Source of the DNA: a virus
Taxonomy: Duplodnaviria; Caudoviricetes
Length of the DNA stretch: 64,000 nucleotides
Virus record (IMG/VR): IMGVR_UViG_3300013426_000028
Coordinates: 31,643 to 95,642 of that record
Strand: one strand, 5' to 3'
In this document: piece after piece, positions 1-64,000 of the stretch
Position numbering within the stretch: the first letter of the stretch is position 1
Layout of the letters: each line of letters begins with the position of its first letter
Notes under the pieces: generated by a model
Database searches by the model: none
What the model saw: only the letters and a program-made list of their open reading frames with translations
Told to the model about the DNA's origin: nothing
Made by a program: the position numbers and the translations under genes

Positions 1-354
1 TATGTTGACTTCAGAGGATATAACTTAATTTATGGTTATATGGAAGGAACAAAGCAATTTAAAGCAAATGTTAATAATCCATTATATCATAGAGTAGGAG
101 ACACAATTCAAACACGTATCAATAGTATTAAAGCTAAAGAAATGTGTGAAATTCACGATATTAAATGGGTTCCAATTTTAGAAGAAAACTTCATTCTTCC
201 TGATACCATGGAAGAATTAAAGCAACAAGCTACTGGGGCATCAGTTATTAATCCTGGCGTATTAAGAGAAGGACTTGTTTATCGTTCAACAACCGATCCA
301 GAGTTCTCATTTAAAAATGTTTCAAGAGAATATTTATTAAGCAAGGGGGAATAG
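1..354 (+). CDS. RNA ligase, Rnl2/DRB0094 family (C-terminal part; gene starts before the window)
   Basis: Frame open from nt 1 (YVDFRGYNL...); ends with REGLVYRS...SFKNVSREYLL, resembling ligase motifs IV and V. Confidence 0.8.
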   Translation, partial: YVDFRGYNLIYGYMEGTKQFKANVNNPLYHRVGDTIQTRINSIKAKEMCEIHDIKWVPILEENFILPDTMEELKQQATGASVINPGVLREGLVYRSTTDPEFSFKNVSREYLLSKGE

Positions 355-358
355 AATT

Positions 359-1543
359 ATGTGGCATAGAAAGAATTCTGTCTATTTAGACGGAGCTTCT
401 AATACCCCTGTTGAACCAAAAGTATTTAAAGCAATGCGTCCATATTTAACTGGGCGCTTTGTTGGTAATACCGCTTCAACACATGAATTTGGTGAAAAAG
501 CGTTCACAGTATTAGAAAACGGTAGAGACAAATTAAGTCAATTAATAGGATGCGAACCTGATGAAGTTTATTTTACTTCTGGAGCAACTGAAGGTAATAA
601 CTGGGTTCTTCAAGGCTTAGCATTACACGAAAAAATTTATAATAATATGAAAAGAAATCATATTATTGTATCATGTGTAGAGCATTCTTCTATATTAAAT
701 ACTTGTAAAGAACTTGAAAAATGGGGGTTTGAAGTTGATTACTTACCAATTAATAAAAAGCGTGGCGGAGTTGTCACCGCTGCAACTTTAAAACAACATT
801 TGAGGCAAACAACTTTATTAGTATGTATTATGGCGGTTAACAATGAAATAGGTTCTAATAATACTATTGCTGCTTTAGGAAGAGTGGTACAAAAGAGTAA
901 TGCTTTCTTCTTATGTGATTGTACTCAAGCGTTATCATACGGCGGCAAAGATATGAAAATAGCAGAAAGATTTTATAATATTGATTATTTAACTTTCTCA
1001 GGACATAAAATATATGGTCCAACTGGCACAGGTTGTTTAATTGCTCGCAAAAGAGCTCCGTTATATTGTATGATACACGGAGGTTCTCAAGAAGATGGTT
1101 TACGTGGTGGAACAATTAACTTGGCAGGCGTTGTGGGCCTAATAGAAGCTTATTCACAAATGTCTAAACACGATTATTTCAAACATTATGCATCTTTATA
1201 TGAATATCTTTTAAAAAGAATTAAAGAAGAGAATTTACCTATCGTTCTTAATGTGGAACCAACTGTTTATTCAATTATTAGTATTAGATTAGAAACTGAT
1301 AAAATAGCTTTTTCTGAAAATTACACATTTGCTGATGCGTTAGCGGTACAAGGAATTGCTTGCTCTTCTACATCAGCTTGTGATGAAAAAAATCCTGATG
1401 AGCATCATTTGTCTCATGTATTAAAAGCTTTAGGTTTATCAAATTTAGATATTGCACGATCTGCAAGATTATCTTTTACAAAATATAATACTAAAAAAGA
1501 CATAGATTTATTAATAAAAGCGGTCAAAAAAATCATTGCCTAA
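359..1543 (+). CDS. iscS: Cysteine desulfurase (IscS/NifS family, PLP-dependent)
   Basis: YLDGASNTP, FTSGATEGNN, PLP lysine SGHKIYGP, catalytic Cys loop SSTSAC, RLSF near the C-terminus. Confidence 0.93.
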   Translation: MWHRKNSVYLDGASNTPVEPKVFKAMRPYLTGRFVGNTASTHEFGEKAFTVLENGRDKLSQLIGCEPDEVYFTSGATEGNNWVLQGLALHEKIYNNMKRNHIIVSCVEHSSILNTCKELEKWGFEVDYLPINKKRGGVVTAATLKQHLRQTTLLVCIMAVNNEIGSNNTIAALGRVVQKSNAFFLCDCTQALSYGGKDMKIAERFYNIDYLTFSGHKIYGPTGTGCLIARKRAPLYCMIHGGSQEDGLRGGTINLAGVVGLIEAYSQMSKHDYFKHYASLYEYLLKRIKEENLPIVLNVEPTVYSIISIRLETDKIAFSENYTFADALAVQGIACSSTSACDEKNPDEHHLSHVLKALGLSNLDIARSARLSFTKYNTKKDIDLLIKAVKKIIA

Positions 1544-1658
1544 AAATACTCAGAAAATGCTAGAAAATTTTACAAAATGAAAAACTCTAGCATTTCTGCA
1601 TTATTTCAATAAAAACTATGACAAAAATAATATATTTATTATTTTTATAAAAAAACAC

Positions 1659-1686
1659 TTGATTTTAAAAAATATTTTGCTATAAT
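1659..1686 (+). promoter_or_regulatory. sigmaA-type promoter
   Basis: TTGATT-16bp-TATAAT upstream of RBS and ATG 1715. Confidence 0.75.
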
Positions 1687-1714
1687 AAATAGTGAAGAAA
1701 GGAGATTAAAATTT

Positions 1715-2326
1715 ATGGGATTAGACATCGGTTTTAGAGTATGGGACAAAACTCCCGAAGGTAGATTAGTTGAGCATAAGTTATCAGAGGCTGATTATTG
1801 GGACTCTGGTTCTTGTGGCAGATGTGAAATGAATTATGCTTGGAATTATGGATGCAAGGATGATTACGAAAAAAAGATTTATTCTTCGCCTGTATTCTCT
1901 AAAGAGTTTGACGGATACGCACAAACAGAAGGAGATCCTGCTGGAAACAGCTGGACCAATAAATATGTTTATGTTAACTTTGAAGATTTCAGAAAAGTTA
2001 TCAATGCTAAAATTGAAGAAGTTGACAAAGAGCATTCTGATTGGAGCCTTCGTTTATTAAGAGAGCAAGCCAATATGAAACACGAAATCAAAGAATATCG
2101 TGACCTTCAATTAAGATGTACCGAAGAAAATGCTTATGCCTTCGATCGTTTCCAAGAAGAGATTAACAAATTGAAAGAAGCTATTGCATATAGTGAAGAA
2201 ACGTATCGTAATCTTGATAAAGAAGATTATGATTATTCAAAAGCTATGGCTTGCAAGCGTATGCTTGAATTAATGGCAAAGTTTATTAAAGAAGGATATG
2301 TCGTTACAACATATTATTCTGATTAA
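1715..2326 (+). CDS. Hypothetical phage protein (MGLD... family)
   Basis: 203-aa ORF with AAGGAG RBS. Confidence 0.8.
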   Translation: MGLDIGFRVWDKTPEGRLVEHKLSEADYWDSGSCGRCEMNYAWNYGCKDDYEKKIYSSPVFSKEFDGYAQTEGDPAGNSWTNKYVYVNFEDFRKVINAKIEEVDKEHSDWSLRLLREQANMKHEIKEYRDLQLRCTEENAYAFDRFQEEINKLKEAIAYSEETYRNLDKEDYDYSKAMACKRMLELMAKFIKEGYVVTTYYSD

Positions 2327-2358
2327 TAAATAGTAAAAAACAAAAAAGGAGAATTTTA

Positions 2359-2841
2359 ATGAGTCGTAAACGTTTTGATGATGATGAAGATTTCTATGAA
2401 CCTCGTAACAAGAAAAAAACTAAAAAAGGTCGCACAGGACTAGGAGAGCAATTTGCTAGTATCACAGAGAATACCGAAGATGTATTTGAAAATACTAACA
2501 CTGTGACATTCGGAAGATTTTGTTCTAACGATCAAAGAAAGAATAAAACTTTCGTTCAACCAGATCCAGCACCTAAGAGAGTTGAAACTCCAAGATACAC
2601 TCCTCAACCTAATAAGACACCTATTCCTGTCAACATCTTGAGAGTTAACAATAGAGACATAGATCTGACGACAGCTAAAGGCATCTTTAAACAACCTGAC
2701 GAGTTATCCTTATTAATTAAATATAATGACGGGTCAGAAGAAGTTATTTCTTTCAAAGATAAGAACTTCACAACAAAGATGTTCTATAGAGCATTAGGTT
2801 TCATTAAAAATCAAAAAAGAATTAATAAAGAGAGAAAGTAA
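2359..2841 (+). CDS. Hypothetical protein
   Basis: 160-aa ORF with RBS. Confidence 0.75.
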   Translation: MSRKRFDDDEDFYEPRNKKKTKKGRTGLGEQFASITENTEDVFENTNTVTFGRFCSNDQRKNKTFVQPDPAPKRVETPRYTPQPNKTPIPVNILRVNNRDIDLTTAKGIFKQPDELSLLIKYNDGSEEVISFKDKNFTTKMFYRALGFIKNQKRINKERK

Positions 2842-2858
2842 AAATTCTCTCTTTTTTT
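2828..2858 (+). terminator. Intrinsic terminator
   Basis: AAGAGAGAA/TTCTCTCTT hairpin plus T tract. Confidence 0.75.
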
Positions 2859-2859
2859 C

Positions 2860-2887
2860 TTGACTTTTATAAATAATCCTATATACT
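2860..2887 (+). promoter_or_regulatory. sigmaA-type promoter
   Basis: TTGACT-16bp-TATACT. Confidence 0.75.
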
Positions 2888-2957
2888 ATTATTGTAAATC
2901 AACAAAAACAGCTAAATAAAATTACCATTTTATTTTAGCGGAAAGGATGAAAAATTT

Positions 2958-3146
2958 ATGTTATTTATACTTTTAGTAGATTTGTTAGTAGGACTTGCGA
3001 TTATTTTATTGTTACCCGCTGTAGCAATCTTATGGGTAGGAGCATTCGCAGCTATACCTGCATGGCTTAATATTACTTGCTTGTCTATTATAACTTTTAT
3101 TTCATTAATAATTTTAATTGGTTTATTAGTTTCTGACCATAACTAA
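2958..3146 (+). CDS. Small membrane protein (2 TM)
   Basis: 62 aa, almost entirely hydrophobic, with RBS. Confidence 0.7.
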   Translation: MLFILLVDLLVGLAIILLLPAVAILWVGAFAAIPAWLNITCLSIITFISLIILIGLLVSDHN

Positions 3147-3166
3147 AGAAAAGAGGAAAAATACAA

Positions 3167-3484
3167 ATGAATGATAACATTATGAAGATTGAAGATTTTA
3201 CAAACAAACTTGTGCTTGTGGCTTTTAAAGATAAGTCAACAGCAAATGGTTGGTTAGTACGTGATGATAAGAAAAAAGGAAAATATCTTATTTTATCATG
3301 CTTTGATAATAAGATCACCACTTTCTCTTTGTCACAAATCAAATATCTTGCTTATATAAATGGAGCTTGCTTTTTTAAATACCAAGGGAAAAATATTTTC
3401 AAAGTGGTATATATGCCAAATGAATTATCTTACGAGTCATACGGAAAACTTCAAAGACTTGCAGAAACAGGAGAAATAAATTAA
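3167..3484 (+). CDS. Hypothetical protein
   Basis: ORF with RBS in a tightly packed operon. Confidence 0.7.
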   Translation: MNDNIMKIEDFTNKLVLVAFKDKSTANGWLVRDDKKKGKYLILSCFDNKITTFSLSQIKYLAYINGACFFKYQGKNIFKVVYMPNELSYESYGKLQRLAETGEIN

Positions 3485-3485
3485 T

Positions 3486-3812
3486 ATGTGGAAATATAAT
3501 AATGAACGATTTGTTGTGTTAGATACAGGAGATATTATTGATACTTGTTCTTGGGGCTGTCAGGGCTGGGGAGACAGTTATCAAACACATTTAGAAATTG
3601 AAGGTAACAAAGTATATGTCACTTACTGGACCGCAGGCGATTATGATTATAATGACGAGTTTGATAAACTATTTCTTGGTAATATCGTCTATAGTTCTAA
3701 TAAACCTTTCTTAGTCAAAGAGTCTGTTCTGTCAAGAACTCCAACAATTACCTATGATGAATATAATTTAGACCTATCAGACTTCATAGGGGAGATACGA
3801 GGCAATGAGTAA
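3486..3812 (+). CDS. Hypothetical protein
   Basis: Translationally coupled ORF. Confidence 0.7.
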   Translation: MWKYNNERFVVLDTGDIIDTCSWGCQGWGDSYQTHLEIEGNKVYVTYWTAGDYDYNDEFDKLFLGNIVYSSNKPFLVKESVLSRTPTITYDEYNLDLSDFIGEIRGNE

Positions 3813-4041
3813 CAAAAGTGTTATTAGTATTCAACCTTCTGAAAAAGAACTCTGGGATAAAGCTAACACACAAGGTTATGTGTGGATTAAGTCTGATACT
3901 GGATTTATTACTAAAGATGAATTAGATACTTATAGTAGATTAGAAACCGTATGGTATAAAGTATGGCTGCATCAAGAAGACTATGGTTCTAAATGGGCTC
4001 TGACAAGGGAGGAGTTGGAAAATGGATACAAACTTAATTAA
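3805..4041 (+). CDS. Hypothetical protein with C-terminal DYGxxWALTxEEL motif
   Basis: Motif shared with 4640..5014. Confidence 0.7.
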   Translation: MSNKSVISIQPSEKELWDKANTQGYVWIKSDTGFITKDELDTYSRLETVWYKVWLHQEDYGSKWALTREELENGYKLN

Positions 4042-4288
4042 AATTGAATTCACCTACAGGCAATGGGAAATAATATTGGATACTATAAAAAATGAATATT
4101 GTGAAAATATGGAAGTTTATAATGAGTTAAATTCAATTAGTTCTGAAACTTTATCAAAATTAGACGGTCGAGAACTAGAGGTATATAAAAATCAATTGAA
4201 TTACATAAAAACTATTGTAGAAACAAAGCAAGAAATTATATCTGTGATTAAGCAAGAATTAAAGAAAGAGGTGTTAAAAAATGATTAA
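4022..4288 (+). CDS. Hypothetical protein
   Basis: Overlapping ORF with RBS. Confidence 0.7.
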   Translation: MDTNLIKIEFTYRQWEIILDTIKNEYCENMEVYNELNSISSETLSKLDGRELEVYKNQLNYIKTIVETKQEIISVIKQELKKEVLKND

Positions 4289-4625
4289 AGTAACTGCTAA
4301 GACTGATGAAAATTTATATTTTACTTACATGCTTTATCCTATGTTATCTGATGGTTGTTATGTCATTGCTTGTTTTAATTATAATGATAAACATAATACA
4401 TATTTCTTTTTAGAAGATATTAAATCAATAGAAAAACAAGTATCAGATTTAACCATATCTGAAATGCATATGCTTGGTATGCATACGATAAATATTGACG
4501 ATGATACAGTTCAATTTGATCCTGCTGAATTTCGAGTAACAGATTTCATAAATGTTACACAACACGTTAAAGACTGCCTTAAAAGAGCAGCACTGGTATT
4601 TAATGATTATGATATTGATAAATAA
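4281..4625 (+). CDS. Hypothetical protein
   Basis: Overlapping ORF with RBS. Confidence 0.7.
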   Translation: MIKVTAKTDENLYFTYMLYPMLSDGCYVIACFNYNDKHNTYFFLEDIKSIEKQVSDLTISEMHMLGMHTINIDDDTVQFDPAEFRVTDFINVTQHVKDCLKRAALVFNDYDIDK

Positions 4626-4639
4626 GGAAGGATAAAATT

Positions 4640-5014
4640 ATGAAAAGATTAACACAAAAAACTTTATATGATGGTGAAGAACTTTATGGCTCAATAGATG
4701 TACCCTGTGATGATTTAGATTATTTAGAATTAGTATACGATAAATTAGGTAAATTAGAAGATATAGAAGAAGAAATTGGTATTGATTTAATTACTTTATT
4801 TAAAACACAAATGCAAGACACAATTTACTATAAGGGTTATCAGTTCGATTATAAAATTAAAGAATGTTATGTTATCAATGTTGCTAGAGTTTATAGAAAC
4901 AAAAAACCTGTATATGTACTTCTGTTAAATAATGATGAGTGGATATGTGGTATATCAGTATATGCTAGTGATTATGGTAAAACTTGGGCATTAACTAAGG
5001 AGGAATTAAAATAA
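4640..5014 (+). CDS. Conserved phage hypothetical protein (MKRLT...KLGKLEDIEE...DYGKTWALTKEE)
   Basis: 124-aa ORF with RBS. Confidence 0.75.
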   Translation: MKRLTQKTLYDGEELYGSIDVPCDDLDYLELVYDKLGKLEDIEEEIGIDLITLFKTQMQDTIYYKGYQFDYKIKECYVINVARVYRNKKPVYVLLLNNDEWICGISVYASDYGKTWALTKEELK

Positions 5015-5145
5015 TGTATTTAATAGACTGGGTTCAAGAATGGGCTAAGATAGAAACAATTAGTGCATATATCGGTTATGGATTATTAGGATTGGCGGTA
5101 TTAATAGTATTAATTGGTATAATTATATTGTTAATTAAAGGTTAA
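5014..5145 (+). CDS. 43-aa single-TM membrane peptide (not in ORF track)
   Basis: AAGGAGG RBS, TAATG overlap; MYLIDWVQEWAKIETISAYIGYGLLGLAVLIVLIGIIILLIKG fills the gap exactly. Confidence 0.75.
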   Translation: MYLIDWVQEWAKIETISAYIGYGLLGLAVLIVLIGIIILLIKG

Positions 5146-5161
5146 AGGAGGAATTGAAATA

Positions 5162-5377
5162 ATGGCTTATTTAAGAGTTTGGATGTTAGATAAATTAATA
5201 GTAAAATCTGAAATCAGTGATGATTATGCAGATCAAATGATAATGAATTATAAAAAATGTTATAAAAATTACGAGGTACATAAATATAATACTGATGCTG
5301 ATATTTTAGTTGAAGATGCAATGTTTATATTTAATAATATGTATGTAATTATAACTAAGGAGCGACCAGAACGATGA
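5162..5377 (+). CDS. Hypothetical protein
   Basis: AAGGAGG RBS. Confidence 0.7.
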   Translation: MAYLRVWMLDKLIVKSEISDDYADQMIMNYKKCYKNYEVHKYNTDADILVEDAMFIFNNMYVIITKERPER

Positions 5378-5577
5378 GAATTAAATGGCATAATTTATAT
5401 AATACAATATACAACACGTTAAATAAGAGACAAGTGAAAGAATTGACTTTAGCATTGGCAGTTCTGAAAGATGGAATGGATATCCTTTTTGAACTAGATG
5501 AATTATCTGATATATATAATTTTAAAGATATGAAAGAATTAGAAAATTTATTGAAAGGAATTGTGCAAAATGGATAA
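5374..5577 (+). CDS. Hypothetical protein
   Basis: ATGA overlap, RBS. Confidence 0.65.
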   Translation: MRIKWHNLYNTIYNTLNKRQVKELTLALAVLKDGMDILFELDELSDIYNFKDMKELENLLKGIVQNG

Positions 5578-5842
5578 TAAAGAGTTTGTTTTAGAAGCTT
5601 TAAAAAGGTTAATTCCTGATACCAGTTGGTGGGGAGAATCTAGACATGATGATGAATCAATTGACAGTATAGAATTATTAGAAGATATGTTTGATATTAT
5701 GTTAAGAGAACTTTTAAATGATTCAGTCGTTCCTGCTGGTAATAGAGGTAATGGCTCTTATGAGTCTATTGCAAAAGCAAAGCAAAAGGTTATAGAACAT
5801 ATTAGGGATTGTTTACCAAGCAATGAAGAAGGTGAAGAATAG
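5570..5842 (+). CDS. Hypothetical protein
   Basis: ATG 5570 behind AAAGGA. Confidence 0.7.
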   Translation: MDNKEFVLEALKRLIPDTSWWGESRHDDESIDSIELLEDMFDIMLRELLNDSVVPAGNRGNGSYESIAKAKQKVIEHIRDCLPSNEEGEE

Positions 5843-5843
5843 T

Positions 5844-6377
5844 ATGAATTATAAAGTTGAGATATTAAAATATCCAAAAGAAGAAGATTTGCTTTGGTGT
5901 AAACAATGTTGTTTAAATACAATAGGAAAATCAACAACAAAACAACCTACTGAAGAATGGTTAACTAAGCTTGTAGAAGCTGAACATAGTCCTATGAGAG
6001 AACTTTGGTTTGGTATTAAAATGACTATTCCTTATTATATTTCAAACCATTTTATACGCCATCACATAGGAGTTAACCATTATGTTCAGTCTCAAAGAAA
6101 TGACAGACAAACTAATTATGATCGAACTAAAGCTCCACAAGACGCAATGGTAAGTCATATAATGTCTATCAATGCTCAAGAATTAGTATTCATGGCACAT
6201 AAGAGATTATGTAATCAAGCAAGTCCTGAAACACATTTAATAATGCAAACAATCTGTGATGAAGTTATTAAAGTTGCACCTTATATGAAATCGGTTCTTG
6301 TACCATTATGCGTATATAGAAATAACAAATGCACCGAATTCTTCCCTTGTGCAAGAGCAAAAACTTTTAAAAAATAA
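5844..6377 (+). CDS. thyX: Flavin-dependent thymidylate synthase-like protein
   Basis: AEHSPMRE, HFIRHH...QSQR (variant RHRx7SxR), KRLCNQA, LVPLCVYR..CTEF. Confidence 0.8.
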   Translation: MNYKVEILKYPKEEDLLWCKQCCLNTIGKSTTKQPTEEWLTKLVEAEHSPMRELWFGIKMTIPYYISNHFIRHHIGVNHYVQSQRNDRQTNYDRTKAPQDAMVSHIMSINAQELVFMAHKRLCNQASPETHLIMQTICDEVIKVAPYMKSVLVPLCVYRNNKCTEFFPCARAKTFKK

Positions 6378-6379
6378 TT

Positions 6380-6424
6380 AAAGTCAATCAAAAAGGTTGA
6401 CTTTTTTTTATAATTAAGTATAAT
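6380..6424 (+). promoter_or_regulatory. Fused terminator/promoter (TTGACT is the 3' arm of the hairpin)
   Basis: AAAGTCAA...TTGACTTT plus T tract; TTGACT(6397)-16bp-TATAAT(6419). Confidence 0.75.
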
Positions 6425-6447
6425 GATGATAGAAATGAGGTGGCAAA

Positions 6448-7812
6448 ATGCTAACAAAAGAAAAATTAGAAGAAATCGTAAGCAGACCTGAATATGATTT
6501 TCTAAGAACTAATCCTAGATTAAAGGATAAAATCTTATTCTTGACTGTCGGAGGCAGCTATGCTTATGGAACTAATGTTGAAGGTTCAGATATCGACATT
6601 AGAGGAGTTGCGATGAATAGTATCGAAGATATTTTAGGCGGTACAACATTTGAACAATTCCAAAATGATGAAACTGACACAGTTATCTATTCAGTAAACA
6701 AGTTTATTAAATTAGTAACTGATTGTAATCCTAATGTTATTGAAATGTTATTTTGTGAGCCTGATCAATACATTTGGGTATCTCCATTAGGACAATTATT
6801 ATTAGATAACAAACATCTATTTTTATCTCAAAAAGCTTATTATACCTTTGGTGGATATGCTAGAGCACAATTAAATAGATTAGAAAATGCTTTATGTAGA
6901 GGCAACTACTTTACACAAGCACAAAAAGAAGAACATATTGCAAGAAGTGTAGAAAATTCTATTGATAGCTTTAGTGAAAGATATTCAGCAATGATACAAG
7001 GCAAAGGAAGTATCAAACTTCATACTGATAAAGTAGATGAAAATGGTGATAGGATCATCACAACTGATATGACAATGAAAGATGTCCCTTTAAGAGAAGT
7101 TCGTTCTATGTTAGAAGAAATGACTAATATTGTAAGAGATTATGACAAGTCTGGTGGCTGGAGAAATACAAAGAAAGATATCCCGCATCTAAACAAACAT
7201 ATTACGCATCTAGTAAGACTATATTATATGGGCATTGAAATTTTACAAACTGGTACTCTACATACTTATAGAAGTAAAGAACATCAATTATTAATGAGCA
7301 TCAGAAGTGGATTATTCTTAGACGAAAAGAATAATTTAAAACCCGAATTTTACACCGTATTAGATGATTTAGAAAATAAGTTAAAAACAGCTTTAGATAA
7401 TAGTAAATTACCTAAAAAAGCTAGACGTGATGAAATCAAACAATTACAAATTAAAATTAATTTATTAATGATTAAAATGGATGACTATAAAGAATATACG
7501 TTGCCAGAGTTTGATTTAGACAAAAAAGAAAAGGTTATTAACAATAAAAATTACAAAATTACTTTATCTGAAATTTTAGATATGAACCCAAACTATACCG
7601 CAATTCATTGTAATACCGAAGAAAAAGCAAATGCTTTATTAATAGTATTAAATAGAGTGGGAAAGGAATGGATTAGTGGAGATTCATATTTAGCAGAAAA
7701 TAATTGGCGATTTGAAAAAACTAAAACTTGCTATGGTTTAGATGGGTCATATGGAATTTCTGAATGGTATGATGATGTCTACGAATTCGATGATATTGAT
7801 TTAAATAATTAA
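6448..7812 (+). CDS. Pol-beta-like nucleotidyltransferase (RlaP/Nuc-transf type) with extra C-terminal phage domain
   Basis: GGSYAYGTNVEGSDIDIRGV, CNPNVIEML, KHITHLVRL. Confidence 0.85.
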   Translation: MLTKEKLEEIVSRPEYDFLRTNPRLKDKILFLTVGGSYAYGTNVEGSDIDIRGVAMNSIEDILGGTTFEQFQNDETDTVIYSVNKFIKLVTDCNPNVIEMLFCEPDQYIWVSPLGQLLLDNKHLFLSQKAYYTFGGYARAQLNRLENALCRGNYFTQAQKEEHIARSVENSIDSFSERYSAMIQGKGSIKLHTDKVDENGDRIITTDMTMKDVPLREVRSMLEEMTNIVRDYDKSGGWRNTKKDIPHLNKHITHLVRLYYMGIEILQTGTLHTYRSKEHQLLMSIRSGLFLDEKNNLKPEFYTVLDDLENKLKTALDNSKLPKKARRDEIKQLQIKINLLMIKMDDYKEYTLPEFDLDKKEKVINNKNYKITLSEILDMNPNYTAIHCNTEEKANALLIVLNRVGKEWISGDSYLAENNWRFEKTKTCYGLDGSYGISEWYDDVYEFDDIDLNN

Positions 7813-7829
7813 ATAAAAGGAGAATAAAA

Positions 7830-8657
7830 ATGAAAAAAATTAGTAGAAAAGAATTTCTAACAAAAGATATCTATATTACATATAACTCTAAAGAAGAATA
7901 TAAGAACATTTTAAAATTTATTGAAGACAATTTTGAATCTGTGAGATGGAATGCAGATGGTAGAAAACCAACTGAGTTTGATTTTAATGCGTGTGCAGAG
8001 AAGGCTTATTTAGGATTTATCAATATGGTTGATAATAAGCTTTTTGATACGTGCTATATACTATGGGATAATGAACATAAATTAATGCTGAACTTTTCTA
8101 ATTTTGTAGATATTGTTAACTCATTTAATATTGAACTTCTAACTGGATATGAAAAACAATATATTACAGATATAATAAAAGCGTCAAGATTAAAAGTTGA
8201 TTATGTAGTAAAGAAAAGTGCTGAATCAACATATGACCTTATTCGTTTTGAAGAAGATGGCGATGGTGTTACTACATTGTATCTCTATGCTATCGCCACA
8301 TTAGAAGATCTCGATGAAGGTGAAAAATATACTTTAGATGAATTAGGAATAGATATTTATGATGAAAAAGAAGAACATAAAATCACATTAAGCGAATTTT
8401 TCAAAAGTAGAGATCTAAAAGCTATTCACTGTAAGAATGTCGACCAAGTAAAAAAATTATATGCTGCTTCTGATAAACTCTATGAAAAAGGTATGACAGG
8501 AGGCAGACGTCTAGAAGAATTAGGAATAGATGCAACTTATAAGTTTTATAAATATCAAACTGCTTATACTAATAATGGAACTTATGGATACATATATGAT
8601 TTAGAAGATGATGGTGTTGAAATCTATGAGTTTAAAGATGTAGATTTAGATAACTAG
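7830..8657 (+). CDS. Hypothetical protein; C-terminal domain paralogous to the tail of 6448..7812
   Basis: KITLSE...AIHC...YG...YEFxDxDLxN in both proteins. Confidence 0.75.
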   Translation: MKKISRKEFLTKDIYITYNSKEEYKNILKFIEDNFESVRWNADGRKPTEFDFNACAEKAYLGFINMVDNKLFDTCYILWDNEHKLMLNFSNFVDIVNSFNIELLTGYEKQYITDIIKASRLKVDYVVKKSAESTYDLIRFEEDGDGVTTLYLYAIATLEDLDEGEKYTLDELGIDIYDEKEEHKITLSEFFKSRDLKAIHCKNVDQVKKLYAASDKLYEKGMTGGRRLEELGIDATYKFYKYQTAYTNNGTYGYIYDLEDDGVEIYEFKDVDLDN

Positions 8658-8688
8658 AAATATTCAGAAATAAGGAGAAATATAAAAA

Positions 8689-9081
8689 ATGAGAAAAAAA
8701 TTAGTAAAAATACTTACACCAAATACAAAAAGAGGAATTGACAATTTAATAGAATTAGCAGAAAAAGAAGGTCACGATAAAATCAGTGCTATAAGAATTT
8801 CTTTTAAAGGAAATAGAGAAATACTACATTGGAACGGTGAAGATGTTACAGTTACTGTTTCTTTAATAGGAAAATATAGATTAAAAAGTCGTGGAACAGG
8901 ATATCGTTGGGCAGCCACTCTTACTGTTTTTAGCGATATAGAAGCATATTATTTAGAATGTCTTAAATATGATTTTAATAAAGAAGAATGTGAAGTTGAA
9001 TTAAGCATCAAAGAATATGATGATGAAAAATATGTTATCTGTGAAAATTATCGTGAAATAGATTTAGCATTAGGAAAGTAA
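8689..9081 (+). CDS. Hypothetical protein
   Basis: 130-aa ORF with RBS. Confidence 0.7.
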   Translation: MRKKLVKILTPNTKRGIDNLIELAEKEGHDKISAIRISFKGNREILHWNGEDVTVTVSLIGKYRLKSRGTGYRWAATLTVFSDIEAYYLECLKYDFNKEECEVELSIKEYDDEKYVICENYREIDLALGK

Positions 9082-9087
9082 AATCTT

Positions 9088-10554
9088 ATGGAAAGAAAAG
9101 ATATTGAACAACTTATAAAATATGCTTTGCCAGCTGAAGTATTCACAATCTTTAACAGTTTAGAAAATAAAGGCTTTGAAACTTATTTAGTGGGTGGAAG
9201 TGTTAGAGACATGTGCTTCAATGCTATTTTTCACGATAATAAAGATGCTCGTTATCGCAACGTTCACGATTTTGATTTTGCAACCGCTGCTCTTCCTGAA
9301 GAAATTATGGAAGCTTTTAAAGATTATGAAGTAATTCCAACTGGGTTAAAACACGGCACAGTTACAGTTAGGATCAACCATCAAAATTTTGAAATAACAA
9401 CATTCAGAATAGATGGTAAATATGACGATTTTCGTCATCCTGACTCTGTATCATTCACTAGATCTATAGAAGAAGATTTAAGTCGTCGTGACTTCACAAT
9501 GAATGCTATTGCTTATAGTCCTACAAGAGGCCTTGTAGATCCTTTTAATGGTATCGAAGATATTGACATTATAAGATGTGTTGGAAATCCAGGACAAAGA
9601 TTTCAAGAAGATCCTTTAAGAATTCTTAGAGCATCACGCTTTGCTCTTCAATTTATGATACCTATTGAAATAGATACATATGAAGCTGCTCAACAAAACG
9701 TGAATTTAATTCATCATTTATCAAAAGAAAGAGTAACCGATGAATTCAAAAAAATGTTAAATATTGACCCTCTAAAAATCACTTATTCTATATTTAATAC
9801 TTATTATGGTTTTATTTTAGAAGAATATTTTCCTACATTAAAAGAATATGCAGATTTTCGTCCTACTTTTAATGAAAATCCTCAAATTTGGAACAAGCAT
9901 CTTCGTATACAAGATCATCAAGTTAATGTGTTTTTAAGAGTAAAATACTTATATCCTATGTTTGATTTTGCATTATATATAGCTGCTTTATGTCACGACT
10001 TAGGAAAGAAAAATGCAGAAACATTAACTCTAACAGACGATAAAACTGCAATATATCATTATTATAGACATCCAGAAGAAAGTCTTAAGATTTTTGAACA
10101 AGAAATATTGCCACGTTTATCTTTATCAAACAGAGAAATTGATGAAGCAAAAACATTGATTTTATATCATGATATGCGTATTGCACCTACTAAAAAATCA
10201 GTAAAAAAAGCTTTACAAAAAATGTCTCCATCGGTGTTATTTATATTATTTAAATTGCAAGAAGCTGACCTTGATGACCATAATTTTGCTAATTTATTAA
10301 GAGAGAAAAATATATATCGTGATTTATATGTAGCACAATATATCGCTTCAGAAATTCATAAAGATATCCAAGAATGTTTCACCATAAAACAACTTAAAAT
10401 CAATGGTAGAGACCTTCTAAATTTAGGAATAGAACCAGGCCCTAAAATTGGTGAAATTCTTAGAGAATTATTAAAAAAAGTTATTGATGAAGAGATACAA
10501 AATGATCCTAAATCTCTTCTACAATACGCGCAACATTTAGCCACAAAAGAATGA
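9088..10554 (+). CDS. cca: CCA tRNA nucleotidyltransferase (class II) with HD domain
   Basis: LVGGSVRD, DFDFAT, EITTFR, DLSRRDFTMNA, EDPLRILR, ERV, HDLGK, LKINGRDL. Confidence 0.93.
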   Translation: MERKDIEQLIKYALPAEVFTIFNSLENKGFETYLVGGSVRDMCFNAIFHDNKDARYRNVHDFDFATAALPEEIMEAFKDYEVIPTGLKHGTVTVRINHQNFEITTFRIDGKYDDFRHPDSVSFTRSIEEDLSRRDFTMNAIAYSPTRGLVDPFNGIEDIDIIRCVGNPGQRFQEDPLRILRASRFALQFMIPIEIDTYEAAQQNVNLIHHLSKERVTDEFKKMLNIDPLKITYSIFNTYYGFILEEYFPTLKEYADFRPTFNENPQIWNKHLRIQDHQVNVFLRVKYLYPMFDFALYIAALCHDLGKKNAETLTLTDDKTAIYHYYRHPEESLKIFEQEILPRLSLSNREIDEAKTLILYHDMRIAPTKKSVKKALQKMSPSVLFILFKLQEADLDDHNFANLLREKNIYRDLYVAQYIASEIHKDIQECFTIKQLKINGRDLLNLGIEPGPKIGEILRELLKKVIDEEIQNDPKSLLQYAQHLATKE

Positions 10555-10601
10555 AAAAGTTAAGATTAATATCTTGACTTTTTTTTATATTTCTCTATAA
10601 T
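10554..10601 (+). promoter_or_regulatory. Fused terminator/promoter
   Basis: AAAAAGTTAAGAT/ATCTTGACTTTTT hairpin; TTGACT(10574)-16bp-TATAAT(10596). Confidence 0.75.
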
Positions 10602-10630
10602 AAATAGTGTAAGAAAAGGAGAATAAAAAA

Positions 10631-11167
10631 ATGGAAAAATTAGAACTTACAAACATTGATGAAAAGGTCGCCTCCTTATTTATCAAAGATGAAAACGGAG
10701 TCATCGTCCCTGATAAAACATTAGATATTATTGTCGATGCTCTAAACACAAACATTGAAAAGGCGCAAGAAGATGATAAAAAATTCAGAGAAGCTTTAAA
10801 GAAATTTATGGTAGACAACGGATTAATCAGTGCAACCACAGACAAATATAATGTTTCTCTTGTCGTTCCAAAAGACAAAGAGTCATTTAATGCAGAAGAA
10901 TTTGTTAAAAATGAATCTCATGAAATTGTTGATGGTTTCGCTAAAATTTCAAAAACAAAAGAATTTAATGAAGAGATTTTAAAAGAAAAATATCCTGAAA
11001 TTTACGATGCTTGTTGTGAAGAATTTCTTAACATTGAAGTTGATACAAAAGCATTAAAAAAATACTATGAAGACATCTTCAATAAGTATAACATCATCAC
11101 ACCAGCAACTGGTAAAACAACTTTGCGTATTGCAGAAAAGAATACAGGTAAAAAAACTAAAAAATAG
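10631..11167 (+). CDS. Hypothetical protein (coiled-coil N-terminus)
   Basis: 178-aa ORF with RBS. Confidence 0.75.
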   Translation: MEKLELTNIDEKVASLFIKDENGVIVPDKTLDIIVDALNTNIEKAQEDDKKFREALKKFMVDNGLISATTDKYNVSLVVPKDKESFNAEEFVKNESHEIVDGFAKISKTKEFNEEILKEKYPEIYDACCEEFLNIEVDTKALKKYYEDIFNKYNIITPATGKTTLRIAEKNTGKKTKK

Positions 11168-11184
11168 AAAGGAATATAGACATT

Positions 11185-11538
11185 ATGGAATTTAAAACTT
11201 GTGAAGAATATGTACTTGCCATGTTACATACTGCAGACAAAAACAATGATTTCTTACGAGAAGAATTAAACAAAACTGTTGAAATGTATAATAAATCTCA
11301 AAAAGAAAAAACTGAATTAGAAGCAGCAATGCAAATGAAGATTAATCAACTTGAGAGAACACTTAAAGCTTTCTTTCATAAAGCAAAATTAGGAAAAGAA
11401 GGTTACATCGCCATAGAAACTACATACTCGTTTGAACATGATGAAGATAGTGAATTAATTCGAGAAGCGGTAGATAACTATAAAACAGAAGTTGGGAAAA
11501 TTGAAGCATCAGAAGACGATACAGAAGAAAAAGAGTAA
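11185..11538 (+). CDS. Hypothetical coiled-coil protein
   Basis: ORF with RBS. Confidence 0.75.
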   Translation: MEFKTCEEYVLAMLHTADKNNDFLREELNKTVEMYNKSQKEKTELEAAMQMKINQLERTLKAFFHKAKLGKEGYIAIETTYSFEHDEDSELIREAVDNYKTEVGKIEASEDDTEEKE

Positions 11539-11544
11539 AAACCT

Positions 11545-11811
11545 ATGACAGAACTTATTATTGCATTATTATTAGAGGGTCGTAAGACTATACGTACTGT
11601 TCTTATTGTCTGTACAGTACTTCTAGTTGTCTTATTAGGAATAGCTTGTTCTAGTTGGTTTAGTACCACTATGTCCATAGAAGGTAAAATTACTGTTATT
11701 ATCTTATTGACAATTGATTGCTTATTAGAGTGCTTTACTATCTTAACAAATACATTCTTAAATAAGTGCATCAGACTAGAATTAAAACAAGAACCACAAA
11801 AGGAAGATTAA
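11545..11811 (+). CDS. Small membrane protein (2 TM)
   Basis: Two hydrophobic segments. Confidence 0.65.
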   Translation: MTELIIALLLEGRKTIRTVLIVCTVLLVVLLGIACSSWFSTTMSIEGKITVIILLTIDCLLECFTILTNTFLNKCIRLELKQEPQKED

Positions 11812-11814
11812 ACT

Positions 11815-12180
11815 ATGGAAGATAAAGAAAAAATCAACAATGTTGATATTATACCAACATTTGAAGAATTACAAGAATATTATAAAAAGCTTGATATTCA
11901 ACCTGATGAATTCTTTCCAATAAAAATCAAAGAAGATGCTACTTACGATGAAGTTTTCGAGTTATATTTTGACACAACTCTTTCTGATAGAAAGCCGCGT
12001 CTTACATACGGAGTAATTTACGGAAACATAGATGAAGCTGAACATTGGCAACCTCGCGACCGTGTCTACGATTTCACTCCAGAAGGATATAAAGAATTGA
12101 AGAATGATTTATATAGCGAACTCTTAGATCGTTCAATCCTATTAGCATCTGCTATTCTTAGTATTAAAAGGTCAATGTAA
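11815..12180 (+). CDS. Hypothetical protein
   Basis: ORF with RBS. Confidence 0.7.
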   Translation: MEDKEKINNVDIIPTFEELQEYYKKLDIQPDEFFPIKIKEDATYDEVFELYFDTTLSDRKPRLTYGVIYGNIDEAEHWQPRDRVYDFTPEGYKELKNDLYSELLDRSILLASAILSIKRSM

Positions 12181-12216
12181 AAAAAACATTGACTTTTTTT
12201 TATATTCTATTATAAT
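12166..12216 (+). promoter_or_regulatory. Fused terminator/promoter
   Basis: AAAAGGTCAATGT/ACATTGACTTTT hairpin; TTGACT(12189)-16bp-TATAAT(12211). Confidence 0.75.
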
Positions 12217-12241
12217 AAATAATGTAAGGAGGATACACCCT

Positions 12242-12658
12242 ATGATAAAAGAGTTTTTTGAAAAAAACAAAGCCAAACGCTCAGCAAAAGATATCGCTAA
12301 AATCTGTGATAAATTAGCATCAGAAGTAACAAAACTTGCTCTTACTATTTATGCAGGCGATGTCTATTGTAGAATTGACAAAGTGGAATTAGATTTAGAC
12401 CCTGAAGAAGATCGTGCTACGCCAATGTCTTATTCATTTGATGTACATCTTGAAGTTCCATCTATCAGACCTACCATTAAATGTGCAGATGTGTCTGTTT
12501 ATTGGGACCAAGCAACATCGATTTCTATTAAGCAAGTAGCAGCAATGGTATTTGAAGCCGCTGAGTCAGAAGCGGGTGGAAATTACACACACAACATTAA
12601 AATCAGTAGTTACACACCAGCTTCAGAAGATGAACTCGAAGAAGAGGACGACGAATAA
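12242..12658 (+). CDS. Hypothetical protein
   Basis: AAGGAGG RBS. Confidence 0.75.
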   Translation: MIKEFFEKNKAKRSAKDIAKICDKLASEVTKLALTIYAGDVYCRIDKVELDLDPEEDRATPMSYSFDVHLEVPSIRPTIKCADVSVYWDQATSISIKQVAAMVFEAAESEAGGNYTHNIKISSYTPASEDELEEEDDE

Positions 12659-12957
12659 TGAACGACGAACCTATATCAAAAAAGACAAAAGAACTAGAAT
12701 TCTATTGTCCCCATTGTATGAAGAAAGTTGATGTTACACACATCGTTAAACCAACTGAAATCTGGCCTTATCATAACCACGAATTTACCTTAGAAAATGT
12801 TCCCGTCATCATTTGTAAGGAATGTGGTGGAGAGATATGGTATGATGACTTTGACTTCGTCACGCTTCAACGTGTTCAAGCAATGTGTAAACAACAATAT
12901 CCTGAAGAATTTGAGGACGATCCAGAAGAAGAAAAGAACACTAAAGAAGAGGGCTAA
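12658..12957 (+). CDS. YgiT/MqsA-type zinc-finger protein (no HTH)
   Basis: CPHC...LENVPVIICKECGG. Confidence 0.7.
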   Translation: MNDEPISKKTKELEFYCPHCMKKVDVTHIVKPTEIWPYHNHEFTLENVPVIICKECGGEIWYDDFDFVTLQRVQAMCKQQYPEEFEDDPEEEKNTKEEG

Positions 12958-13022
12958 AAACTCTCTTTTTTAATGCTCTTCAAACAGTGACAAAATGTCA
13001 CCACTTCAAAGGCATTTTCTTA

Positions 13023-13050
13023 TTGACAAATATTAATATTTCTATATAAT
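13023..13050 (+). promoter_or_regulatory. sigmaA-type promoter flanked by GTGAC/GTCAC inverted repeats
   Basis: TTGACA-16bp-TATAAT. Confidence 0.8.
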
Positions 13051-13131
13051 AAAAGTATGAAAAACATCAGTCACAAAAAATGTAATGAAATTGTGACAAA
13101 GTATCAGTCACAAAAAAGGAGGGTCCAACCC

Positions 13132-13566
13132 ATGTTAGAACCAATTAATAAAAAAAGTAAGGAATGGTTTTTCCTAGAAGTTCAAAGAGAAAGTAAACCA
13201 AATACAATGTATCAACAAATTCCGTATCACGAAGTTTCTTTTGAAGAATACGTAAATAAATATCAAGCGGTCACACAAGCACGTTCAAAAGCTCTTGCTT
13301 ATTGTGCCGCCCATAACATTCCAGAGTCAGAATGCCCAATCAAGTTAACCTATGAGATTGAGACATTCGAGGGCTACGTTATATCCACCTGGAGATATCA
13401 CGATGCTTACACAGACGTGCTCTTAGAACACCGTTACCTATCCAAAGAAACCCGCAGTATTATTAAAGCGCATCGCTCCAAAAAAGAAAAACGTCAGATG
13501 GGTAGTGACACTAACCAACTCGCCACAGACCCAACAGCCGTCGAAACAGAAGGAGGTCTCTTCTAA
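13132..13566 (+). CDS. Hypothetical protein
   Basis: ATG 13132 behind AAGGAGG (a leaderless start at 13057 is also possible). Confidence 0.7.
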   Translation: MLEPINKKSKEWFFLEVQRESKPNTMYQQIPYHEVSFEEYVNKYQAVTQARSKALAYCAAHNIPESECPIKLTYEIETFEGYVISTWRYHDAYTDVLLEHRYLSKETRSIIKAHRSKKEKRQMGSDTNQLATDPTAVETEGGLF

Positions 13567-13568
13567 AA

Positions 13569-13949
13569 ATGCTAATACCAAAGACCCCCAAATCCTTCAA
13601 AAACCCCGATGTCATCGGCATAAAATCGAATAAAAGTAATATTTTATTTGATATCTGCATTTCCAAAGATCTTCCAGGATATATAATTTTAAAACCAGCT
13701 CCCTTAGGAACAATCGGATTATATGAGTTTATGCCTATATCTACATTCTTAGTAGTTACGGATAATTCAAATATAACTCACGTGTCAATAGATATGGAAT
13801 ACGTTCCTCACGTACGTATACACACATACACATATACGTATGCAGATACACACACATACGAGGAACCGCTTCCTATATCTCTAAAAGATAAAATTGCACT
13901 ATCTTACATTAAAACTATCTCTCGTAAGAAAAGAAAGGAAAATAATTAA
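13569..13949 (+). CDS. Hypothetical protein containing an alternating RY tract
   Basis: RBS AAGGAGG; coupled to neighbouring genes. Confidence 0.55.
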   Translation: MLIPKTPKSFKNPDVIGIKSNKSNILFDICISKDLPGYIILKPAPLGTIGLYEFMPISTFLVVTDNSNITHVSIDMEYVPHVRIHTYTYTYADTHTYEEPLPISLKDKIALSYIKTISRKKRKENN

Positions 13950-13953
13950 GTCT

Positions 13954-14631
13954 ATGTCTAGTTCAGCAGTACAAAATCAACCAAATAATAATAACAACGA
14001 TCAACCAGTCCGTCACATCAAACGCGGTCAATATAAAGACTACTCTCAACCCCTTAACGGCATGACCCTCGAAGAGTCCAACAAGCTTATCACAGATAAT
14101 CTCGCACTTGTGTTCTGGGTATTAAAAGAGAAGTTTCATTTTGATCCTTCCACGATGCAAGACTATGAAGATGTTGTGTCTCTCGGTATGCAAGGATTAG
14201 TCATCGCAGCGCGTCTCTATAATCCCGCATCAGGCTACAACTTTTCAACCTATGCAACACACTGCATCTCTTCTCAAATTCGCTCAGAGTATTTCCGTCG
14301 TAATCAAACGCTTAAAGCCACCCCCGAATTTGCCCCCGCTTACCTAGATGCCCCCCTCCCTCTTGAGACAGATCATGGCACCAAAAAAACGCTTCTCGAT
14401 CTTCTCCCCGCCTCCCCATCTTCCGACCCTTCCACCACCCAAGACGCCTCAACCATAATGGACTTCATAATCAACAATCCTATTCCAAATAAATCCACTT
14501 TCCTCTCCTACCTTCAAGGAACCCGCATTATAGACATAGCCAAACAAGAGTCCGTCTCTTCCACCGCCATCCAGAACCGCCTTAAAGTTTCCATATCCTA
14601 TCTTCGCTCCATCTTCAACCCTTCTCACTAG
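13954..14631 (+). CDS. Phage sigma70-family factor (FliA/SigF-like regions 2 and 4)
   Basis: DNLALV, EDVVSLGMQGLVIAARLYNPASGYNFSTYATHCI, LDAPL, C-terminal HTH (IIDIAKQESVSSTAIQNR). Confidence 0.85.
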   Translation: MSSSAVQNQPNNNNNDQPVRHIKRGQYKDYSQPLNGMTLEESNKLITDNLALVFWVLKEKFHFDPSTMQDYEDVVSLGMQGLVIAARLYNPASGYNFSTYATHCISSQIRSEYFRRNQTLKATPEFAPAYLDAPLPLETDHGTKKTLLDLLPASPSSDPSTTQDASTIMDFIINNPIPNKSTFLSYLQGTRIIDIAKQESVSSTAIQNRLKVSISYLRSIFNPSH

Positions 14632-15538
14632 CCCCTCCCCAGGGGTTTTTCTTTTTTCACCCCCCTCTTTTACCCTTTCTTTACCCCCTGGGGGAAACGC
14701 GCAGTGAGCCATTGGGTATTGAGCTTGTGAAATAGCCATTGGCGAACGATGAGCGCGTGGGGGCAAACGCGTGCCACTCCGAGATGACACACTCTGCAAG
14801 TCTTGAGAGAAAAAAATGAAAATTTTTATAACTCACACACTTGCGAGAGCTTTTCAACGAAAAGTCGAGGCAAAATTGCTTTACTTTCTTTAAGGGGGAA
14901 TATAAACCGAAGGTTTATATGAAATTCTTTTTACTCTTTTTACTCTTTTCTTTATTTATTTCTTTTCTTTTTAATCAACTTTTTTCTTTTCGTTTTTCTT
15001 TCTTTTCGGTTTTTTCTCCTTTTTCTTGGGGGACGGTTCTTTAAAAGCAGGCGCGCGTGACGCACGTGTACGTGTATGCACGTATGTGTACATATACATA
15101 CATATACACATCACATACACAAAAACTAATGTGCCATTGTCCGCCAGCTTCAAAGCTAACTTCAGAACTCTTTAATACTCTTCCTTACCTAACTATTCTA
15201 AATATTCGAATACTTCAAGTTACTCAAATTCTTTGATATATTTACTTCAATGTAACTTCAATGAATCTTTGAACCAACTTCAATATAACTTAATTATTTT
15301 GCTTTTAACCTTGCTTAAGTTAAATTATAAATTTTACTCATACTTTTTTTCGGTTCGCTTCGCTTATTAAAAGGCGTAAGTGCTTATGCCCTTCCGCCAA
15401 TCTTCCATTTAAAAGTCTTGCTTCCGCAATCCTTTCAAATCCGCAAAGTGTATTTATTCTTTTTTTGTTTTCTTTTCTGTACTTTGAGTTTATGTAATAC
15501 CTAAAACTACTTAAAATGAAATATTCATCATTTTTTCT

Positions 15539-15830
15539 CCATTTAATTCAAAGAATCTCAAGTAAAGCAAGTTCTAATAAGTATTTATTCATTTTTATTG
15601 AATTTATTTCTTTATTCTTGATTTAATTCAAGAAAAAAATAGAAGGTTCTTGTGTACGCGCGTATACATGTATGCGTAACGTATAAAACTCTTATTTTTT
15701 AGATTTATTAAACACTCTTTAATTTATTTTCCATTTAATTCAAGAAATTAGGTCTAAAGTGGCTTAAGACAAGTATTTATTGGTCTGGAGTGTGTTTGGT
15801 TAGCTTTTATCCATTCAATTCAAGAAAAAA
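15539..15830 (+). repeat. Dispersed iteron-like repeat (CC)ATTYAATTCAA(GAAA) x4
   Basis: Copies near 15539, 15621, 15731 and 15811. Confidence 0.65.
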
Positions 15831-16131
15831 ATTAGTTAAATTTGATTCTGGAGTGTTTTGAGAGTTATACAAGGGTTTTGATTTATATGATTTAAGCGTT
15901 ACACTTTGTAACGGTTTGGGTGTAACAGTTTGGTATGTTTTGTTTCACACTTTCGAGGATTACTCGTTTATTCATTTGGGTGTTTAGAGAAAATTTTTAA
16001 GTAGGATTTAAGCAAGATAAGGTTTTTATTTAAGCCAGATTTTAAGTAGGATTTAAGTAGGATGTGTATGAGGCAGGTGGGTAGAAATAAAAGGTCGCGT
16101 GTATGGGCGCGTGCGCGATTTTTATATAGAA

Positions 16132-16147
16132 CGTTTCACGTGAAACA
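16132..16147. promoter_or_regulatory. parS: parS (ParB/Spo0J-binding) site
   Basis: CGTTTCACGTGAAACA, 15/16 match to TGTTTCACGTGAAACA. Confidence 0.85.
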
Positions 16148-16277
16148 TGCTGGGTCAAAGAAGAGAGAAGTCTTCTTTTTCTTCGATTACAAGCCTGTTT
16201 CCAAGATTTTTTAGAATGATTCTAAAAATAAACAATTGTTAAAATATCAACAAAATAAGTAAAACTGTTGAAAAAAG

Positions 16278-16326
16278 ATATCGAACACTTTGTTCGGAAA
16301 CTTAGAAATATCGAACATTTTGTTTG
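16278..16326. promoter_or_regulatory. Tandem palindromic operators CGAACA-N3-TGTTYG x2
   Basis: ATATCGAACACTTTGTTCG and ATATCGAACATTTTGTTTG, 30 bp apart. Confidence 0.55.
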
Positions 16327-16521
16327 ATTACTCAAAAGACGTCTGTGCAAACAAAAAGATAACCCCTTTATACCCCCTCAAGATAAAAAAACAAGGGGTT
16401 ATCCAAGAACCAGTTCATAAACAAGTTTGAGACATTAGGGAATAAAGCTCAAGAAGAATAAAAAGAATCAAAACAAAGCTCAAATTAGATCTTAAGAAAA
16501 TTAATAAACTTGCAAAAAAAC

Positions 16522-16549
16522 TTGACATTAGGAAAAAATCAATTATAAT
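16522..16549 (+). promoter_or_regulatory. sigmaA-type promoter
   Basis: TTGACA-16bp-TATAAT. Confidence 0.8.
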
Positions 16550-16574
16550 AGATAATGTAAAGGAGTGTGATAAT

Positions 16575-16895
16575 ATGAAACTACCAGAGACACTAAGTGT
16601 ACCAATGGAAGAACAAGAGACATTAATCAGTTGGAGTAGAAATGATGAAAAGGTAAAGATCTATACGTCAGATAATACAGTACTGACAAAACTCAAGAAA
16701 CTATCAGAAGCGGCACCTGATAAATATAAACTAGTAAGTGTTGTTAATAATCAAGATGGCAGTGCATATTCTGTAACATTTGAAGTAAATAAAAAGTGTG
16801 TAAGCTTAAGACAAGGAAAAGAAAGAGAATACACAGAAGAGCAAAAACAAGAAATGTTAGAGAGAATGTCAGCATTAAGAAATAGGAAAGGATAA
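16575..16895 (+). CDS. Conserved hypothetical protein (EEQET.I...IYTSD...REYTEEQK)
   Basis: RBS AAGGAG. Confidence 0.8.
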   Translation: MKLPETLSVPMEEQETLISWSRNDEKVKIYTSDNTVLTKLKKLSEAAPDKYKLVSVVNNQDGSAYSVTFEVNKKCVSLRQGKEREYTEEQKQEMLERMSALRNRKG

Positions 16896-16901
16896 AGACA
16901 T

Positions 16902-17762
16902 ATGGGATACGATAAGCGAATTGATGAATGGGATAAAATTAAACATCGAACGGATCATTTTCTAACGTATAATAAAGTAGAGAAAAAACATATAGAAGCA
17001 TATAAAAAGGAAACGCAGGCATGTGACACACATACACGTGTAAATATAAATAAGGATAATATATCCGATGCATCCATCATTAGAGCCAAGAAAAAGACCC
17101 AGGTCCAAGAGAATCAGAAGTTCTTAAGTGAGCCATTTGTAAAGTTCAGAGGCATCGCGAAAAACGATGATGATAAGAGTTGGGTATATGGATATTACTA
17201 TAGGCAATTATATAGTATGGATGATAACGGCGCACCTATATATAGACATTACATTGTGATGGACTGTGAGAATAAGATGACGGCGTGGATGAAGGGACTT
17301 GCGAAAGAACCGTTGAGAAGTCCGATCTTTGTTGAAGTCATTGGAGAGACAGTTACGCAATGGAGTAAATGCACAGACTTGGAAGGTAATGATATATACG
17401 AAGGTGATATTGTTGAGGTATATGAATTTGAGTACGTGGGTGAAGGAGAGAATCATAGGCCTGTAAAAAAGAAAGTGTTCGATGGAGTGGCTGCCGTGGG
17501 CGAAATGGGTAGAGGTGAGAAGAACGGTGCACCAAGCTTGTTTGTGGGATGCGTTAATGACGCCGCTAGATTAGCCGCTAAGAACTTCAGAGAAGCCGTG
17601 TATGGATATAAGATCGTGGGCAACTTCTTTGAGGATCCAGAGTGGTATAATGAGATAAAGAGAGGTAAATATAAGGATGACCTCAACAGTAACGATGATG
17701 ATGGCTTTGATGACATCTGGGATAGAATCGATCCTGAAAGTGATGGAGATGATGAAGCATAA
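16902..17762 (+). CDS. YopX-family protein
   Basis: KFRG...WVYGYY...ETVTQW...DLEGNDIYEGDIV...IVGNFFEDPE. Confidence 0.85.
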   Translation: MGYDKRIDEWDKIKHRTDHFLTYNKVEKKHIEAYKKETQACDTHTRVNINKDNISDASIIRAKKKTQVQENQKFLSEPFVKFRGIAKNDDDKSWVYGYYYRQLYSMDDNGAPIYRHYIVMDCENKMTAWMKGLAKEPLRSPIFVEVIGETVTQWSKCTDLEGNDIYEGDIVEVYEFEYVGEGENHRPVKKKVFDGVAAVGEMGRGEKNGAPSLFVGCVNDAARLAAKNFREAVYGYKIVGNFFEDPEWYNEIKRGKYKDDLNSNDDDGFDDIWDRIDPESDGDDEA

Positions 17763-17983
17763 TGTATTGGTACGATGATGATAGCTTCTGGGAGGATAAG
17801 AAACCTCCTAAGACATATGATTACTTGCATGATGATATAGAGGATCCTGCGGAGTATGATGATTGGTTACGATATATGGCAAGAGGAATTGGAATGAGGT
17901 ATCCTGATGAAGATGACGTGTATAGTGATCATGATGAATACGGTGATATAATAATGCCACCGTGGAACGATGATGACGATTAG
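17762..17983 (+). CDS. Small highly acidic protein
   Basis: TAATG overlap; very D/Y-rich. Confidence 0.6.
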   Translation: MYWYDDDSFWEDKKPPKTYDYLHDDIEDPAEYDDWLRYMARGIGMRYPDEDDVYSDHDEYGDIIMPPWNDDDD

Positions 17984-18008
17984 GGAGCGCAAGCTCTCTT
18001 TTTGTTTT
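17983..18008 (+). terminator. Intrinsic terminator
   Basis: GGGAGC-GCAA-GCTCTC plus T tract. Confidence 0.8.
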
Positions 18009-18504
18009 GTGCCTGTGGTGTGAATCTGTTTAAATCTGTTTGAATCATTTAGATTCTGTGTTCATCTGGTGTGTCTCAATAGAGTATGATGATTCATTTT
18101 GCAATTAGATAAATTAAGAATCCAGATGATCTAAATAATCTAGATGAATCTGATGAAGCATCAAGAAAAAAATCTGGCCCTAGAATAAAAAGCTTCCTGC
18201 CTCATTAAAAAACGTCGCCCCATCAAACATTCGATTTATTTTCCATTTACATGGAGAAAAAACAAACTGAATCCCTTCCAGGTATAATTTAAGGGGACTC
18301 CGCGTTCTTGTCTGTTATTTAAAGAACTACCTTTAAATAAATCGTCTAAAATCGAAAATAACTATATATAAACTCTTAGAAATTCCCAGAATCATTAAAT
18401 TAATTATATAATAATTAAAAAGAACTAAAAAGAATTAAAAGAATCTTCCCTCCATCAAAAAAAGTATCCCTCTCAAAAAAAATAAAAAAAGTTTTTAAAA
18501 CCTA

Positions 18505-18594
18505 TTGACTTATTTTTATATTCCTGTATACTTATTAGTGTAAAGGGGGAAAGGAAATGAACCTCCGAAGTACCCCTTACAAGTTCTTTGAAAA
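18505..18594 (+). promoter_or_regulatory. sigmaA promoter followed by boxB-like hairpin and rrn-type boxA
   Basis: TTGACT-16bp-TATACT; GTAAAGGGG/CCCCTTAC stem; AGTTCTTTGAAAA at 18582-18594. Confidence 0.75.
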
Positions 18595-19340
18595 ATCAAT
18601 ATCAGTCCATTATCATTTTGGATAAAAAAGAATTCATCACAGTGACGACGTCATAAAAGTACTAACTTAAACTGTAAAAAATAATCTGACAGTATAAACG
18701 AGGCGTCGGTACCGTGATGAACTCTTTTAAAAGCTAGTACGGAACTTGGCCAAATCCCGCTGATACTATTAAAATAACATTTATCATGTTTTCTCCAACC
18801 TATATTTAAATGAACCTTATCGGTTATTTTAATATCAAGGGAAATTGATGATGCAATGCAATACGCTATTAACCAAAATAATCAGCATAACTCAGTGAAT
18901 CCCCAATTCACTTCCCGCACTACTTTCCAAAAGATTCATTCAACCCATCCCCTTAACAGGGATGCTATGAGGGCTCTGTTTAGAAGATCCAATAGGAACA
19001 GTTATTTATATCTACTTATAAATAATTAAACTCCTTATGGTCCCTCTTTAAATGTGCAAATTTATTAATCCCTTCTTCAGAGCTTTCATAGGGTCCTTGT
19101 AAGGCCCAATTTTAGTTTTTATAGATGGACTAGGTAGACAAATTAGGTAGACAAAGAGGACGCCTGTTTTGGACAGACAGGTTTCCTTGAAGAGCAGAGA
19201 TCAGAACACCACACCACCTTCTAACCTGAAAGTATTTGATCAGTACCTTTTCTATCTCTGCTCCTTAAGGCAACTTATTTACCTTAGCTCACACCGTATT
19301 CACCACTTTTCCTCCTGGTAGTACGGTGTTTTCGTTTTCT
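18539..19340 (+). ncRNA. Putative long structured non-coding RNA (~800 nt)
   Basis: No ORF; many long stems (AAAAGAATTCATCAC/GTGATGAACTCTTTT, TATTAAAATAAC/GTTATTTTAATA, GAGCAGAGAT/ATCTCTGCTC); own promoter and boxA; terminal hairpin 19291-19329 followed by a T-rich tail. Confidence 0.65.
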
Positions 19341-20166
19341 CTTTATCCTCATCTAATCGGATCCTTTTTTCTTATTGACACTGTGTCAGTAATATTCTGT
19401 GCCCTTCTTTTTCCTCTTTTTTTATTATCTTCCTTCTTCCAGATGCTTGCAAATTGTAATCATCTGTTTTTCTCTATTTGCTCCTGTAAGTACAGTTTTT
19501 TAATACTTCGTGGAGCAAAAATTGCACTTCAAATTCTGTTTTTACCTTTTCAGGTGCAAAAAATCTCACCCTCTCGTTAAAAAACAATCGCCCTTATAGC
19601 TAATATATTAGCGATTAAGGTTACAAAAGAGGTTTATCGCTAATATTTGAGCGATTCTTTCACCATCATATAGTATCCCCTGCGAGAGCGCCCTTTTTGT
19701 GACACTGTAATGTCACTTTTCTGGATGTTTTCTATCTTTTTTTCTGGTTCTTTTCTGGATGATGCATCAATGACATAATTCTGGTATAATTATAACATAA
19801 TTATGTACCTCGTAGCTATATCATTATAATGATATATTTCACACTATTCTACTCCATATACTACACTACCTCCTCTCGTCCATTTCTTTTTTCGCTTATA
19901 GGCATACACCAGATTTTTCGCGCCTATAAGGCTGAAAAAATACGGGCGGCAGAAAAAAGGTGGCACTCCAGTAAAAAAAAGTGGGGCGCCCGTGTAAAAA
20001 GTGCCCGCTCGCATAGTTTCCCCTGGCTGCGTAGTTTTACGTCGGTCATTTCCCTTCGACGGTTATGGATTGCTTGGGGCTGGTTATAGTATCGCTTGGA
20101 TTACGGATTTACTTTGCTTGAATAAAAGTCAACTACTTAGACGGCGAGGAATAAAGGAGTGAACCT

Positions 20167-20244
20167 TTACTTTCGGCCCACTCCAGTCATGCAGCAAAAC
20201 AAATATACTGCACAAACAATGAAACTTAACATAAGTCCATTCAT
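20167..20244 (-). CDS. 25-aa hydrophobic peptide, type I toxin-like (not in ORF track)
   Basis: AAAGGAGGTGAG RBS; MNGLMLSFIVCAVYLFCCMTGVGRK; anti-SD sequence just after the stop. Confidence 0.6.
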   Translation of the reverse strand: MNGLMLSFIVCAVYLFCCMTGVGRK

Positions 20245-20300
20245 TATCTACTCACCTCCTTTCCAATATATTGTAACACATAAACTGTGTAATACAATCA

Positions 20301-21026
20301 TTAGTTTTTACCTACAACTGATAATCTTACCGTTGGAAAGATAGGACACATCATATCAAAATAATTTGCTTTGTATTCTGAAGATTCTTTTTCTTCATCT
20401 GTTAGTCCTATGGCAACTCGTCTTAACATAGCATCTGGTTTAAAATCATCTGTGAGAACATCTATATCTACAGGAGTACCATAGATTTTATTAATTGCGT
20501 CATAGATTTTATCTTCTCCAAATCGTTCTAGGTGTTCGTAATTAATAGCTAAGTTACCAAACACTTGTAGCTGAGGTACCCAGTTTTCTCTTGCTATAAT
20601 TTCTTCTAATGGAAGCAAGACGTTGTTAATTGGAAATATAGGAAACACTTTTTTGCGCTTATCAATACGAGTTAAATCAATTAATAATTGTCGTGCTTCT
20701 AAAAGAGCTGATATAATAGATGAATCTTTTAACAGGAAATTATGACATCCTTCTAATCGATGACTGTCTTTTCTTTTTAATGCTCTTATATAAGATCTGG
20801 TAATTTGATTTAAGTCTCCTTGTATACCTAAAGAATGTACACGTTCTAATAAAGCTCCGACATGAAAGTTTCCATGGCCTTGTAAAAAATCATATTCAAC
20901 TGCAACAAGCTGTTGATCCCAAGTCATAGTATTAACATAATCTTCTGTGATTTCATCATTTAATTTAATGGAGTTATAGACTCTAACAATGTGTGTAATG
21001 ATTTTGTATCTTAATTCGTTTTTCAT
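20301..21026 (-). CDS. Hypothetical protein
   Basis: 241 aa, GGAGGAAAA RBS. Confidence 0.8.
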   Translation of the reverse strand: MKNELRYKIITHIVRVYNSIKLNDEITEDYVNTMTWDQQLVAVEYDFLQGHGNFHVGALLERVHSLGIQGDLNQITRSYIRALKRKDSHRLEGCHNFLLKDSSIISALLEARQLLIDLTRIDKRKKVFPIFPINNVLLPLEEIIARENWVPQLQVFGNLAINYEHLERFGEDKIYDAINKIYGTPVDIDVLTDDFKPDAMLRRVAIGLTDEEKESSEYKANYFDMMCPIFPTVRLSVVGKN

Positions 21027-21133
21027 AAGTTTTCCTCCTAATACTTTTATTTGTTCCTATTTGATTAATACCATTATACCACAAGTGTTGTCAGCACACA
21101 AGTGGTATAATGATTTTGTTTAATTAATTTGAA

Positions 21134-21400
21134 CTACCATTCACGATAATATTTTGTGTATGAAGTATTAGGATAAAGCTTAGAATCTTCTGCTTCTTCA
21201 CATTCGGTAACAGTAATTTCAACATGATGAGTATGACATCTTGTTTCATCTGCCATTACTTCATCTACTTTCTTCTTAAGAGCATCGGATACTTTTGAAA
21301 AGTTATCCATAGGTTCTGTTACTCTGAACTCAAGAGTTGGTTCGTTCATTTCATCACAACTAACAATTTTACAACTTCCAATATAAACAATTTTTCTCAT
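21134..21400 (-). CDS. Hypothetical protein
   Basis: RBS. Confidence 0.75.
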   Translation of the reverse strand: MRKIVYIGSCKIVSCDEMNEPTLEFRVTEPMDNFSKVSDALKKKVDEVMADETRCHTHHVEITVTECEEAEDSKLYPNTSYTKYYREW

Positions 21401-21421
21401 TTTTATTTTTCCTCCTATTGT

Positions 21422-21700
21422 TTATTTATTAAGATATACTTTTTTGTCATTATAGCCTAGATCTTCAATAATCTCTGGTAAATGTTCTGTTCCGAATCCT
21501 AATGATTCATAATTGTTAAACCCTGCGACTTCGTCCATTTGAAGTTGTTCGTGCCATACATTAAATATGTGAGCGTGATTGCCCTTGTCACAGACACAAC
21601 AAGACCAACCTTCTTCTCTTCCCATATATTGTCCTGTCCAGACATCTCCAAATGCATCTTTTACCTTGTACCAGTGGCCTTTAATAAATTTGCTTTTCAT
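21422..21700 (-). CDS. Hypothetical protein
   Basis: RBS. Confidence 0.75.
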   Translation of the reverse strand: MKSKFIKGHWYKVKDAFGDVWTGQYMGREEGWSCCVCDKGNHAHIFNVWHEQLQMDEVAGFNNYESLGFGTEHLPEIIEDLGYNDKKVYLNK

Positions 21701-21761
21701 AACATATTTCCTCCTTTGTTTTAGTTATGATAGACTGTTCCTATTGAATTTTAAATTTTAA

Positions 21762-22535
21762 TTATTTAATAATACGAATCTTAAGTTGTTCTGGATATGA
21801 TATACCTGCTACACTTAATACATCATAACAAATTTCTATGAATGATAAATCTTTATATTCTTCATCGAACATACAAGCTCCACCATCATCTTCTTTCAAT
21901 TTGTTTTTCCATATTTCTATATTCTCTTCTGTTATTTTATCTTGTCTTTCGGGATTATTTTCATACACCTCATAATAAGCGTATGATTCATATCCTTCCT
22001 CATCATCTTCTTCACTTAAATCTGAAGTTCCTTCACAAATATGAAAAATCCAATGTTCATGTTCATAATCATTAGAATCTCCTACAGCTATCCAGAAATC
22101 TGTTTTAGTATTTGGACGTCCTTCAATTTTCATCTGAGATAATTTTTTCATATTTTCTTGTTCTTTATAGACATCATTTATATCCACATTAAATGCTTGA
22201 TGAGCAATCAATTCAAGCCAATCAATATAATATGTTTGAATATTTTGATTATTTTTACATTCTTCTAAAAGTTCTGCGAATGATTTACTATAAACATCTT
22301 GTAAACCATAAATTTCATTTAAGTCATCAAGAATATAATTATCATAATATATTTCTAATCTATCTAATACAGCTGCTGTATTATCAAAACGATCCTTTTC
22401 GATTTTACCAAGATTAGCACCTTGTAAATCTTCTAAACTGTAATATTGTATTCCTTCTACTTCTTCCTGTTTGATTAATTCGAAGTCCATATCTGATAAC
22501 AACATAGCACAAATTTTTGCATAATTCTTTTTCAT
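21762..22535 (-). CDS. Acidic hypothetical protein
   Basis: 257 aa, RBS. Confidence 0.8.
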   Translation of the reverse strand: MKKNYAKICAMLLSDMDFELIKQEEVEGIQYYSLEDLQGANLGKIEKDRFDNTAAVLDRLEIYYDNYILDDLNEIYGLQDVYSKSFAELLEECKNNQNIQTYYIDWLELIAHQAFNVDINDVYKEQENMKKLSQMKIEGRPNTKTDFWIAVGDSNDYEHEHWIFHICEGTSDLSEEDDEEGYESYAYYEVYENNPERQDKITEENIEIWKNKLKEDDGGACMFDEEYKDLSFIEICYDVLSVAGISYPEQLKIRIIK

Positions 22536-22599
22536 ACCTTATTTCCTCCTTTGTATGATTTAATAAACGACTGTTCCTATTTAATTTTTAAATTCTTGT

Positions 22600-22737
22600 T
22601 TATCTTATATTTAACAATAAATACAAAATTAATGTTAAAAGTACAAGAAAAACTGAATATCCTTCTCTTTTTGCCTGTTTACATATAAAATATATTACAG
22701 CACCGAAAAAGACCAATAAGAAAATTGCAACTTCCAT
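22600..22737 (-). CDS. 45-aa 2-TM membrane peptide
   Basis: ATG 22737 behind AAAGGAGG. Confidence 0.65.
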   Translation of the reverse strand: MEVAIFLLVFFGAVIYFICKQAKREGYSVFLVLLTLILYLLLNIR

Positions 22738-22763
22738 ATTGCACGTCCCTCCTTTCTTTTTAA

Positions 22764-22850
22764 TTATTGAGGTGATAATCCACACCAAAGCACGAAAAAC
22801 AAAAGTAATAATAAAGCTAAAACTAAATAAGTATAATCTTCATTACTCAT
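22764..22850 (-). CDS. 28-aa single-TM peptide (not in ORF track)
   Basis: AAAGGAG RBS; MSNEDYTYLVLALLLLLFFVLWCGLSPQ. Confidence 0.6.
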   Translation of the reverse strand: MSNEDYTYLVLALLLLLFFVLWCGLSPQ

Positions 22851-22871
22851 AATATTTTCTCCTTTCTTTTA

Positions 22872-23501
22872 TTAATGTTGATGGAAGAAAGTCATTTGAC
22901 CTAACATCATCTTCCAACAATTTTTACAAGTCTTACAACTTCCTGGACATTGATATCCGCCTGTTGGTACATTTGCTTTAAATTCAGATGATTTTTTGAA
23001 TTCGACATATGTAACAGGAAGTAAATATTTATTCTTCACTGTTTTATTATATTCTTCATCCCACATACTTAAAACAATTTTAAGATTTACAGGAAGACTT
23101 TCAATGCCATGTTTGTCAATCCATTCATTGATTAATTCCCATTTCTTAGTAAATGCTAAGAATGTTGTTTGAGGACAAGCTAACGCAACTCTGACCATAC
23201 CGTCTAAATATTGTTCGTCAACTATATCTCCTGATGAATGCCATCTGAAATATTTATATGTAACATCGTCATTGTTTAAATATTTAATAACCTCATCAAA
23301 GAACGCTACTTTATCTTCATTATATGAATTGTAATTATCCATATGAGATTTTTTAACGTTTGGATATAAATGAGTTCCTCTACGAGCGTAGCAAAGTTTT
23401 GCACAAGGTGCATTTCTTCTACAAGTGATGATTGGTGGAAGATTTAAGGTTGGAACCTTATCTCCTAATTTACTATTTGATAAACTGATGTGTACTAACA
23501 T
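22872..23501 (-). CDS. Gp88-like Cys-rich phage protein
   Basis: NSKLG, TC....PC...CYA, YFRWHSSGDI, FTKK, CPGSCKTCKNCW, terminal H. Confidence 0.8.
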   Translation of the reverse strand: MLVHISLSNSKLGDKVPTLNLPPIITCRRNAPCAKLCYARRGTHLYPNVKKSHMDNYNSYNEDKVAFFDEVIKYLNNDDVTYKYFRWHSSGDIVDEQYLDGMVRVALACPQTTFLAFTKKWELINEWIDKHGIESLPVNLKIVLSMWDEEYNKTVKNKYLLPVTYVEFKKSSEFKANVPTGGYQCPGSCKTCKNCWKMMLGQMTFFHQH

Positions 23502-23576
23502 AACATTTTTCCTCCTTATATAAAATTTTGTTATGAATCGACTCGACTGTTCCTATTTAATTTTTAATTTATATGT

Positions 23577-24401
23577 TTATTCTATTAAAGAATAATACTC
23601 TATATGTCCTTCTTTGTCAATAAACTTAATACGATATTTGCTAATATTAACTAATTTTGTAACTTCTTCTGCAAATGTTCTAAAATCATCTTCTGAATAA
23701 GCATAATTTTCAGGCATAAATACATCTCGGTAATATTGATATAATTTTTGATCTTTAGATTCATCAGCCTCTATTACATATTTTTTATCATTATTGTCAT
23801 CATCTTTTTTATCGAATTCACCGTAATTTTCTTCATATTCAAATTGGTCTAAAATATAATTTACTCCAAAATAAGAAACATACGCTTCGTGATGTTCTGT
23901 GTCAATAGTAATTTCAACATCACCTTCTGACCATGCTTGTGTTTCGTTCATATCTTTATCAAAGATGCCAATTAAACCATCATTTCTGTCATAAGTGAAT
24001 TCTCCATCTTCAGCCATTCTATTTTCAATAAGTTTTAATGCTTCGTCAGATAACCCGATTTCTATTTTAAGATAATTATAAAAATTCTGACAAATAGGTC
24101 CTCGTAAATTTTCTGGAATATGATTTCCATTATGTAAATTATTGTCTTCACTAAATTGTTGCCAATATCCTTCATAAGTGATATTGGTTCTTTTAGCAAA
24201 TCTCAAGAAAGCTTCTATGGCAATCTGTTTAGCATTTGCTTTTGGAAATTTTTCTATCATCTTATTCATTAAATATAATATAATAAGAGTATTAACCGCA
24301 GCACTGTCTGTATAGGCTGACCAGTGTTGATACATATTTGCAACTCTTTCTTCTGTTTTTCCATCATAAACTGTAATAACTAATCTTTGTCCCATAATCA
24401 T
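23577..24401 (-). CDS. Hypothetical protein (MGQRL...YQHWSAYT family)
   Basis: 274-aa ORF with RBS. Confidence 0.8.
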   Translation of the reverse strand: MIMGQRLVITVYDGKTEERVANMYQHWSAYTDSAAVNTLIILYLMNKMIEKFPKANAKQIAIEAFLRFAKRTNITYEGYWQQFSEDNNLHNGNHIPENLRGPICQNFYNYLKIEIGLSDEALKLIENRMAEDGEFTYDRNDGLIGIFDKDMNETQAWSEGDVEITIDTEHHEAYVSYFGVNYILDQFEYEENYGEFDKKDDDNNDKKYVIEADESKDQKLYQYYRDVFMPENYAYSEDDFRTFAEEVTKLVNISKYRIKFIDKEGHIEYYSLIE

Positions 24402-24467
24402 TTTCCTCTTTTCTTTTAAATTTTTGGGAAGCCTACATGGCTTTGTTCCTATTTAATTTTAACATTT

Positions 24468-24767
24468 TTATTTCAATAGTTCAAGAATTCTTTGCTTATA
24501 TTCTGATTCTTTACACCATTGATTTGGCCCACCACGAAAATCTGTCAACGATTCTGCTGTTCTGTACATTGCTAAACCATTTACTGGTTCTGTTGTGATG
24601 TAAACAATCTTTCCATTATCTTCGTTTTGAATAAAGCCAATACATCCAACTTTTTGATAGCAAGTAACATCATCACGCAAATGAAATGTTAGATTTTTAC
24701 AATCTCTAAACATATATTTGATAGCACGTGTAGATTTTCCTTTGTTTGGTAATAAATAATTTTTCAT
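24468..24767 (-). CDS. Conserved phage hypothetical protein
   Basis: GCIGFI...MYRTA...DFRGGPNQW. Confidence 0.75.
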   Translation of the reverse strand: MKNYLLPNKGKSTRAIKYMFRDCKNLTFHLRDDVTCYQKVGCIGFIQNEDNGKIVYITTEPVNGLAMYRTAESLTDFRGGPNQWCKESEYKQRILELLK

Positions 24768-24769
24768 CT

Positions 24770-25684
24770 TTATTTTCCTCCTTTCTTTTCTATTTCAACT
24801 TGGTTTAAAATTTCTTCTAAATCAATTTGATTCAATAAATAAGGGCCTTTTCTTAATTTAACATAAGATTTTAAATCCTTTATTACAGGTAAATTATACG
24901 TTGCTTCACCTATATTTTGTACTTCTTCGAAGTGTCTTATTGTGGCTGTATCAACACTTATATTAATACCACTTTCGTATGCTTCAAAATGATATAATTT
25001 ATTTTTATAAACGAATAAGATGAACGCACATCCCCAAGCCCAATGAGAAGGTGAAGAAATATCTCGAATTAAAGTCATATTATTTATTGTATTTTCGGTA
25101 AAATAACATTTGAGTCTATTTCTTTTATATTCGCTATATGCTTCTTGATTTATCATTTTTTCTTTTTGATAATTATAATCAATTATCAAACTTAAATATT
25201 TATTCAGTAATTCAAGAGTTTCTTTGACATCTGACAACATTTGACTATATGAATTTAAAGGAAAATAATCAAACGAAAAATCTTTTAAATTAATAAATAT
25301 TTCGTTATGTTTTGGAGCAGGTGTTCTGATATATAGCCAAAATCCTTCTTTATTGTGTCTTTCTATTGTTGCCATATAAATAGATTCTAAAATAGGATAT
25401 TGTTCTATTAAACGAGAAGTTAATCTAAAATCTATAATTTGATTAGTTTCTATTTGCTTTTTTAATTTTTGTACTTGACCACTATTAATAATTTGCTCTT
25501 CTAATTTCATAATTTCTTTTGCTAATATTTGATTAGTTTTAAGTACTTCTAACTCGCTTTGTTCAAAATCATTGTATTTTAGGTCTATGTTTTTGATTGC
25601 TTCGCATTTTTCTATTTCGCAAGTTTCTTTAAAGTGTGTTATTTCTTCATAAGTTTGTTTTGTAATTTTATCATATAAATTCAT
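24770..25684 (-). CDS. Hypothetical protein
   Basis: 304 aa, RBS. Confidence 0.75.
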   Translation of the reverse strand: MNLYDKITKQTYEEITHFKETCEIEKCEAIKNIDLKYNDFEQSELEVLKTNQILAKEIMKLEEQIINSGQVQKLKKQIETNQIIDFRLTSRLIEQYPILESIYMATIERHNKEGFWLYIRTPAPKHNEIFINLKDFSFDYFPLNSYSQMLSDVKETLELLNKYLSLIIDYNYQKEKMINQEAYSEYKRNRLKCYFTENTINNMTLIRDISSPSHWAWGCAFILFVYKNKLYHFEAYESGINISVDTATIRHFEEVQNIGEATYNLPVIKDLKSYVKLRKGPYLLNQIDLEEILNQVEIEKKGGK

Positions 25685-25708
25685 AACTTTTTCCTCCTTT
25701 CTTTAGAA

Positions 25709-25996
25709 CTAGTCAGCATAACCTGCCGCTAGTTCTAATAAATACCATTTATCCATTTGATCAATCTCTTCCCAGGATTTTTCTCTTCTTAAAGCGTGTA
25801 ACATTTCAACATAGCAATCAGGATTAAGATTATTAGAATCTTTTAATCCTAAATAACTTGCGTGACTGCATAATTGTTCAAATTCTTCGTCATCAATACT
25901 GTTATCAAATAAACATTGTACTGAATTAGCAATGGTAATATCCCATACACTAATATTCTTTTCGTTTAAGACTTCTAATTTTTGTTTGTAATTCAT
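25709..25996 (-). CDS. Hypothetical protein
   Basis: RBS. Confidence 0.75.
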   Translation of the reverse strand: MNYKQKLEVLNEKNISVWDITIANSVQCLFDNSIDDEEFEQLCSHASYLGLKDSNNLNPDCYVEMLHALRREKSWEEIDQMDKWYLLELAAGYAD

Positions 25997-26067
25997 AATT
26001 ATTTTCCTCCTATATATGAATTTAACGACTGTTCCTATTGATTTATGTATTAAAATGAATAATAAAA

Positions 26068-26529
26068 TTATTTACTTAATAAGCGACGTATTCTTCCTAT
26101 TACTTGCGGTATCAATCTATCATTGATATATGCAGCAGAATATTTATTTTGAACATCATCTATTTTTGCTTTTTCTGTAATGTCAGAATATCCTTGTTCA
26201 AAAAGAAGCGAAACTTGTCTTAATTTATTATACGTTGATATGTAGTCATATAATTCATCAAGTTCTTCTTCTGTTAAAGGTGTTGCTTCCATTGTTTTTC
26301 TAAATTCTGTTTGTGTAAATAATCCTTGAGAATAATAATCAGGATATCCTTCAGGACGACCTAATATGACCATATTGAGATAGTCCCAATGTGAAGATTT
26401 TTCATCTCGTCCTTTAACAAATTGAGGTTCTCTTAACCAATATCTGCGTCCAATTTTATTACGACCTAATAAATAATGATTGACTCCTAAATAAACTTTT
26501 GTTTGTTTTAACATTTTTCTTTTACGCAT
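26068..26529 (-). CDS. Hypothetical protein, paralogue of 28145..28633
   Basis: YLLG...G..YWL..P, .GYS..TE.AKID, IN..L.P. Confidence 0.75.
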   Translation of the reverse strand: MRKRKMLKQTKVYLGVNHYLLGRNKIGRRYWLREPQFVKGRDEKSSHWDYLNMVILGRPEGYPDYYSQGLFTQTEFRKTMEATPLTEEELDELYDYISTYNKLRQVSLLFEQGYSDITEKAKIDDVQNKYSAAYINDRLIPQVIGRIRRLLSK

Positions 26530-26565
26530 ATTTTTTTCCTCCTATTTAATTAATTAAAAGAGAGA

Positions 26566-27039
26566 TTATCCGAAGACAATCTCTCCAAATAAAGCCCATT
26601 GGATAATGAAATCTCCACTTTCAGCATCAGCATAACAACCAAGATAATCTTCAATATCATCATATTTAGAGTGGGACATTTCTTGTCCAAGACCTTCTAA
26701 CACTCTATTGAGAGTCAACTTCCAAGGATCTCCTTCGACTCCTTCTTCATTATTTAAATCTGTTACACCTTCTTCTTCTGCATCTTCAAATTCAATATAT
26801 CCTCCATTCCATAGAATATAAGCAGCTATTTCTACAGTAGAACAATATTCATCTTCAGGATGTTCTGCTTTATATTTCTTTTCCCATTTAGTCCAATTTT
26901 CTGAAGCGTTGTCAAGCATTGCCCAATAACCAATTCCACCTTCAAGTGCAATAGCCATAACATCACACAAATTGTCTTGTGTAATTTCAACTGTTTTTGT
27001 AATAGTGATTTTTTTAGTTTCTACGTTTTTCATAATCAT
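26566..27039 (-). CDS. Conserved phage hypothetical protein
   Basis: ALEGGIGYWA...DA..GDFIIQWALFGEIVFG. Confidence 0.8.
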   Translation of the reverse strand: MIMKNVETKKITITKTVEITQDNLCDVMAIALEGGIGYWAMLDNASENWTKWEKKYKAEHPEDEYCSTVEIAAYILWNGGYIEFEDAEEEGVTDLNNEEGVEGDPWKLTLNRVLEGLGQEMSHSKYDDIEDYLGCYADAESGDFIIQWALFGEIVFG

Positions 27040-27085
27040 TTTTCCTCGATTCTTTGATTTTTGTTCCTATTTAGTTTTAATGTTC

Positions 27086-27358
27086 CTATTTAATTTGTTC
27101 TTTTAGTTTTTTGATTTCTCTTTGCATACGATCCATATTGTCAACTACACCGTTTGTGTATTCAACAATTTTTCTTTCGTTATATTCTTCTAAATCTTCA
27201 TTACGGCAATAAGGACAAACTCCTCTTGTACCATAATGATAAGCGTGATATGGATCATAAAGACCATATTCATCTTCGTAACAGAATCGTTCTTCTTCAA
27301 GATCATCTTCTGTCATAAAATGTTCACAATTTGGACAAAAATATATCATTTTGTTCAC
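27086..27358 (-). CDS. Zinc-ribbon protein
   Basis: CPNC...CPYC. Confidence 0.7.
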   Translation of the reverse strand: MNKMIYFCPNCEHFMTEDDLEEERFCYEDEYGLYDPYHAYHYGTRGVCPYCRNEDLEEYNERKIVEYTNGVVDNMDRMQREIKKLKEQIK

Positions 27359-27367
27359 CGCCTTTCT

Positions 27368-27826
27368 TTATTTAACAGCAAGAATATCTTTAATATTTTT
27401 ATTAAAGACTTCTGGAGTTTCTTTCTTAACCCATTGAGAAGATTGAGTAACTCCCATAGCTTCTTCTTTTGTTATTGGATTACCATCAAAATAATAACCA
27501 ATAACTTTTGGACGATGAAGGAAGATTTTTGATGTTGTCATTCGGATATATGTTTCACCTTTATTTTCAATCATCCATCTATTTTTCCATTCTCCCCAAG
27601 GCAAGACTTCTTTAATTTCACCTACCATTCCAATTGCTTGTCTTTTTTCAATAACAGATTTAATATTAGAATATCTAACACCAAATCTTACTACAGATTG
27701 TACAACTTTTGTAATAACGTGTCCTTTAAAATTTTTGTTTGGAGTAATGTTTGTTTGATATGTTACTTGAACATAAGCTCCTTGATGTTTGTTTGAAATA
27801 ATATTTAATAATTCTTGTTTTTCCAT
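27368..27826 (-). CDS. Hypothetical protein
   Basis: RFGVRYSNIKSV...LPWGEW. Confidence 0.75.
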   Translation of the reverse strand: MEKQELLNIISNKHQGAYVQVTYQTNITPNKNFKGHVITKVVQSVVRFGVRYSNIKSVIEKRQAIGMVGEIKEVLPWGEWKNRWMIENKGETYIRMTTSKIFLHRPKVIGYYFDGNPITKEEAMGVTQSSQWVKKETPEVFNKNIKDILAVK

Positions 27827-27853
27827 GATAATTTTTCCTCTCTTTCTATATAT

Positions 27854-27882
27854 ATTATATCATGTTTAATAATGTTTGTAAA
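27854..27882 (-). promoter_or_regulatory. sigmaA-type promoter
   Basis: TTTACA-17bp-TATAAT with TG extension. Confidence 0.7.
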
Positions 27883-27890
27883 GACAAAGA

Positions 27891-28148
27891 CTATCCTAAA
27901 TAGATAGCCTTGTCTTTGTCGTCTAAAATCATTAAGTCGTGATTTATGGCTTCATAATATTCTCTGGTTGAAGAACCTTCTTCTTTTTCAATACTTTTAA
28001 TTGTTTCTCCTGAATAATATAAAGCATGATATCCGTTGGCTTCTTCATCATCTGTGACAAATATCACATAATCGCCGTGACCTTTTCGAATTTCTTCTCT
28101 AAGATATTTATATAAATCTTCGACTGTTAACGCTCCACATTTTGTCAT
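27891..28148 (-). CDS. Hypothetical protein
   Basis: TDDEEANGYH motif; ATGA overlap. Confidence 0.75.
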   Translation of the reverse strand: MTKCGALTVEDLYKYLREEIRKGHGDYVIFVTDDEEANGYHALYYSGETIKSIEKEEGSSTREYYEAINHDLMILDDKDKAIYLG

Positions 28149-28633
28149 TTTCTTTCACCTCCTAACAAATTGTCAATACGTTCGAATATTGCTGGTAACA
28201 AAGTTTTATTAATACAATTCGCAAAATCTTCGTTTTTTAATACATCAATTTTTGCTGCTTCTGTTTGATGACTATAACCTCGATGTAATATTTCTGCTGT
28301 TGTTATTAAATTATAACACGACATCATATAATCAATTAATTGATATTTTTCATTTTCATTTAAAGTAGTTTCTACAAAAAACTTATCAAATGAGTATATG
28401 GCGAAGCCTGTCGTATTATTTAAAAATAAATAATTAAAATGAGTATAAAAATCAATCTCTCTGCTTAATTCAGAATTACGATTGTTAGATAAAATATCTA
28501 CACAGCCACAATTCCAATACTCATGCCAATCGCACACCCATTCAGGTGCTTGTAGCCAATATTTTTTGCCTTCTTTATCCTTTCCTAATAAATAAAACTT
28601 TTTTCCACGCCAATAAATTACTTTCTTTTTCAT
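28145..28633 (-). CDS. Hypothetical protein, paralogue of 26068..26529
   Basis: ATG 28633 behind AAGGAGGTG. Confidence 0.75.
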   Translation of the reverse strand: MKKKVIYWRGKKFYLLGKDKEGKKYWLQAPEWVCDWHEYWNCGCVDILSNNRNSELSREIDFYTHFNYLFLNNTTGFAIYSFDKFFVETTLNENEKYQLIDYMMSCYNLITTAEILHRGYSHQTEAAKIDVLKNEDFANCINKTLLPAIFERIDNLLGGERK

Positions 28634-28652
28634 AATTTTCACCTCCTTCCTT

Positions 28653-31094
28653 TTATCCTCTACAACAAAGAGCACCATATTGAGAATGAATTGATGTTTC
28701 ATCAACATTTCCTGTTTCTTGTGCCCATTGTAATAAAGCTTGCACAATTTCAGCATCAGGATTACTATTACATAATCCGTGAACTTGTCTTATAGAAAAC
28801 TTATTATCAATAGAACCATTTTGAGAAAGTTCTATTGTAAAATATGGTTCAGACAAATTACTATTTTTTCTGAAAAACAATATTGCTGTATGTTTGTTTG
28901 CAAACGTTTCTTGATAAGAGCTTACACAATGATGTAAGATTTTTCCTTCTGTGGATAAATCTTCTACTTTTTCAGGAACTAAAATAGTAAATTCATCATT
29001 GCTCCAAGCAAATTTCTTTTGTAATATTTCCTTCCAAGGTTTATATCTTTCATTTAATAGTTTGGATTGGTCAGCACTGATTATTTGTTTAAAAGCATCA
29101 TAATTTTCCGACATAAAATTATGAAGATAATGAATTTTCATTTTAAGATCTGATTGTAGAATTGCTTGTTTTAAACAATAAACAGAAATTTGTGGAAAAT
29201 GTTTTGTAACACATTCACAAACATATGACAAATTATTATTTTTAAAATCTTCTTTTGTTGTTGGAAAATCAATTGGAATTAATTTAATTTTTTCCTTCAT
29301 TTGATAATAATCATATAATTCTGATAATTTTGCCACGTCGGATGCACTAATTTTATTTAATATTCGAATAATTTCAGAATCTGAAAATCCTTGTTCTGGA
29401 ATTATAATGTTATAAAATGTCATAATATTAAGTATCAAATCTTTTACATATAAATGATGACCTTTGTCACAAATCAGATTTTTAAACATTTCTAACGTTA
29501 TATATTTACCATATTTTTTAGCAATTTGTTTTTTAGATAATGTTTTTCTATTTGAAGCAATTCTACAATATCCATAATTATAACAAGAAGGATAATTTGT
29601 TATGGACATGTTTCCTTTTAAAATATTAATCAAATAATAAAATAATTCTGCATGAAAATCAGTACAAACATAATTTTTATCGAAAATTGTTGCATCTTTT
29701 ATAAAATCTTCGTAATTTTTCTTACTTAAATAACATTGTTCATACATTTTAGTCTTTTGTATATCACAAGCAGTATCAAATAATAATTGTGTCACTCGCG
29801 ACGCTGTACGAGAGTTAGCAATATTTGTTGAATAAAACAATTTTCTTGCCTCTATAAATTCATTAACGTATGTAGAACCATAATGCTTAATAAAACTTTC
29901 ATATGTCATATCTTTATAGTATAAAGGATTAAACAAAGGCTCTAATATTTTTTGATATATTAATTCTCCAATAGTAAAATCTTTATTATAATAAGCATAA
30001 GAATAATGACCTTTTTTACAATAAGAGTTATTAATGCTATACGAAGACAAAATTTCTGCAAAACTATTATTTGGAAACATTGAATTAAAAATGTAATTTA
30101 AACCATGAATTTCTTGAATCTCAGAAATATGTTCTTGAATACAATTTATAATTTGTTGAAAACTCTGTACATCTGAATAATTAACACTATTGAAAGTTTG
30201 ATATTTATTGGTTTTATCAATTGTTAATTCTCCTTGTGGAGAAGCGAGAAAACATTCGCAGTTTCCTGTCTTTTTGTCATATACGTGTAATATTATATTT
30301 CTCCAATAGTTTTTATTATACATTAAAAGATACACATTATCTTGATCAGATTCAATATGTAATATATTGTTTGATTCAATCAATTCTTTTATTTTGTTTT
30401 GAAACATGTCTTGGTATGTTAACAATTTTGATTTTTGAATTGTTTTATGTGCAAATTTCGTTTTGTTTGGATGTTTAATACATTCAATAAATGTTGCAAT
30501 AGGAAACATTTCATTATAATCTACAGAGTGATTTATTTGCCACCAATTTTTTAATACAGTTAAATCAAAACCTTGTTCCTTCAATATTTTTGTTGAAAAA
30601 GGTGATAAACGTCCAAATGGATATTTATCACCTTGATAAGAATCTATTGTATTTATATTTACAAATCTAATATCTTGGGTATTGGATGCATTACTAATTT
30701 TCCAAGATCTTTCTTTTGGTTCAACAAAACGTTTGTTTGAATCATACATTTCCCAATCATTTGTAATATAAAACATAGGTTCATTACGATATAAATAAGG
30801 AAATGCCTTTCTATTTGTAACATAGGAGTTAAACAAATATATGCCAACACCCTTTTTATTATTAATAGTACATTTTTCAATGAAAATATAGTTTTTAGAA
30901 GCATTTTTAATAGGAAATAATAAAGCATAATCTTTAAAATCTTCTAATACTAGTTGTCCTTGTTTATCATAAATTTTTCCTGCTGGTGTTACTGTATACA
31001 TTGGTAATTGGCATAATTGTTCGTGTGTTTCAACTTCTACCTCTCTTAAATTAGGCATGTTGTTAAATGTGTTTACTTTAATTTCTTTATTCAT
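28653..31094 (-). CDS. Large protein with C-terminal PcfJ-like domain
   Basis: EGKILHHCVSSY...ILFFRK...PYFTIEL...IRQVHGLCN; start at ATG 31094 behind GGAGG. Confidence 0.8.
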   Translation of the reverse strand: MNKEIKVNTFNNMPNLREVEVETHEQLCQLPMYTVTPAGKIYDKQGQLVLEDFKDYALLFPIKNASKNYIFIEKCTINNKKGVGIYLFNSYVTNRKAFPYLYRNEPMFYITNDWEMYDSNKRFVEPKERSWKISNASNTQDIRFVNINTIDSYQGDKYPFGRLSPFSTKILKEQGFDLTVLKNWWQINHSVDYNEMFPIATFIECIKHPNKTKFAHKTIQKSKLLTYQDMFQNKIKELIESNNILHIESDQDNVYLLMYNKNYWRNIILHVYDKKTGNCECFLASPQGELTIDKTNKYQTFNSVNYSDVQSFQQIINCIQEHISEIQEIHGLNYIFNSMFPNNSFAEILSSYSINNSYCKKGHYSYAYYNKDFTIGELIYQKILEPLFNPLYYKDMTYESFIKHYGSTYVNEFIEARKLFYSTNIANSRTASRVTQLLFDTACDIQKTKMYEQCYLSKKNYEDFIKDATIFDKNYVCTDFHAELFYYLINILKGNMSITNYPSCYNYGYCRIASNRKTLSKKQIAKKYGKYITLEMFKNLICDKGHHLYVKDLILNIMTFYNIIIPEQGFSDSEIIRILNKISASDVAKLSELYDYYQMKEKIKLIPIDFPTTKEDFKNNNLSYVCECVTKHFPQISVYCLKQAILQSDLKMKIHYLHNFMSENYDAFKQIISADQSKLLNERYKPWKEILQKKFAWSNDEFTILVPEKVEDLSTEGKILHHCVSSYQETFANKHTAILFFRKNSNLSEPYFTIELSQNGSIDNKFSIRQVHGLCNSNPDAEIVQALLQWAQETGNVDETSIHSQYGALCCRG

Positions 31095-31190
31095 AATTTT
31101 TCCTCCAATTTTTCCTTTTTCAAGGGATAAGAATATTTTTATGGAGAAAATATTCAAAACCTTGTTCCTATTTAATTTTCAATTTAAAGA

Positions 31191-31757
31191 TTAATAATCA
31201 CAGTCTTCGTCTTCATCATAATCGTCATAATCATCTTCATCATAATCTTCGCAACATTCCATTCTTTCCTCCTGAAGAGCTTTTTCAACTCTTTCTTTTA
31301 ATATGACATCTAAATCTTCTTGAGATAATTTAGATTTTAGATCATTACAATTTGCAATTTCTTTACCTTCGTGGTCATAAGCAATTTTACCTTTGACTAG
31401 AATTTCAATTCCATTATCTAACTTAAAGCTATGATCTGGAATCATTTCTGCTTCTACGAATTGTTGAGCAATATTACATTGCATATAGACTTGAGACATA
31501 TTCATTCCCATTGAAGCATAAAGATTTAACATCTTTTCTTTATCTTCTGCGGAGCTTGCAAATCCAATTAACATTTCTGTTCTAGGATCATAAACTGGAA
31601 TTAATTCACCTGCATCAAGCATTTTAATAGTATCTAAAATACCTTTTTGAGGCATTTCTTCATATTTTTTTAATAAAGCTTCTTTAGCAGCTTTCTTTTC
31701 TGCTTCTTTTCTTTCTTCTGCTGCTCTTTTTAAATTTTCTAATACTGTGTTTTTCAT
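31191..31757 (-). CDS. Hypothetical protein with acidic tail
   Basis: RBS. Confidence 0.75.
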   Translation of the reverse strand: MKNTVLENLKRAAEERKEAEKKAAKEALLKKYEEMPQKGILDTIKMLDAGELIPVYDPRTEMLIGFASSAEDKEKMLNLYASMGMNMSQVYMQCNIAQQFVEAEMIPDHSFKLDNGIEILVKGKIAYDHEGKEIANCNDLKSKLSQEDLDVILKERVEKALQEERMECCEDYDEDDYDDYDEDEDCDY

Positions 31758-31823
31758 AACTGTTTTCCTCCTATAATATAAATGTTATGATGTTCCTATT
31801 GAGTTATTGTTCCTATTTAACGA

Positions 31824-32030
31824 TTACGCTACTATTTCATATAGTTTAATATCGTAATTCCATTCCTCTTTGCCTTCTGCTACCATTATAGCCATATGAT
31901 AACATTCTAATTGAAAGTATGAAATTTGTCTAATAAATTTATGACACTCTTCAACAGAGTTATAATATTTAGTTTGTAATAAATATGCATCTGTTTCTTC
32001 TTCGTAAATTTCTACAAAATATCTTTTCAT
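31824..32030 (-). CDS. Hypothetical protein
   Basis: RBS. Confidence 0.7.
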   Translation of the reverse strand: MKRYFVEIYEEETDAYLLQTKYYNSVEECHKFIRQISYFQLECYHMAIMVAEGKEEWNYDIKLYEIVA

Positions 32031-32031
32031 C

Positions 32032-32475
32032 TTATTTCACCTCCTTTATTTTTGATTTAGTAACAACTGATTTTAAACAACCAGGTGTATTTAATAATAA
32101 TTGATGTAATTCTCTTTTACTAAGTTCATCTTCTTCTTCATTAATTAATTGCTTGCCTTTATTAGTTATTACTCTAATTTCATAATGACTTGGTACAACA
32201 GGAGAATCGTGATGTGTTTCTTCTATAATGATAATTCCATCATCTCTAATGAATACTCTTGGACCATCTTCTGTTTCGAATAGACACATACGACTTATCA
32301 TTCCCCATAATGATGTATTATAAATAATCATACCTCCTTCTTGTTTTCCGTGCCATGACATAAAATAACCCGTTCCTAAAAAGGTCATTTTACCTTTTGT
32401 CTCTTCTAATTCTATTGATAAATCTTTTGCTTCTTCTAATGTAATTTCTGTTAAATTTAATTCTTTGTTATCCAT
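32032..32475 (-). CDS. Hypothetical protein
   Basis: RBS. Confidence 0.7.
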   Translation of the reverse strand: MDNKELNLTEITLEEAKDLSIELEETKGKMTFLGTGYFMSWHGKQEGGMIIYNTSLWGMISRMCLFETEDGPRVFIRDDGIIIIEETHHDSPVVPSHYEIRVITNKGKQLINEEEDELSKRELHQLLLNTPGCLKSVVTKSKIKEVK

Positions 32476-32477
32476 AA

Positions 32478-32753
32478 TTAATTTTCCTCTTTCTTTAAAT
32501 AGATAATGTTTGTCACCTGTCTATCAGGTAGGCTGTTCCTATATTGTCCGTATATATAATATTTTTTCATTTTTTCAGCAAGTTGAATTTGATTCATATT
32601 TCTATCAAAGAAATAATAATCATCTTTTGGTTTATTATATTTATCCTTTTTTGTATGTATTCGGACCGCATACTGGACATTCATATAATTAAGATATTGC
32701 TGAAAGGATCTGATTACAACAGATCCTCTTTTCATCTCCATTCCATTAATCAC
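32478..32753 (-). CDS. Hypothetical protein
   Basis: RBS AGGAGGTG. Confidence 0.65.
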   Translation of the reverse strand: MINGMEMKRGSVVIRSFQQYLNYMNVQYAVRIHTKKDKYNKPKDDYYFFDRNMNQIQLAEKMKKYYIYGQYRNSLPDRQVTNIIYLKKEEN

Positions 32754-32756
32754 CTC

Positions 32757-33266
32757 CTATCTTAATTTTGTAAAGACAAGTTTACCTTTTTCAGAACCAC
32801 ATTCTGAACAGTAATACCCTTTACCTTCTGTTTTATAGATTTTACCTTTTCTATAATAAATCCATTTTTTGTGACAGCAAGGACATTCTAGCATTGCGAC
32901 TGCTTTAGGACTTAATGCTTCATCATATGTATAAAAATTACATCTTGAAATATCTACATCAAAGTGATATCCTACTATAAGTGCAAGATTTTTCCATACA
33001 GGGCCGTGATGAGCTTTAGGTCCTGCGTATGCGTGACATAACTCGTGAAGAATAACAGTTTTGATATCTTTATCGTTTACTAAAGCGTGATTGACAAATA
33101 CGGTGTTCGTAACGTATGAATATCTTCCATTAGCGGTAGCAGATATAAAATATGGATCTACTTTTATATTAACTTTTTGTATTCGTTGTCCTTGTTCTTC
33201 ATTTAAATATTCAACAACCTCATCATTTAATTGATTTGCTAATTTAATAACTGCTTCTGGTGTCAT
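32757..33266 (-). CDS. SprT-like zinc metalloprotease
   Basis: ILHELCHA...HHGPVWK; CPCC...CSECG zinc ribbon. Confidence 0.88.
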   Translation of the reverse strand: MTPEAVIKLANQLNDEVVEYLNEEQGQRIQKVNIKVDPYFISATANGRYSYVTNTVFVNHALVNDKDIKTVILHELCHAYAGPKAHHGPVWKNLALIVGYHFDVDISRCNFYTYDEALSPKAVAMLECPCCHKKWIYYRKGKIYKTEGKGYYCSECGSEKGKLVFTKLR

Positions 33267-33267
33267 T

Positions 33268-33744
33268 TTACATCACCTCCTTTCCAAATACGCCACTAAG
33301 CATTATGTCAACTTTTTGACCAATTTGTTTTTCACAAGTTGGAGAAAGTTGAATATTTAAATCATCTTCTTCTTTTTGAAGATTTTCAATAATCTTAGTA
33401 GTTTCTGTTCTTTTTACTTGAAGTCTAGCCTCTCTAAGTTCATTAGCTGATGGCAAAAAGTCAGGTCTACCATTATTTTTAAACTCCTCTAAATAAGCTG
33501 GAGCTAAATAAGTGGTATCAACAAGATTTGCTGCCATCCATCTGCCTTCTCGATCTTTCTTCAAATTAAATGCAACTTGAACTCCCACCTTTGCATAACA
33601 ACGATGAGACATTAATTGTTTAAAATGAAAAAACAGATTTTCGTCAAATTTGCCATTACCCCATTGTGGAGTAATATAGCCATAACCTCCTTTCGTATTA
33701 ACTGATAAGATTGTTCCGATAAACATTTGATTTTGATGTAACAT
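33268..33744 (-). CDS. Cold-shock (OB-fold) domain protein with C-terminal extension
   Basis: RNP1-like KGGYGYI, RNP2-like LFFHF, GVQVAF, GRWMAANL. Confidence 0.8.
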   Translation of the reverse strand: MLHQNQMFIGTILSVNTKGGYGYITPQWGNGKFDENLFFHFKQLMSHRCYAKVGVQVAFNLKKDREGRWMAANLVDTTYLAPAYLEEFKNNGRPDFLPSANELREARLQVKRTETTKIIENLQKEEDDLNIQLSPTCEKQIGQKVDIMLSGVFGKEVM

Positions 33745-33745
33745 A

Positions 33746-34300
33746 TTATTTACCTCCTTTATCTGTTTTTAATATAACATCAATAATTCCATATTTCAAA
33801 GCTTGTTCAGCTGTGAAGTATTTATCTCTTTGTAAATCTGCTTTAATTTGTTTAACAGATTTTCCTGTTTTTTTAGAGCAGAATTCAAACATCTTTTCTC
33901 TGATAAATTTCAACTGTTCAACAGCAATTTCAACATCCATTGAGGAGCCTTCAGCTCCACCAATTGGTTGGTGTAACATTGTTGTTGCATTTGGAGTTGC
34001 ATATCTATGTCCTTTTTCTCCATTTAATAGGATAATACCAGCCGCACTTGCTGCTAAACCAATATTATATGTATGTACTGGAGATTTAATTAAATTCATT
34101 GTATCTACAATAGAATTCATTGCATATACGCTACCTCCACAAGAATTAATATATAAATGTATAGGTGCAACAGCTTGTGCATCTAAATAGAGCAAAGCCA
34201 TTGTAACCATCTCTGCGCTAACATCATTAATTTCTCCTGTTAGCATTATTGTTCTGTTGTCTAATAATGCATTAAACATTTGTTCATTTACGTGATTCAT
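33746..34300 (-). CDS. clpP: ATP-dependent Clp protease proteolytic subunit
   Basis: LYINSCGGSV, GLAASAA (Ser), MLHQP (His), RDKYFTAEQALKYGIID (Asp). Confidence 0.93.
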   Translation of the reverse strand: MNHVNEQMFNALLDNRTIMLTGEINDVSAEMVTMALLYLDAQAVAPIHLYINSCGGSVYAMNSIVDTMNLIKSPVHTYNIGLAASAAGIILLNGEKGHRYATPNATTMLHQPIGGAEGSSMDVEIAVEQLKFIREKMFEFCSKKTGKSVKQIKADLQRDKYFTAEQALKYGIIDVILKTDKGGK

Positions 34301-34317
34301 TTTTATTTTTCCTCCTA

Positions 34318-34638
34318 TTAATCAGTAACTTTAATGAAATAATGTAATTCTTCACCTTTAAGGTGATTGTAAGCATAATCATCTGCTTTTTGCCACAAGT
34401 CATTATAGACTGTAACAAAATCTGAATGACCTGCATTGTAATGTTGCCATAATTTCCAATTTAGTACCATTACAAATTCTGTTAAATACTTATAATTACT
34501 TTTAATATCTCTAAAAGATTTTTTATAAGTATCTTTAACAGCCTCTACTCCGAATGCATCAGCAATGCTGAAATCATCCCAGAAGGTTGTCATTGGCTTA
34601 TAGCCTGTTTCTTCTTCGATTGTCCAATGTGTTCTCAT
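34318..34638 (-). CDS. Conserved phage hypothetical protein
   Basis: TTFWDDFSIADAFG...LTEFVMVLNWK. Confidence 0.8.
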   Translation of the reverse strand: MRTHWTIEEETGYKPMTTFWDDFSIADAFGVEAVKDTYKKSFRDIKSNYKYLTEFVMVLNWKLWQHYNAGHSDFVTVYNDLWQKADDYAYNHLKGEELHYFIKVTD

Positions 34639-34654
34639 CTTTTATTCCTCACTA

Positions 34655-34942
34655 TTATAGCATTTCATTATCTAGTAATATTGAACCATTGTCAAGTTCA
34701 AATATTGCTTTGTTACTTTTAGCAGCTACATATTCGTATTCTGTAAGACCTGCTATATATTTACATTCGTCTTTTGAATCATATTCTTCAAAACGATCTC
34801 TAAAATATTGTAAATCAAAATCTACTTCATCGTCTTCTAAAATATCATAGATTTTGTCTACTACATCTCTTGAGAACCCACTTTCGTTCATATGGTCCTC
34901 AAATTCACACTTACATAATTCGTACTTTATCATAACACTCAT
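34655..34942 (-). CDS. Acidic hypothetical protein
   Basis: RBS. Confidence 0.7.
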   Translation of the reverse strand: MSVMIKYELCKCEFEDHMNESGFSRDVVDKIYDILEDDEVDFDLQYFRDRFEEYDSKDECKYIAGLTEYEYVAAKSNKAIFELDNGSILLDNEML

Positions 34943-34953
34943 TCCTCCCTTTG

Positions 34954-36270
34954 TTATTTTGATAAAACGAAACCAAAACCTTTTTTAGTTTCGTAAATAC
35001 GCATAATATTGTCAACGACTTCTTTTGTAACTGGAACATTTGTCCTTTTACTGCGTGCCATACATCTATCTAATAATTCAATAGATGCATCTGGTTGCCC
35101 AGCATTATCAATTGTTTGTGATTTATCATAAATGTATTCAATCACATCCAATTCTACCGTATTATCAGCAAAATCATTTAATATATCTAATACTATCTTT
35201 TTATCTAAAGGTTTTATATTAATTGGACATAAACGACGTGACATCGCTTGATCTTTCTTAATAGTTTCTTCATATTCATTATTAGTTGTTGCACCAATAA
35301 TGGTAACTTCACCTCTTGATAAATAAGGTTTTAAGATATTGCTTGCATCAACTGCTCCTTCTGCTCCACCAGCACCCATTAATGTATGAATTTCATCAAT
35401 AAATAATATAATAGGATATTGTGGAAATTCTTTATTATATTTAATGACTGCATTTAATACAGTAGTAAGTTTTTCTTCAAACATACCTCTATATTTGGTT
35501 CCTGCAACTGTGTTTGCAATAACTAATTCAAGAATACAATATTTATCTTTAATTCTTTGATTTAGTTCTTCTATAATAACAGTTTTTCCAGAACCAGCAG
35601 GAGCAACAAGAATAGAATTTCTCATTCTTTTCTTTAATAAACTTTCTTCAAGAAGATTTAACTCATCTTCTCTACCTTTTACTTCAGTTGCTGGTTTATT
35701 CATAGGAAACAAGATATTTTGAGACTTCTTAATTATTTCATTAATAACTTGTCTTTCCTTAAAATTATTTTCAGTTGCATTAGCCCAGTGATTTGGATCC
35801 GCATATACTGGAGTTGTATAGAAATAATCAAGCACATTACAAAGAACTTCGTGATCTTCTATTGTTAAGAATAAATCTTTAAAGATTTCATCAAGAGTAA
35901 TTAATGAGTTTTCTTTATGATTCATATCAACTCTTAACAAAAAATTCTCATCATTATACCATTTGATCTTTTTCTTAGAATTAATCTGTTCATCAGGATG
36001 GTTATTTCTATCCTTTAATTTTAAAGCGTTAATTAAGTTTAATCTAAAAGAACCAACAAAATTTTCGCCTCCTATTTCAGGAATTAAAACTTCTTCTAGT
36101 AAACCACATCTATATTGTGGTTCGTTATTTCTAACTAATAAATAGTTAATTAACAACATTTCTGGATATACCTCAAAGAAATATTTTTCTTTGGCATATC
36201 TTTCTGTTGCATTAATAAAGTTTAATGCATGATAATCAAAATTGTGAACATTATAATCCATTTTTAGCAC
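34954..36270 (-). CDS. ClpA/B/C-like AAA+ ATPase containing only NBD1
   Basis: GREDEL, Walker A APAGSGKT, VAGTKYRGMFEE, Walker B ILFIDEIH, DASNILKPYLSRG, IGATT..EY, PDASIELLD. Confidence 0.9.
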   Translation of the reverse strand: MLKMDYNVHNFDYHALNFINATERYAKEKYFFEVYPEMLLINYLLVRNNEPQYRCGLLEEVLIPEIGGENFVGSFRLNLINALKLKDRNNHPDEQINSKKKIKWYNDENFLLRVDMNHKENSLITLDEIFKDLFLTIEDHEVLCNVLDYFYTTPVYADPNHWANATENNFKERQVINEIIKKSQNILFPMNKPATEVKGREDELNLLEESLLKKRMRNSILVAPAGSGKTVIIEELNQRIKDKYCILELVIANTVAGTKYRGMFEEKLTTVLNAVIKYNKEFPQYPIILFIDEIHTLMGAGGAEGAVDASNILKPYLSRGEVTIIGATTNNEYEETIKKDQAMSRRLCPINIKPLDKKIVLDILNDFADNTVELDVIEYIYDKSQTIDNAGQPDASIELLDRCMARSKRTNVPVTKEVVDNIMRIYETKKGFGFVLSK

Positions 36271-36551
36271 TCTCCTTTTATGTCATCAACAATTTCAATA
36301 TTGACATCTTCTGAATCTTTGTTAATCCAAATTGCAATAGGTGGATTTAACATCGTTTTACATTCATTTGGATAATCGTCATCGATTATTGTAACTAGTT
36401 TTTGAAAATCTGTTTCAGTAATTTCTTGATCGATTCTGTCATAATCTTCTTGTTGTAGTTTTTCTTTGTTCTTCAATGCTTTGATAATTCTGGCATTATC
36501 TCCTTTGAATTTAAAAAACATTGCTAATATTATATTTCTTGGTTTAATCAT
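36264..36551 (-). CDS. Protein resembling the N-terminal part of DprA/Smf
   Basis: KFKGDN..I..AL..KE...VTIIDDDYP...K...NPP. Confidence 0.55.
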   Translation of the reverse strand: MIKPRNIILAMFFKFKGDNARIIKALKNKEKLQQEDYDRIDQEITETDFQKLVTIIDDDYPNECKTMLNPPIAIWINKDSEDVNIEIVDDIKGEC

Positions 36552-36564
36552 TTTTCTTCCCTCC

Positions 36565-36828
36565 TTATAAAATGTCGATTAAATCGTCTATAGTTGATAA
36601 AGCACGAGGAGTTTCTAATGTCCCCATGCTATAATCATAACAATAATAATCAGATTGTTCTTCATTAATAGCTTTTAAGATATGTATTGCAACAAACAAA
36701 TTATCATCATTAATTTTGTCTATTGCAAAATCTTTAAGGCTATCATACGAAGTAATAGAATAACCTTCTTCTTCCATTTCTTTGACAGCATCGTCAAAGC
36801 CTAATTTGTTAATTTTGTTTTTAGTCAT
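36565..36828 (-). CDS. Hypothetical protein
   Basis: RBS. Confidence 0.7.
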   Translation of the reverse strand: MTKNKINKLGFDDAVKEMEEEGYSITSYDSLKDFAIDKINDDNLFVAIHILKAINEEQSDYYCYDYSMGTLETPRALSTIDDLIDIL

Positions 36829-36835
36829 AATATTT

Positions 36836-36926
36836 TCCTCCGAGTTTTACCGACTTCTCTGTCCAGCTATATCTTTTTATACTAATTAAATGTTTGCTAA
36901 GCATTTAATGTTAGTAAGCCTTTTAA
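36836..36926 (-). ncRNA. ~90-nt repeated structured leader, copy 1
   Basis: Near-identical to 38756-38845; two predicted pseudoknots ending at the SD. Confidence 0.7.
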
Positions 36927-37133
36927 TTATTCTACAATAATTAAACAAGGACGATATAAACTTCCTTTGTTTGTTATATTGTATCGCTTTCTATTAAAAG
37001 TGAAACTCCAATTATTAAAATTAACAATTTTTGTAATTTTACCATTGGTAATTTCTATTTTACCATATGGATGATAATGATTATTACCATATAATGGAAT
37101 TGTGTATTTTACAACTCGATTAATTATAATCAT
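36927..37133 (-). CDS. Hypothetical protein
   Basis: RBS AAGGAGGG. Confidence 0.65.
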   Translation of the reverse strand: MIIINRVVKYTIPLYGNNHYHPYGKIEITNGKITKIVNFNNWSFTFNRKRYNITNKGSLYRPCLIIVE

Positions 37134-37147
37134 TGTTTTCCCCTCCT

Positions 37148-37378
37148 TTAAATCTTAGCAGGAACGATTTCTGGATTTTTATAACTTCTCCAGAAATCTA
37201 CTGCTTCATCATTATGATACATTACGATGACAACTTTGTCAACGCTTTTGTATCTTTTTTTATTGGTGTTAAAGTTCCACCATTTTTGAGCATCTTGTTC
37301 GTTTTTAAAAAAGACTTCACAGCTCCATCTATTGATAGAGTGTGCATCGTATGTTACGACAGCGTGAAATTCTGTCAT
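37148..37378 (-). CDS. Hypothetical protein
   Basis: Coupled ORF. Confidence 0.65.
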   Translation of the reverse strand: MTEFHAVVTYDAHSINRWSCEVFFKNEQDAQKWWNFNTNKKRYKSVDKVVIVMYHNDEAVDFWRSYKNPEIVPAKI

Positions 37379-37380
37379 AA

Positions 37381-37641
37381 TTACGCACCTACCTTTCTAG
37401 CAGTTTTGTTTTTGAGAGCAATTTGCTTTCTCACTCTCATAATGCATTGACGCGTAATACGCTCAATATCAACTGTTCCAAGACGATTCATCTTGGAATG
37501 TAATTTGATGAAGCCAGCATCATTTCTTAATGCTTCAACTTCCTCTTCTGTTAATTTAAAGAGATTGTAAACCTTTTTAGGTTCAGGGACTCTTAAGCCC
37601 TTTGTGTTGGTGTTTTCACCTAATGTTCTTGAGTTATTCAT
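37381..37641 (-). CDS. Basic hypothetical protein
   Basis: ATG 37641 behind AAAGGAG. Confidence 0.7.
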   Translation of the reverse strand: MNNSRTLGENTNTKGLRVPEPKKVYNLFKLTEEEVEALRNDAGFIKLHSKMNRLGTVDIERITRQCIMRVRKQIALKNKTARKVGA

Positions 37642-37791
37642 ATGTAACTCCTTTCTGTTCCTTATTGTATAATATCTTATATACCGACTTATTGTGCCGC
37701 AGTGGCAAGTGATATATCCCTTCTTATACAAAGAACTTGAAGCTTAATTAGCTTCCAAATGACTTCTATTTTCATAGAAGCCATCAAGAAA

Positions 37792-38094
37792 TTAATTAAT
37801 CTCTTGATATTTCATCAATAAATTAATTTTCTTTAATGAATCATTAATAAATGAAGCATAATCTTCATATAAAGATTCATCTTCGTATTCTTGCACATTT
37901 TTAAAGTATGTACTAAGAAGTCTGTGACTTTTATATTCAGATGAAACTTGAATAAAGTTTCTATCTTCTTTGATAAATATTCTTAGTCCTGGAAGTTTTT
38001 CACTTTCAAAGACAGTAGTGTATTCATCATTAAAACAAAAAGTTTTAACGTGAATAAATTTTATTTTATCTAAGAATAATATGAAATTCATCAT
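37792..38094 (-). CDS. Hypothetical protein
   Basis: RBS AAGGAGGTG. Confidence 0.7.
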   Translation of the reverse strand: MMNFILFLDKIKFIHVKTFCFNDEYTTVFESEKLPGLRIFIKEDRNFIQVSSEYKSHRLLSTYFKNVQEYEDESLYEDYASFINDSLKKINLLMKYQEIN

Positions 38095-38108
38095 TGTTAT
38101 TCACCTCC

Positions 38109-38747
38109 TTATTCTTCATCAAAACTATCATTCATTGATTGGAAGCATTCATCATCAATGCCTGTGATGAACAGTTCCCTTTCTTTTGCTGATAACTCAG
38201 GCAGAGCATCTTGGATATGTTCATATCCTGGTTCTGCAAAATACCATCTGAGCCAATTCTCAAATTGATCTTTGTTGATATCAACAGTGTGATATTCCTC
38301 ACATATAGGACATAATCTTCCTATTGTGAGAATACCTTTTTTGTAATTTTGGAGATGGATCTGGAAATCTCCAATAATTAATGGATCGAATCTATAACAA
38401 AAGACTCGTCCAATATATTCAATTACATTGATATTATTTTCAAATCTTTGAATATCATCAATGCAAATCATTGGAGTGAACTTGTAATTGACTCCTACAA
38501 AAAGATTGAACGAAGTAGCTTTTCCTTCTTCATCATATCCAAGTTCGATTTCAACAGGATATAAATCTGTTGTAAGAACATAAGAATTTTTCTTTTGACT
38601 TTTAATATTCATATTGCCGAATTTGACATTATAAATATCTCTCGTCTCTTCGTTGCGACATGAGTCCCAATCGGTTTCTTCAATTGAGACTTCTTTGGTT
38701 GCTAATAAAGCTTTAACCAAAGCTTCGATTAAAATAATGTTTTTCAT
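38109..38747 (-). CDS. Hypothetical protein with C-terminal CPIC...IQDALPELS..ERELFITG domain
   Basis: Common phage C-terminal motif; RBS. Confidence 0.75.
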   Translation of the reverse strand: MKNIILIEALVKALLATKEVSIEETDWDSCRNEETRDIYNVKFGNMNIKSQKKNSYVLTTDLYPVEIELGYDEEGKATSFNLFVGVNYKFTPMICIDDIQRFENNINVIEYIGRVFCYRFDPLIIGDFQIHLQNYKKGILTIGRLCPICEEYHTVDINKDQFENWLRWYFAEPGYEHIQDALPELSAKERELFITGIDDECFQSMNDSFDEE

Positions 38748-38755
38748 ATTTTGTT

Positions 38756-38863
38756 CCTCCGAGTTTTATAGACTTCACTGTCTAGTTATATCTTTTTATA
38801 CTAGTCAAATGTTTACTAAGCATTTAATATTAGTAAGCCTTTTAACGTCTTGCTCAGGACGTG
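38756..38863 (-). ncRNA. ~90-nt repeated leader, copy 2, preceded by post-stop pseudoknot A
   Basis: Repeat of 36836-36926 plus ACGTCCTGAGCAAGACGTTAAAAGGCTTA. Confidence 0.7.
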
Positions 38864-38866
38864 AAA

Positions 38867-39718
38867 TTATTCTTCAAGAATTTTTTGTAATTGAGAAATA
38901 ATTTCTTTTATATTTTCTGGTGATGTTTCTTCTGGTTTTTGATAACCATTACATTCTTCTTCATTCCATAAATGAAGAGTTTTTTGTCTTAACTCTTCTA
39001 TAAAATTTAATATCACTGGCATCTGAGCAATTTCTATTTCTGTTTCTGAGAAATAGAAATATTCATATTCTTCAACAGAAAAATCTATCCTAAAGGAATA
39101 TCTATTCCCTTCATAACTATATTGGCTGTGCTCGTCGGTTAATGTAATTTCGAATAATTCATCTCGGAGATTATCACTTCTAATTGTGGCGGTTAATGAT
39201 AATTCACCGTCATAATCGTGAACTCCAAGTTCACAATATTTTAATAAATTTAATTTTGTGAATTTTTCACAAAATTTATTTAATTTTGTTGTTTTTTTAA
39301 TGATTTGTTCATATCTTTTTTTGATTATAGAATTAAAGAAATTTGATATCTCTTTAATTGGAGGAAATTCCGCCTCCCAATCTTTTTGAAAAACTTTCCA
39401 GCTTGGTGCTGGTTGTTCTTCTGATCTTTCGTCGAAAATAGTGACATCGTTACTATCGACTTCTTCAAAATCGAATTCTTTGCCGTCTTTGTAGTCGGCT
39501 TCAATGGCAGGTCCAATTAATAAACCATTCATTGAGAAAGAATCGACTTTTCCTTTCCACATATGCATTGTTGTTAGGACATAATTATAATATCCTAAAA
39601 AGATAAAAAGGACTTCTCCATTATCTTTTTGAATATTTACATCCATTTCTATTTCAACTAATTTCCATTTTTTCAAATGTTTTAATTGAAATAATTGTGT
39701 TAATAATGTTTTTTCCAT
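38867..39718 (-). CDS. Acidic hypothetical protein
   Basis: 283-aa ORF. Confidence 0.75.
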   Translation of the reverse strand: MEKTLLTQLFQLKHLKKWKLVEIEMDVNIQKDNGEVLFIFLGYYNYVLTTMHMWKGKVDSFSMNGLLIGPAIEADYKDGKEFDFEEVDSNDVTIFDERSEEQPAPSWKVFQKDWEAEFPPIKEISNFFNSIIKKRYEQIIKKTTKLNKFCEKFTKLNLLKYCELGVHDYDGELSLTATIRSDNLRDELFEITLTDEHSQYSYEGNRYSFRIDFSVEEYEYFYFSETEIEIAQMPVILNFIEELRQKTLHLWNEEECNGYQKPEETSPENIKEIISQLQKILEE

Positions 39719-39733
39719 AATGTTACCCCCTGT

Positions 39734-39792
39734 AACCGATTCTTGATGTTATCTCCATCGCTTGTGTGGTTTTATTTATTTCACAAGATTTT
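39734..39792 (-). ncRNA. Two-hairpin leader motif, copy 1
   Basis: Covarying twin of 41895-41946. Confidence 0.65.
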
Positions 39793-39840
39793 ACGTTTTG
39801 AGTTTCAAGGATTACGTTAAACCTATGATGATTTTAATCA

Positions 39841-39905
39841 CCACCCCAACTCGAAAGAGTTGGACGCACTGAGCCTAATAGCTATTTAATGTCGCTCAGT
39901 CGACG
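39841..39905 (-). ncRNA. Pistol-like self-cleaving ribozyme
   Basis: GUCG-ACUGAG-CGAC-AUUAAAUAG-CUA-UUAGGCUCAGU-GCG-P3 hairpin-G(G)UGG; pseudoknot ACUGAGC/GCUCAGU; P2 short. Confidence 0.6.
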
Positions 39906-39932
39906 GAGCAGTTTAACGTCTTACTCAGGACA
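39905..39932 (-). ncRNA. Post-stop pseudoknot B
   Basis: UGUC-CUGAGUAA-GACG-UUAAAC-UGCUC. Confidence 0.6.
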
Positions 39933-39936
39933 TTTT

Positions 39937-39957
39937 TTATGTGAATATGTGTGTCAT
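39937..39957 (-). CDS. 6-codon minigene MTHIFT
   Basis: Perfect AAAGGAGGTGA SD; stop lies 5 nt before pseudoknot B. Confidence 0.55.
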   Translation of the reverse strand: MTHIFT

Positions 39958-40441
39958 AGTATTCACCTCCTTTCTTCCAACATTGACAGAAAGAATATAA
40001 ATCTGTATGTTGGATTATAATGTTCCATTTAGGTTAAAATAAAAAACCTTTCCTCTTTAAGCAGTTGCTATGACTACAACACTCTCTATAAAGAGGCTCG
40101 AATTTTTTAAAGAGTTAATTAATATACTCAGAAAGCATATCCTTTCTCTTGCAACTTTTTTCAGACTTTATTGCCTAATGTCTGGTTATTTTTTTGAAGT
40201 ATTACTTATTATATTAATAAGTATATTCTAATACTTCCGAGAATTTATAGCCTGGGTAAAGACTCCTCTTCTCATTGTTTATTTTTTTATACTGTGCTTA
40301 TACGATGCCACTAACGCTTTTATCACGTTTAAAATTAACAAGAAATATTATTCCTTACATCATACATAGGACCTTATCCAATGTACAATGCTTTTCTTTC
40401 GAAAAATAATCTTAATTGTAATAAAGGGGGATTCTCCCTTG

Positions 40442-40876
40442 TTATTTTATTTTTCTTAGGATTCTATCCAAGAAAGGATATTCTCCTTCTTTAAAGTAAT
40501 ATCTTGCTAATTTTTTAAGCAAGATATCACCTTCTCCCTTGAGGTGTGTCCATTTAATGGACTTAACTCCCTTAGTTGGAGTTGCTTCTCTGGGATTGTG
40601 GAAAGAAAATTGGGTTTTATTTCCTCCTAAGAAGTCTTCCTTCCATTCAAAATATCGAATGGTTGAAGGGTAACCATTTTGATCTGGCTCTTCCCTTTCA
40701 ACATAAGATATTGTTGAATGTTTGGAAGTTTTTAATAAAGCTAAAGCTTTTTTGTATAATCTTTCTTTAGCTTTATAAAAATCTTTTCGTTCATAATAAT
40801 CAGCATAATGTGCTGATGTATTAGCAGCTTGTGCTAATATAATGAAACGAATGATTTTAATGTCCTTATTAGACAT
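40442..40876 (-). CDS. Conserved phage hypothetical protein
   Basis: AQAANTSA...YKAKE...QFSFH. Confidence 0.75.
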   Translation of the reverse strand: MSNKDIKIIRFIILAQAANTSAHYADYYERKDFYKAKERLYKKALALLKTSKHSTISYVEREEPDQNGYPSTIRYFEWKEDFLGGNKTQFSFHNPREATPTKGVKSIKWTHLKGEGDILLKKLARYYFKEGEYPFLDRILRKIK

Positions 40877-41024
40877 TCTTTTCCTCCTTCCTTTTTAAAC
40901 ATAATCAGTATGTTTACCCTTCTATCTAATATAATTACATATAGATAGAAACATACTTTTTATGTTTTTATTACTTTTAGCCAGTTAACTGTTATGTCTT
41001 ACGTAAGTCATAACTTACCGAATG

Positions 41025-41074
41025 CTTGGGCTTGTGACCAAGACCGCCGCATTAATACTCTCGTACCACTCTGC
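41025..41074 (-). ncRNA. Twister ribozyme, P5-type permutation
   Basis: GCAGAGUG-GUAC(GAGA)GUAU-U^AAUGC-GGC-GGU-CUUGG-UCACAAGC-CCAAG; P1, P2, P4 and both pseudoknots (CAC/GUG, GC/GC) present. Confidence 0.88.
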
Positions 41075-41133
41075 GTGTTTTCTTTTAAATAGTGTTTTTA
41101 ACGTGGTTGGCGCTTCCACGGTCTATTGATAGA

Positions 41134-41310
41134 TTATTCTTTAATTAATGACCTATCAATTTTTATGACACGAACGTTTTTATGTTCGTTCCAGCGCAAG
41201 AACTTTGCTTCTTGTTCTGCGTCAGAACGTTTATAATAAACGTTCGCATCCATTTGTTCAACACCTGTACCACAAGTGTTAAACAAAATTATGTAAATGC
41301 TTTTTGACAT
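41134..41310 (-). CDS. 58-aa hypothetical protein (not in ORF track)
   Basis: AAAGGAG RBS; MSKSIYIILFNTCGTGVEQMDANVYYKRSDAEQEAKFLRW... Confidence 0.7.
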   Translation of the reverse strand: MSKSIYIILFNTCGTGVEQMDANVYYKRSDAEQEAKFLRWNEHKNVRVIKIDRSLIKE

Positions 41311-41340
41311 AATCTTTTTCTCCTTTCTTTATAATTAAAA

Positions 41341-41370
41341 AAGCCTTTTAACGTCATGCTTAGGACGTTA
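41341..41370 (-). ncRNA. Post-stop pseudoknot C
   Basis: UAACGUC-CUAAGCAU-GACGUUA-AAAG-GCUU. Confidence 0.6.
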
Positions 41371-41372
41371 TT

Positions 41373-41882
41373 TTATTTAACGTACGCCGTAAATGTGGCG
41401 TAATTTTTTGTTAAATAAAATTCTTTACGAAGATTATCTCCGTAATTAAATTTTATTTTAACATATTCTTCAAATTCTTCTAGGCTTAAAGGCCTATTGA
41501 ATGTGAAGAAATATTTGTCATAGTCAATGCCAGTTCTTCTGGCGTGCCAGTCAGAAAAACCGACTACCTTGTAGTTGTGTTTACAACGCAAGGCGTATTC
41601 GTCAGACCAGATAGAAATTACTGACCCGTCGATACACTTAACTCTAATGAACCCTGTTTTTGGGTCATTAAAGTCTATAATACCATCAAAACTGATGGTT
41701 AAAATGTCTTCGGTGTTTTTTGCACCAATGAAGACTAAACTGTCTTTTTCTCCACAGTGCTTTGTCACCTTGACAAAAAATTTTTTGTTTTTCTTAAAAA
41801 ATTTTGTGATGACTGGATGAGTGGAAATTAAACCACTTTCCAAAACGAATGTAGACATAATCATATTAATAGCATTTTCCAT
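41373..41882 (-). CDS. Hypothetical protein
   Basis: GGAGG RBS. Confidence 0.7.
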   Translation of the reverse strand: MENAINMIMSTFVLESGLISTHPVITKFFKKNKKFFVKVTKHCGEKDSLVFIGAKNTEDILTISFDGIIDFNDPKTGFIRVKCIDGSVISIWSDEYALRCKHNYKVVGFSDWHARRTGIDYDKYFFTFNRPLSLEEFEEYVKIKFNYGDNLRKEFYLTKNYATFTAYVK

Positions 41883-41894
41883 TGTTGTTCCTCC

Positions 41895-41946
41895 AACCAG
41901 TTCTTGACATTATCTCCACTGCCCGCCAGGAAAATGACGGGATTTT
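41895..41946 (-). ncRNA. Two-hairpin leader motif, copy 2
   Basis: Covarying twin of 39734-39792. Confidence 0.65.
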
Positions 41947-42149
41947 AAGTTTTGTTTTATGGGATAACTTTAAACCCATTAGCAAGAGTCACCTTGCTAT
42001 AGATGACAATTGCCATCTAAGAAAGTGTAATATACATTTTTTAGATATATTTTATGGGTATTACACTTCCCATCCGATCAGTGAGCCAACACGACATAAA
42101 AACCTCCTATAATCAACCCTTCAACTATTTTTCAGAGTATCCCCCCAAC

Positions 42150-42174
42150 AAAAAAAGAGTCCTCTCAGACTCTT
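42150..42174 (-). terminator. Intrinsic terminator of the RNAP operon
   Basis: AAGAGTC-TGAGAG-GACTCTT plus T tract on the - strand. Confidence 0.65.
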
Positions 42175-42196
42175 CAGTCCTACAAGACTCTCTCCC

Positions 42197-42709
42197 CTAC
42201 TCTTCTTCCAAATCAAACGGTTCTTCGCTAACCGCATCTTTAAAAGTATGAAGACGCGGTAAAGTCAAATAATTTTTCAAGATATATGCCACATCCTCAG
42301 GCTTGTACGAAATTGCAATAATAACGAAATTGTTAAACGATGGATCATCCTCAATAACGGTATTAAAATAAGTCATCCAAGCTTTGGAATAAGATAAAGG
42401 AATATAACCTTTAATATCAGAAATCGGAATATCAGGTTGGATACCCCTAAAAGAACACCAGGCCTCAAAATGGTCCTTACGAATTTCGTAAAGGTAGTGA
42501 GAAAGGGTATCAACGATATCTTCTACGGAAGAGCAGATACCGATTACTTGTTCGCTGCTAGCATCAGTAATCCAATATAACTCAATGCGAACATTGCGTT
42601 TGTTTTTAGGAAGTGAATGAAGACGACGTTTAGAAACTTGATATGGAGCATAAACAATATTATCCTCGTCTGGAATAAGAGGGCTTTCGATTTTTTTCAA
42701 TTTTTTCAT
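42197..42709 (-). CDS. Hypothetical protein
   Basis: AAGGAG RBS. Confidence 0.75.
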   Translation of the reverse strand: MKKLKKIESPLIPDEDNIVYAPYQVSKRRLHSLPKNKRNVRIELYWITDASSEQVIGICSSVEDIVDTLSHYLYEIRKDHFEAWCSFRGIQPDIPISDIKGYIPLSYSKAWMTYFNTVIEDDPSFNNFVIIAISYKPEDVAYILKNYLTLPRLHTFKDAVSEEPFDLEEE

Positions 42710-42850
42710 TTTTAAAATCTCCTTTTTTTAAGTATATAAATAAGACATATATATAATCACTCTAGAATCAATTTTAGTCGATTTTTTTGAAGTTGTTTCT
42801 TGTAATTTAGGAAACAAACTTAAAACTTTGATAAAATACCTGGCTAACGA

Positions 42851-43612
42851 TTAAAGTGTAATTTCTGTTTGAACGAATGAAGAAAGAACGGCGGGGTTAC
42901 AATCACCGATAATAATATTTTCGGAAGGGACGATAAGATGACCCTCGTGCCAAGGAAGACGGAAGCAAGCGATAGGACTGTTTGAACCAACGACTTGGAA
43001 ATCTAAGTGATAGGTATCGTGAAGTGTTTTAACTAAGCTTTCTTGAACGGAAGGTTTTTTTGTATCAAGCCCTGCTATGTAAAAGATGAACTTGCGGTCA
43101 TACTTAATCCAATGTGAATGATGAGGATTCATCGCGGCATAAACAGCGAACGAGGTAAGAAGGCGTCGAATATCTGAGGAGGTTTCTTTGTGCTCGTAAA
43201 AAGTGTTGTTTAGATTTTTAATGTCAAGAGGATTAATAAGAAGGACGCGTGAACGTGACTCTGCTACTTCGGCACGTTGGAACGCTGGGAAATAGAGAGT
43301 GGCAATACGCGAAGCCGCTTGACGTGAGAAACCTAACGAGGAGGTTAGGGCATCTTGAATTGCAAATAGCGATTCTGAAGGGGAGACAGAGCCTCCTTTG
43401 CTTTTGTAAATGTCATAGAGGAAGCGCCAGGTGTAAGGCTCAAGAGGCCCTACGAAAGTGACGCTTGGTTGTTGTTGCTGTTGCGAGGTGATGTTGTTTG
43501 TGTTATTTGTATTTGTGCTGTTATTATTACTATTATTGTTAGTACTATTATTATCTGTTGTCATAAAATTCTCAGTGGTGAAAACCATAGGCTTGCCTGT
43601 GGGAGAAACCAC
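42851..43612 (-). CDS. Hypothetical protein; ancestral start ATG 43564, with a 16-aa extension from element-derived GTG 43612
   Basis: Long ORF; the N/T/Q-rich linker begins at MTTDNN. Confidence 0.75.
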   Translation of the reverse strand: MVSPTGKPMVFTTENFMTTDNNSTNNNSNNNSTNTNNTNNITSQQQQQPSVTFVGPLEPYTWRFLYDIYKSKGGSVSPSESLFAIQDALTSSLGFSRQAASRIATLYFPAFQRAEVAESRSRVLLINPLDIKNLNNTFYEHKETSSDIRRLLTSFAVYAAMNPHHSHWIKYDRKFIFYIAGLDTKKPSVQESLVKTLHDTYHLDFQVVGSNSPIACFRLPWHEGHLIVPSENIIIGDCNPAVLSSFVQTEITL

Positions 43613-45123
43613 TTTAATCCTCCTTTTTTAACTCAATGAGTATATTTTTACGCATTTCCAACATTCTAAGTTTTTTATATCCTACGGATGCATTTACTCT
43701 AGTACCATCCAAAAGTCTTAAATCCATTCTTCCTGTAGTACGCCTACCGAAAATGAAGCAATCCTGTTGTTTCCAACGAACCCTGTCGTAAAGCCTAAAT
43801 CCCATTACTTCATAAGGCGCTTGATTTCGTTTCCGTATACCACCTTTTAGAATTGTATTCTTATGTATCTGACGATTATGACAACGTACTTTCTTTTGAT
43901 AGTACACATACTGGTCAGATACTGCTTTCGGATTACCACTGATGCACCTTGCATCTATATAATGGTCTTTTGGTAAATTGTTTTTAATGCGTGTGTTCTT
44001 TGTGATGTATCCATAAGTCAGACCGACATTTGGATACATCTCTTTTAATCTGTTGTAGAATGCCCAACGCATAATACCCATAAAAGCAGCATCTTTAAAA
44101 GGCATTCCTCTTTTAATGTTTTTAGGTAATTGAATAGTTCCATTATGATAACCGTTGTGACAGGTTTCACATAAGGTAATCAAATTATTTGGTGCATTAC
44201 CACCAGTTTTGCGGCTTTCAATATGATGAACATTCAAAATTTTATCTTTTGACTTGCCTTTACAGCATTGGCAGGTGTGTCCATCTCTGAATAAGACATA
44301 TTCTCGAACGTTCCAAAAATTCAACTGTTCACCTTCTTGATATTCTGTTCCACTAATCGTAGGGTTCTTAATTTTCTGGATATCAAAACTTGCAACTTCT
44401 ACAATTATTTGAGATACAGGTAAAATTTCATGCACTCTACTGATGACTGTCAAATGAGTATTTACTTTATTTTGCACAGAAGGTGCTAACCAACCATCTT
44501 TTCTCTTGCGATTGTCGAAACGTGGTTTTCTATACCTTGTTTTACGATTTCTACGGGTTCTACGATTTTGTCTACGAACAGACAATAAATTTACTATATC
44601 GTTTCGTAATTCTACATTCGATTCAAAAAGAACCTTATTTTTTGTAGTAGCGGAGATACCAACATGTTTACTGCCAGTATCCACACCTAAGTTAATATCT
44701 TGTGTATAGTTTGTGTTACTATACAAAAGTTGTATTGTAAACGGACATCTTTTAACTACCGTTGCCCTTTTAGATTTCAGCAGAATACGCACTTTAGCAT
44801 GGTTTTCCGTAGGCATTAAAGGCTGTCCGTTTGAGTTTAAAACATAAACCATAAACCTGTACTCCTTTCCAAATCCTAAATGGATTTAATTACTCACTCC
44901 GAAGAGTGGTCAGTGTACCATCGTCAATGTTAATAAGAGGTTTTTATATGTAACACTATTCCTATACCACAGAACTGTTTAATTACATACCTTAGAGCTA
45001 CAGACTTGGTACTACATCCGTAGATAACTATATATTCTCTAATAACGTAGCCTTTATTTCAAGGCTTAGACTACTCACTTAGGGTTGCGCAACCCCACGG
45101 GCTTACCCATGGGTATTAGTGAG
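43565..45123 (-). mobile_element. Non-autonomous IS200/IS605-family IscB (OMEGA) element, ~1559 bp
   Basis: Matching subterminal hairpins (CCATAGGCTTGCCTGTGG 43585-43602; CCCACGGGCTTACCCATGGG 45094-45113), omegaRNA plus iscB, ATGA flank, no tnpA. Confidence 0.85.
43614..44852 (-). CDS. iscB: RNA-guided endonuclease IscB
   Basis: PLMP motif, RuvC-I GVDTGS, Arg-rich bridge helix RRQNRRTRR, RuvC-II IVE, HNH (CQCC..VHHI..NLITLCETCH), RuvC-III HYIDA. Confidence 0.95.
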   Translation of the reverse strand: MVYVLNSNGQPLMPTENHAKVRILLKSKRATVVKRCPFTIQLLYSNTNYTQDINLGVDTGSKHVGISATTKNKVLFESNVELRNDIVNLLSVRRQNRRTRRNRKTRYRKPRFDNRKRKDGWLAPSVQNKVNTHLTVISRVHEILPVSQIIVEVASFDIQKIKNPTISGTEYQEGEQLNFWNVREYVLFRDGHTCQCCKGKSKDKILNVHHIESRKTGGNAPNNLITLCETCHNGYHNGTIQLPKNIKRGMPFKDAAFMGIMRWAFYNRLKEMYPNVGLTYGYITKNTRIKNNLPKDHYIDARCISGNPKAVSDQYVYYQKKVRCHNRQIHKNTILKGGIRKRNQAPYEVMGFRLYDRVRWKQQDCFIFGRRTTGRMDLRLLDGTRVNASVGYKKLRMLEMRKNILIELKKED

Positions 45124-45140
45124 TTTGAGAAGAACCTCCT
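44853..45140 (-). ncRNA. omegaRNA (HEARO-like) scaffold with 5' guide
   Basis: CTCACT/AGTGAG first stem, TAGTCTAAG, CTACGTT, GGATG..CCAAGTC..CTCT, TTAAACAG, AACATTGACGA directly upstream of iscB. Confidence 0.88.
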
Positions 45141-48100
45141 TTTATAATTTCATTATTAATAACATTATTAATATCATCTTCTATGGCATCGTGAGGGGCA
45201 AGATAGTCATCATCATAACCGAAGAGACCATTAAGCATACGTTGAATGGAGACTTCAAGTTGAGGGGTGACTTTCTTAAGGGAATATTTGACACCAAGAT
45301 ATTCGGTGCCGTTTGGATCTCTTATCGGGCAATAAGAATCGCCGTATGGAATAAGAGAAACGATTTGATCTTCTAAGACGTCCCAAGCGAATGCCCAATT
45401 GAAAGAAGAATAAAGAGGTGCTAAACGAGAGCAATAGAAGAGGAATTCATCACCAGGCATATTATGCTCAACAAGTTGATTTTGAAGGTCACCGATAAGT
45501 GATTCAATAAGAGAAGAGCGAAGCTCGGAATAGGTGTCTGGTGAGAGGTCGGAGAATTGAGAAGAAGAAAGGGACTCAAGATGTTTGATTTGTTTACGGG
45601 CAATGTAAATTTTATAAAGCGAACGAACGAAGTCTAATTTTTCCTGAGAGAAGAGGGGGGCGTAATGAGCTTCGAAAGTAGGAAGCATTGATACGTTTTT
45701 CTTCTTAACGTCGCCGTTTTTGGCAAACTTGATGTCGAAGTCAACATTCTCGAACTCGCGACATAATTTATTCATTGTGCAATTTGAGGTGATAAGGGGC
45801 GAATACTTTTGATACTTGCGAACAAGATTTGTTTCTTCTGGGGTTTTGTTTTCCTTGCGAAGGAGTTTCTTGAACTTAATACCGAACATATCGCGGCTTA
45901 CCTCGTTATAGGCGGACTCAAATTGTTTAAAGCGTTGATTAAGCTCTGGATAGAGGTAACGGAAGAAATAAGGTTTTTTGGAAATAACCATGGCATTATG
46001 TTTAAACTTTGCGAGGCGTTCTTCTGGGGTGTCGTCTTCGGTTATTTGCTCGAAATGTTTCCAAGAACGTGGGAGGGACGGCTTGTCGGCGCCCTTAATG
46101 CGGTCGATTTCTTGACCAACAATTTCACGTAAGAGCTTAATACGCGTCATAATTTCATTGTATTGATCTTGTTGCGCTGGATTATCGAAAATTGCTGCCA
46201 TTGCATAAAAGATAGTGGCGCAATTTGAGAAGCCTCCAACGCCTGTTCCGAAACCTTTGGAAACGGTTTTAGTTATGTTTGCGACCGTCATTTTTTGGAC
46301 GGGTGCAATACCTTTTTCGTATGTTATAATATTTTGTTCTTTGTGAGAACCTTTTAAGAAGCAAGGATTGTCTGTGGATAGGACTATATCTCCCGATGAT
46401 ACCCTCGGTTTCCCGATATTTATAGGAGAAGGGGACTAGACTATATCTTAACTGATTAATAACTGTTTGTGGTCATTAATCAGATGTTGGCACTTCGATT
46501 TAATGGATTTTATAATCAAGCTAATATCACCTGATAACCAACCTTGTTTAAGGGCTCTACTCTACTCATTTATTTTTAACAGATTTTCTCTATTAATATA
46601 CTTTCGATAGTCGTTTGAGTTTTTAAACCTTTTATGTAATTTGATTTAATTTACCACAGGATTGTCGTCTCCATTACGAGGTACGAGTTCCCTGTTAGCA
46701 ATGCTATTATTCGCCATTATCCTGCGAAACACTTCACGTTAGCATTACACCCAGATTTACTAATCTGGTTCACCAACTTTTACTATGACTAGTAATATAT
46801 CAATCATAGTCAGCATCGCTTAAGCGAGCTGTAGCAGCATCATATGTGCTGAATACTATTCCAGAATATAGGTGGCTTAACCACCGCTTCGCCTCATCAG
46901 AGTTTAATACGTCTGATGGGTCATGTTCGTGCATATCAATTTGAGGACTGCGACAGAGATCAACTCTCGGTACATTCCTATCGCTCCAGAATTTAGAATA
47001 TATTTGATCTCTTCCAACTACCCCTATTGGTTCTAATCCTAACGCCGACTGACATTGAGCAACAGGGTCGGACAGCATAAACTGGTAGTTACCATGAACC
47101 CAGATTTTGCCTATCTTGGCACGATTAATTGTTTCAGTAATATTTTTATAGATTTTATGTTGTATATAACTATCTTTAAGGAAGTTGTTGTTTTTAACTA
47201 AAGCCTTCATATAATTTGTTTGAGCGGTTCCATAAAGAGTATTAAACATAGAGTCTTCGTTTTTGGGCCCAAATGTAAATAGAAGTGTTGAGAGAGTCTC
47301 ACCTGTACAAATTTGTTTTATCCAATCTACAGTTGGTTTAATTAAATTCTTTATGTCATCATCAGATAATGTTAATGATTGAATGTATTGATAATTAGCA
47401 AGAATATATTCTTCGTCTTGTTTTTTTGGATAACGTGCAACTCCCCAAGGAATATCTCCCTTTTCTGCGTAAGATAGATATTCTTGCCAGCTGTTATAAT
47501 ATTTGTGCGTTTTGAATTGTGATTCTGAAAGAAGAACATCTATTTCATCAATATTATATTCCTTCCCCCATTTATCACGAATTGTCGAAATGCCTTGTTC
47601 GTGAGCATAACCTCTAAAATCAAATGTCACAAGATTCCCTTTTACGAAAGCAGAACGAGCCACGAATGAACAAGGTGTATAAGAGAGATCCATATCTTGT
47701 CCCCATAGTGTGGCAAATGAAGGATCGATTAACCCTTGTCCATCTGCACAGTTGAGGTCTAAGTCCATTACTCTTTTTTCAATGATAGATTCTCCTTTGT
47801 CGTTTTTACAAATGAAATCAACAGGTTCATCTTTTAAAGTTCTGTGGAAATCTTTAATAACACATACTCTTGGTGTTCTTACCCATAAAACAGAAGAGAA
47901 GGATAAGGCGAAATATGCGGTATACTTTGCTAACACGAATTCTGTTGTTTTTTTATCCAAACCACAATTTAATGTTTCTACTACTTGTTTACGATATTTT
48001 GTGTTAATAAATGTGGCGGTGTTTCGTCTAATTTGACCTGACCCGCTGCATAAATATGAATAGTGAACTCCGTTACACACAAATCCTTTTGTTCTTATTG

Positions 48101-48470
48101 CGTGAAAGTCACTTTTCTTTTTGTCGATGCAAATGTTAATGATGTCCTTAACAAATAGAAGTTTTGTGATGTGATGGTTTAATACGTTTGCTTCTTTGTA
48201 GAACCCTTGTTTTTTATAATAATGCATTTTGTCTCTAAAGCGTGCAATGTAATTAAATATTTCTCTATGGTCACGATAATCGTTATGCATATGTCGGAGT
48301 TGTCTGAATACCATATTGTCTCCGATTGAAACAATGTTAGTGTCTTTCATTCCTTGCGACATTGTATAGTTAATTTCGTAGAACCCTGATTCCTTGTTAT
48401 AATTGTCAGGTTTCACGACCATAGAGGCTGGTAATTTGAAAATTTGATATAAGTTTTGTATTACTGGCAT
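45116..48470 (-). CDS. Single-subunit phage RNA polymerase (SPbeta YonO-like, RdRP-like double-psi barrel); join(48470..46803,46393..45116), 981 aa
   Basis: SGQIR, DGQGLI, RSAFVKG, RSP; catalytic ADYD|GD restored in frame by intron removal; EIDRIKG, KPYFFRY. Confidence 0.9.
46394..46802 (-). ncRNA. Group I intron (409 nt, ORF-less) in the RNAP gene
   Basis: Exon ends in U; P1 ACUAUGAU/GUCAUAGU with U.G at the splice site; R ACGACUA, S AAGAUAUAGUCU; P3 GUUGGU/GCCAAC; terminal G. Confidence 0.93.
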
Positions 48471-48564
48471 TACCTTTTGCCTCCCCTTTCTGTACTCTTA
48501 ATAGAGTGTTATATTTTTTTTATAATCTTGATGTTAATAATAGTAGTCAAGATTCACAAATCAT

Positions 48565-48592
48565 AGTATACCTAATTTATTCCGATTGTCAA
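48565..48592 (-). promoter_or_regulatory. sigmaA-type promoter of the RNAP gene
   Basis: TTGACA-16bp-TATACT on the - strand. Confidence 0.75.
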
Positions 48593-48594
48593 GA

Positions 48595-49002
48595 CTAAAA
48601 AGGTGATTTTAAGAAAAATTCATCTTCGTCATAATCGTTATTAGAATCATCGCTGTATAGTCCGAAATTATTAACGATAAAATCTAATGTGTCAATAGCT
48701 TCATTTAGGTCAGGAACATAATAACAGATATTTTCTTTGGCAAGCATATCAACTTCTTCTAATTCATCGTTTGTTAATTCGGTATTTTTATTTCCTAATG
48801 TTTCAACAAAAATGATGATGTTTTTAAGTGGTTTGTTAATCGAGCTAATGCATCTGCTAATTCCTTTAATTTGAGGAAAACAAATAGAAATATTAACAGT
48901 ATCTTTTTCTAATTCTGATGAATATGCTCTTAATAGAATCTTCGTTATTTTTTCAAATTGTTCTTTTGTTTGTGGAATGTCTTTCCATAGAATTGTTTTC
49001 AT
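48595..49002 (-). CDS. Hypothetical protein
   Basis: AAGGAG RBS. Confidence 0.7.
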   Translation of the reverse strand: MKTILWKDIPQTKEQFEKITKILLRAYSSELEKDTVNISICFPQIKGISRCISSINKPLKNIIIFVETLGNKNTELTNDELEEVDMLAKENICYYVPDLNEAIDTLDFIVNNFGLYSDDSNNDYDEDEFFLKSPF

Positions 49003-49693
49003 ATTTGATAATCTCCTTGTGTAATACTTTTTACTTTTATTTTTAGCTAGTTAGAGAAGTAAAGAAGAGATAATTAAATAAAGGTGAGGTAGTCTTTATT
49101 TTTTTACTTTCTAACTTGTACACTAATATTATATGCGAAATAAATAAAAACAACAAGTTTTTTTAAAAGAAAAGTAACAAAAGAAAATAATAAGGATATA
49201 TATTTAATAATTTTATATTATGTTAACGGAATATACCAGAGGTATATTCCTAATCTTTTTATCTTTATCTGTATCTTTTTTTATTACATAAAAAAATCTA
49301 CAGTATTAATGTATATTATTTCTCTTTTTTTATTTTCTTTGTTTTCACTTTCTCTTTGTATATATTTATATATATTTCTCTTTAACTTTTATTTCTTTTG
49401 TTTTTATACTCTTTGTTTATAATACTTTGTGTATATATATTCTAGTATTACAATACTTAAAGTTATAATAAAAGTTTATATATACTAAGTTTTATAATAA
49501 AAAAAATAATAAAAAGAGTATATATATAGTTAGGTATTTTATATTTGCGAAGCAAATAAAAATAAATACGGGAGCGCGGTCGTGTATACGTGTGTAATAT
49601 AAAATCAAGGAAAAATGCATGTGTATAAAAAAATAAAGAAAATTCTTATTGTTTTTAAAAATTTTGCGTATACTATAAGTAGTAGGTGATAAA

Positions 49694-50524
49694 ATGATAT
49701 TTAACTGGAAAGAACATTGTCAAAAAGTTCTAAAAGATAAAGCATATGGAACATCTGATAGATGGGAAAGAAAAGAAGAGTATAAACAACAAATTGCATT
49801 ATGCTATTATCTACATAAAGAACTTAAACTAAACAAGACAAACACTTATAAAAAATGGGCGAGTATTCCTAATAAGTTTAGCACTATGATTATTGGAAGT
49901 GAATTAAGTGATAGAACTAAAGAATTAGAACTAAAAGAATACTTTGATAAAGTTTATGATAAGTCACTTAAATTCAAAATGCGAGACGTTGATAAACACT
50001 TGGAAATTTATCAAGAAGAGATAGACGCTATTAATAAGCTTGAGGCGGATGAAACATTCAGGAAATATATTTATATGCTTTTGGGGGTTTGTAAGTTTTA
50101 TAACTCATATTACGGAAAGTGTTACTTGGATCATAAGTTAAGAGGTTATGCTTATGAATGTGTAAGTAACGGAAAGAAATATGGAGACTATGTTCAAACT
50201 CTTGTTAATACAAATAGGAAATGTGGTCCAGTTATTATTTCTGCAAGAACTAAAATGAGAAATATTTCTAGTTTAAGCATGCTAAAGACATCAGGTACCG
50301 TGGTAAGAACATTTGTTACTCCTAACGATTTAATCAAATGGATTAATAAAGATGTCCTAACGAGAAAAGCGATATGTCCTATATGTGGTCAAGAATACGA
50401 GGTTAATTCAAAGACTAAAAGAGATTGTTGTTTGGATTGTTGGAAAAAACAAAGACGAGAAAAAGAAAATGATAGATTGCGTAAAACAATGGCAGAAAGA
50501 AGAGATAAGGAAAAAAACGAGTAA
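49694..50524 (+). CDS. Hypothetical protein with C-terminal zinc finger; candidate RNAP accessory/late regulator
   Basis: CPICG...CLDC followed by a charged helix; divergent from the RNAP gene. Confidence 0.75.
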   Translation: MIFNWKEHCQKVLKDKAYGTSDRWERKEEYKQQIALCYYLHKELKLNKTNTYKKWASIPNKFSTMIIGSELSDRTKELELKEYFDKVYDKSLKFKMRDVDKHLEIYQEEIDAINKLEADETFRKYIYMLLGVCKFYNSYYGKCYLDHKLRGYAYECVSNGKKYGDYVQTLVNTNRKCGPVIISARTKMRNISSLSMLKTSGTVVRTFVTPNDLIKWINKDVLTRKAICPICGQEYEVNSKTKRDCCLDCWKKQRREKENDRLRKTMAERRDKEKNE

Positions 50525-50526
50525 TA

Positions 50527-50566
50527 GTTACGCAGGAATATCCGTAAAAGTATATATGGAAAGAGA
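50527..50566 (+). promoter_or_regulatory. 40-bp repeat copy 1, putative late promoter
   Basis: GTTACGCAGGAATATCCGTAAAAGTATATATGGAAAGAGA, identical to 58065-58104. Confidence 0.75.
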
Positions 50567-50633
50567 AGAGAAATAAAAGACGAGTTTTATTTAATTCTCT
50601 GGTTGCTAAAATAGCAGAAAAGGAGACCTAACG

Positions 50634-51878
50634 ATGACAAAAAAAGAATTTATAGAATATGTTGACGGTTTCGGAAAAGAAGCTGGAGAATTTACAGATG
50701 ATGAATTATATCAAATCGGAGTAAAGCATAAAGAGCTTCCTTTATCTGAAAAGAATTGGGATGAATTAGTTAAATTATTAGGCGTTGATAAAAAAGGAGA
50801 AGCTTTCAGAACTTGGATTAAATCAAAGCAAAGAGAAGAAGGTACCTTGCCAAAAAACGAAAAAATGATGTCTGATAGAGTTATTGATGGAATGACATTT
50901 GCTGAATTCCAAGATGAAACAGATAGAATTAAAAGGGAACTTTATAAGCAGCAAGTTAAAACAAGAGATACCTGGAATGCTTATCGCAGAGATATGAGAA
51001 GTGAAGCTCGTGAAGAAGTTTTAAAAGACTTAATTACTGATGCTATTAAAAACATCAAACCAGAAAAGATGTTTACTATTCCAAATGAAATTAAAGAGAA
51101 TTCAAATGGAGAGGCGGTACTATTGGTATCTGACTGGCATATTGGTGTAACGGTTAATAATTTCTATAATAAGTTTAATCTCGATATTGCAAAGCATCGT
51201 ATTGCTAAATTAACACAAGACGCTATTAGATATTGTAGACTTCATCAAGTTAAAAGATTTTCTGTGTTGAATTTAGGTGATTGTATTGCAGGAAATATTC
51301 ATATTACAGGAAGATTAGAACAACAAATGGATGTTGTTGAACAAGTTATTACGGCCTCTGAATTAATGGCTAATATGCTTCTTGAATTAAGAAAAGCTGC
51401 TCCTGAAATTATTTATTATAGTTGTCCTGGTAATCACGAAAGAATTACCGCTAATTTAAAAGAATCATTAGATTCAGAAAATTATTCTCGTATTATGGAT
51501 TTTTATTTACGAGCAAGATTAAAAGATTGCGGAATAGAAATGAGAGAAGATAATGTAAATCCAGAAATTGGTGTTATTCGTTTAATGAACGGAAAAGTTG
51601 GAGTATTTCAACATGGCCATCACGGAAGTTTCAATACAGTATTTCAAGATATGGTATGTTATTTGGGTGAAAAGATTGATTATGGCTTTGTTGGACACTT
51701 CCATAGCGAAAAATTAAAGACATTACACGATTTCAAGTTATTTACAAATGCAAGTTTGGTTGGAATGGATGATTATGCTTTCCAAAAAAGATTATTTTCT
51801 AAGCCAGCACAATCATTGTTAGTATTTGATGAAGATAATGTTATTAATCATAGTATTAACTTAGATATTCAAGATTAA
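50634..51878 (+). CDS. Calcineurin-like metallophosphoesterase (YonJ-like)
   Basis: SDWHIG, LGDCIAG, PGNHE, HGH, GHFH. Confidence 0.88.
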   Translation: MTKKEFIEYVDGFGKEAGEFTDDELYQIGVKHKELPLSEKNWDELVKLLGVDKKGEAFRTWIKSKQREEGTLPKNEKMMSDRVIDGMTFAEFQDETDRIKRELYKQQVKTRDTWNAYRRDMRSEAREEVLKDLITDAIKNIKPEKMFTIPNEIKENSNGEAVLLVSDWHIGVTVNNFYNKFNLDIAKHRIAKLTQDAIRYCRLHQVKRFSVLNLGDCIAGNIHITGRLEQQMDVVEQVITASELMANMLLELRKAAPEIIYYSCPGNHERITANLKESLDSENYSRIMDFYLRARLKDCGIEMREDNVNPEIGVIRLMNGKVGVFQHGHHGSFNTVFQDMVCYLGEKIDYGFVGHFHSEKLKTLHDFKLFTNASLVGMDDYAFQKRLFSKPAQSLLVFDEDNVINHSINLDIQD

Positions 51879-51901
51879 AATATAAAGTGAGGCAAAAGGT
51901 T

Positions 51902-52231
51902 ATGATAAAAGAAAAATTAAGAAAAGCAATTGAAGAAATGGCTATAGATAGCGAAGAAGAAGTTTTATTCTTAGATAATCCTTCTTTTGATAAATCTATC
52001 ATCGGGATAACAAATGATTTCAGATTAATTTACGATTTGGATAAAATGATTGAAGAATTAATGGAAGATGATCAAATTGATTATGAAGACGCAATTGATT
52101 TTATTGATCATAATACATTATTAGCCATTCCTTATTTTGGGGAACAAGCTCCTATTATAAAAATGAGTTTTGCACCCTATTATGATGAAGAAGAGGAGGA
52201 CGATATGAATGGCAACAAAGAGAAAGACTAG
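51902..52231 (+). CDS. Conserved phage hypothetical protein
   Basis: FDKSIIG...IYD..KMIE.L...EDAIDFID.NT...P. Confidence 0.75.
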   Translation: MIKEKLRKAIEEMAIDSEEEVLFLDNPSFDKSIIGITNDFRLIYDLDKMIEELMEDDQIDYEDAIDFIDHNTLLAIPYFGEQAPIIKMSFAPYYDEEEEDDMNGNKEKD

Positions 52232-53420
52232 TACTGCTGCTTCAAAAAAGAAATCCTCTACAACAACAAGTACAGGAACTGCAAAAATAAAACTAGATAA
52301 AGACGGCATAGATAGCTTTCCAGAACCTTCTTTAGGCGGTCCAGTAATCCCAAAAATAGGGATAGATTTAGAAAAATTCAAATGTGTTGTTCCTTCAGAA
52401 TCATCAAGGCAGGAATTTATAAGATATCTTCATAATTATCCAGATGACAAAGAAAATTATGAAAAAGCAATGTTTGAATATTGCTTTTATCACAATGTAT
52501 TCTTTGATAGTAGAGTATTAAAAGCAGTATTAGGTAATAGAGAAGATGAAATTATGAATAAGTTGCCTGATATTTATACAGCTGTAATTAATCAGACTGA
52601 TAGATACATTGGTTTAAATTTCTTCGGACAATTAAAAATGGAAAATTTTGAAAAATTATACAGTGAAGATTTAAGTTTATTAGCATTAACCGAAGAAGAT
52701 AAGAAAAACAGACAACAAGTTATTGCCATTATGGGGTACGATCCATTTAAAGATGCTCAAGATGACGATAGACCTCAACTGTATAGAGATCTTAACGGTT
52801 TGCTTACAGAAGGTATGAGAAAAGATGTTGCTAAACAAAAAGCAGCTGTTCAAGTTTGTCAAAACTATTGTACTTTGTCTAAATATCAAAAGAAAATTAT
52901 GGACTTGATGAATAGTGAACAATTAGATGCTGAAACTCAAAAGAATATTGATAATCTTCAAAGTATGGTTGGTAAAATTCAACAAATTATTAATGGTACC
53001 ACTAAAGAAAATGGATTCACTTCTAGCAAATCTATTGGTAACAATGGAAAAGGTATGTTATCAGATGTAATGAACCAAGTAGAAACAGATTTTATTGATG
53101 AAGGAATTACAAATTATTATGATATTGCCACAAGTAAATCAATTGGTGAAGTGGCTAATATTAGTTGGAAGGCTATGTTAAATCAACTTAGATTAACTCA
53201 AACTGATTATGTTGATATATTATCTCAACAAGCAGAGTTGGTACATAAAGCACAAGATCAAGCAAGAAAAGCCACTGAAGCATTACGCTTGGCGAAAGAA
53301 AAAATCACAAAACAAAGATTACTTGAAGAATTAGCCGCTGATTATCGTAAAAAAGGTATTAGTGAAGAAGAAATTGACGAATTTATTAATCGTGAATATA
53401 ATTTATGGGATGGAAAATAA
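52209..53420 (+). CDS. Hypothetical protein, candidate terminase small subunit (YonG position)
   Basis: Position upstream of terL; GYDPF motif; coiled-coil C-terminus. Confidence 0.55.
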   Translation: MATKRKTSTAASKKKSSTTTSTGTAKIKLDKDGIDSFPEPSLGGPVIPKIGIDLEKFKCVVPSESSRQEFIRYLHNYPDDKENYEKAMFEYCFYHNVFFDSRVLKAVLGNREDEIMNKLPDIYTAVINQTDRYIGLNFFGQLKMENFEKLYSEDLSLLALTEEDKKNRQQVIAIMGYDPFKDAQDDDRPQLYRDLNGLLTEGMRKDVAKQKAAVQVCQNYCTLSKYQKKIMDLMNSEQLDAETQKNIDNLQSMVGKIQQIINGTTKENGFTSSKSIGNNGKGMLSDVMNQVETDFIDEGITNYYDIATSKSIGEVANISWKAMLNQLRLTQTDYVDILSQQAELVHKAQDQARKATEALRLAKEKITKQRLLEELAADYRKKGISEEEIDEFINREYNLWDGK

Positions 53421-53428
53421 AACATTTC

Positions 53429-53456
53429 TTGACAAATGAAATAATTTGATTATAAT
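53429..53456 (+). promoter_or_regulatory. sigmaA-type promoter of the endonuclease gene
   Basis: TTGACA-16bp-TATAAT. Confidence 0.8.
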
Positions 53457-53495
53457 AATATTGTAAAAACGAAATTAGAAAGGAAGATTAAACAA

Positions 53496-55178
53496 ATGAA
53501 GTCGTTAAGTGAAGAAGAAAAAATTAAACAAGGTATCTGGCCTACAAAAGAATTATGTGAAGATTTTATATTTGGTAAATATACTATATCAGGAATTACT
53601 AAAGAATTTGGTATTAGCAAATCTTCATTTTATAGAGCTATGAGATATTTTGGTTTAAACACTGTAAAAAGTGAAGGTATAAAATTACCAGATATCCCTA
53701 AAGAAGAGTTGATACAGTATTATATTACAGAAAATCATACAGAAAAAGAATGTATCGAACATTTTAATTTAAAATCACGTTCTGGGTTTTATGAATTGTT
53801 AAGAAAACATGATATTAAAAAAGATTTCGAACAAATTGTTGCTAAATCAAAAGAAAAGCAAAGAGAAAAGAATGGCGGTTTCTTAAATATGGAAATGGCT
53901 TCTTTCCAAGAAAAATGTAAACAAGGCGTTAGAGATAAATATGGTGTTGATAATGTTTTTCAAAATGAAGAAATGAAAGAAAAAATTAAAAGTACATTTA
54001 AAGAAAAATATGGTGTAGAACATTATTCTCAAACAGAAGAATATAAAGAAAAATATAAAAATACTTCTTTAGAAAGATTTGGAACCGAGCATCCATTTCA
54101 GAATGAAGAGGTTAAAGATAAAATTAAAGAAACAATGATTGATAAATATGGTGCGTCAACAAAATCTTTTAGTGAATTAGATCCTTATACTCAGCACGTG
54201 CTTCAAAGTAAAGAAAATTTTGAAGAGTTTTTAAAAGAGCATCCGAATCAATCTACAAAACAATTAAGTGAAATTCTTAAATGTAGTACTTCTTGTGTTC
54301 TTTTTCATGTTAAACATGACGGTTTAGAAGATTTAGTCGACTTAAAACCGCAATATTCAAATGATGAAAAAGAAGTGCTTTCTTTTTTAGAAGAACAAGG
54401 TATCAAATGTATTCCTAATTATAGAGGAGCTTTTCCTAAGACAAATTCAGAGATTGATATCTGGTGTCCAGATTATAAAATCGGAATAGAATTTAATGGT
54501 GATTATTGGCATTCTGATGTAATAAAAAGAAATACTTATCATCAAGAAAAAAGCATTGCTGCACAAGAAGTCGGTATTAGATTAATTCATATTTACGAAT
54601 ATGAATGGAGAGATTTAATATTACGAGAAAAAATAAAAGCAATGTTATTAATTGCATTTGGTAAAGTTGAGCATAAAATATATGCTAGAAAATGTGAAAT
54701 AAGACAAATTAGTAATGCAGAAGCTCGTGTGTTAAATGAAAAAGTTCATTTGCAAGGGCATCGTAATGCACAAGTTACATACGGACTGTTTTATAACAAT
54801 GAATTAGTTCAATTAATGAGCTTTAGTAAAACAAAGTATAATCGTAATTTAAAAACGGATGATTCTTGGGAAATTATAAGAGGATGTCCTGGATCAAATA
54901 ATACTGTTGTTGGAGGAGTAAGTAAATTATTTTCAAAGTTTGTTAAAGATTATAATCCAGATATGGTATTCAGCTATTGTGATTTTAATAAATTTGATGG
55001 CAAATCTTATGAAGCAATAGGTATGAAATTCATAGGATATACAGTCCCTGATTTAACATACATTAAAAACGGCATAGGTTATAAAAGAAGGCCTATGGAC
55101 AGTGGAGAATTAAGAAAATCTGCAGATTTTAGAGTATATGGTGCAGGTTCTAAAAAATATATATGGACAAGAAATTAA
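53496..55178 (+). CDS. Free-standing homing endonuclease-like protein (Hef/Vsr-like PD-(D/E)xK domain, KYGVE repeats, HTHs)
   Basis: EIDIWCPDYKIGIEFNGDYWHS, IRLIHIYEYEW, tandem (D/E)KYGV..(F/S)Q.EE.K.K.K.T repeats, YARKC..GG.SKL..SYCD C-domain. Confidence 0.8.
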   Translation: MKSLSEEEKIKQGIWPTKELCEDFIFGKYTISGITKEFGISKSSFYRAMRYFGLNTVKSEGIKLPDIPKEELIQYYITENHTEKECIEHFNLKSRSGFYELLRKHDIKKDFEQIVAKSKEKQREKNGGFLNMEMASFQEKCKQGVRDKYGVDNVFQNEEMKEKIKSTFKEKYGVEHYSQTEEYKEKYKNTSLERFGTEHPFQNEEVKDKIKETMIDKYGASTKSFSELDPYTQHVLQSKENFEEFLKEHPNQSTKQLSEILKCSTSCVLFHVKHDGLEDLVDLKPQYSNDEKEVLSFLEEQGIKCIPNYRGAFPKTNSEIDIWCPDYKIGIEFNGDYWHSDVIKRNTYHQEKSIAAQEVGIRLIHIYEYEWRDLILREKIKAMLLIAFGKVEHKIYARKCEIRQISNAEARVLNEKVHLQGHRNAQVTYGLFYNNELVQLMSFSKTKYNRNLKTDDSWEIIRGCPGSNNTVVGGVSKLFSKFVKDYNPDMVFSYCDFNKFDGKSYEAIGMKFIGYTVPDLTYIKNGIGYKRRPMDSGELRKSADFRVYGAGSKKYIWTRN

Positions 55179-55224
55179 TTCTTGTCCTTTTTATATAATT
55201 TGAAAAGGAGAGTGAAAGGGCAAT

Positions 55225-57991
55225 ATGATAAGTGTATACGGTCAGAAAACGGATTGTGGGGTGACAATTCGCGAAGCTGAATCTATAAAAAGATATGTAG
55301 CATTGATTCAATGGGGCAGGAAAAATCCTGTTCAATTTGTTGAAAAAATTTTGCAAATATCTTTGATCGATTATCAAAAATGGTTGATAGCTATGTCTTG
55401 GGACAAAGAATATGTTGTTTGGGCTTGTAGTCGAAATGCGGGCAAATCATTTTTGGTAAGTATTATTATGTTAGCAAGGTCTTTGTTATTTCCTAAAACA
55501 AAGATTCATATATTATCTGTTGCTGCAAAACAAGCAATGGATACTTTTAGCACAATGGAATCTATTGCTAAAAATCAAGTTAAAACTTTAATTAGTGATA
55601 ATAGTGTTTTTAGAGATGAAATAGTAAAAATGAAGTCTGATTCAGACGGATTTACACATGACGCTAAAAAAGGAAGTAATGTAACACTGTTGAATGGATC
55701 TTTTATTCAATCGGTGTCCGGTACAGCCAAAACTGTAAGGGGAAAAAGATCTAATTTGAATGTATACGATGAAGCTGGGTTTATTGAAATCTTGTAAAAA
55801 CAAGACCACGGTAAGCGTGTAGGGAAACTTGCACGAAGAGATTTTGTCTCACCCAATTACTTGAATTGCTGGAAAATCCTAAAGCTAATCTAACTACAAC
55901 ATAATATCAAATAGATATAGGTGTGATAGTTACGAAAGTAGAAAAAATAGATTAGATGGTGCAAGGTTAAATCCTAAATACTAATACAATGGAAAATCAG
56001 CAGCCAAGACCGAAAGGTAAGGTTCAACGATCATCCTATAAAAAGGAGTAAGAGTAAGCACTCTGAAGTGGGTAAGCCTAAACAGGTTATGCAAGGAAAA
56101 GATATGATCTGTGCTCATATGAAAGTATGAGATACCTGCCATTAGATATGGTAAGGATGTATAAAATTAGCGAATTTATACGAACGTAAATATAAACAAT
56201 TATATGGTAACGGTAATTGTTGTTATTAAGCTCAAAAGAATTTTTTGACGTTACCGAACCATTCTGTACTCAAAGTTCAGAATTTAAAACTGGTGCTAAT
56301 TATGATCCAGAGGTATATCCAAAGGAAATACCAAACCTTAGACTATATGTAGGATCAGCATCAGATACAAACTCTTTGTTCTATGCGAAATATAAAGAAG
56401 GCGTGAAGCAAATGATAGCAGGTAATGATAAATATTTCGTTGCCGACTTGAATTGTGAAATGCCATTGCATCCAACAATGAATGGTAAACCTTACGGTGC
56501 ATTATTGTCACAAGATGAAATTGACCGTAAGATGAGAGAAAATGAAATTATAGCATTAAGAGAATACTATAATATATTCGATAGATTTGATTTAGAAGAT
56601 TCTGTTGTAACAAGAAGTGATATAATGGATAACGAAAAGATATATTTACCATCTTGTACTTGGGGTGGTAAGAAACATAAATATGTAATTGCATATGACC
56701 CTGCTGCAAAGAGCGATAATGCTCCTGTATTAGTTACAGATATTATAGAAAGGGAAGATGGCACTATTGGTGCAAGATTCGTACATATGGAAAACTTAAT
56801 TACAGTTTATGGAGACGGTTCTAAGAGACCTATGAAGATAGAAGATCAAGTACAAAGACTTAGAGAAATGATTTATGACTATAACGGACGTGATAATAAC
56901 GCTCCTTATGACAATGTTATGTTCCTCCTTGATAAGCCGAATTGCCTGTTCAAAGTGTCAAGATATACTAGAAATAGATATCAGGCTGGGAACTAAAATA
57001 AAGCCTAATTGTTTTAATTGCTGGAAACCCTTAAAGTTGTATAAACTAAAGCGGAATATTTTATAAAAGATATAAATGCGAATGTTACGAAAGTAGAAAA
57101 AATTATACAAATACATACAAGGTGTGAACCTAAATATGTGTAAAATAGGCAACCGTAGCAGCCAAGCTCGTGAGAGAAGGTTCAACGACCATCCTTTTTA
57201 AAAGGAGTAGGGGAAACCCGAAATGGACAAACCTGAACGTTTCAAGACGAAGGATAAGATATGGTCTAAACTAATTATGAAAAAATTAGAAAAAAGGGCG
57301 ATTACAAGCCTATAAATTAGCTGGTACAGGCGGCCAGGCCCCGACGATTGCTCAGATGTTATGTAAAGAATGGACAGACAAAACAGGAAAAGTTCATCCT
57401 GGTTTATATGATGAAAATTCTAAAGATATGAAAAGATGGGCAGAAGCAAATCCAAAGGCGATCAGAGGAAGAATGTGGTTAATAGAACCAACAAAATATA
57501 GAAACATGATGTTTGATGCGACACATAGACTTGTACAATCAGGAATTGTAGAATTTCCTCCTCAATGTCCTAAATACGACACTTTAGTTCTTGAAGATGG
57601 AACCGAACGTAAGTTAAGTAAAACAGAAATGGCTTCTTTAATTCAAATGGATTTAATGAAAGAAGAAATGGTATATATGACAAGATTTAAAACACCAAAA
57701 GGTATTGTCACGTATGGACTTCCTCCTGAAAAAGCAAGAAAGATGCACGATGATAGAAACTACGTTGCTATCATGACGTTACTTTATATTGATAAATTAA
57801 GAGCAGAAGGAGGATTGGGAGAACCTGCAGCTGTAGATTTTTCTGCGTTCTTTGAAGCTCCTAAAACTTATGAGCAAGTCAAGAAAGAATTGCCTGAAGC
57901 AGATAGCGGATGGACTAATATGATGGGAGGACGTTCTGGGAGAAGAATTAGTAATAATTCTCCTTTTAAAGGCAATAATCCATTTAGATAA
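55225..57991 (+). CDS. terL: Terminase large subunit; join(55225..55784,56231..56933,57320..57991), 644 aa
   Basis: Walker A SRNAGKS, RGKR, Walker B VYDEAGFI|SKEFF, VGSAS, nuclease AYDPA, LLD|AGTGG, HDDR. Confidence 0.92.
55785..56230 (+). ncRNA. Group I intron 1 in terL (446 nt, ORF-less)
   Basis: P AAUUGCUGGAAA, Q AAUCAGCAG, R UUCAACGAUCAU, S AAGAUAUGAUCU; P1 GUUUAU/GUAAGC; terminal G; AT|C restores Ile in frame. Confidence 0.9.
56934..57319 (+). ncRNA. Group I intron 2 in terL (~386 nt, ORF-less; boundary non-canonical by 1 nt)
   Basis: P AAUUGCUGGAAA, Q AACCGUAGCAG, R UUCAACGACCAU, S AAGAUAUGGUCU; P1 CUUGAU/GUCAAG. Confidence 0.88.
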
Positions 57992-58064
57992 AAAATACAA
58001 AAATGTCGATTGTTAAATTTAGTCATTTTGAAAAAGTGGCTTGCAATCGGCATTTTTTCTTTAT

Positions 58065-58104
58065 GTTACGCAGGAATATCCGTAAAAGTATATATGGAAA
58101 GAGA
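58065..58104 (+). promoter_or_regulatory. 40-bp repeat copy 2, putative late promoter
   Basis: Identical to 50527-50566; upstream of the portal operon. Confidence 0.75.
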
Positions 58105-58151
58105 GAGAAAAAATAGAAATTTTTTCCTCGTTGTGAAAGGAGCAAAAAAGG

Positions 58152-58535
58152 ATGATTTGTTGTAAGATAATGACAAATTATAGCGACAGAAATGCTCAAT
58201 TTTCTGTGTTGCTAAAAAAGTTAGAAAGACTAGGAGATATCTTATGTGCTAATGGAAGCTTGTTCTTTAGTTCAGAAGATAAAGTAGTTACAAGTAAGAC
58301 AATAAAGAGAGCATTTAAAAATAGTGGTTATAACGATTGTTATATTATGGAATACACCAAAGAAAATGCTCCACAAGAAGACGATGATACAAATAGATGG
58401 CTGAATGATCATTTAGTTCGTAATTCATTTAAAGAATATGAAAGAGTAAATCAAGCCACATTAAAAAATATTAGTCAAAAATTAATAGAACTTGATAAGT
58501 TTGTAAATGAGATGTCTGAAAATCAAGCAAAGTAA
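58152..58535 (+). CDS. Hypothetical protein
   Basis: AAAGGAG RBS. Confidence 0.7.
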   Translation: MICCKIMTNYSDRNAQFSVLLKKLERLGDILCANGSLFFSSEDKVVTSKTIKRAFKNSGYNDCYIMEYTKENAPQEDDDTNRWLNDHLVRNSFKEYERVNQATLKNISQKLIELDKFVNEMSENQAK

Positions 58536-58554
58536 AAAAGGAGGTCTTGACATA

Positions 58555-60528
58555 ATGGCTGAAACAAAAAAGAAAAAAGTCGGTAGACCGAAGAAGTCTG
58601 AAGTTGCAAAAGAAGAAATTGTCAATGAAACTCCTCAAAGACTTGAAATGGCGGGAAAACAAGAAGAATATACCGTTGAAAGTGTAGGTAAGCAATGGGC
58701 ATCAGTTTTTAATAATTTGTTTAATAGATATGAAAGAAATGATTCTATAGATAACAAAAATTCTATTTCTAAGACAATGGCTCAATGGAATAAATTAAAT
58801 CCTTTCTTGCAAAATCAAAGAATTAAAAATTTATATACTCAAGCCGCCACATATAATAAACAAGATATTGGAAGATTTTTACAATCTCCTGGAGAAAATG
58901 AACAAGCATTAAGAAGTATTGCTTGGTCTAATAGTAGCAGTCAGTCTATATACTATAATATATTAAGAAGATCTTGTGATATTCCTCAATATAAATATTT
59001 TGTTGTTCCAGAATATAGTGAAGATGAAAAATTTTATAGTATTGATTCTTTTAAACAAGAAGATGCTTTAGTACATTCGTGGTTAGAAATGTTTAATATT
59101 CCTAACACATTTAAAACTATGGCATTACAAATTAAAAGAGAAGGAAAACAATCGTACTTATTAAGAAATAGTTTTGAAGGCGAAGGTAAGCAAAAAAAGC
59201 CTTGTTATTGTGCTCTTCAAAAAATGCCAACAGACTGGATAAAAATAACAGGAATTGGACAATTAGGTTATACTATATCCTTTAATATGTTATACTTTTT
59301 AAATATTGCAAATTATCCGTCATTTTTCGGAGAATTTATAGAAAATGCGTGGAAGGATATGATGACACAAGGCGTTATATCAGCTTCTACAGATGATATG
59401 GGAAGAATTACTAAATATAATTTTTGTCCAGATAAAGCAATGGGATATAGTTTCAATTATCAAGGAACAAATTATTCCAGCACATTTGAAAGTAATAAAA
59501 GAGGTAGGGTCCAAGAATATTTATTTTGGATAAAAATACCTTATGATATATGTTATACATTTGGAAGTGATAATTCTACCCCTTGGGCAGCTCCAGATAC
59601 AATGGGTTTGCTTCAAAAATTGCAAGAATTATCAGATTATGGAACATTAGCAGGATTAATTGCTAGTACTCCATTAACAGCAGTTTTAACAGGTGAAATT
59701 GAAACAGTTAATGATCCAAAACCAGGCAAGAACGAAAGCGTTTATAGTCCTGAAGTCATTAAAGGTATGCAAGATTTGTTTAATGCTGTTACGAGCACTA
59801 ACGTAGAAGCGTGGATGTGGCCTGCTAAAAATATTAAATTACAACAATTGAATGCAGATGTTAATTCAAGTGATATTGTTACAAAAGCCACGCAAAACTT
59901 TGTTGTCTCAGCGGGAGATTCTGGTTTAACTATTACAACAGATAAGCCAAACGTCTCGCAAATTAAGACAGCACAATTATTAGCAGCGTCTCAACAAAGA
60001 TATGTTACATTACAATTTGAACAAGTTATGAATTTTATTTTAAAATATAAATTAGGGTTCAAATACGAATGGAAAATTAAAATTTGGGGAGACATATTCT
60101 CTTTTGAAAGTGAAAAGAAATATTTAAAGGAATTAGTTTCTGGTGGAGCAATGTTCTTATTGCCAAAACTTGCTTCTGCGGAAGATATTAGTTTGAGAGA
60201 CGTTAAAGCAATGACCAGTTATATTAAGACTTTAGATTTTTATAAAAATTTTGCAACATTAACGATGGAGCGTAATAGTGAATTAACAGAAAAAGAATCT
60301 AATGCTAAAGTGGACGATGAGACTAAGAAAACAGGACAAGTCGGAAGACCATCGTTAGACGAAGATGAAATTGAAAATGACGCAACAGCGGCAAGCAGAC
60401 AAGACGGAACTAATACAGTAGAAAATAGAGACACAATGAGCAAAAAGTGTCCTATATGTGGTGCTGAATTAGAAGAAGGTCAAATTGTTTGTGAAGAATG
60501 TGCAGAATTAATTAAAGAACAAGAATAA
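58555..60528 (+). CDS. Probable portal protein (YonE-like) with C-terminal zinc ribbon
   Basis: Position after terL, ~657 aa, KMPTDWIKITG, acidic tail with VGRP; ATG 58555 behind AAGGAGG. Confidence 0.8.
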   Translation: MAETKKKKVGRPKKSEVAKEEIVNETPQRLEMAGKQEEYTVESVGKQWASVFNNLFNRYERNDSIDNKNSISKTMAQWNKLNPFLQNQRIKNLYTQAATYNKQDIGRFLQSPGENEQALRSIAWSNSSSQSIYYNILRRSCDIPQYKYFVVPEYSEDEKFYSIDSFKQEDALVHSWLEMFNIPNTFKTMALQIKREGKQSYLLRNSFEGEGKQKKPCYCALQKMPTDWIKITGIGQLGYTISFNMLYFLNIANYPSFFGEFIENAWKDMMTQGVISASTDDMGRITKYNFCPDKAMGYSFNYQGTNYSSTFESNKRGRVQEYLFWIKIPYDICYTFGSDNSTPWAAPDTMGLLQKLQELSDYGTLAGLIASTPLTAVLTGEIETVNDPKPGKNESVYSPEVIKGMQDLFNAVTSTNVEAWMWPAKNIKLQQLNADVNSSDIVTKATQNFVVSAGDSGLTITTDKPNVSQIKTAQLLAASQQRYVTLQFEQVMNFILKYKLGFKYEWKIKIWGDIFSFESEKKYLKELVSGGAMFLLPKLASAEDISLRDVKAMTSYIKTLDFYKNFATLTMERNSELTEKESNAKVDDETKKTGQVGRPSLDEDEIENDATAASRQDGTNTVENRDTMSKKCPICGAELEEGQIVCEECAELIKEQE

Positions 60529-60896
60529 CGGTAGTAGTAGAATAAAATAAGGGTTTTATTTGAAGTAAAAATAGAAGGGTTCATGGTGTTCGTAAGAACT
60601 CGTGCTCCTAACGAGGAGGTACTATATGTGCTGTCGACAATGTCCTGCGGGATATCTGTCTGAGCGGCTTTTGAAAAAAAGCCCGTATGAGCTTTTCTTT
60701 TTTACTTTTTTAAAAAATATAGTTTAATAAGAGAAAAATTGTGATAGAGCATGGTCTTTGTTAAAGGGACGCTCCACGTTGTGGGCTTCTATATGTTCTG
60801 TAGTAACTTTTTTGCGGAGAAGGATACTTAATGCTTAATCAAATTTTTCTCTTTTTACTATTGTTGTAAAATAATAAAAAAGGAGAATGAACTTGT

Positions 60897-61394
60897 ATGC
60901 TAATGGATAAGAGAACAGAAGAATCTTTAAATCGTTTGCTTCAAGAATTGTTCGATGGTAATGCAATTGTAGATAATTTTGTATATAATTTAATTTATAA
61001 TGGATTTAATGAATTAGGCGAAGCTATTCATAAACCAGTTGCGCATAAATTGCCAGAATGGGCTGATTCTATAAGTGATTTAATAGATCAAATGGGTGGT
61101 CGTCCTGTAAGATATGGTTTAGAAGATCATAAGGATGATATTAAAGAGGTAAAAGAAGTTTTTAAAGAATTAAATAATTATTTTTTAAGACTTCGTGAAA
61201 TAGTGAACAAAATAATTGAAGATGTAGATATGATGGGAGATGCTGAAGTTCGCATTTTCTTAGAAGATTTTTTAAACAAGATGGTTATGCCGTATGTTAG
61301 ACAATCTGAAGAATGGAAAAAGGCTTCTGAAAGAATTAGTGCTGATACGTTTAATATTCATATCAAAGAGTACACTCATTATATAAAAGATTAA
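60897..61394 (+). CDS. Ferritin/Dps-like four-helix protein
   Basis: Helical pattern; GFNELGEAIH..AH..E.AD.I.D...MGGRP; GD.EVRIFLEDFL. Confidence 0.65.
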   Translation: MLMDKRTEESLNRLLQELFDGNAIVDNFVYNLIYNGFNELGEAIHKPVAHKLPEWADSISDLIDQMGGRPVRYGLEDHKDDIKEVKEVFKELNNYFLRLREIVNKIIEDVDMMGDAEVRIFLEDFLNKMVMPYVRQSEEWKKASERISADTFNIHIKEYTHYIKD

Positions 61395-61399
61395 TGTAG

Positions 61400-62269
61400 G
61401 TGATTATTATGATATGGTTAGATAGTATAGCAACTACAGAATGGGTGAAGTATGGAGTAGAGGGAGCAATATTTTTAATTGCTATTGCTATTCTTTCAGT
61501 TTTTACTTATCGTATAAAAAAACAAGTAGATGAAAATATAAAAAGAAGTGACGCGCAAGAAGAACGTGTTACTGAAAGGCAAAGAGCAGTAGATGAACAA
61601 TTGCAGCAAATTATTGCACTTGTAAGTCATATTCAAGACGAGAGAAATGATAGAAGTCATAAAGCTAAAGAAGAAGCAAAGAGTCGAGAAATAGACAATT
61701 ATATTGTAGATCAATTACAAGGATTGTTGGTGAGTTTGCATTGTGCGAGAACATATTATGTTTGTTATCATAATGGATCTTGGAGTAACAATGGAATGAG
61801 CTTACAAAAAATGTCTATTTCAGCAGAACGTACTAATTTAGATGTTTCTAGTATTACAAAAGAATTACAACAAATGCCACGATCTTTTTTAATGTATTTT
61901 GATAAGCAGTTGGTGGAAAACAATAGAATTTTTTGCTCAGATGTTAAAGATTTAGAGCAAAAAGATACTATGGCATATAATTGGCTACATAGTCATCAAT
62001 GTACAAAGATTGCAATTGTTGGAATACGAGATGAATATCATAAATATTTAATAGGGTTCGTTGTTGCAGAATATAGTGAACAATATCCGCCTTTAGTAGA
62101 TATGAGTGATAAAAAGATCGAATTACAAGTTAGTAAAACTGCAGAAAGAATGTCAGGTGCTTTGCAAGTAGTTCATAGAAAAGAAGAACATCATGAAGAG
62201 CAAGATAGTCATCAAGACAGGTCTATAAGACATATAACAATTCAAGGAGGTGTCGACACAAATGACTAA
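61400..62269 (+). CDS. Membrane protein: N-terminal TM, coiled coil, GAF-like domain
   Basis: TM at residues ~20-36; R.YY..YHNG...KMSISAE...IGFVVAEY. Confidence 0.65.
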   Translation: MIIMIWLDSIATTEWVKYGVEGAIFLIAIAILSVFTYRIKKQVDENIKRSDAQEERVTERQRAVDEQLQQIIALVSHIQDERNDRSHKAKEEAKSREIDNYIVDQLQGLLVSLHCARTYYVCYHNGSWSNNGMSLQKMSISAERTNLDVSSITKELQQMPRSFLMYFDKQLVENNRIFCSDVKDLEQKDTMAYNWLHSHQCTKIAIVGIRDEYHKYLIGFVVAEYSEQYPPLVDMSDKKIELQVSKTAERMSGALQVVHRKEEHHEEQDSHQDRSIRHITIQGGVDTND

Positions 62270-63923
62270 TAATAGAAAATTATGTTTTGAAGTTAATACA
62301 GATAGCATAAAGATAAAGAAATTATTAAAAAGAGATTTTTTAGAATTGTCTATGAAAGTCATAAGTGACGCAAATCCAAACAATAATGGCTCGTGGTTTA
62401 CCGTTGAATCAATGAAAAAAGCGTTGCCATCATTTAAAAACAAGCCAATTTTGGGTTATTTTAATAATGGAGATTTTGTAAGTCATAACGGCGAATGGAA
62501 AAAAGATACAGAAACTAATATGGAATATTGGGACACTTTGGGTGTTCAAGGTGAACGAATATTAGGCTTAATTAGATGTGAAGATGATGTGAAAATTGAA
62601 AAAAATCCAGATGATGGACTTAACTGGATTACATTAACTTGTGCATTATGGGTGCAATATTCATACAAACAAGTTAAAAGATTATTAAAAGATGCTTTGT
62701 CTGCTAAAGAAAACGGTGGACCTACTAAAAATGTTTCGGTGGAAATTGATATTTTGGACGGGGAAGAAATGGAAAACGGTGTCTATAAAATTAAAGATTT
62801 CAAATTAGTAGGTATTACTATTTTAGGAAGCAGAAACGGTATCAAAGTCCAACCAGGCATAGAAAACGCAGAATTATCTGTTGTTGATATGATGGATAAA
62901 GAAGTATTTGATAAACAAGCTAATGCTATTCGAATGGCATATAGCAAATTAGATGAAAATACAAATATAGAAGAAAAAGGAGGTAATACTTTAATGGAAT
63001 TAGAAAAGGAAAAGTCTGATGTCATTACAGAAGAGCCAAAAATAGAAACTCCTGTAGAAGAAAAACCAAAAGAAGTTTTTGAACAAAAGGCAGAAGACGA
63101 TAAAAAAGAAGATAAAGAAGTTAAAGAAGAAAAGCCTGAAAAATATGATGTAGAAGAAGTTGAAGATAGAGAGGCATATAAAATACCTGATTCAGGTATA
63201 CGAGATATGACTTGGTATTTACAAGATATAAACGGATCAATTTCTGATTCAGAAGATTTTAAAAAATCTTTAGAAGAAGGATATGTAACAGTAGATCATA
63301 AAGATTTAGTATTAAAAATTTTAAACAGATATATTCTTATGATGAAAGCAATTCGTCAAGATTTGGTTACCGCAATTGCAGAATTGTCTGAAGAAAATTT
63401 AAAGGATGCATTAGAATTAGAAGATTCATTATCGCAATATGAAGATTCAAAATGTTTATTATCTCATTGCAAAGACTTGGAAGCAAATTGTAAGGAATTA
63501 GAAATGAGTTGTAAAGATTATGAAGGAAAATGTGGAGAATTAGAACAAGAATGTAAGACATTTAAAGAACGCTGTGAGAAAGCGGAATGTGCTAATAAAG
63601 AATATGAGCATAAAGAATATATGAAAAACGTTGAAGAAATGTTATCACAAGCTTGTTTAATTGGTGAAGAAGATAAAAAATCTTTATTTGATAAATGCGA
63701 AAGTAGAGAAATTAATTCATTAGATGATTTAAAGGTCCAAATAGGTCTTGCAATGTTTAATATTGCAAGTAAAAATCCTGTAGAATCTACAACAAAAGTT
63801 AATGCTGTATTTGCTGCTCCTGTCGAAAAGACTCCTAATATCACTATTGGTTCAGCTGAAGAATTAAATAAAAAAGGTAGTAAGAATAGTTGGGATATTC
63901 TCGACAAATATTCAGAAAAATAA
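62262..63923 (+). CDS. Prohead protease/scaffold (YonD-like)
   Basis: PNNNGSWF, SFKNKPILG, SH, VSVEI, GITILG, PGIENA, then acidic coiled coil. Confidence 0.8.
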   Translation: MTNNRKLCFEVNTDSIKIKKLLKRDFLELSMKVISDANPNNNGSWFTVESMKKALPSFKNKPILGYFNNGDFVSHNGEWKKDTETNMEYWDTLGVQGERILGLIRCEDDVKIEKNPDDGLNWITLTCALWVQYSYKQVKRLLKDALSAKENGGPTKNVSVEIDILDGEEMENGVYKIKDFKLVGITILGSRNGIKVQPGIENAELSVVDMMDKEVFDKQANAIRMAYSKLDENTNIEEKGGNTLMELEKEKSDVITEEPKIETPVEEKPKEVFEQKAEDDKKEDKEVKEEKPEKYDVEEVEDREAYKIPDSGIRDMTWYLQDINGSISDSEDFKKSLEEGYVTVDHKDLVLKILNRYILMMKAIRQDLVTAIAELSEENLKDALELEDSLSQYEDSKCLLSHCKDLEANCKELEMSCKDYEGKCGELEQECKTFKERCEKAECANKEYEHKEYMKNVEEMLSQACLIGEEDKKSLFDKCESREINSLDDLKVQIGLAMFNIASKNPVESTTKVNAVFAAPVEKTPNITIGSAEELNKKGSKNSWDILDKYSEK

Positions 63924-63940
63924 AGAATGCAGGTAAAAAT

Positions 63941-64000
63941 ATGAAAAATACATTTAAAGAAGGCAAGATGCTAAGTAATGTTGCTGATAGCTATCTTGCA
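63941..64000 (+). CDS. Start of next head gene (truncated by the window)
   Basis: Open frame MKNTFKEGKMLSNVADSYLA to the window end. Confidence 0.55.
   Translation, partial: MKNTFKEGKMLSNVADSYLA

What the first reader, a model, noticed from the sequence alone, without database searches (positions are those of the whole stretch)
38834..41375. Covarying H-type pseudoknot placed 5-6 nt after UAA stop codons, once behind a dedicated minigene
Seen: three copies of GUCCURAGYAWGACGUUAAANNGCUY (38834-38862, 39905-39932, 41341-41370). Stem 1 is (AC)GUC/GAC(GU); stem 2 varies compatibly (UGAGC/GCUUA, GAGUA/UGCUC, AAGC/GCUU). GUCC starts 6, 5 and 6 nt after a UAA. Copy B has no long gene upstream, only MTHIFT* with a perfect SD, as if a terminating ribosome must be parked there. 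This spacing is like recoding pseudoknots at the mRNA entry channel (established for viruses), but readthrough in copies A and C does not fuse to the next gene. Inference: a ribosome-coupled stalling, antitermination or RNase J roadblock element.
Basis: partly seen in the sequence, partly recalled or inferred. Interest (0 to 1): 0.78.

Follow-up and report, generated by a model that had tools for sequence, protein, structure and literature searches.

The report
Coremin-like RNA pseudoknots after phage genes
The three repeats are real copies of a 28-base knotted RNA that many unrelated phages place just behind stop codons. It closely matches the plant-virus 'coremin' knot that stops RNA-degrading enzymes and ribosomes, so it is probably a protein-free roadblock on phage messages, though nobody has tested this.

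Summary
There are three copies, on the minus (sense) strand, where 0.02 are expected by chance. GUCC starts 6, 5 and 6 nt after a UAA.

The motif has no Rfam match. Every pair of stem 2 and the closing pair of stem 1 covary, so it is a true H-type RNA pseudoknot.

Its sequence and layout (CGUC, C, loop, GACG, UUAAAC, loop partner) match the coremin Xrn1-resistant RNA of plant and fungal RNA viruses, especially its Watson-Crick form. I found no paper linking coremin to phages. Earlier agents of this scan reached the same reading on other genomes.

The link to stop codons is real and general. In 125 independent contexts the spacing peaks at exactly 6 nt, with a sharp lower edge. That is the closest a structure can sit without being unwound by a terminating ribosome. 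More than half of all copies have no adjacent stop, and the minigene is unique to copy B.

Best reading: a mechanical roadblock that marks the boundaries of mRNA segments. Which enzyme it stops, and from which side, is open. A strict RNase J explanation is weakened by a Vibrio phage copy and by hosts without a clear RNase J.

Copy B abuts a pistol ribozyme, and a related hairpin precedes the twister ribozyme.

The parts
38834..38862 (-). Pseudoknot copy A. Stem 1 is (A)CGUC/GACG(U), L1 is C, stem 2 is UGAGC/GCUUA, and the linker is UUAAAAG. It starts 6 nt after the TAA of the 283-aa ORF.
   Evidence: 51.5 bits
38867..38869 (-). Stop codon (UAA) of ORF 38867-39718, 6 nt before GUCC of copy A.
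39906..39933 (-). Pseudoknot copy B. Stem 1 is (A)UGUC/GACG(U) and stem 2 is GAGUA/UGCUC. It directly abuts the pistol ribozyme.
   Evidence: 44.3 bits
39937..39970 (-). Mini-ORF upstream of copy B: SD GGAGGUG (39964-39970), AUG (39955-39957), MTHIFT, UAA (39937-39939). The stop lies 5 nt before GUCC.
   Evidence: No equivalent was found at other copies.
39840..39905 (-). Pistol self-cleaving ribozyme. It begins 0-1 nt after stem 2 of copy B.
   Evidence: 54.4 bits, gathering score 34.5
41341..41368 (-). Pseudoknot copy C. Stem 1 is ACGUC/GACGU and stem 2 is AAGC/GCUU. It is followed at once by a U-run and then by the SD of the 58-aa ORF.
   Evidence: (51.4 bits)
41373..41375 (-). Stop codon (UAA) of ORF 41373-41882, 6 nt before GUCC of copy C.
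41094..41120 (-). Related hairpin module CGUGG-AAGCGCCAA-CCACG-UUAAAAAC. It lies 13 nt after the stop of the 58-aa ORF and 18 nt before the twister ribozyme. It shares the CGU..ACG-UUAAA core, but no stem 2 partner was found.
41026..41075 (-). Type-P5 twister self-cleaving ribozyme.
   Evidence: 44.8 bits, gathering score 37.6

Best explanation
Each copy is a compact, 27-29-nt H-type RNA pseudoknot in the sense transcript.

Anatomy:
- Stem 1: four pairs, CGUC/GACG.
- L1: a single C.
- Stem 2: 4-7 Watson-Crick pairs between the hairpin loop and the 3' flank.
- Linker: UUAAAC, A-rich, lying along stem 1.

It is the phage and bacterial counterpart of the coremin-type exoribonuclease-resistant RNA of plant and fungal RNA viruses.

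Inferred function: it works without protein as a mechanical roadblock inside polycistronic phage RNA. It would stop enzymes that thread or scan RNA from the 5' side. Candidates are RNase J where present, RNase E scanning, and sliding ribosomes. That would give the downstream cistron, tRNA or ribozyme a protected, defined 5' boundary.

The knot also resists the ribosome. It can therefore sit no closer to an upstream stop codon than about 6 nt, where it just clears the mRNA entry channel of a terminating ribosome. Compact phage genomes pile it up at exactly that distance.

Shown here: the fold, the family, the spacing rule and the likeness to coremin. Inferred: nuclease resistance in bacteria, and the direction in which it matters.
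For: Fold:
- Stem 2 columns 16/36 pair as GC 52, GU 23, AU 15, CG 5, UA 4.
- In 40 divergent copies all four core stem 2 pairs and the closing stem 1 pair change on both sides. The covariation score is 0.375 against 0.171 in shuffles (0 of 500 reach it), and 86.6% of cells pair against 17-44% when partners are slid.
- G-U pairs place the structure on the sense RNA strand.

Family:
- The covariance model finds extra divergent copies, up to about 10 per locus.
- Rfam gives no match even at E up to 10.

Coremin likeness:
- The coremin 20-mer GUCCGAAGACGUUAAACUAC shares GUCC, GACGUUAAACU and the final C with the phage consensus. Some phage copies carry GACGUUAAACUAC exactly.
- The published model has the same layout: S1, a one-nucleotide L1, loop-to-spacer S2, and linker adenosines in the S1 minor groove. 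The RNA stalls Xrn1 and scanning ribosomes, and drives up to 30% -1 frameshifting. The frameshift screen was run in E. coli.
- One natural Watson-Crick coremin lies 8 nt after its last ORF.

Spacing:
- 50 of 146 copies have a stop triplet exactly 6 nt before GUCC, against a background of about 9.
- Over 125 clusters with unrelated upstream proteins, counts by spacing are: 6 nt = 29, 7 = 13, 8 = 14, 9 = 12, under 6 = 6.

Context:
- The next start codon usually lies 10-30 nt downstream.
- In a Bacillus prophage the motif sits just before the scaffold and major capsid genes. In Lactobacillus phage mv4 it sits before g20 and the major capsid gene g34.
- It also precedes tRNAs.
Against: - No experiment exists for any phage copy, and no RNA reads could be obtained.
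- Coremin needs a second hairpin (hp2) for Xrn1 resistance. Phage copies show no enrichment of a downstream hairpin (z -0.35 against -0.34 in controls, p 0.95).
- RNase J cannot be the only target. An N4-like Vibrio phage carries a copy. Only 1 of 5 host assemblies tested has an RNase J above the NCBIfam cut-off, though these are MAGs and binning may be wrong.
- In L209, four copies are each followed about 8 nt later by a type III hammerhead cleavage site. There the knot ends up at the 3' end of the upstream RNA.
- In copy B the pistol ribozyme would cut the knot off from the downstream gene.
- 18% of copies are followed at once by a U-run, and a few per cent follow terminator-like hairpins.
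Confidence: 0.42

Rival explanations
1. The knot is a 3'-end stabiliser of the upstream cistron. The RNA is cut just downstream, by a ribozyme or a host endonuclease. The knot, left 6 nt after the stop codon, then blocks 3'-to-5' exonucleases such as PNPase, RNase II and RNase R. This would parallel the 3' hairpins left by RNase III on T7 mRNAs.
For: - The sharp coupling is to the upstream stop, while the distance to the next start is broad.
- L209 has four units of ORF, 7-13 nt, knot, then a type III hammerhead whose cleavage site lies about 8 nt after the knot.
- Copy B and L094 are followed by pistol ribozymes.
- 22 of 135 viral copies have an upstream ORF end within 15 nt but no downstream gene within 100 nt.
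- Coremin and the one natural Watson-Crick coremin sit in 3' UTRs.
Against: - Resistance to 3' exonucleases has never been shown for coremin. Known xrRNAs are directional and act against 5' exonucleases.
- Ribozyme-adjacent copies are only about 2-3% of all copies.
- Many copies lack an upstream ORF but have a downstream one: 9 viral and 30 genomic with a start within 60 nt.
- Some copies follow terminator-like hairpins.
Confidence: 0.25
2. The knot is coupled to the ribosome. Abutting the entry channel of a terminating ribosome, it would control what happens after termination. It could block 70S or 30S sliding and unwanted re-initiation, slow termination, or gate translation of the next cistron.
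For: - The exact 6-nt peak matches recoding geometry.
- Coremin stalls scanning ribosomes and stimulates frameshifting.
- Copy B has a well-formed SD plus a 6-codon ORF ending 5 nt upstream.
- In a Vibrio phage the knot fills nearly the whole 36-nt gap between a stop and the next AUG.
- In a chromosomal microgene family the stop codon lies inside the knot.
- In Erysipelotrichaceae the knot is nested in a helix that sequesters the SD.
Against: - More than half of the copies have no ORF end within 15 nt.
- Copies occur before tRNAs and ribozymes and after terminator-like hairpins.
- The distribution has a hard lower edge and a decaying tail. That is what a steric limit plus genome compaction would give, with no coupling needed.
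- The minigene is not seen elsewhere.
Confidence: 0.15
3. The knot acts at the level of transcription. As it forms in the RNA exit channel it would pause or terminate RNA polymerase, with stem 2 plus a U-run acting as a knotted intrinsic terminator. Alternatively it could modify the polymerase.
For: - 46 of 255 copies, including copy C, are followed immediately by a U-run.
- Many carriers encode their own RNA polymerase. These include T7-like-looking contigs, an N4-like Vibrio phage, crAss-like phages, and this window's PF05183 protein.
Against: - 82% of copies have no U-run.
- Copies lie inside operons 10-30 nt before the next start codon.
- Conservation is the same in phages that use host RNA polymerase and in those that use unrelated phage polymerases.
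Confidence: 0.07
4. The knot is a small ligand-sensing aptamer or a minimal ribozyme related to pistol.
For: - About 17 near-invariant nucleotides include unpaired ones.
- The topology resembles the preQ1-I fold and the pistol core. Pistol's P1 plus linker reads GUCG-N6-CGAC-(A/G)UUAAAUAG, with the loop pairing downstream.
- It lies close to ribozymes.
- In one lineage it is nested in an SD-sequestering helix.
Against: - Up to about 10 copies per phage locus sit in front of unrelated genes.
- There is no conserved expression platform.
- There is no equivalent of pistol's P2/P3 or of its G-U cleavage site after stem 2.
- The conserved unpaired bases are explained by the triplex contacts proposed for coremin.
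Confidence: 0.06
5. The repeat is a DNA-level site, such as a promoter, a protein-binding site or a recombination site.
For: The repeats are intergenic. The mv4 GenBank record marks a putative -10 hexamer ending 5 nt before the motif.
Against: - Compensatory changes preserve pairing but not sequence.
- G-U pairs work only on the sense RNA strand.
- The motif runs the same way as the genes.
- The same motif occurs in phages of many phyla with different transcription machinery.
Confidence: 0.02

Closest known systems
Coremin motif (xrRNA-C) of beny-, cucumo- and many other RNA viruses, and its Watson-Crick form xrRNA-WCC (Dilweg, Olsthoorn and co-workers: PMC6546385, PMC10520033, PMC10321173)
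   Same: - Hairpin stem CGUC/GACG.
- A pyrimidine (C) as the single L1 nucleotide.
- The spacer GUUAAAC(U).
- Pairing of hairpin-loop bases with the end of the spacer, giving an H-type pseudoknot.
- Size of about 20-30 nt.
- Position shortly after an ORF end: 8 nt in SPlV5.
- Loop sizes of 4-8 nt are tolerated. A heptaloop CGAGUAA is reported as resistant, and copy B's loop is CUGAGUAA.
   Different: - The carriers are dsDNA phages and bacteria, whose hosts have no Xrn1.
- Stem 2 has 4-7 Watson-Crick pairs, against 3 or non-canonical pairs in coremin.
- The second loop base is U, not the G of the YGAD/YGNNAD consensus.
- The downstream hairpin hp2, required for Xrn1 resistance, is not conserved.
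- There are many copies per genome, between genes, rather than one in a 3' UTR.
- Nuclease resistance is untested.
Pistol self-cleaving ribozyme (RF02679)
   Same: The 5' core has the same topology and a similar sequence: a short hairpin, (A/G)UUAAA(U), and a loop that pairs downstream. The two occur in the same phage regions and are directly adjacent in copy B and in L094.
   Different: The pseudoknot has no P2 or P3 and no G-U cleavage site after stem 2. Rfam's pistol model does not match the three copies, even at E up to 10.
Luteovirus-type frameshifting pseudoknots (BWYV, PEMV) and other recoding pseudoknots
   Same: A small H-type pseudoknot with a one-nucleotide L1 and an A-rich L3. The 5-8 nt spacing from the A-site codon matches the 6-nt peak found here.
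   Different: There is no slippery heptamer and no extended reading frame. The A-site codon here is a stop, and readthrough does not fuse to the next gene.
Flavivirus and tombusvirus xrRNAs
   Same: Proposed protein-free mechanical block to processive enzymes.
   Different: Those are larger ring-forming folds with unrelated sequences.
Bacterial 5' mRNA stabilisers (ermC and cryIIIA STAB-SD, the SP82 RNase III site, 5' hairpins) and T7 RNase III 3' hairpins
   Same: Intercistronic elements that set stable ends on processed phage or bacterial mRNAs.
   Different: Those rely on bound ribosomes, plain hairpins or RNase III. None is a conserved pseudoknot.

Membership tests
Coremin-type xrRNA (xrRNA-C / xrRNA-WCC) | 5' hairpin with stem CGUC/GACG | tested here: met
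   GUC/GAC is invariant in 119 copies (fixed by the search pattern) and kept in 39 of 40 divergent copies; mv4 has a flipped middle pair. The closing pair covaries: CG 31, UA 2, UG 2, AU 1, GC 1.
Coremin-type xrRNA (xrRNA-C / xrRNA-WCC) | Conserved spacer GUUAAAC after the hairpin | tested here: met
   All three window copies carry GACGUUAAA. The family tolerates only rare changes such as GCUAAA, AUUAAA and ACUAAA.
Coremin-type xrRNA (xrRNA-C / xrRNA-WCC) | Single L1 pyrimidine (C, with U tolerated) before the loop bases that pair | tested here: met
   Column 14 is C in all copies aligned. The requirement comes from PMC10321173.
Coremin-type xrRNA (xrRNA-C / xrRNA-WCC) | Loop-to-spacer pairing (S2) that forms an H-type pseudoknot | tested here: met
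   Four core pairs covary with several Watson-Crick types each. The helix is longer than the 3 pairs of xrRNA-WCC.
Coremin-type xrRNA (xrRNA-C / xrRNA-WCC) | Loop consensus YGAD / YGNNAD (G at the second loop position) | tested here: not met
   Phage loops read C-U-(G/A/C/U)-A-G-(C/U)-A-(U/A), so the second base is U. The published consensus was derived for 4- and 6-nt loops only.
Coremin-type xrRNA (xrRNA-C / xrRNA-WCC) | A second hairpin (hp2) directly downstream, required for Xrn1 resistance | tested here: not met
   The 28 nt after stem 2 show no excess folding in 280 copies (z -0.35 against -0.34, p 0.95). 24% have a hairpin of 4 or more pairs starting within 4 nt. In this window, A is followed by a hairpin and B by pistol P1; C has only a weak one.
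Coremin-type xrRNA (xrRNA-C / xrRNA-WCC) | Stalls a 5'-to-3' exoribonuclease one nucleotide before the hairpin | not testable with these tools
   This needs RNase J1 or Xrn1 digestion, or end mapping.
Pistol ribozyme (RF02679) | P2 and P3 helices and a G-U cleavage site 3' of the pseudoknot strand; match to the Rfam model | tested here: not met
   cmscan at E up to 10 matches only 39840-39905, not the three copies. The flanks lack P2, P3 and GCGU.
Programmed recoding signal (-1 frameshift or readthrough pseudoknot) | A slippery heptamer or leaky stop, plus an extended frame that encodes a fusion product | tested here: not met
   There is no slippery site 5-8 nt upstream. Readthrough of A and C meets stops and is out of frame with the next gene (read).
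Any Rfam 15 family | Score at or near a family's threshold | tested here: not met
   No hit overlaps the copies at the gathering threshold or at E up to 10.

The most novel reading that the evidence does not exclude
One tiny RNA fold, CGU..ACG-UUAAA plus loop pairing, may be a universal protein-free roadblock module used across domains. It would appear as the coremin xrRNA in eukaryotic RNA viruses, as intercistronic punctuation in phages of many bacterial phyla, as the core of the pistol ribozyme, and in bacterial microgenes whose stop codon lies inside the knot. In bacteria it would be the first natural exoribonuclease-resistant RNA. It would stop RNase J and/or RNase E scanning and be impassable enough to ribosomes that genomes keep it at least 6 nt from stop codons.
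Probability: 0.33. Interest if true: 0.9.

Novelty: new variant of a known kind. Interest (0 to 1): 0.77.

Why it matters
Exoribonuclease-resistant RNAs are known only from viruses of eukaryotes. A near-identical knot spread through phages and bacterial mobile DNA would show that the principle also works in bacteria. It would explain how phages set stable boundaries inside long transcripts without RNase III sites or terminators.

It would also give a 28-nt portable part for stabilising or insulating bacterial mRNAs. It would make the unsolved coremin structure approachable through hundreds of natural covarying sequences and through its likeness to the solved pistol core.

The 6-nt spacing rule is a natural in vivo readout of how close a stable structure may come to a terminating ribosome.

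Tried and rejected
- Rfam at the gathering threshold and at E up to 10: no family for the motif.
- tRNA scan of the window: none found.
- Megablast of the region against cultured phages: no match.
- Relatives of the 283-aa ORF in viral contigs, sought to test whether the minigene is conserved: none found.
- The 1993 mv4 paper by PubMed id, to see whether a 5' end was mapped at the knot: not held.
- String searches for the phage form of the motif in papers: only unrelated hits. Searches for coremin or xrRNA together with phage or RNase J found no paper linking them.
- The idea that carriers are restricted to hosts with RNase J is not upheld. E. coli genomes lack the motif (1 marginal hit in 28 Gb). 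Most cultured-phage hits are from Firmicutes, Actinobacteria, cyanobacteria, alphaproteobacteria and crAss-like phages. But N4-like Vibrio phages carry it, and 4 of 5 host MAGs tested lack an RNase J above the cut-off.
- hp2 as a general feature: rejected.
- NCBIfam search for the microproteins whose stop lies in the knot: no family.
- Reading the in-loop UGA as selenocysteine: rejected, because sister genes end at a UAG one codon earlier.
- Cross-pairing between copy B and the pistol loop: not conserved in L094, by eye.
- The CGTGG..CCACGTTAAAA scan returns about as many hits as chance would give. Only the subgroup followed by a twister ribozyme, and the hits with loop complementarity, are meaningful.

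Full report
**What is in the window.** The motif lies on the minus strand, the same strand as the surrounding small genes. Dinucleotide shuffles predict 0.02 matches. The full 95.6-kb IMG/VR virus record holds no other copy, by pattern or by covariance model. GUCC begins 6, 5 and 6 nt after a UAA, as stated. For copies A and C that UAA ends ORFs of 283 and 169 codons. For copy B it ends a six-codon ORF (MTHIFT) with GGAGGUG six nt before its AUG. Rfam finds a pistol ribozyme starting right after copy B (39840-39905), a type-P5 twister ribozyme (41026-41075), and a HEARO RNA beside an IscB-like gene. It finds nothing for the motif itself, even at E up to 10.

**It is a large, uncatalogued family.** A scan of one genome per GTDB species returned more than 118. 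A covariance model built on 119 copies then found many divergent copies in the same loci. BLAST against cultured phages found the motif in phages of:
- Bacillus, Lactobacillus, Latilactobacillus, Streptococcus, Staphylococcus, Anoxybacillus and Moorella;
- Arthrobacter and Mycobacterium;
- Synechococcus, Nostoc and Microcystis;
- Paracoccus;
- crAss-like phages and N4-like Vibrio phages.

E. coli genomes, 28 Gb in all, gave one marginal hit.

**The pseudoknot is real.** In the pattern-defined alignment, the free positions of stem 2 pair as GC 52, GU 23, AU 15, CG 5, UA 4, and as CG 83, UG 24, UA 5, GC 1. In 40 divergent copies, all four core stem 2 pairs and the closing pair of stem 1 change on both sides. 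The covariation score is 0.375 against 0.171 in shuffles, with none of 500 shuffles reaching it. Pairing is 86.6% against 17-44% when partners are slid. Lactobacillus phage mv4 even flips the middle pair of stem 1, giving GAC/GUC. G-U pairs place the structure on the sense RNA. The anatomy is:
- stem 1, CGUC/GACG, with an optional fifth A-U pair;
- a one-base L1, C;
- stem 2 of 4-7 pairs;
- one junction base;
- the linker UUAAAC or UUAAAAG.

**What it resembles.** A text search for GACGUUAAA led to the coremin motif, GUCCGAAGACGUUAAACUAC. Coremin is the Xrn1-resistant RNA of BNYVV, cucumoviruses and many other RNA viruses. The phage consensus shares its stem, its L1 C and its spacer. Some phage copies carry GACGUUAAACUAC exactly. 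Published work models coremin as an H-type pseudoknot with the same layout. That work describes a Watson-Crick form proven by compensatory mutations. It shows that the RNA stalls Xrn1 and scanning ribosomes and drives up to 30% -1 frameshifting. The frameshift screen was run in E. coli. One natural Watson-Crick example lies 8 nt after its last ORF.

Two coremin features are not met in phages. The second loop base is U, not G. The downstream hairpin hp2 is not enriched. I therefore file the phage knot as a new variant that works like coremin, not as a proven member. No paper in the library links coremin or xrRNAs to phages. Earlier agents of this scan reached the same reading on at least 18 other genomes. 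I had arrived at it independently.

**The stop-codon rule.**
- Of 146 copies, 50 have a stop triplet exactly 6 nt before GUCC, against a background of about 9 per offset. Of these, 34 close ORFs of 50 or more codons, and several of the rest are the second of two tandem stops.
- After collapsing copies whose upstream proteins are related, 125 clusters remain. Their spacings are: 6 nt = 29, 7 = 13, 8 = 14, 9 = 12, 10 = 7, under 6 = 6.
- Of 83 long frames that approach a viral copy, 64 stop 6-11 nt before it. Only 4 run on for 40 nt or more past the start of the knot.

With the stop in the A site, six spacer bases fill positions +7 to +12. The first stem 1 pair then sits at about +12, just outside the point (about +11) where the ribosome unwinds mRNA. 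That figure comes from established ribosome helicase work and is my own knowledge. A hard lower edge with a decaying tail is what a steric limit plus genome compaction would produce. So the spacing indicates that ribosomes avoid having to open this knot. It does not show that a ribosome must be parked there. More than half of all copies have no ORF end within 15 nt. No other copy has a minigene like B's. The other pseudoknot-plus-pistol locus, L094, has an ordinary 52-codon gene ending 10 nt upstream.

**Contexts and what they say about mechanism.** Most copies are intercistronic, with the next start 10-30 nt downstream. In a Bacillus prophage the knot lies just before the scaffold and major capsid genes. 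In phage mv4 it lies before g20 and the major capsid gene g34. Four copies precede tRNAs. These fit a 5' shield for the downstream RNA.

Other contexts point the other way:
- L209 has four units in which a type III hammerhead would cut about 8 nt after the knot.
- Copy B is followed by a pistol ribozyme.
- 18% of copies, including C, run straight into a U-tract.

These fit a 3' end element or a knotted terminator.

The RNase J idea has mixed support. Carriers are rare in enterobacteria. But an N4-like Vibrio phage has a copy 6 nt after a stop and 3 nt before the next AUG. Only 1 of 5 carrier assemblies shows an RNase J above the family cut-off, and those are MAGs that may be incomplete or mis-binned.

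My best reading is therefore a general mechanical roadblock. Protection from the 5' side is somewhat more likely than from the 3' side, and neither is shown.

**Verdict.** The element is absent from Rfam and, as far as I could search, from the literature on phages. It is a new variant of a known kind, and the decisive tests are easy to run.

Noticed in passing
L126:7337-7440, L153:4562-4660, L185:4282-4390, L205 and about 30 other GTDB loci: A chromosomal microgene family in Desulfobacterota, Omnitrophota and other MAGs. Each has a sigma70-like promoter, an AAGGAGGUG SD and a 19-23-codon ORF, reading MRWMFPHATHCS(T/A)CGS.. or MKRFxIPRVAHCSEGC..S. The stop codon is the UGA inside the pseudoknot loop, or a UAG overlapping the first G of the knot. 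An intrinsic terminator follows. Synonymous changes show the ORF is coding. No NCBIfam family matches. The ribosome must melt the knot to terminate.
   Followed up: partly
window 41094-41120 (-): The hairpin CGUGG-AAGCGCCAA-CCACG followed by UUAAAAAC lies 13 nt after the stop of the 58-aa ORF and 18 nt before the twister-P5 ribozyme. The same module, followed by a twister-like sequence, recurs in at least 7 large phage contigs: L247, L256, L261, L270, L273, L290 and L313. It shares the CGU..ACG-UUAAA core with the pseudoknot and with pistol P1 plus linker, but I found no stem 2 partner.
   Followed up: partly
window 41134-41310 (-) and L094:1592-1750: The 58-aa ORF between copy C and the twister ribozyme is related to the 52-aa ORF that precedes the pseudoknot plus pistol in L094 (48% identity over 27 aa, E 2e-8). 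It appears to be a small protein associated with ribozymes.
   Followed up: partly
window 36825-36926 and 38744-38845: A 102-nt leader is present twice at 88% identity. It comprises the 3' part of pseudoknot A, a hairpin, an AT-rich block and the SD. The second copy lacks the 5' hairpin of the pseudoknot and starts right at the stop of ORF 36927-37133. It may be a phage-specific promoter or leader unit.
   Followed up: partly
window 46800-48470 (-), 45116-46291 (-), 43614-45123 (-): A protein matches PF05183, the family that by my recollection includes YonO-like two-barrel RNA polymerases. Downstream lie an unassigned 391-aa ORF and then an IscB-like gene (RRXRR plus HNH) with its HEARO RNA.
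   Followed up: no
window 6448-7812 (+) and 9088-10554 (+): RlaP (RNA repair pathway nucleotidyltransferase) and a CCA-adding or poly(A) polymerase-like enzyme. An RNA end-repair toolkit is notable in a phage that also carries self-cleaving ribozymes.
   Followed up: no
L209 (GTDB genome locus), minus strand: Four tandem units, each of ORF stop, 7-13 nt, coremin-like pseudoknot and a type III hammerhead. Two of the hammerheads score above Rfam's gathering threshold. Cleavage would leave the pseudoknot about 8 nt from the new 3' end.
   Followed up: partly
L121, L122, L152, L157, L178, L186, L196, L207, L223 (Erysipelotrichaceae and Bacilli MAGs): Here the pseudoknot is nested inside a 9-bp helix (GGUAUUACCUC .. 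GAGGUAAUAC). The 3' strand of that helix contains the SD of a small gene (MKYYTL...). The layout looks regulatory.
   Followed up: no
L166, L173, L189, L014, L042 (Streptococcus and Gemella prophages): About 45 nt after the pseudoknot, just before the SD, lies a second coremin-like hairpin, GUC-UACAG-GAC-GUAAAAC. In L035 two or three variant knots stand in tandem.
   Followed up: no
L017, L106, L135, L074: Downstream of the pseudoknot lies a conserved GC-rich element, AGAGCCUCCACG..GGUGGAUAACCAAC. I did not run these four loci through Rfam except L135, which gave no hit at the gathering threshold. It may be another structured RNA.
   Followed up: no

What the first reader, a model, noticed from the sequence alone, without database searches (positions are those of the whole stretch)
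43561..45140. IscB element inserted exactly between an RBS and its start codon, repairing both neighbours
Seen: removing 43565-45123 gives ...AAAGGAGGTTCTTCTCAAA|ATGACAACAGATAA, an RBS 11 nt before the ATG of the downstream gene, with the RNAP frame ending four codons later. So the guide is the RBS region and the TAM is ATGA, the start codon itself (ATGA is a known IscB TAM). The insertion is compensated at both ends. The omegaRNA end supplies a stop for the RNAP gene (ACT CAC TAA). The iscB 3' end supplies AAGGAGG and a GTG at 43612 that reads through the terminal hairpin for 16 codons in frame into the original ATG. Inference: an element whose end donates a translation start can land silently at any ATGA start codon, an alternative to IStron splicing. 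It could also cut element-free competitor phages in an essential operon.
Basis: partly seen in the sequence, partly recalled or inferred. Interest (0 to 1): 0.82.

Follow-up and report, generated by a model that had tools for sequence, protein, structure and literature searches.

The report
IscB transposon parked on start codon
A 1.56-kb selfish element carrying the Cas9 ancestor IscB and its guide RNA sits exactly between the ribosome-binding site and the start codon of a phage gene; a natural element-free copy confirms the junction, and this element family lands on start codons far more often than chance.

Summary
Observation confirmed. Window 45123->43565 (minus strand, 1,559 nt) is a complete non-autonomous ISC/OMEGA element. 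It has a full-length HEARO omegaRNA (111 bits) and a 412-aa IscB with all RuvC/HNH catalytic residues.

A natural empty allele (metagenome contig L101, flanks 92%/84% identical) joins 45124 directly to 43564. The guide is the SD region and the TAM is the start codon. N|ATGA is a published ISC target.

Across 49 independent sister insertions:
- The TAM is ATGA in 45.
- The TAM ATG opens an ORF of 50 or more codons in 33 (null 21%).
- It is that ORF's first ATG in 25 (null 9%).
- The guide holds an SD core in 21 (null 15%).

So parking on start codons is family-wide.

The "repair" claims are weaker. Any frame entering the omegaRNA stops within 2-15 codons. The in-frame GTG is not conserved.

Two other features recur. 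An SD-like AAGGAG lies at the iscB 3' end, at the foot of the terminal hairpin, and is held at the nucleotide level. At 19 of 51 sites the iscB stop overlaps or abuts the host ATG.

This scan noted similar insertions in at least 11 other genomes.

The parts
45124..45143 (-). Guide source: the 20 nt of 5' flank read into the omegaRNA 5' end. It holds the native SD of the downstream gene (GGAGG core 45139-45135), 11 nt before the junction. It is also the last codons of the RNAP-like ORF.
   Evidence: Sequence. Identical over at least 31 nt in empty allele L101, where ATGA follows directly.
44909..45123 (-). omegaRNA scaffold (HEARO), which is also the element's 5' end. Its first 8 nt give the upstream ORF two new codons (TH) and a TAA stop (45118-45116).
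   Evidence: Rfam RF02033, 111.3 bits, model 1-211 of 211. Sister homology starts at 45123.
43614..44852 (-). iscB gene (412 aa): RuvC split by HNH. The residues that align with the OgeuIscB catalytic positions are conserved (DTG, VEV, HH..N..H, DHYID). Its own SD lies at about 44870-44862.
   Evidence: Pfam RRXRR 1.7e-68 plus HNH. PDB IscB chains E=5e-50, with alignment.
43565..43625 (-). Element 3' end. It holds an SD-like AAGGAGG (43625-43619), the iscB stop (43616-43614), a GTG (43612-43610), a subterminal imperfect hairpin (outer stem 43613-43608 with 43579-43574), and a 9-nt tail ending at 43565.
   Evidence: Sequence. Fold at -13.7 to -15.7 kcal/mol. The same architecture occurs in sisters.
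43561..43564 (-). TAM ATGA. It contains the native start codon of the downstream gene.
   Evidence: Empty allele L101. ATGA follows 45 of 49 sister elements. Relative L007 starts MTDKNN at the equivalent ATG.
42851..43564 (-). Downstream gene: 237 aa from the native ATG, with an N-rich N-terminus and no family hit. It would be 253 aa if started at the GTG at 43612.
   Evidence: ORF list. No Pfam or PHROG hit. Homologue directly follows the RNAP-like gene in 10 relatives.
45116..46291 (-). Last exon or C-terminal part of the RNAP-like gene. Insertion changed its C-terminus from ..SSQNDNR to ..SSQTH.
   Evidence: PHROG 8308 positions 604-723 here and 70-552 in ORF 48470->46800, which also hits Pfam RdRP PF05183. 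L101 translation.

Best explanation
The segment 45123->43565 is a non-autonomous ISC-type IS200/IS605 element, consisting only of an omegaRNA and iscB. It inserted without target duplication at an N|ATGA site. That site is the junction between the Shine-Dalgarno sequence and the start codon of the gene following the phage's RNAP-like gene.

Shown:
- The element's identity and exact boundaries.
- An element-free allele in a related phage whose sequence matches the guide (at least 20 nt) plus the TAM.
- Intact IscB catalytic residues.
- A strong family-wide excess of insertions at start-codon ATGA sites.

Inferred:
- Read-through transcription from the RNAP-like gene makes an omegaRNA whose 5' guide is the SD region.
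- IscB-omegaRNA cuts element-free genomes at SD|ATGA during co-infection. The break is repaired from the occupied genome (homing), or the competitor is damaged.
- Transposition to new ATGA sites needs a Y1 TnpA supplied in trans, because the contig has none.
- Start codons dominate because, in a gene-dense phage, an ATGA at a gene start is the one class of TAM where both ORFs stay whole.
- That tolerance depends on the element's 3' end being able to support translation of an abutting ATG.

The conserved candidates for this last role are two. One is an SD-like AAGGAG kept at the nucleotide level at the foot of the terminal hairpin; folding leaves about 9-12 unpaired nt between it and the host ATG in most sisters and 15 in this copy. 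The other is an iscB stop that overlaps or abuts the ATG.

In this copy iscB stops at the hairpin foot, and a GTG lies 1 nt later and 6 nt after AAGGAGG. Initiation may therefore occur at that GTG (adding 16 aa), at the native ATG, or at both.
For: - Identity.
- Boundaries and empty allele.
- Synteny: ten relatives at 47-61% aa identity all have the two genes adjacent, with the SD inside the upstream C-terminus.
- Start-codon bias: TAM ATGA at 45/49 sites. ORF of 50 or more codons at 33/49 against 21% for 1,607 other ATGA sites in the same flanks (p=7e-12). First ATG of the ORF at 25/49 against 9.4% (p=1e-13). In the subset with boundaries set only by homology breaks: 12/19 and 11/19.
- SD core in the last 20 nt of the guide at 21/49 against 15% (p=2e-6), with a 4-11 nt spacer in 18 of the 21 (two at 0 nt, one at 13).
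- AGG is used at 22/23 of the Arg codons in the C-terminal E-R-R motif. It makes up 18% of iscB Arg codons overall and at most 43% at any of 28 conserved Arg columns.
- The AAGGAGG letters are kept in the window and in L014 although they are read in different frames.
- With the hairpin folded, 9-12 unpaired nt separate AGGAG from the ATG in 21/37 hairpin-bearing sites, although the linear distance is 53-103 nt.
- The iscB stop lies within 10 nt of the ATG, or overlaps it, at 19/51 sites.
- No Y1 transposase in the contig.
- N|ATGA is a published ISC target (PMC4810608). IscB elements are co-oriented with upstream genes (Meers et al. preprint).
Against: - Nothing about expression, cleavage or homing was measured.
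- Only one occupied allele of this site is known, and its nearest empty relative is 8-16% diverged. The age and route of the insertion (transposition or homing) are open.
- The window's hairpin is no more stable than shuffled sequence (z=-0.19).
- Its folded SD-to-ATG spacing (15 nt) is longer than in most sisters.
- The AAGGAG motif could serve some other DNA or RNA role.
- 16 of 49 sister insertions are not at long ORFs, so start codons are preferred rather than obligatory.
- About half of the sister 3' boundaries were assigned by structure or inspection on the assumption that an ATG follows. The objective subset gives the same answer at lower power.
- One sister pair (L039 against empties L093-L097) differs by an unexplained 8 nt at the junction.
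Confidence: 0.75

Rival explanations
1. The element end has evolved an in-frame RBS-GTG. The downstream protein is made as an N-terminally extended fusion (16 extra residues read through the hairpin), and this is the general trick that makes start-codon landing silent.
For: - In the window, AAGGAGG is 6 nt from the GTG at 43612.
- The GTG lies 1 nt after the iscB stop, which favours re-initiation.
- 16 codons are open into the ATG.
- L051 has a similar in-frame GTG at -17 overlapping its iscB stop.
- The N-terminus of the downstream protein is low-complexity and probably tolerant.
Against: - It is not conserved. L012, L013 and L015 have no in-frame start.
- L022, L031, L037, L048, L049, L057 and L081 have an in-frame stop 0-2 codons before the ATG, yet the ATG opens ORFs of 55-480 codons.
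- In the window's clade one of the two other frames (f2) is about as open as the ATG frame.
- The GTG sits in the covarying outer stem, so it changes with the stem.
Confidence: 0.3
2. Pure survivorship with no compensation. ATGA start codons are simply the only TAM sites that break no ORF. The downstream gene is translated less well or by SD-independent initiation on the A/U-rich tail. The AAGGAG motif is unrelated to host-gene translation.
For: - The element tail before the ATG is A/T-rich in nearly all sisters and carries no SD within 12 nt.
- 16/49 insertions are at non-genic ATGA sites.
- The AGGAG motif is about as frequent in elements at non-genic sites (7/14) as at genic sites (19/27).
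Against: - AGG is fixed at the motif (22/23) while synonymous sites elsewhere are saturated.
- The motif is retained across a frame change.
- Stop/start overlap (ATGA, TGATG) recurs at 12 sites.
- Two cases (L039; L062 against L074) show short ATGA-to-ATGA deletions that bring the real start flush with the element end.
Confidence: 0.3
3. The element is kept mainly because it benefits the phage. It acts as an RNA-guided weapon against closely related element-free phages, cutting them in an essential late or early operon. This is analogous to marker exclusion by free-standing homing endonucleases.
For: - An element-free relative with a perfect target exists.
- IscB looks catalytically intact.
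- 255 related iscB genes lie in viral contigs, and several contigs carry two.
- A review describes such 'non-restorative homing' as theoretically possible (PMC13565253).
Against: - There is no co-infection or fitness data.
- Homing and competitor killing cannot be separated by sequence.
- The short-end subgroup has lost the terminal hairpin but keeps iscB, which fits either reading.
Confidence: 0.25
4. Assembly chimera, or a bacterial IS mis-joined into a viral contig.
For: Only one occupied copy of this site was found.
Against: - Both junctions are base-exact relative to an independent empty allele.
- 80 sister elements lie inside viral contigs with the same architecture.
Confidence: 0.02

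Closest known systems
ISC transposons with the N|ATGA target site (ISC1-1_MA of Microcystis, ISC2-1_HM, ISC2-1_MS; Kapitonov, Makarova & Koonin 2016, PMC4810608)
   Same: - Non-autonomous element about 1.3-1.7 kb long, encoding only IscB.
- Conserved 5' terminus: GTCA in the published families and in most sisters here, CTCA in this element and its closest sisters.
- Subterminal hairpins and no target duplication.
- Inserted immediately 5' of ATGA, as shown by empty-site comparison.
   Different: - That paper does not relate ATGA sites to start codons; 'start codon' does not occur in its text.
- Its examples are bacterial chromosomes, not phages.
- The start-codon bias and the 3'-end features are not described there.
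IscB-omegaRNA OMEGA nucleases (OgeuIscB, PDB 7UTN/7XHT) and the HEARO RNA, Rfam RF02033
   Same: - RuvC/HNH protein with aligned catalytic residues.
- omegaRNA directly upstream on the same strand.
- Guide taken from the 5' flank and TAM 3' of the target.
   Different: - This protein is shorter (412 aa against 496 aa).
- The alignment to OgeuIscB ends at about residue 329, so the C-terminal TAM-reading part differs.
- Activity and TAM were not tested for this protein.
G. stearothermophilus IS200/IS605 IscB/TnpB elements that bias their inheritance by guide-directed cleavage and recombination (Meers et al., bioRxiv 10.1101/2023.03.14.532601)
   Same: - The guide matches the element-free site.
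- The element is co-oriented with the upstream gene, so the guide is transcribed by read-through.
   Different: - Those elements coexist with TnpA in a bacterial chromosome and home to the sister chromosome.
- Here no TnpA is present, and the likely target is a co-infecting phage.
IStrons (group I intron fused to an IS200/IS605 TnpB element)
   Same: Both are ways for an OMEGA element to sit in essential transcription units without destroying the host gene.
   Different: - The only Rfam match within the element is HEARO, so it has no detectable intron.
- Neutrality would come from the choice of position (the SD|ATG junction) and from translation signals, not from splicing.
Free-standing homing endonucleases of T-even phages (SegF, SegB; intronless homing and marker exclusion, reviewed in PMC13565253)
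   Same: A nuclease gene lies between two conserved phage genes, and its target is the uninterrupted junction in related phages.
   Different: - Recognition here is by RNA guide plus TAM, not by protein.
- The element has transposon ends.
Hairpin-bridged ('split') ribosome-binding sites of phage T4 genes 38 and 25 (from my own knowledge, not checked here)
   Same: An SD and a start codon are far apart in sequence, and a stable hairpin brings them to working distance.
   Different: The comparison is purely an analogy. No experiment exists for IscB element ends.

Membership tests
ISC / IscB-omegaRNA element (IS200/IS605 superfamily) | IscB protein: arginine-rich RRXRR/RuvC domain with an inserted HNH, catalytic residues present | tested here: met
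   Pfam PF14239 at 230 bits and PF01844 at 33 bits. PDB IscB chains E=5e-50. D, E, HNH His/Asn/His and DHY(I/L)D align with OgeuIscB.
ISC / IscB-omegaRNA element (IS200/IS605 superfamily) | omegaRNA (HEARO) directly upstream of iscB on the same strand | tested here: met
   RF02033 at 111.3 bits against a gathering score of 83, full model, 45123->44909.
ISC / IscB-omegaRNA element (IS200/IS605 superfamily) | Insertion at a specific 4-bp target without target-site duplication and without terminal inverted repeats; subterminal hairpins | tested here: met
   Empty allele L101 joins 45124 to 43564 with nothing duplicated or lost. Hairpins are present at both ends.
ISC / IscB-omegaRNA element (IS200/IS605 superfamily) | Guide (5' flank) plus TAM equals the element-free site | tested here: met
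   At least 31 nt of 5' flank is identical in L101 and is followed by ATGA.
ISC / IscB-omegaRNA element (IS200/IS605 superfamily) | RNA-guided, TAM-dependent DNA cleavage | not testable with these tools
   Needs a biochemical or plasmid-interference assay.
ISC / IscB-omegaRNA element (IS200/IS605 superfamily) | Mobilisation by a Y1 (TnpA) transposase | tested here: inconclusive
   No PF01797 match in the 95.6-kb contig, which is estimated 69% complete. TnpA could be supplied by the host.
IStron | Group I intron ribozyme forming the body of the element, so that it splices out of the host mRNA | tested here: not met
   The only Rfam match in 43000-45700 at E<=1 is HEARO.
Homing endonuclease gene (functional class) | Biased inheritance in crosses with element-free genomes | not testable with these tools
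   Only the existence of a matching target in a natural relative is shown.

The most novel reading that the evidence does not exclude
Phage-borne IscB elements with the ATGA TAM are specialised 'start-codon parkers'. Their 3' end is a portable translation-initiation module, which takes one of two forms. One is a nucleotide-conserved SD placed at the foot of the transposon-end hairpin, so that folding sets it about 10 nt from whatever ATG the element lands on. The other is an iscB frame that ends in the TAM itself (ATGA or TGATG stop/start overlap). Either form would let a Cas9-ancestor nuclease insert harmlessly into essential, tightly packed phage operons and then home into, or kill, element-free relatives. 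This would be a third route to harmless insertion, beside intron splicing (IStrons) and intergenic insertion.
Probability: 0.4. Interest if true: 0.78.

Novelty: new variant of a known kind. Interest (0 to 1): 0.62.

Why it matters
IscB/TnpB elements are the ancestors of Cas9 and Cas12. How they persist in compact genomes is an active question, and the known answer for essential genes is the IStron (splicing).

This case comes with a base-exact natural empty allele. The 49-site survey behind it points to another answer. The TAM ATGA doubles as a start codon, so the element can sit between the SD and the ATG, leave both ORFs whole, and use the SD region as its guide.

If the conserved AAGGAG-plus-hairpin or the stop/start overlap really drives translation of the host gene, that would be a compact natural 'insert anywhere at a start codon' cassette. 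It would also be a clear example of a transposon end shaped by translation as well as by transposition.

The case also provides a concrete natural target/nuclease pair (window element against the L101-type phage) for testing RNA-guided homing between phages.

Tried and rejected
- The exact empty-junction pattern was absent from IMG/VR viral contigs. It was then found in metagenome contigs.
No read-level check of junctions or of mixed alleles was possible.
- BLAST of the region against GenBank phages gave only weak iscB/HEARO hits.
- The element is single-copy in its own contig.
- Homologues of the upstream protein reach only 67% identity at most in the 5.8-billion-protein set. No closer occupied or empty relatives came from that route.
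- Downstream ORFs of sisters L013, L014 and L081 have no other copies in viral contigs. L039's does, but its empties differ by 8 nt at the junction.
- Automatic calling of sister 3' ends by exact outer-stem search or a two-helix search was too noisy. I replaced it with homology-break calls (objective), a shared-motif call for the hairpin-less subgroup, and structure or inspection calls, each flagged.
- Six loci with degenerate ends were left out (L044, L045, L050, L056, L060, L066), and two without an anchor (L047, L055).
- The promoter/terminator scan showed nothing above shuffles.
- Literature searches found no paper linking IscB or ISC insertion to start codons. Weinberg 2009 and Altae-Tran 2021 are not held, so I cannot exclude a remark there.
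- I first took the phage for crAss-like because of the Pfam RdRP hit. I dropped that label as untested.
Full report
**What is there**

All relevant genes lie on the minus strand. Reading 5'->3' on that strand:
- An ORF at 46291->45116 ends ..IKGGSSQTH.
- Rfam's HEARO model (RF02033, the RNA now known as the IscB omegaRNA) matches 45123->44909 at 111.3 bits (gathering score 83). It matches over its full length, with model position 1 on base 45123.
- A 412-aa ORF at 44852->43614 carries Pfam RRXRR (1.7e-68) and HNH.
- This ORF matches solved IscB structures at E=5e-50. The RuvC Asp, the RuvC Glu, the HNH His/Asn/His and the DHY(I/L)D motif all align.
- After the iscB stop (43616-43614) comes a 49-nt tail with an imperfect hairpin.
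- The ATG at 43564 opens a 237-codon ORF.

**The empty allele**

- The 27-nt junction word is absent from IMG/VR. It occurs once in the metagenome collection, in contig ULVD01093484.1 (L101).
- L101 aligns without gaps to window 46579->45124 at 92% identity. It then continues directly into 43564->42850 (84% over the part BLAST aligned).
- Nothing is duplicated or missing at the joint.
- In L101 the upstream ORF ends ..GGSSQNDNR, four codons past the ATG, as predicted.
- At least 31 nt of the 5' flank are identical between L101 and the window. The window's guide plus the ATGA TAM therefore matches this natural relative perfectly.
- Independent support for the boundaries comes from the four closest sister elements (78-83% nt identity, each at a different site). 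They align from 45123 to just past ATGA(C) and no further.
- Ten more distant relatives of the phage (47-61% aa) have the two genes adjacent. In these the SD lies inside the upstream C-terminus, and the start overlaps or is near the stop.

**What kind of element**

It is 1,559 nt long and holds only an omegaRNA and iscB. It has hairpins at both ends, makes no target duplication, and inserts 5' of ATGA. This is the ISC class of Kapitonov et al. 2016, who documented N|ATGA targets and the GTCA 5' terminus from empty sites in bacteria (PMC4810608). The contig has no Y1 transposase. The element is single-copy there.

The upstream gene is RNAP-like. ORF 48470->46800 hits Pfam RdRP (PF05183). Both ORFs hit consecutive parts of PHROG 8308. 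They are separated by a ~500-nt ORF-free gap with a weak group I intron match (19 bits, below threshold).

**Is start-codon landing a family trait?**

- 255 related iscB genes lie in viral contigs. I took the best 80 (63-85% aa identity). A full-length HEARO reached Rfam's gathering score upstream of iscB in 73 of them; six hairpin-less loci (L069, L071, L073, L087, L091) and L047 gave no hit at that threshold.
- I set 3' ends in three ways. The first used the point where homology to sisters at other sites stops (objective). The second used a shared motif in a hairpin-less subgroup. The third used structure or inspection, and these calls are flagged.
- This gave 51 distinct sites, 49 of them with both boundaries.
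- The TAM is ATGA at 45, ATGG at 3 and ATAA at 1.
- The TAM ATG opens an ORF of at least 50 codons at 33/49. The rate for 1,607 other ATGA sites in the same flanks is 21% (p=7e-12).
- In the reconstructed empty site it is the first ATG of that ORF at 25/49, against 9.4% (p=1e-13).
- The homology-break subset alone gives 12/19 and 11/19 (p=1e-4 and 2e-7).
- The last 20 nt of the 5' flank (the guide) hold a GGAG/GAGG/AGGA core at 21/49, against 15% in controls (p=2e-6). The spacer is 4-11 nt in 18 of those 21; it is 0 nt in two and 13 nt in one. The core is found at 18/33 sites with an ORF against 3/16 without.

**Are the neighbours 'repaired'?**

Upstream: the scaffold's first bases stop the three possible incoming frames after 2, 6 and 15 codons (sequence). 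A prompt stop is therefore guaranteed rather than designed. Here four residues (NDNR) are replaced by two (TH).

Downstream: the ORF and its ATG are untouched, but the SD is now 1.56 kb away.

The in-frame GTG is not conserved.
- In the window's own clade only the window and L051 have a start at that place.
- L012, L013 and L015 have no in-frame start at all. L013 and L015 are followed by ORFs of 366 and 99 codons.
- L031, L037 and L081 have a stop codon directly before the ATG.
- L022, L048, L049 and L057 have one within two codons.
- In the window's clade one of the two other frames (f2) is about as open as the ATG frame, so the openness is not specific to the ATG frame.

It stays possible for this copy, because the GTG lies 1 nt after the iscB stop and 6 nt after a strong SD.

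**What is conserved at the 3' end**

First, an SD-like motif.
- The last conserved iscB codons (E-R-R) are written GAA AGG AGR.
- AGG is used at 22 of 23 Arg codons there. It is 18% of all iscB Arg codons and never exceeds 43% at 28 other conserved Arg columns, whose synonymous sites are thoroughly mixed.
- The window and L014 keep the letters AAGGAGG although they read them in different frames.
- The constraint is therefore on nucleotides, not on protein.

Second, its position.
- The motif sits at the foot of the terminal hairpin(s), and the ATG sits 7-10 nt past the other foot.
- With the hairpin folded, 9-12 unpaired nt separate AGGAG from the ATG at 21 of 37 hairpin-bearing sites. The linear distance there ranges from 53 to 103 nt.
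- The window has 15 unpaired nt.

Third, stop/start coupling.
- At 19 of 51 sites the iscB stop lies within 10 nt of the ATG.
- At 11 of those the stop is the TGA of the ATGA TAM (or TAA where the TAM has mutated to ATAA). One site has a TGATG overlap.

I read these as alternative ways in which the element end keeps an abutting ATG translatable. This is inference, and no expression data exist.

**Two oddities at sister sites**

- Empty alleles of sister L039 (L093-L097, 98% identical in the downstream gene) carry 8 extra nt, which start with ATGA, between the 5' flank and the start codon.
- L074 and L062 share a 5' flank but differ by 12 nt that again run from one ATGA to the next.

Both look like short deletions that bring the real start flush with the element end. 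I cannot show this.

**How it most likely works**

- Read-through from the RNAP-like gene transcribes the guide (the SD region) and the scaffold.
- IscB-omegaRNA recognises SD-region|ATGA in element-free genomes such as L101 and cuts them.
- Repair from the occupied genome copies the element in, or the competitor is lost.
- New sites require TnpA in trans.
- Survivorship in a gene-dense genome, helped by a translation-competent 3' end, explains the concentration on start codons.

**Known or new**

Already published:
- IscB, the omegaRNA and the N|ATGA target.
- Co-orientation of IscB elements with upstream genes.

I found no paper that links ISC/IscB insertion to start codons or describes translation signals in the element end. 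Two key papers are not in the library. Earlier notes of this scan describe the same arrangement in at least 11 other genomes. Within the scan it is therefore recurrent, which fits the family-wide statistics here.

**Verdict**

- The element itself is an ordinary member of a known family.
- The start-codon parking habit and the conserved 3'-end signals are a new variant worth an experiment.

Noticed in passing
window 46292-46799 (minus strand): The RNAP-like gene is split into two ORFs (48470->46800 and 46291->45116) that hit consecutive parts of PHROG 8308. The ~500-nt ORF-free gap between them gives a weak group I intron match (RF00028, 19 bits, E=0.025, below gathering). Empty-allele contig L101 also covers the 3' part of this gap (window 46292-46579).
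   Followed up: partly
L005:~4229-4231 and L006:~3848-3850: Homologues of the upstream gene in two related viral contigs have an in-frame TGA where the window encodes Trp (..LPRSWKHF..). This suggests TGA=Trp recoding in those phages.
   Followed up: no
L058-L091 (hairpin-less subgroup); L074, L082 as intermediates: A large subgroup of sister elements has lost the 3' terminal hairpin. iscB then ends in the TGA of the ATGA TAM. L082 keeps only the outer stem and L074 keeps the whole hairpin. These copies are probably immobile for TnpA but still carry an intact iscB.
   Followed up: partly
L063 vs L072/L076 (same 5' flank, different 3' flank); L063/L070/L084 (same 3' gene, different 5' flanks): In the hairpin-less subgroup the 5' and 3' flanks are shuffled among contigs, as if the element marks a recombination junction between phage modules.
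   Followed up: no
L072, L076, L077 3' junction: The TAM has mutated from ATGA to ATAA at otherwise homologous junctions. This removes both the start codon and the TAM.
   Followed up: no
L093-L097 vs L039/L092 junction; L074 vs L062: Occupied and empty (or differently occupied) alleles differ by 8 nt and 12 nt. Each segment runs from one ATGA to the next ATGA. This is unexplained and may be secondary deletions.
   Followed up: partly
L019:488-1178: A full ROOL RNA (304 bits) and a tRNA lie directly upstream of an IscB element in a 132-kb viral contig.
   Followed up: no
L026:804-1038 and 1249-1457: Two HEARO scaffolds lie in tandem upstream of one iscB: a solo omegaRNA followed by a full element.
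   Followed up: no
L039:717-779; L080:1806-3142: A RAGATH-30 RNA lies upstream of one sister element. An array of six tRNA genes lies directly downstream of another.
   Followed up: no
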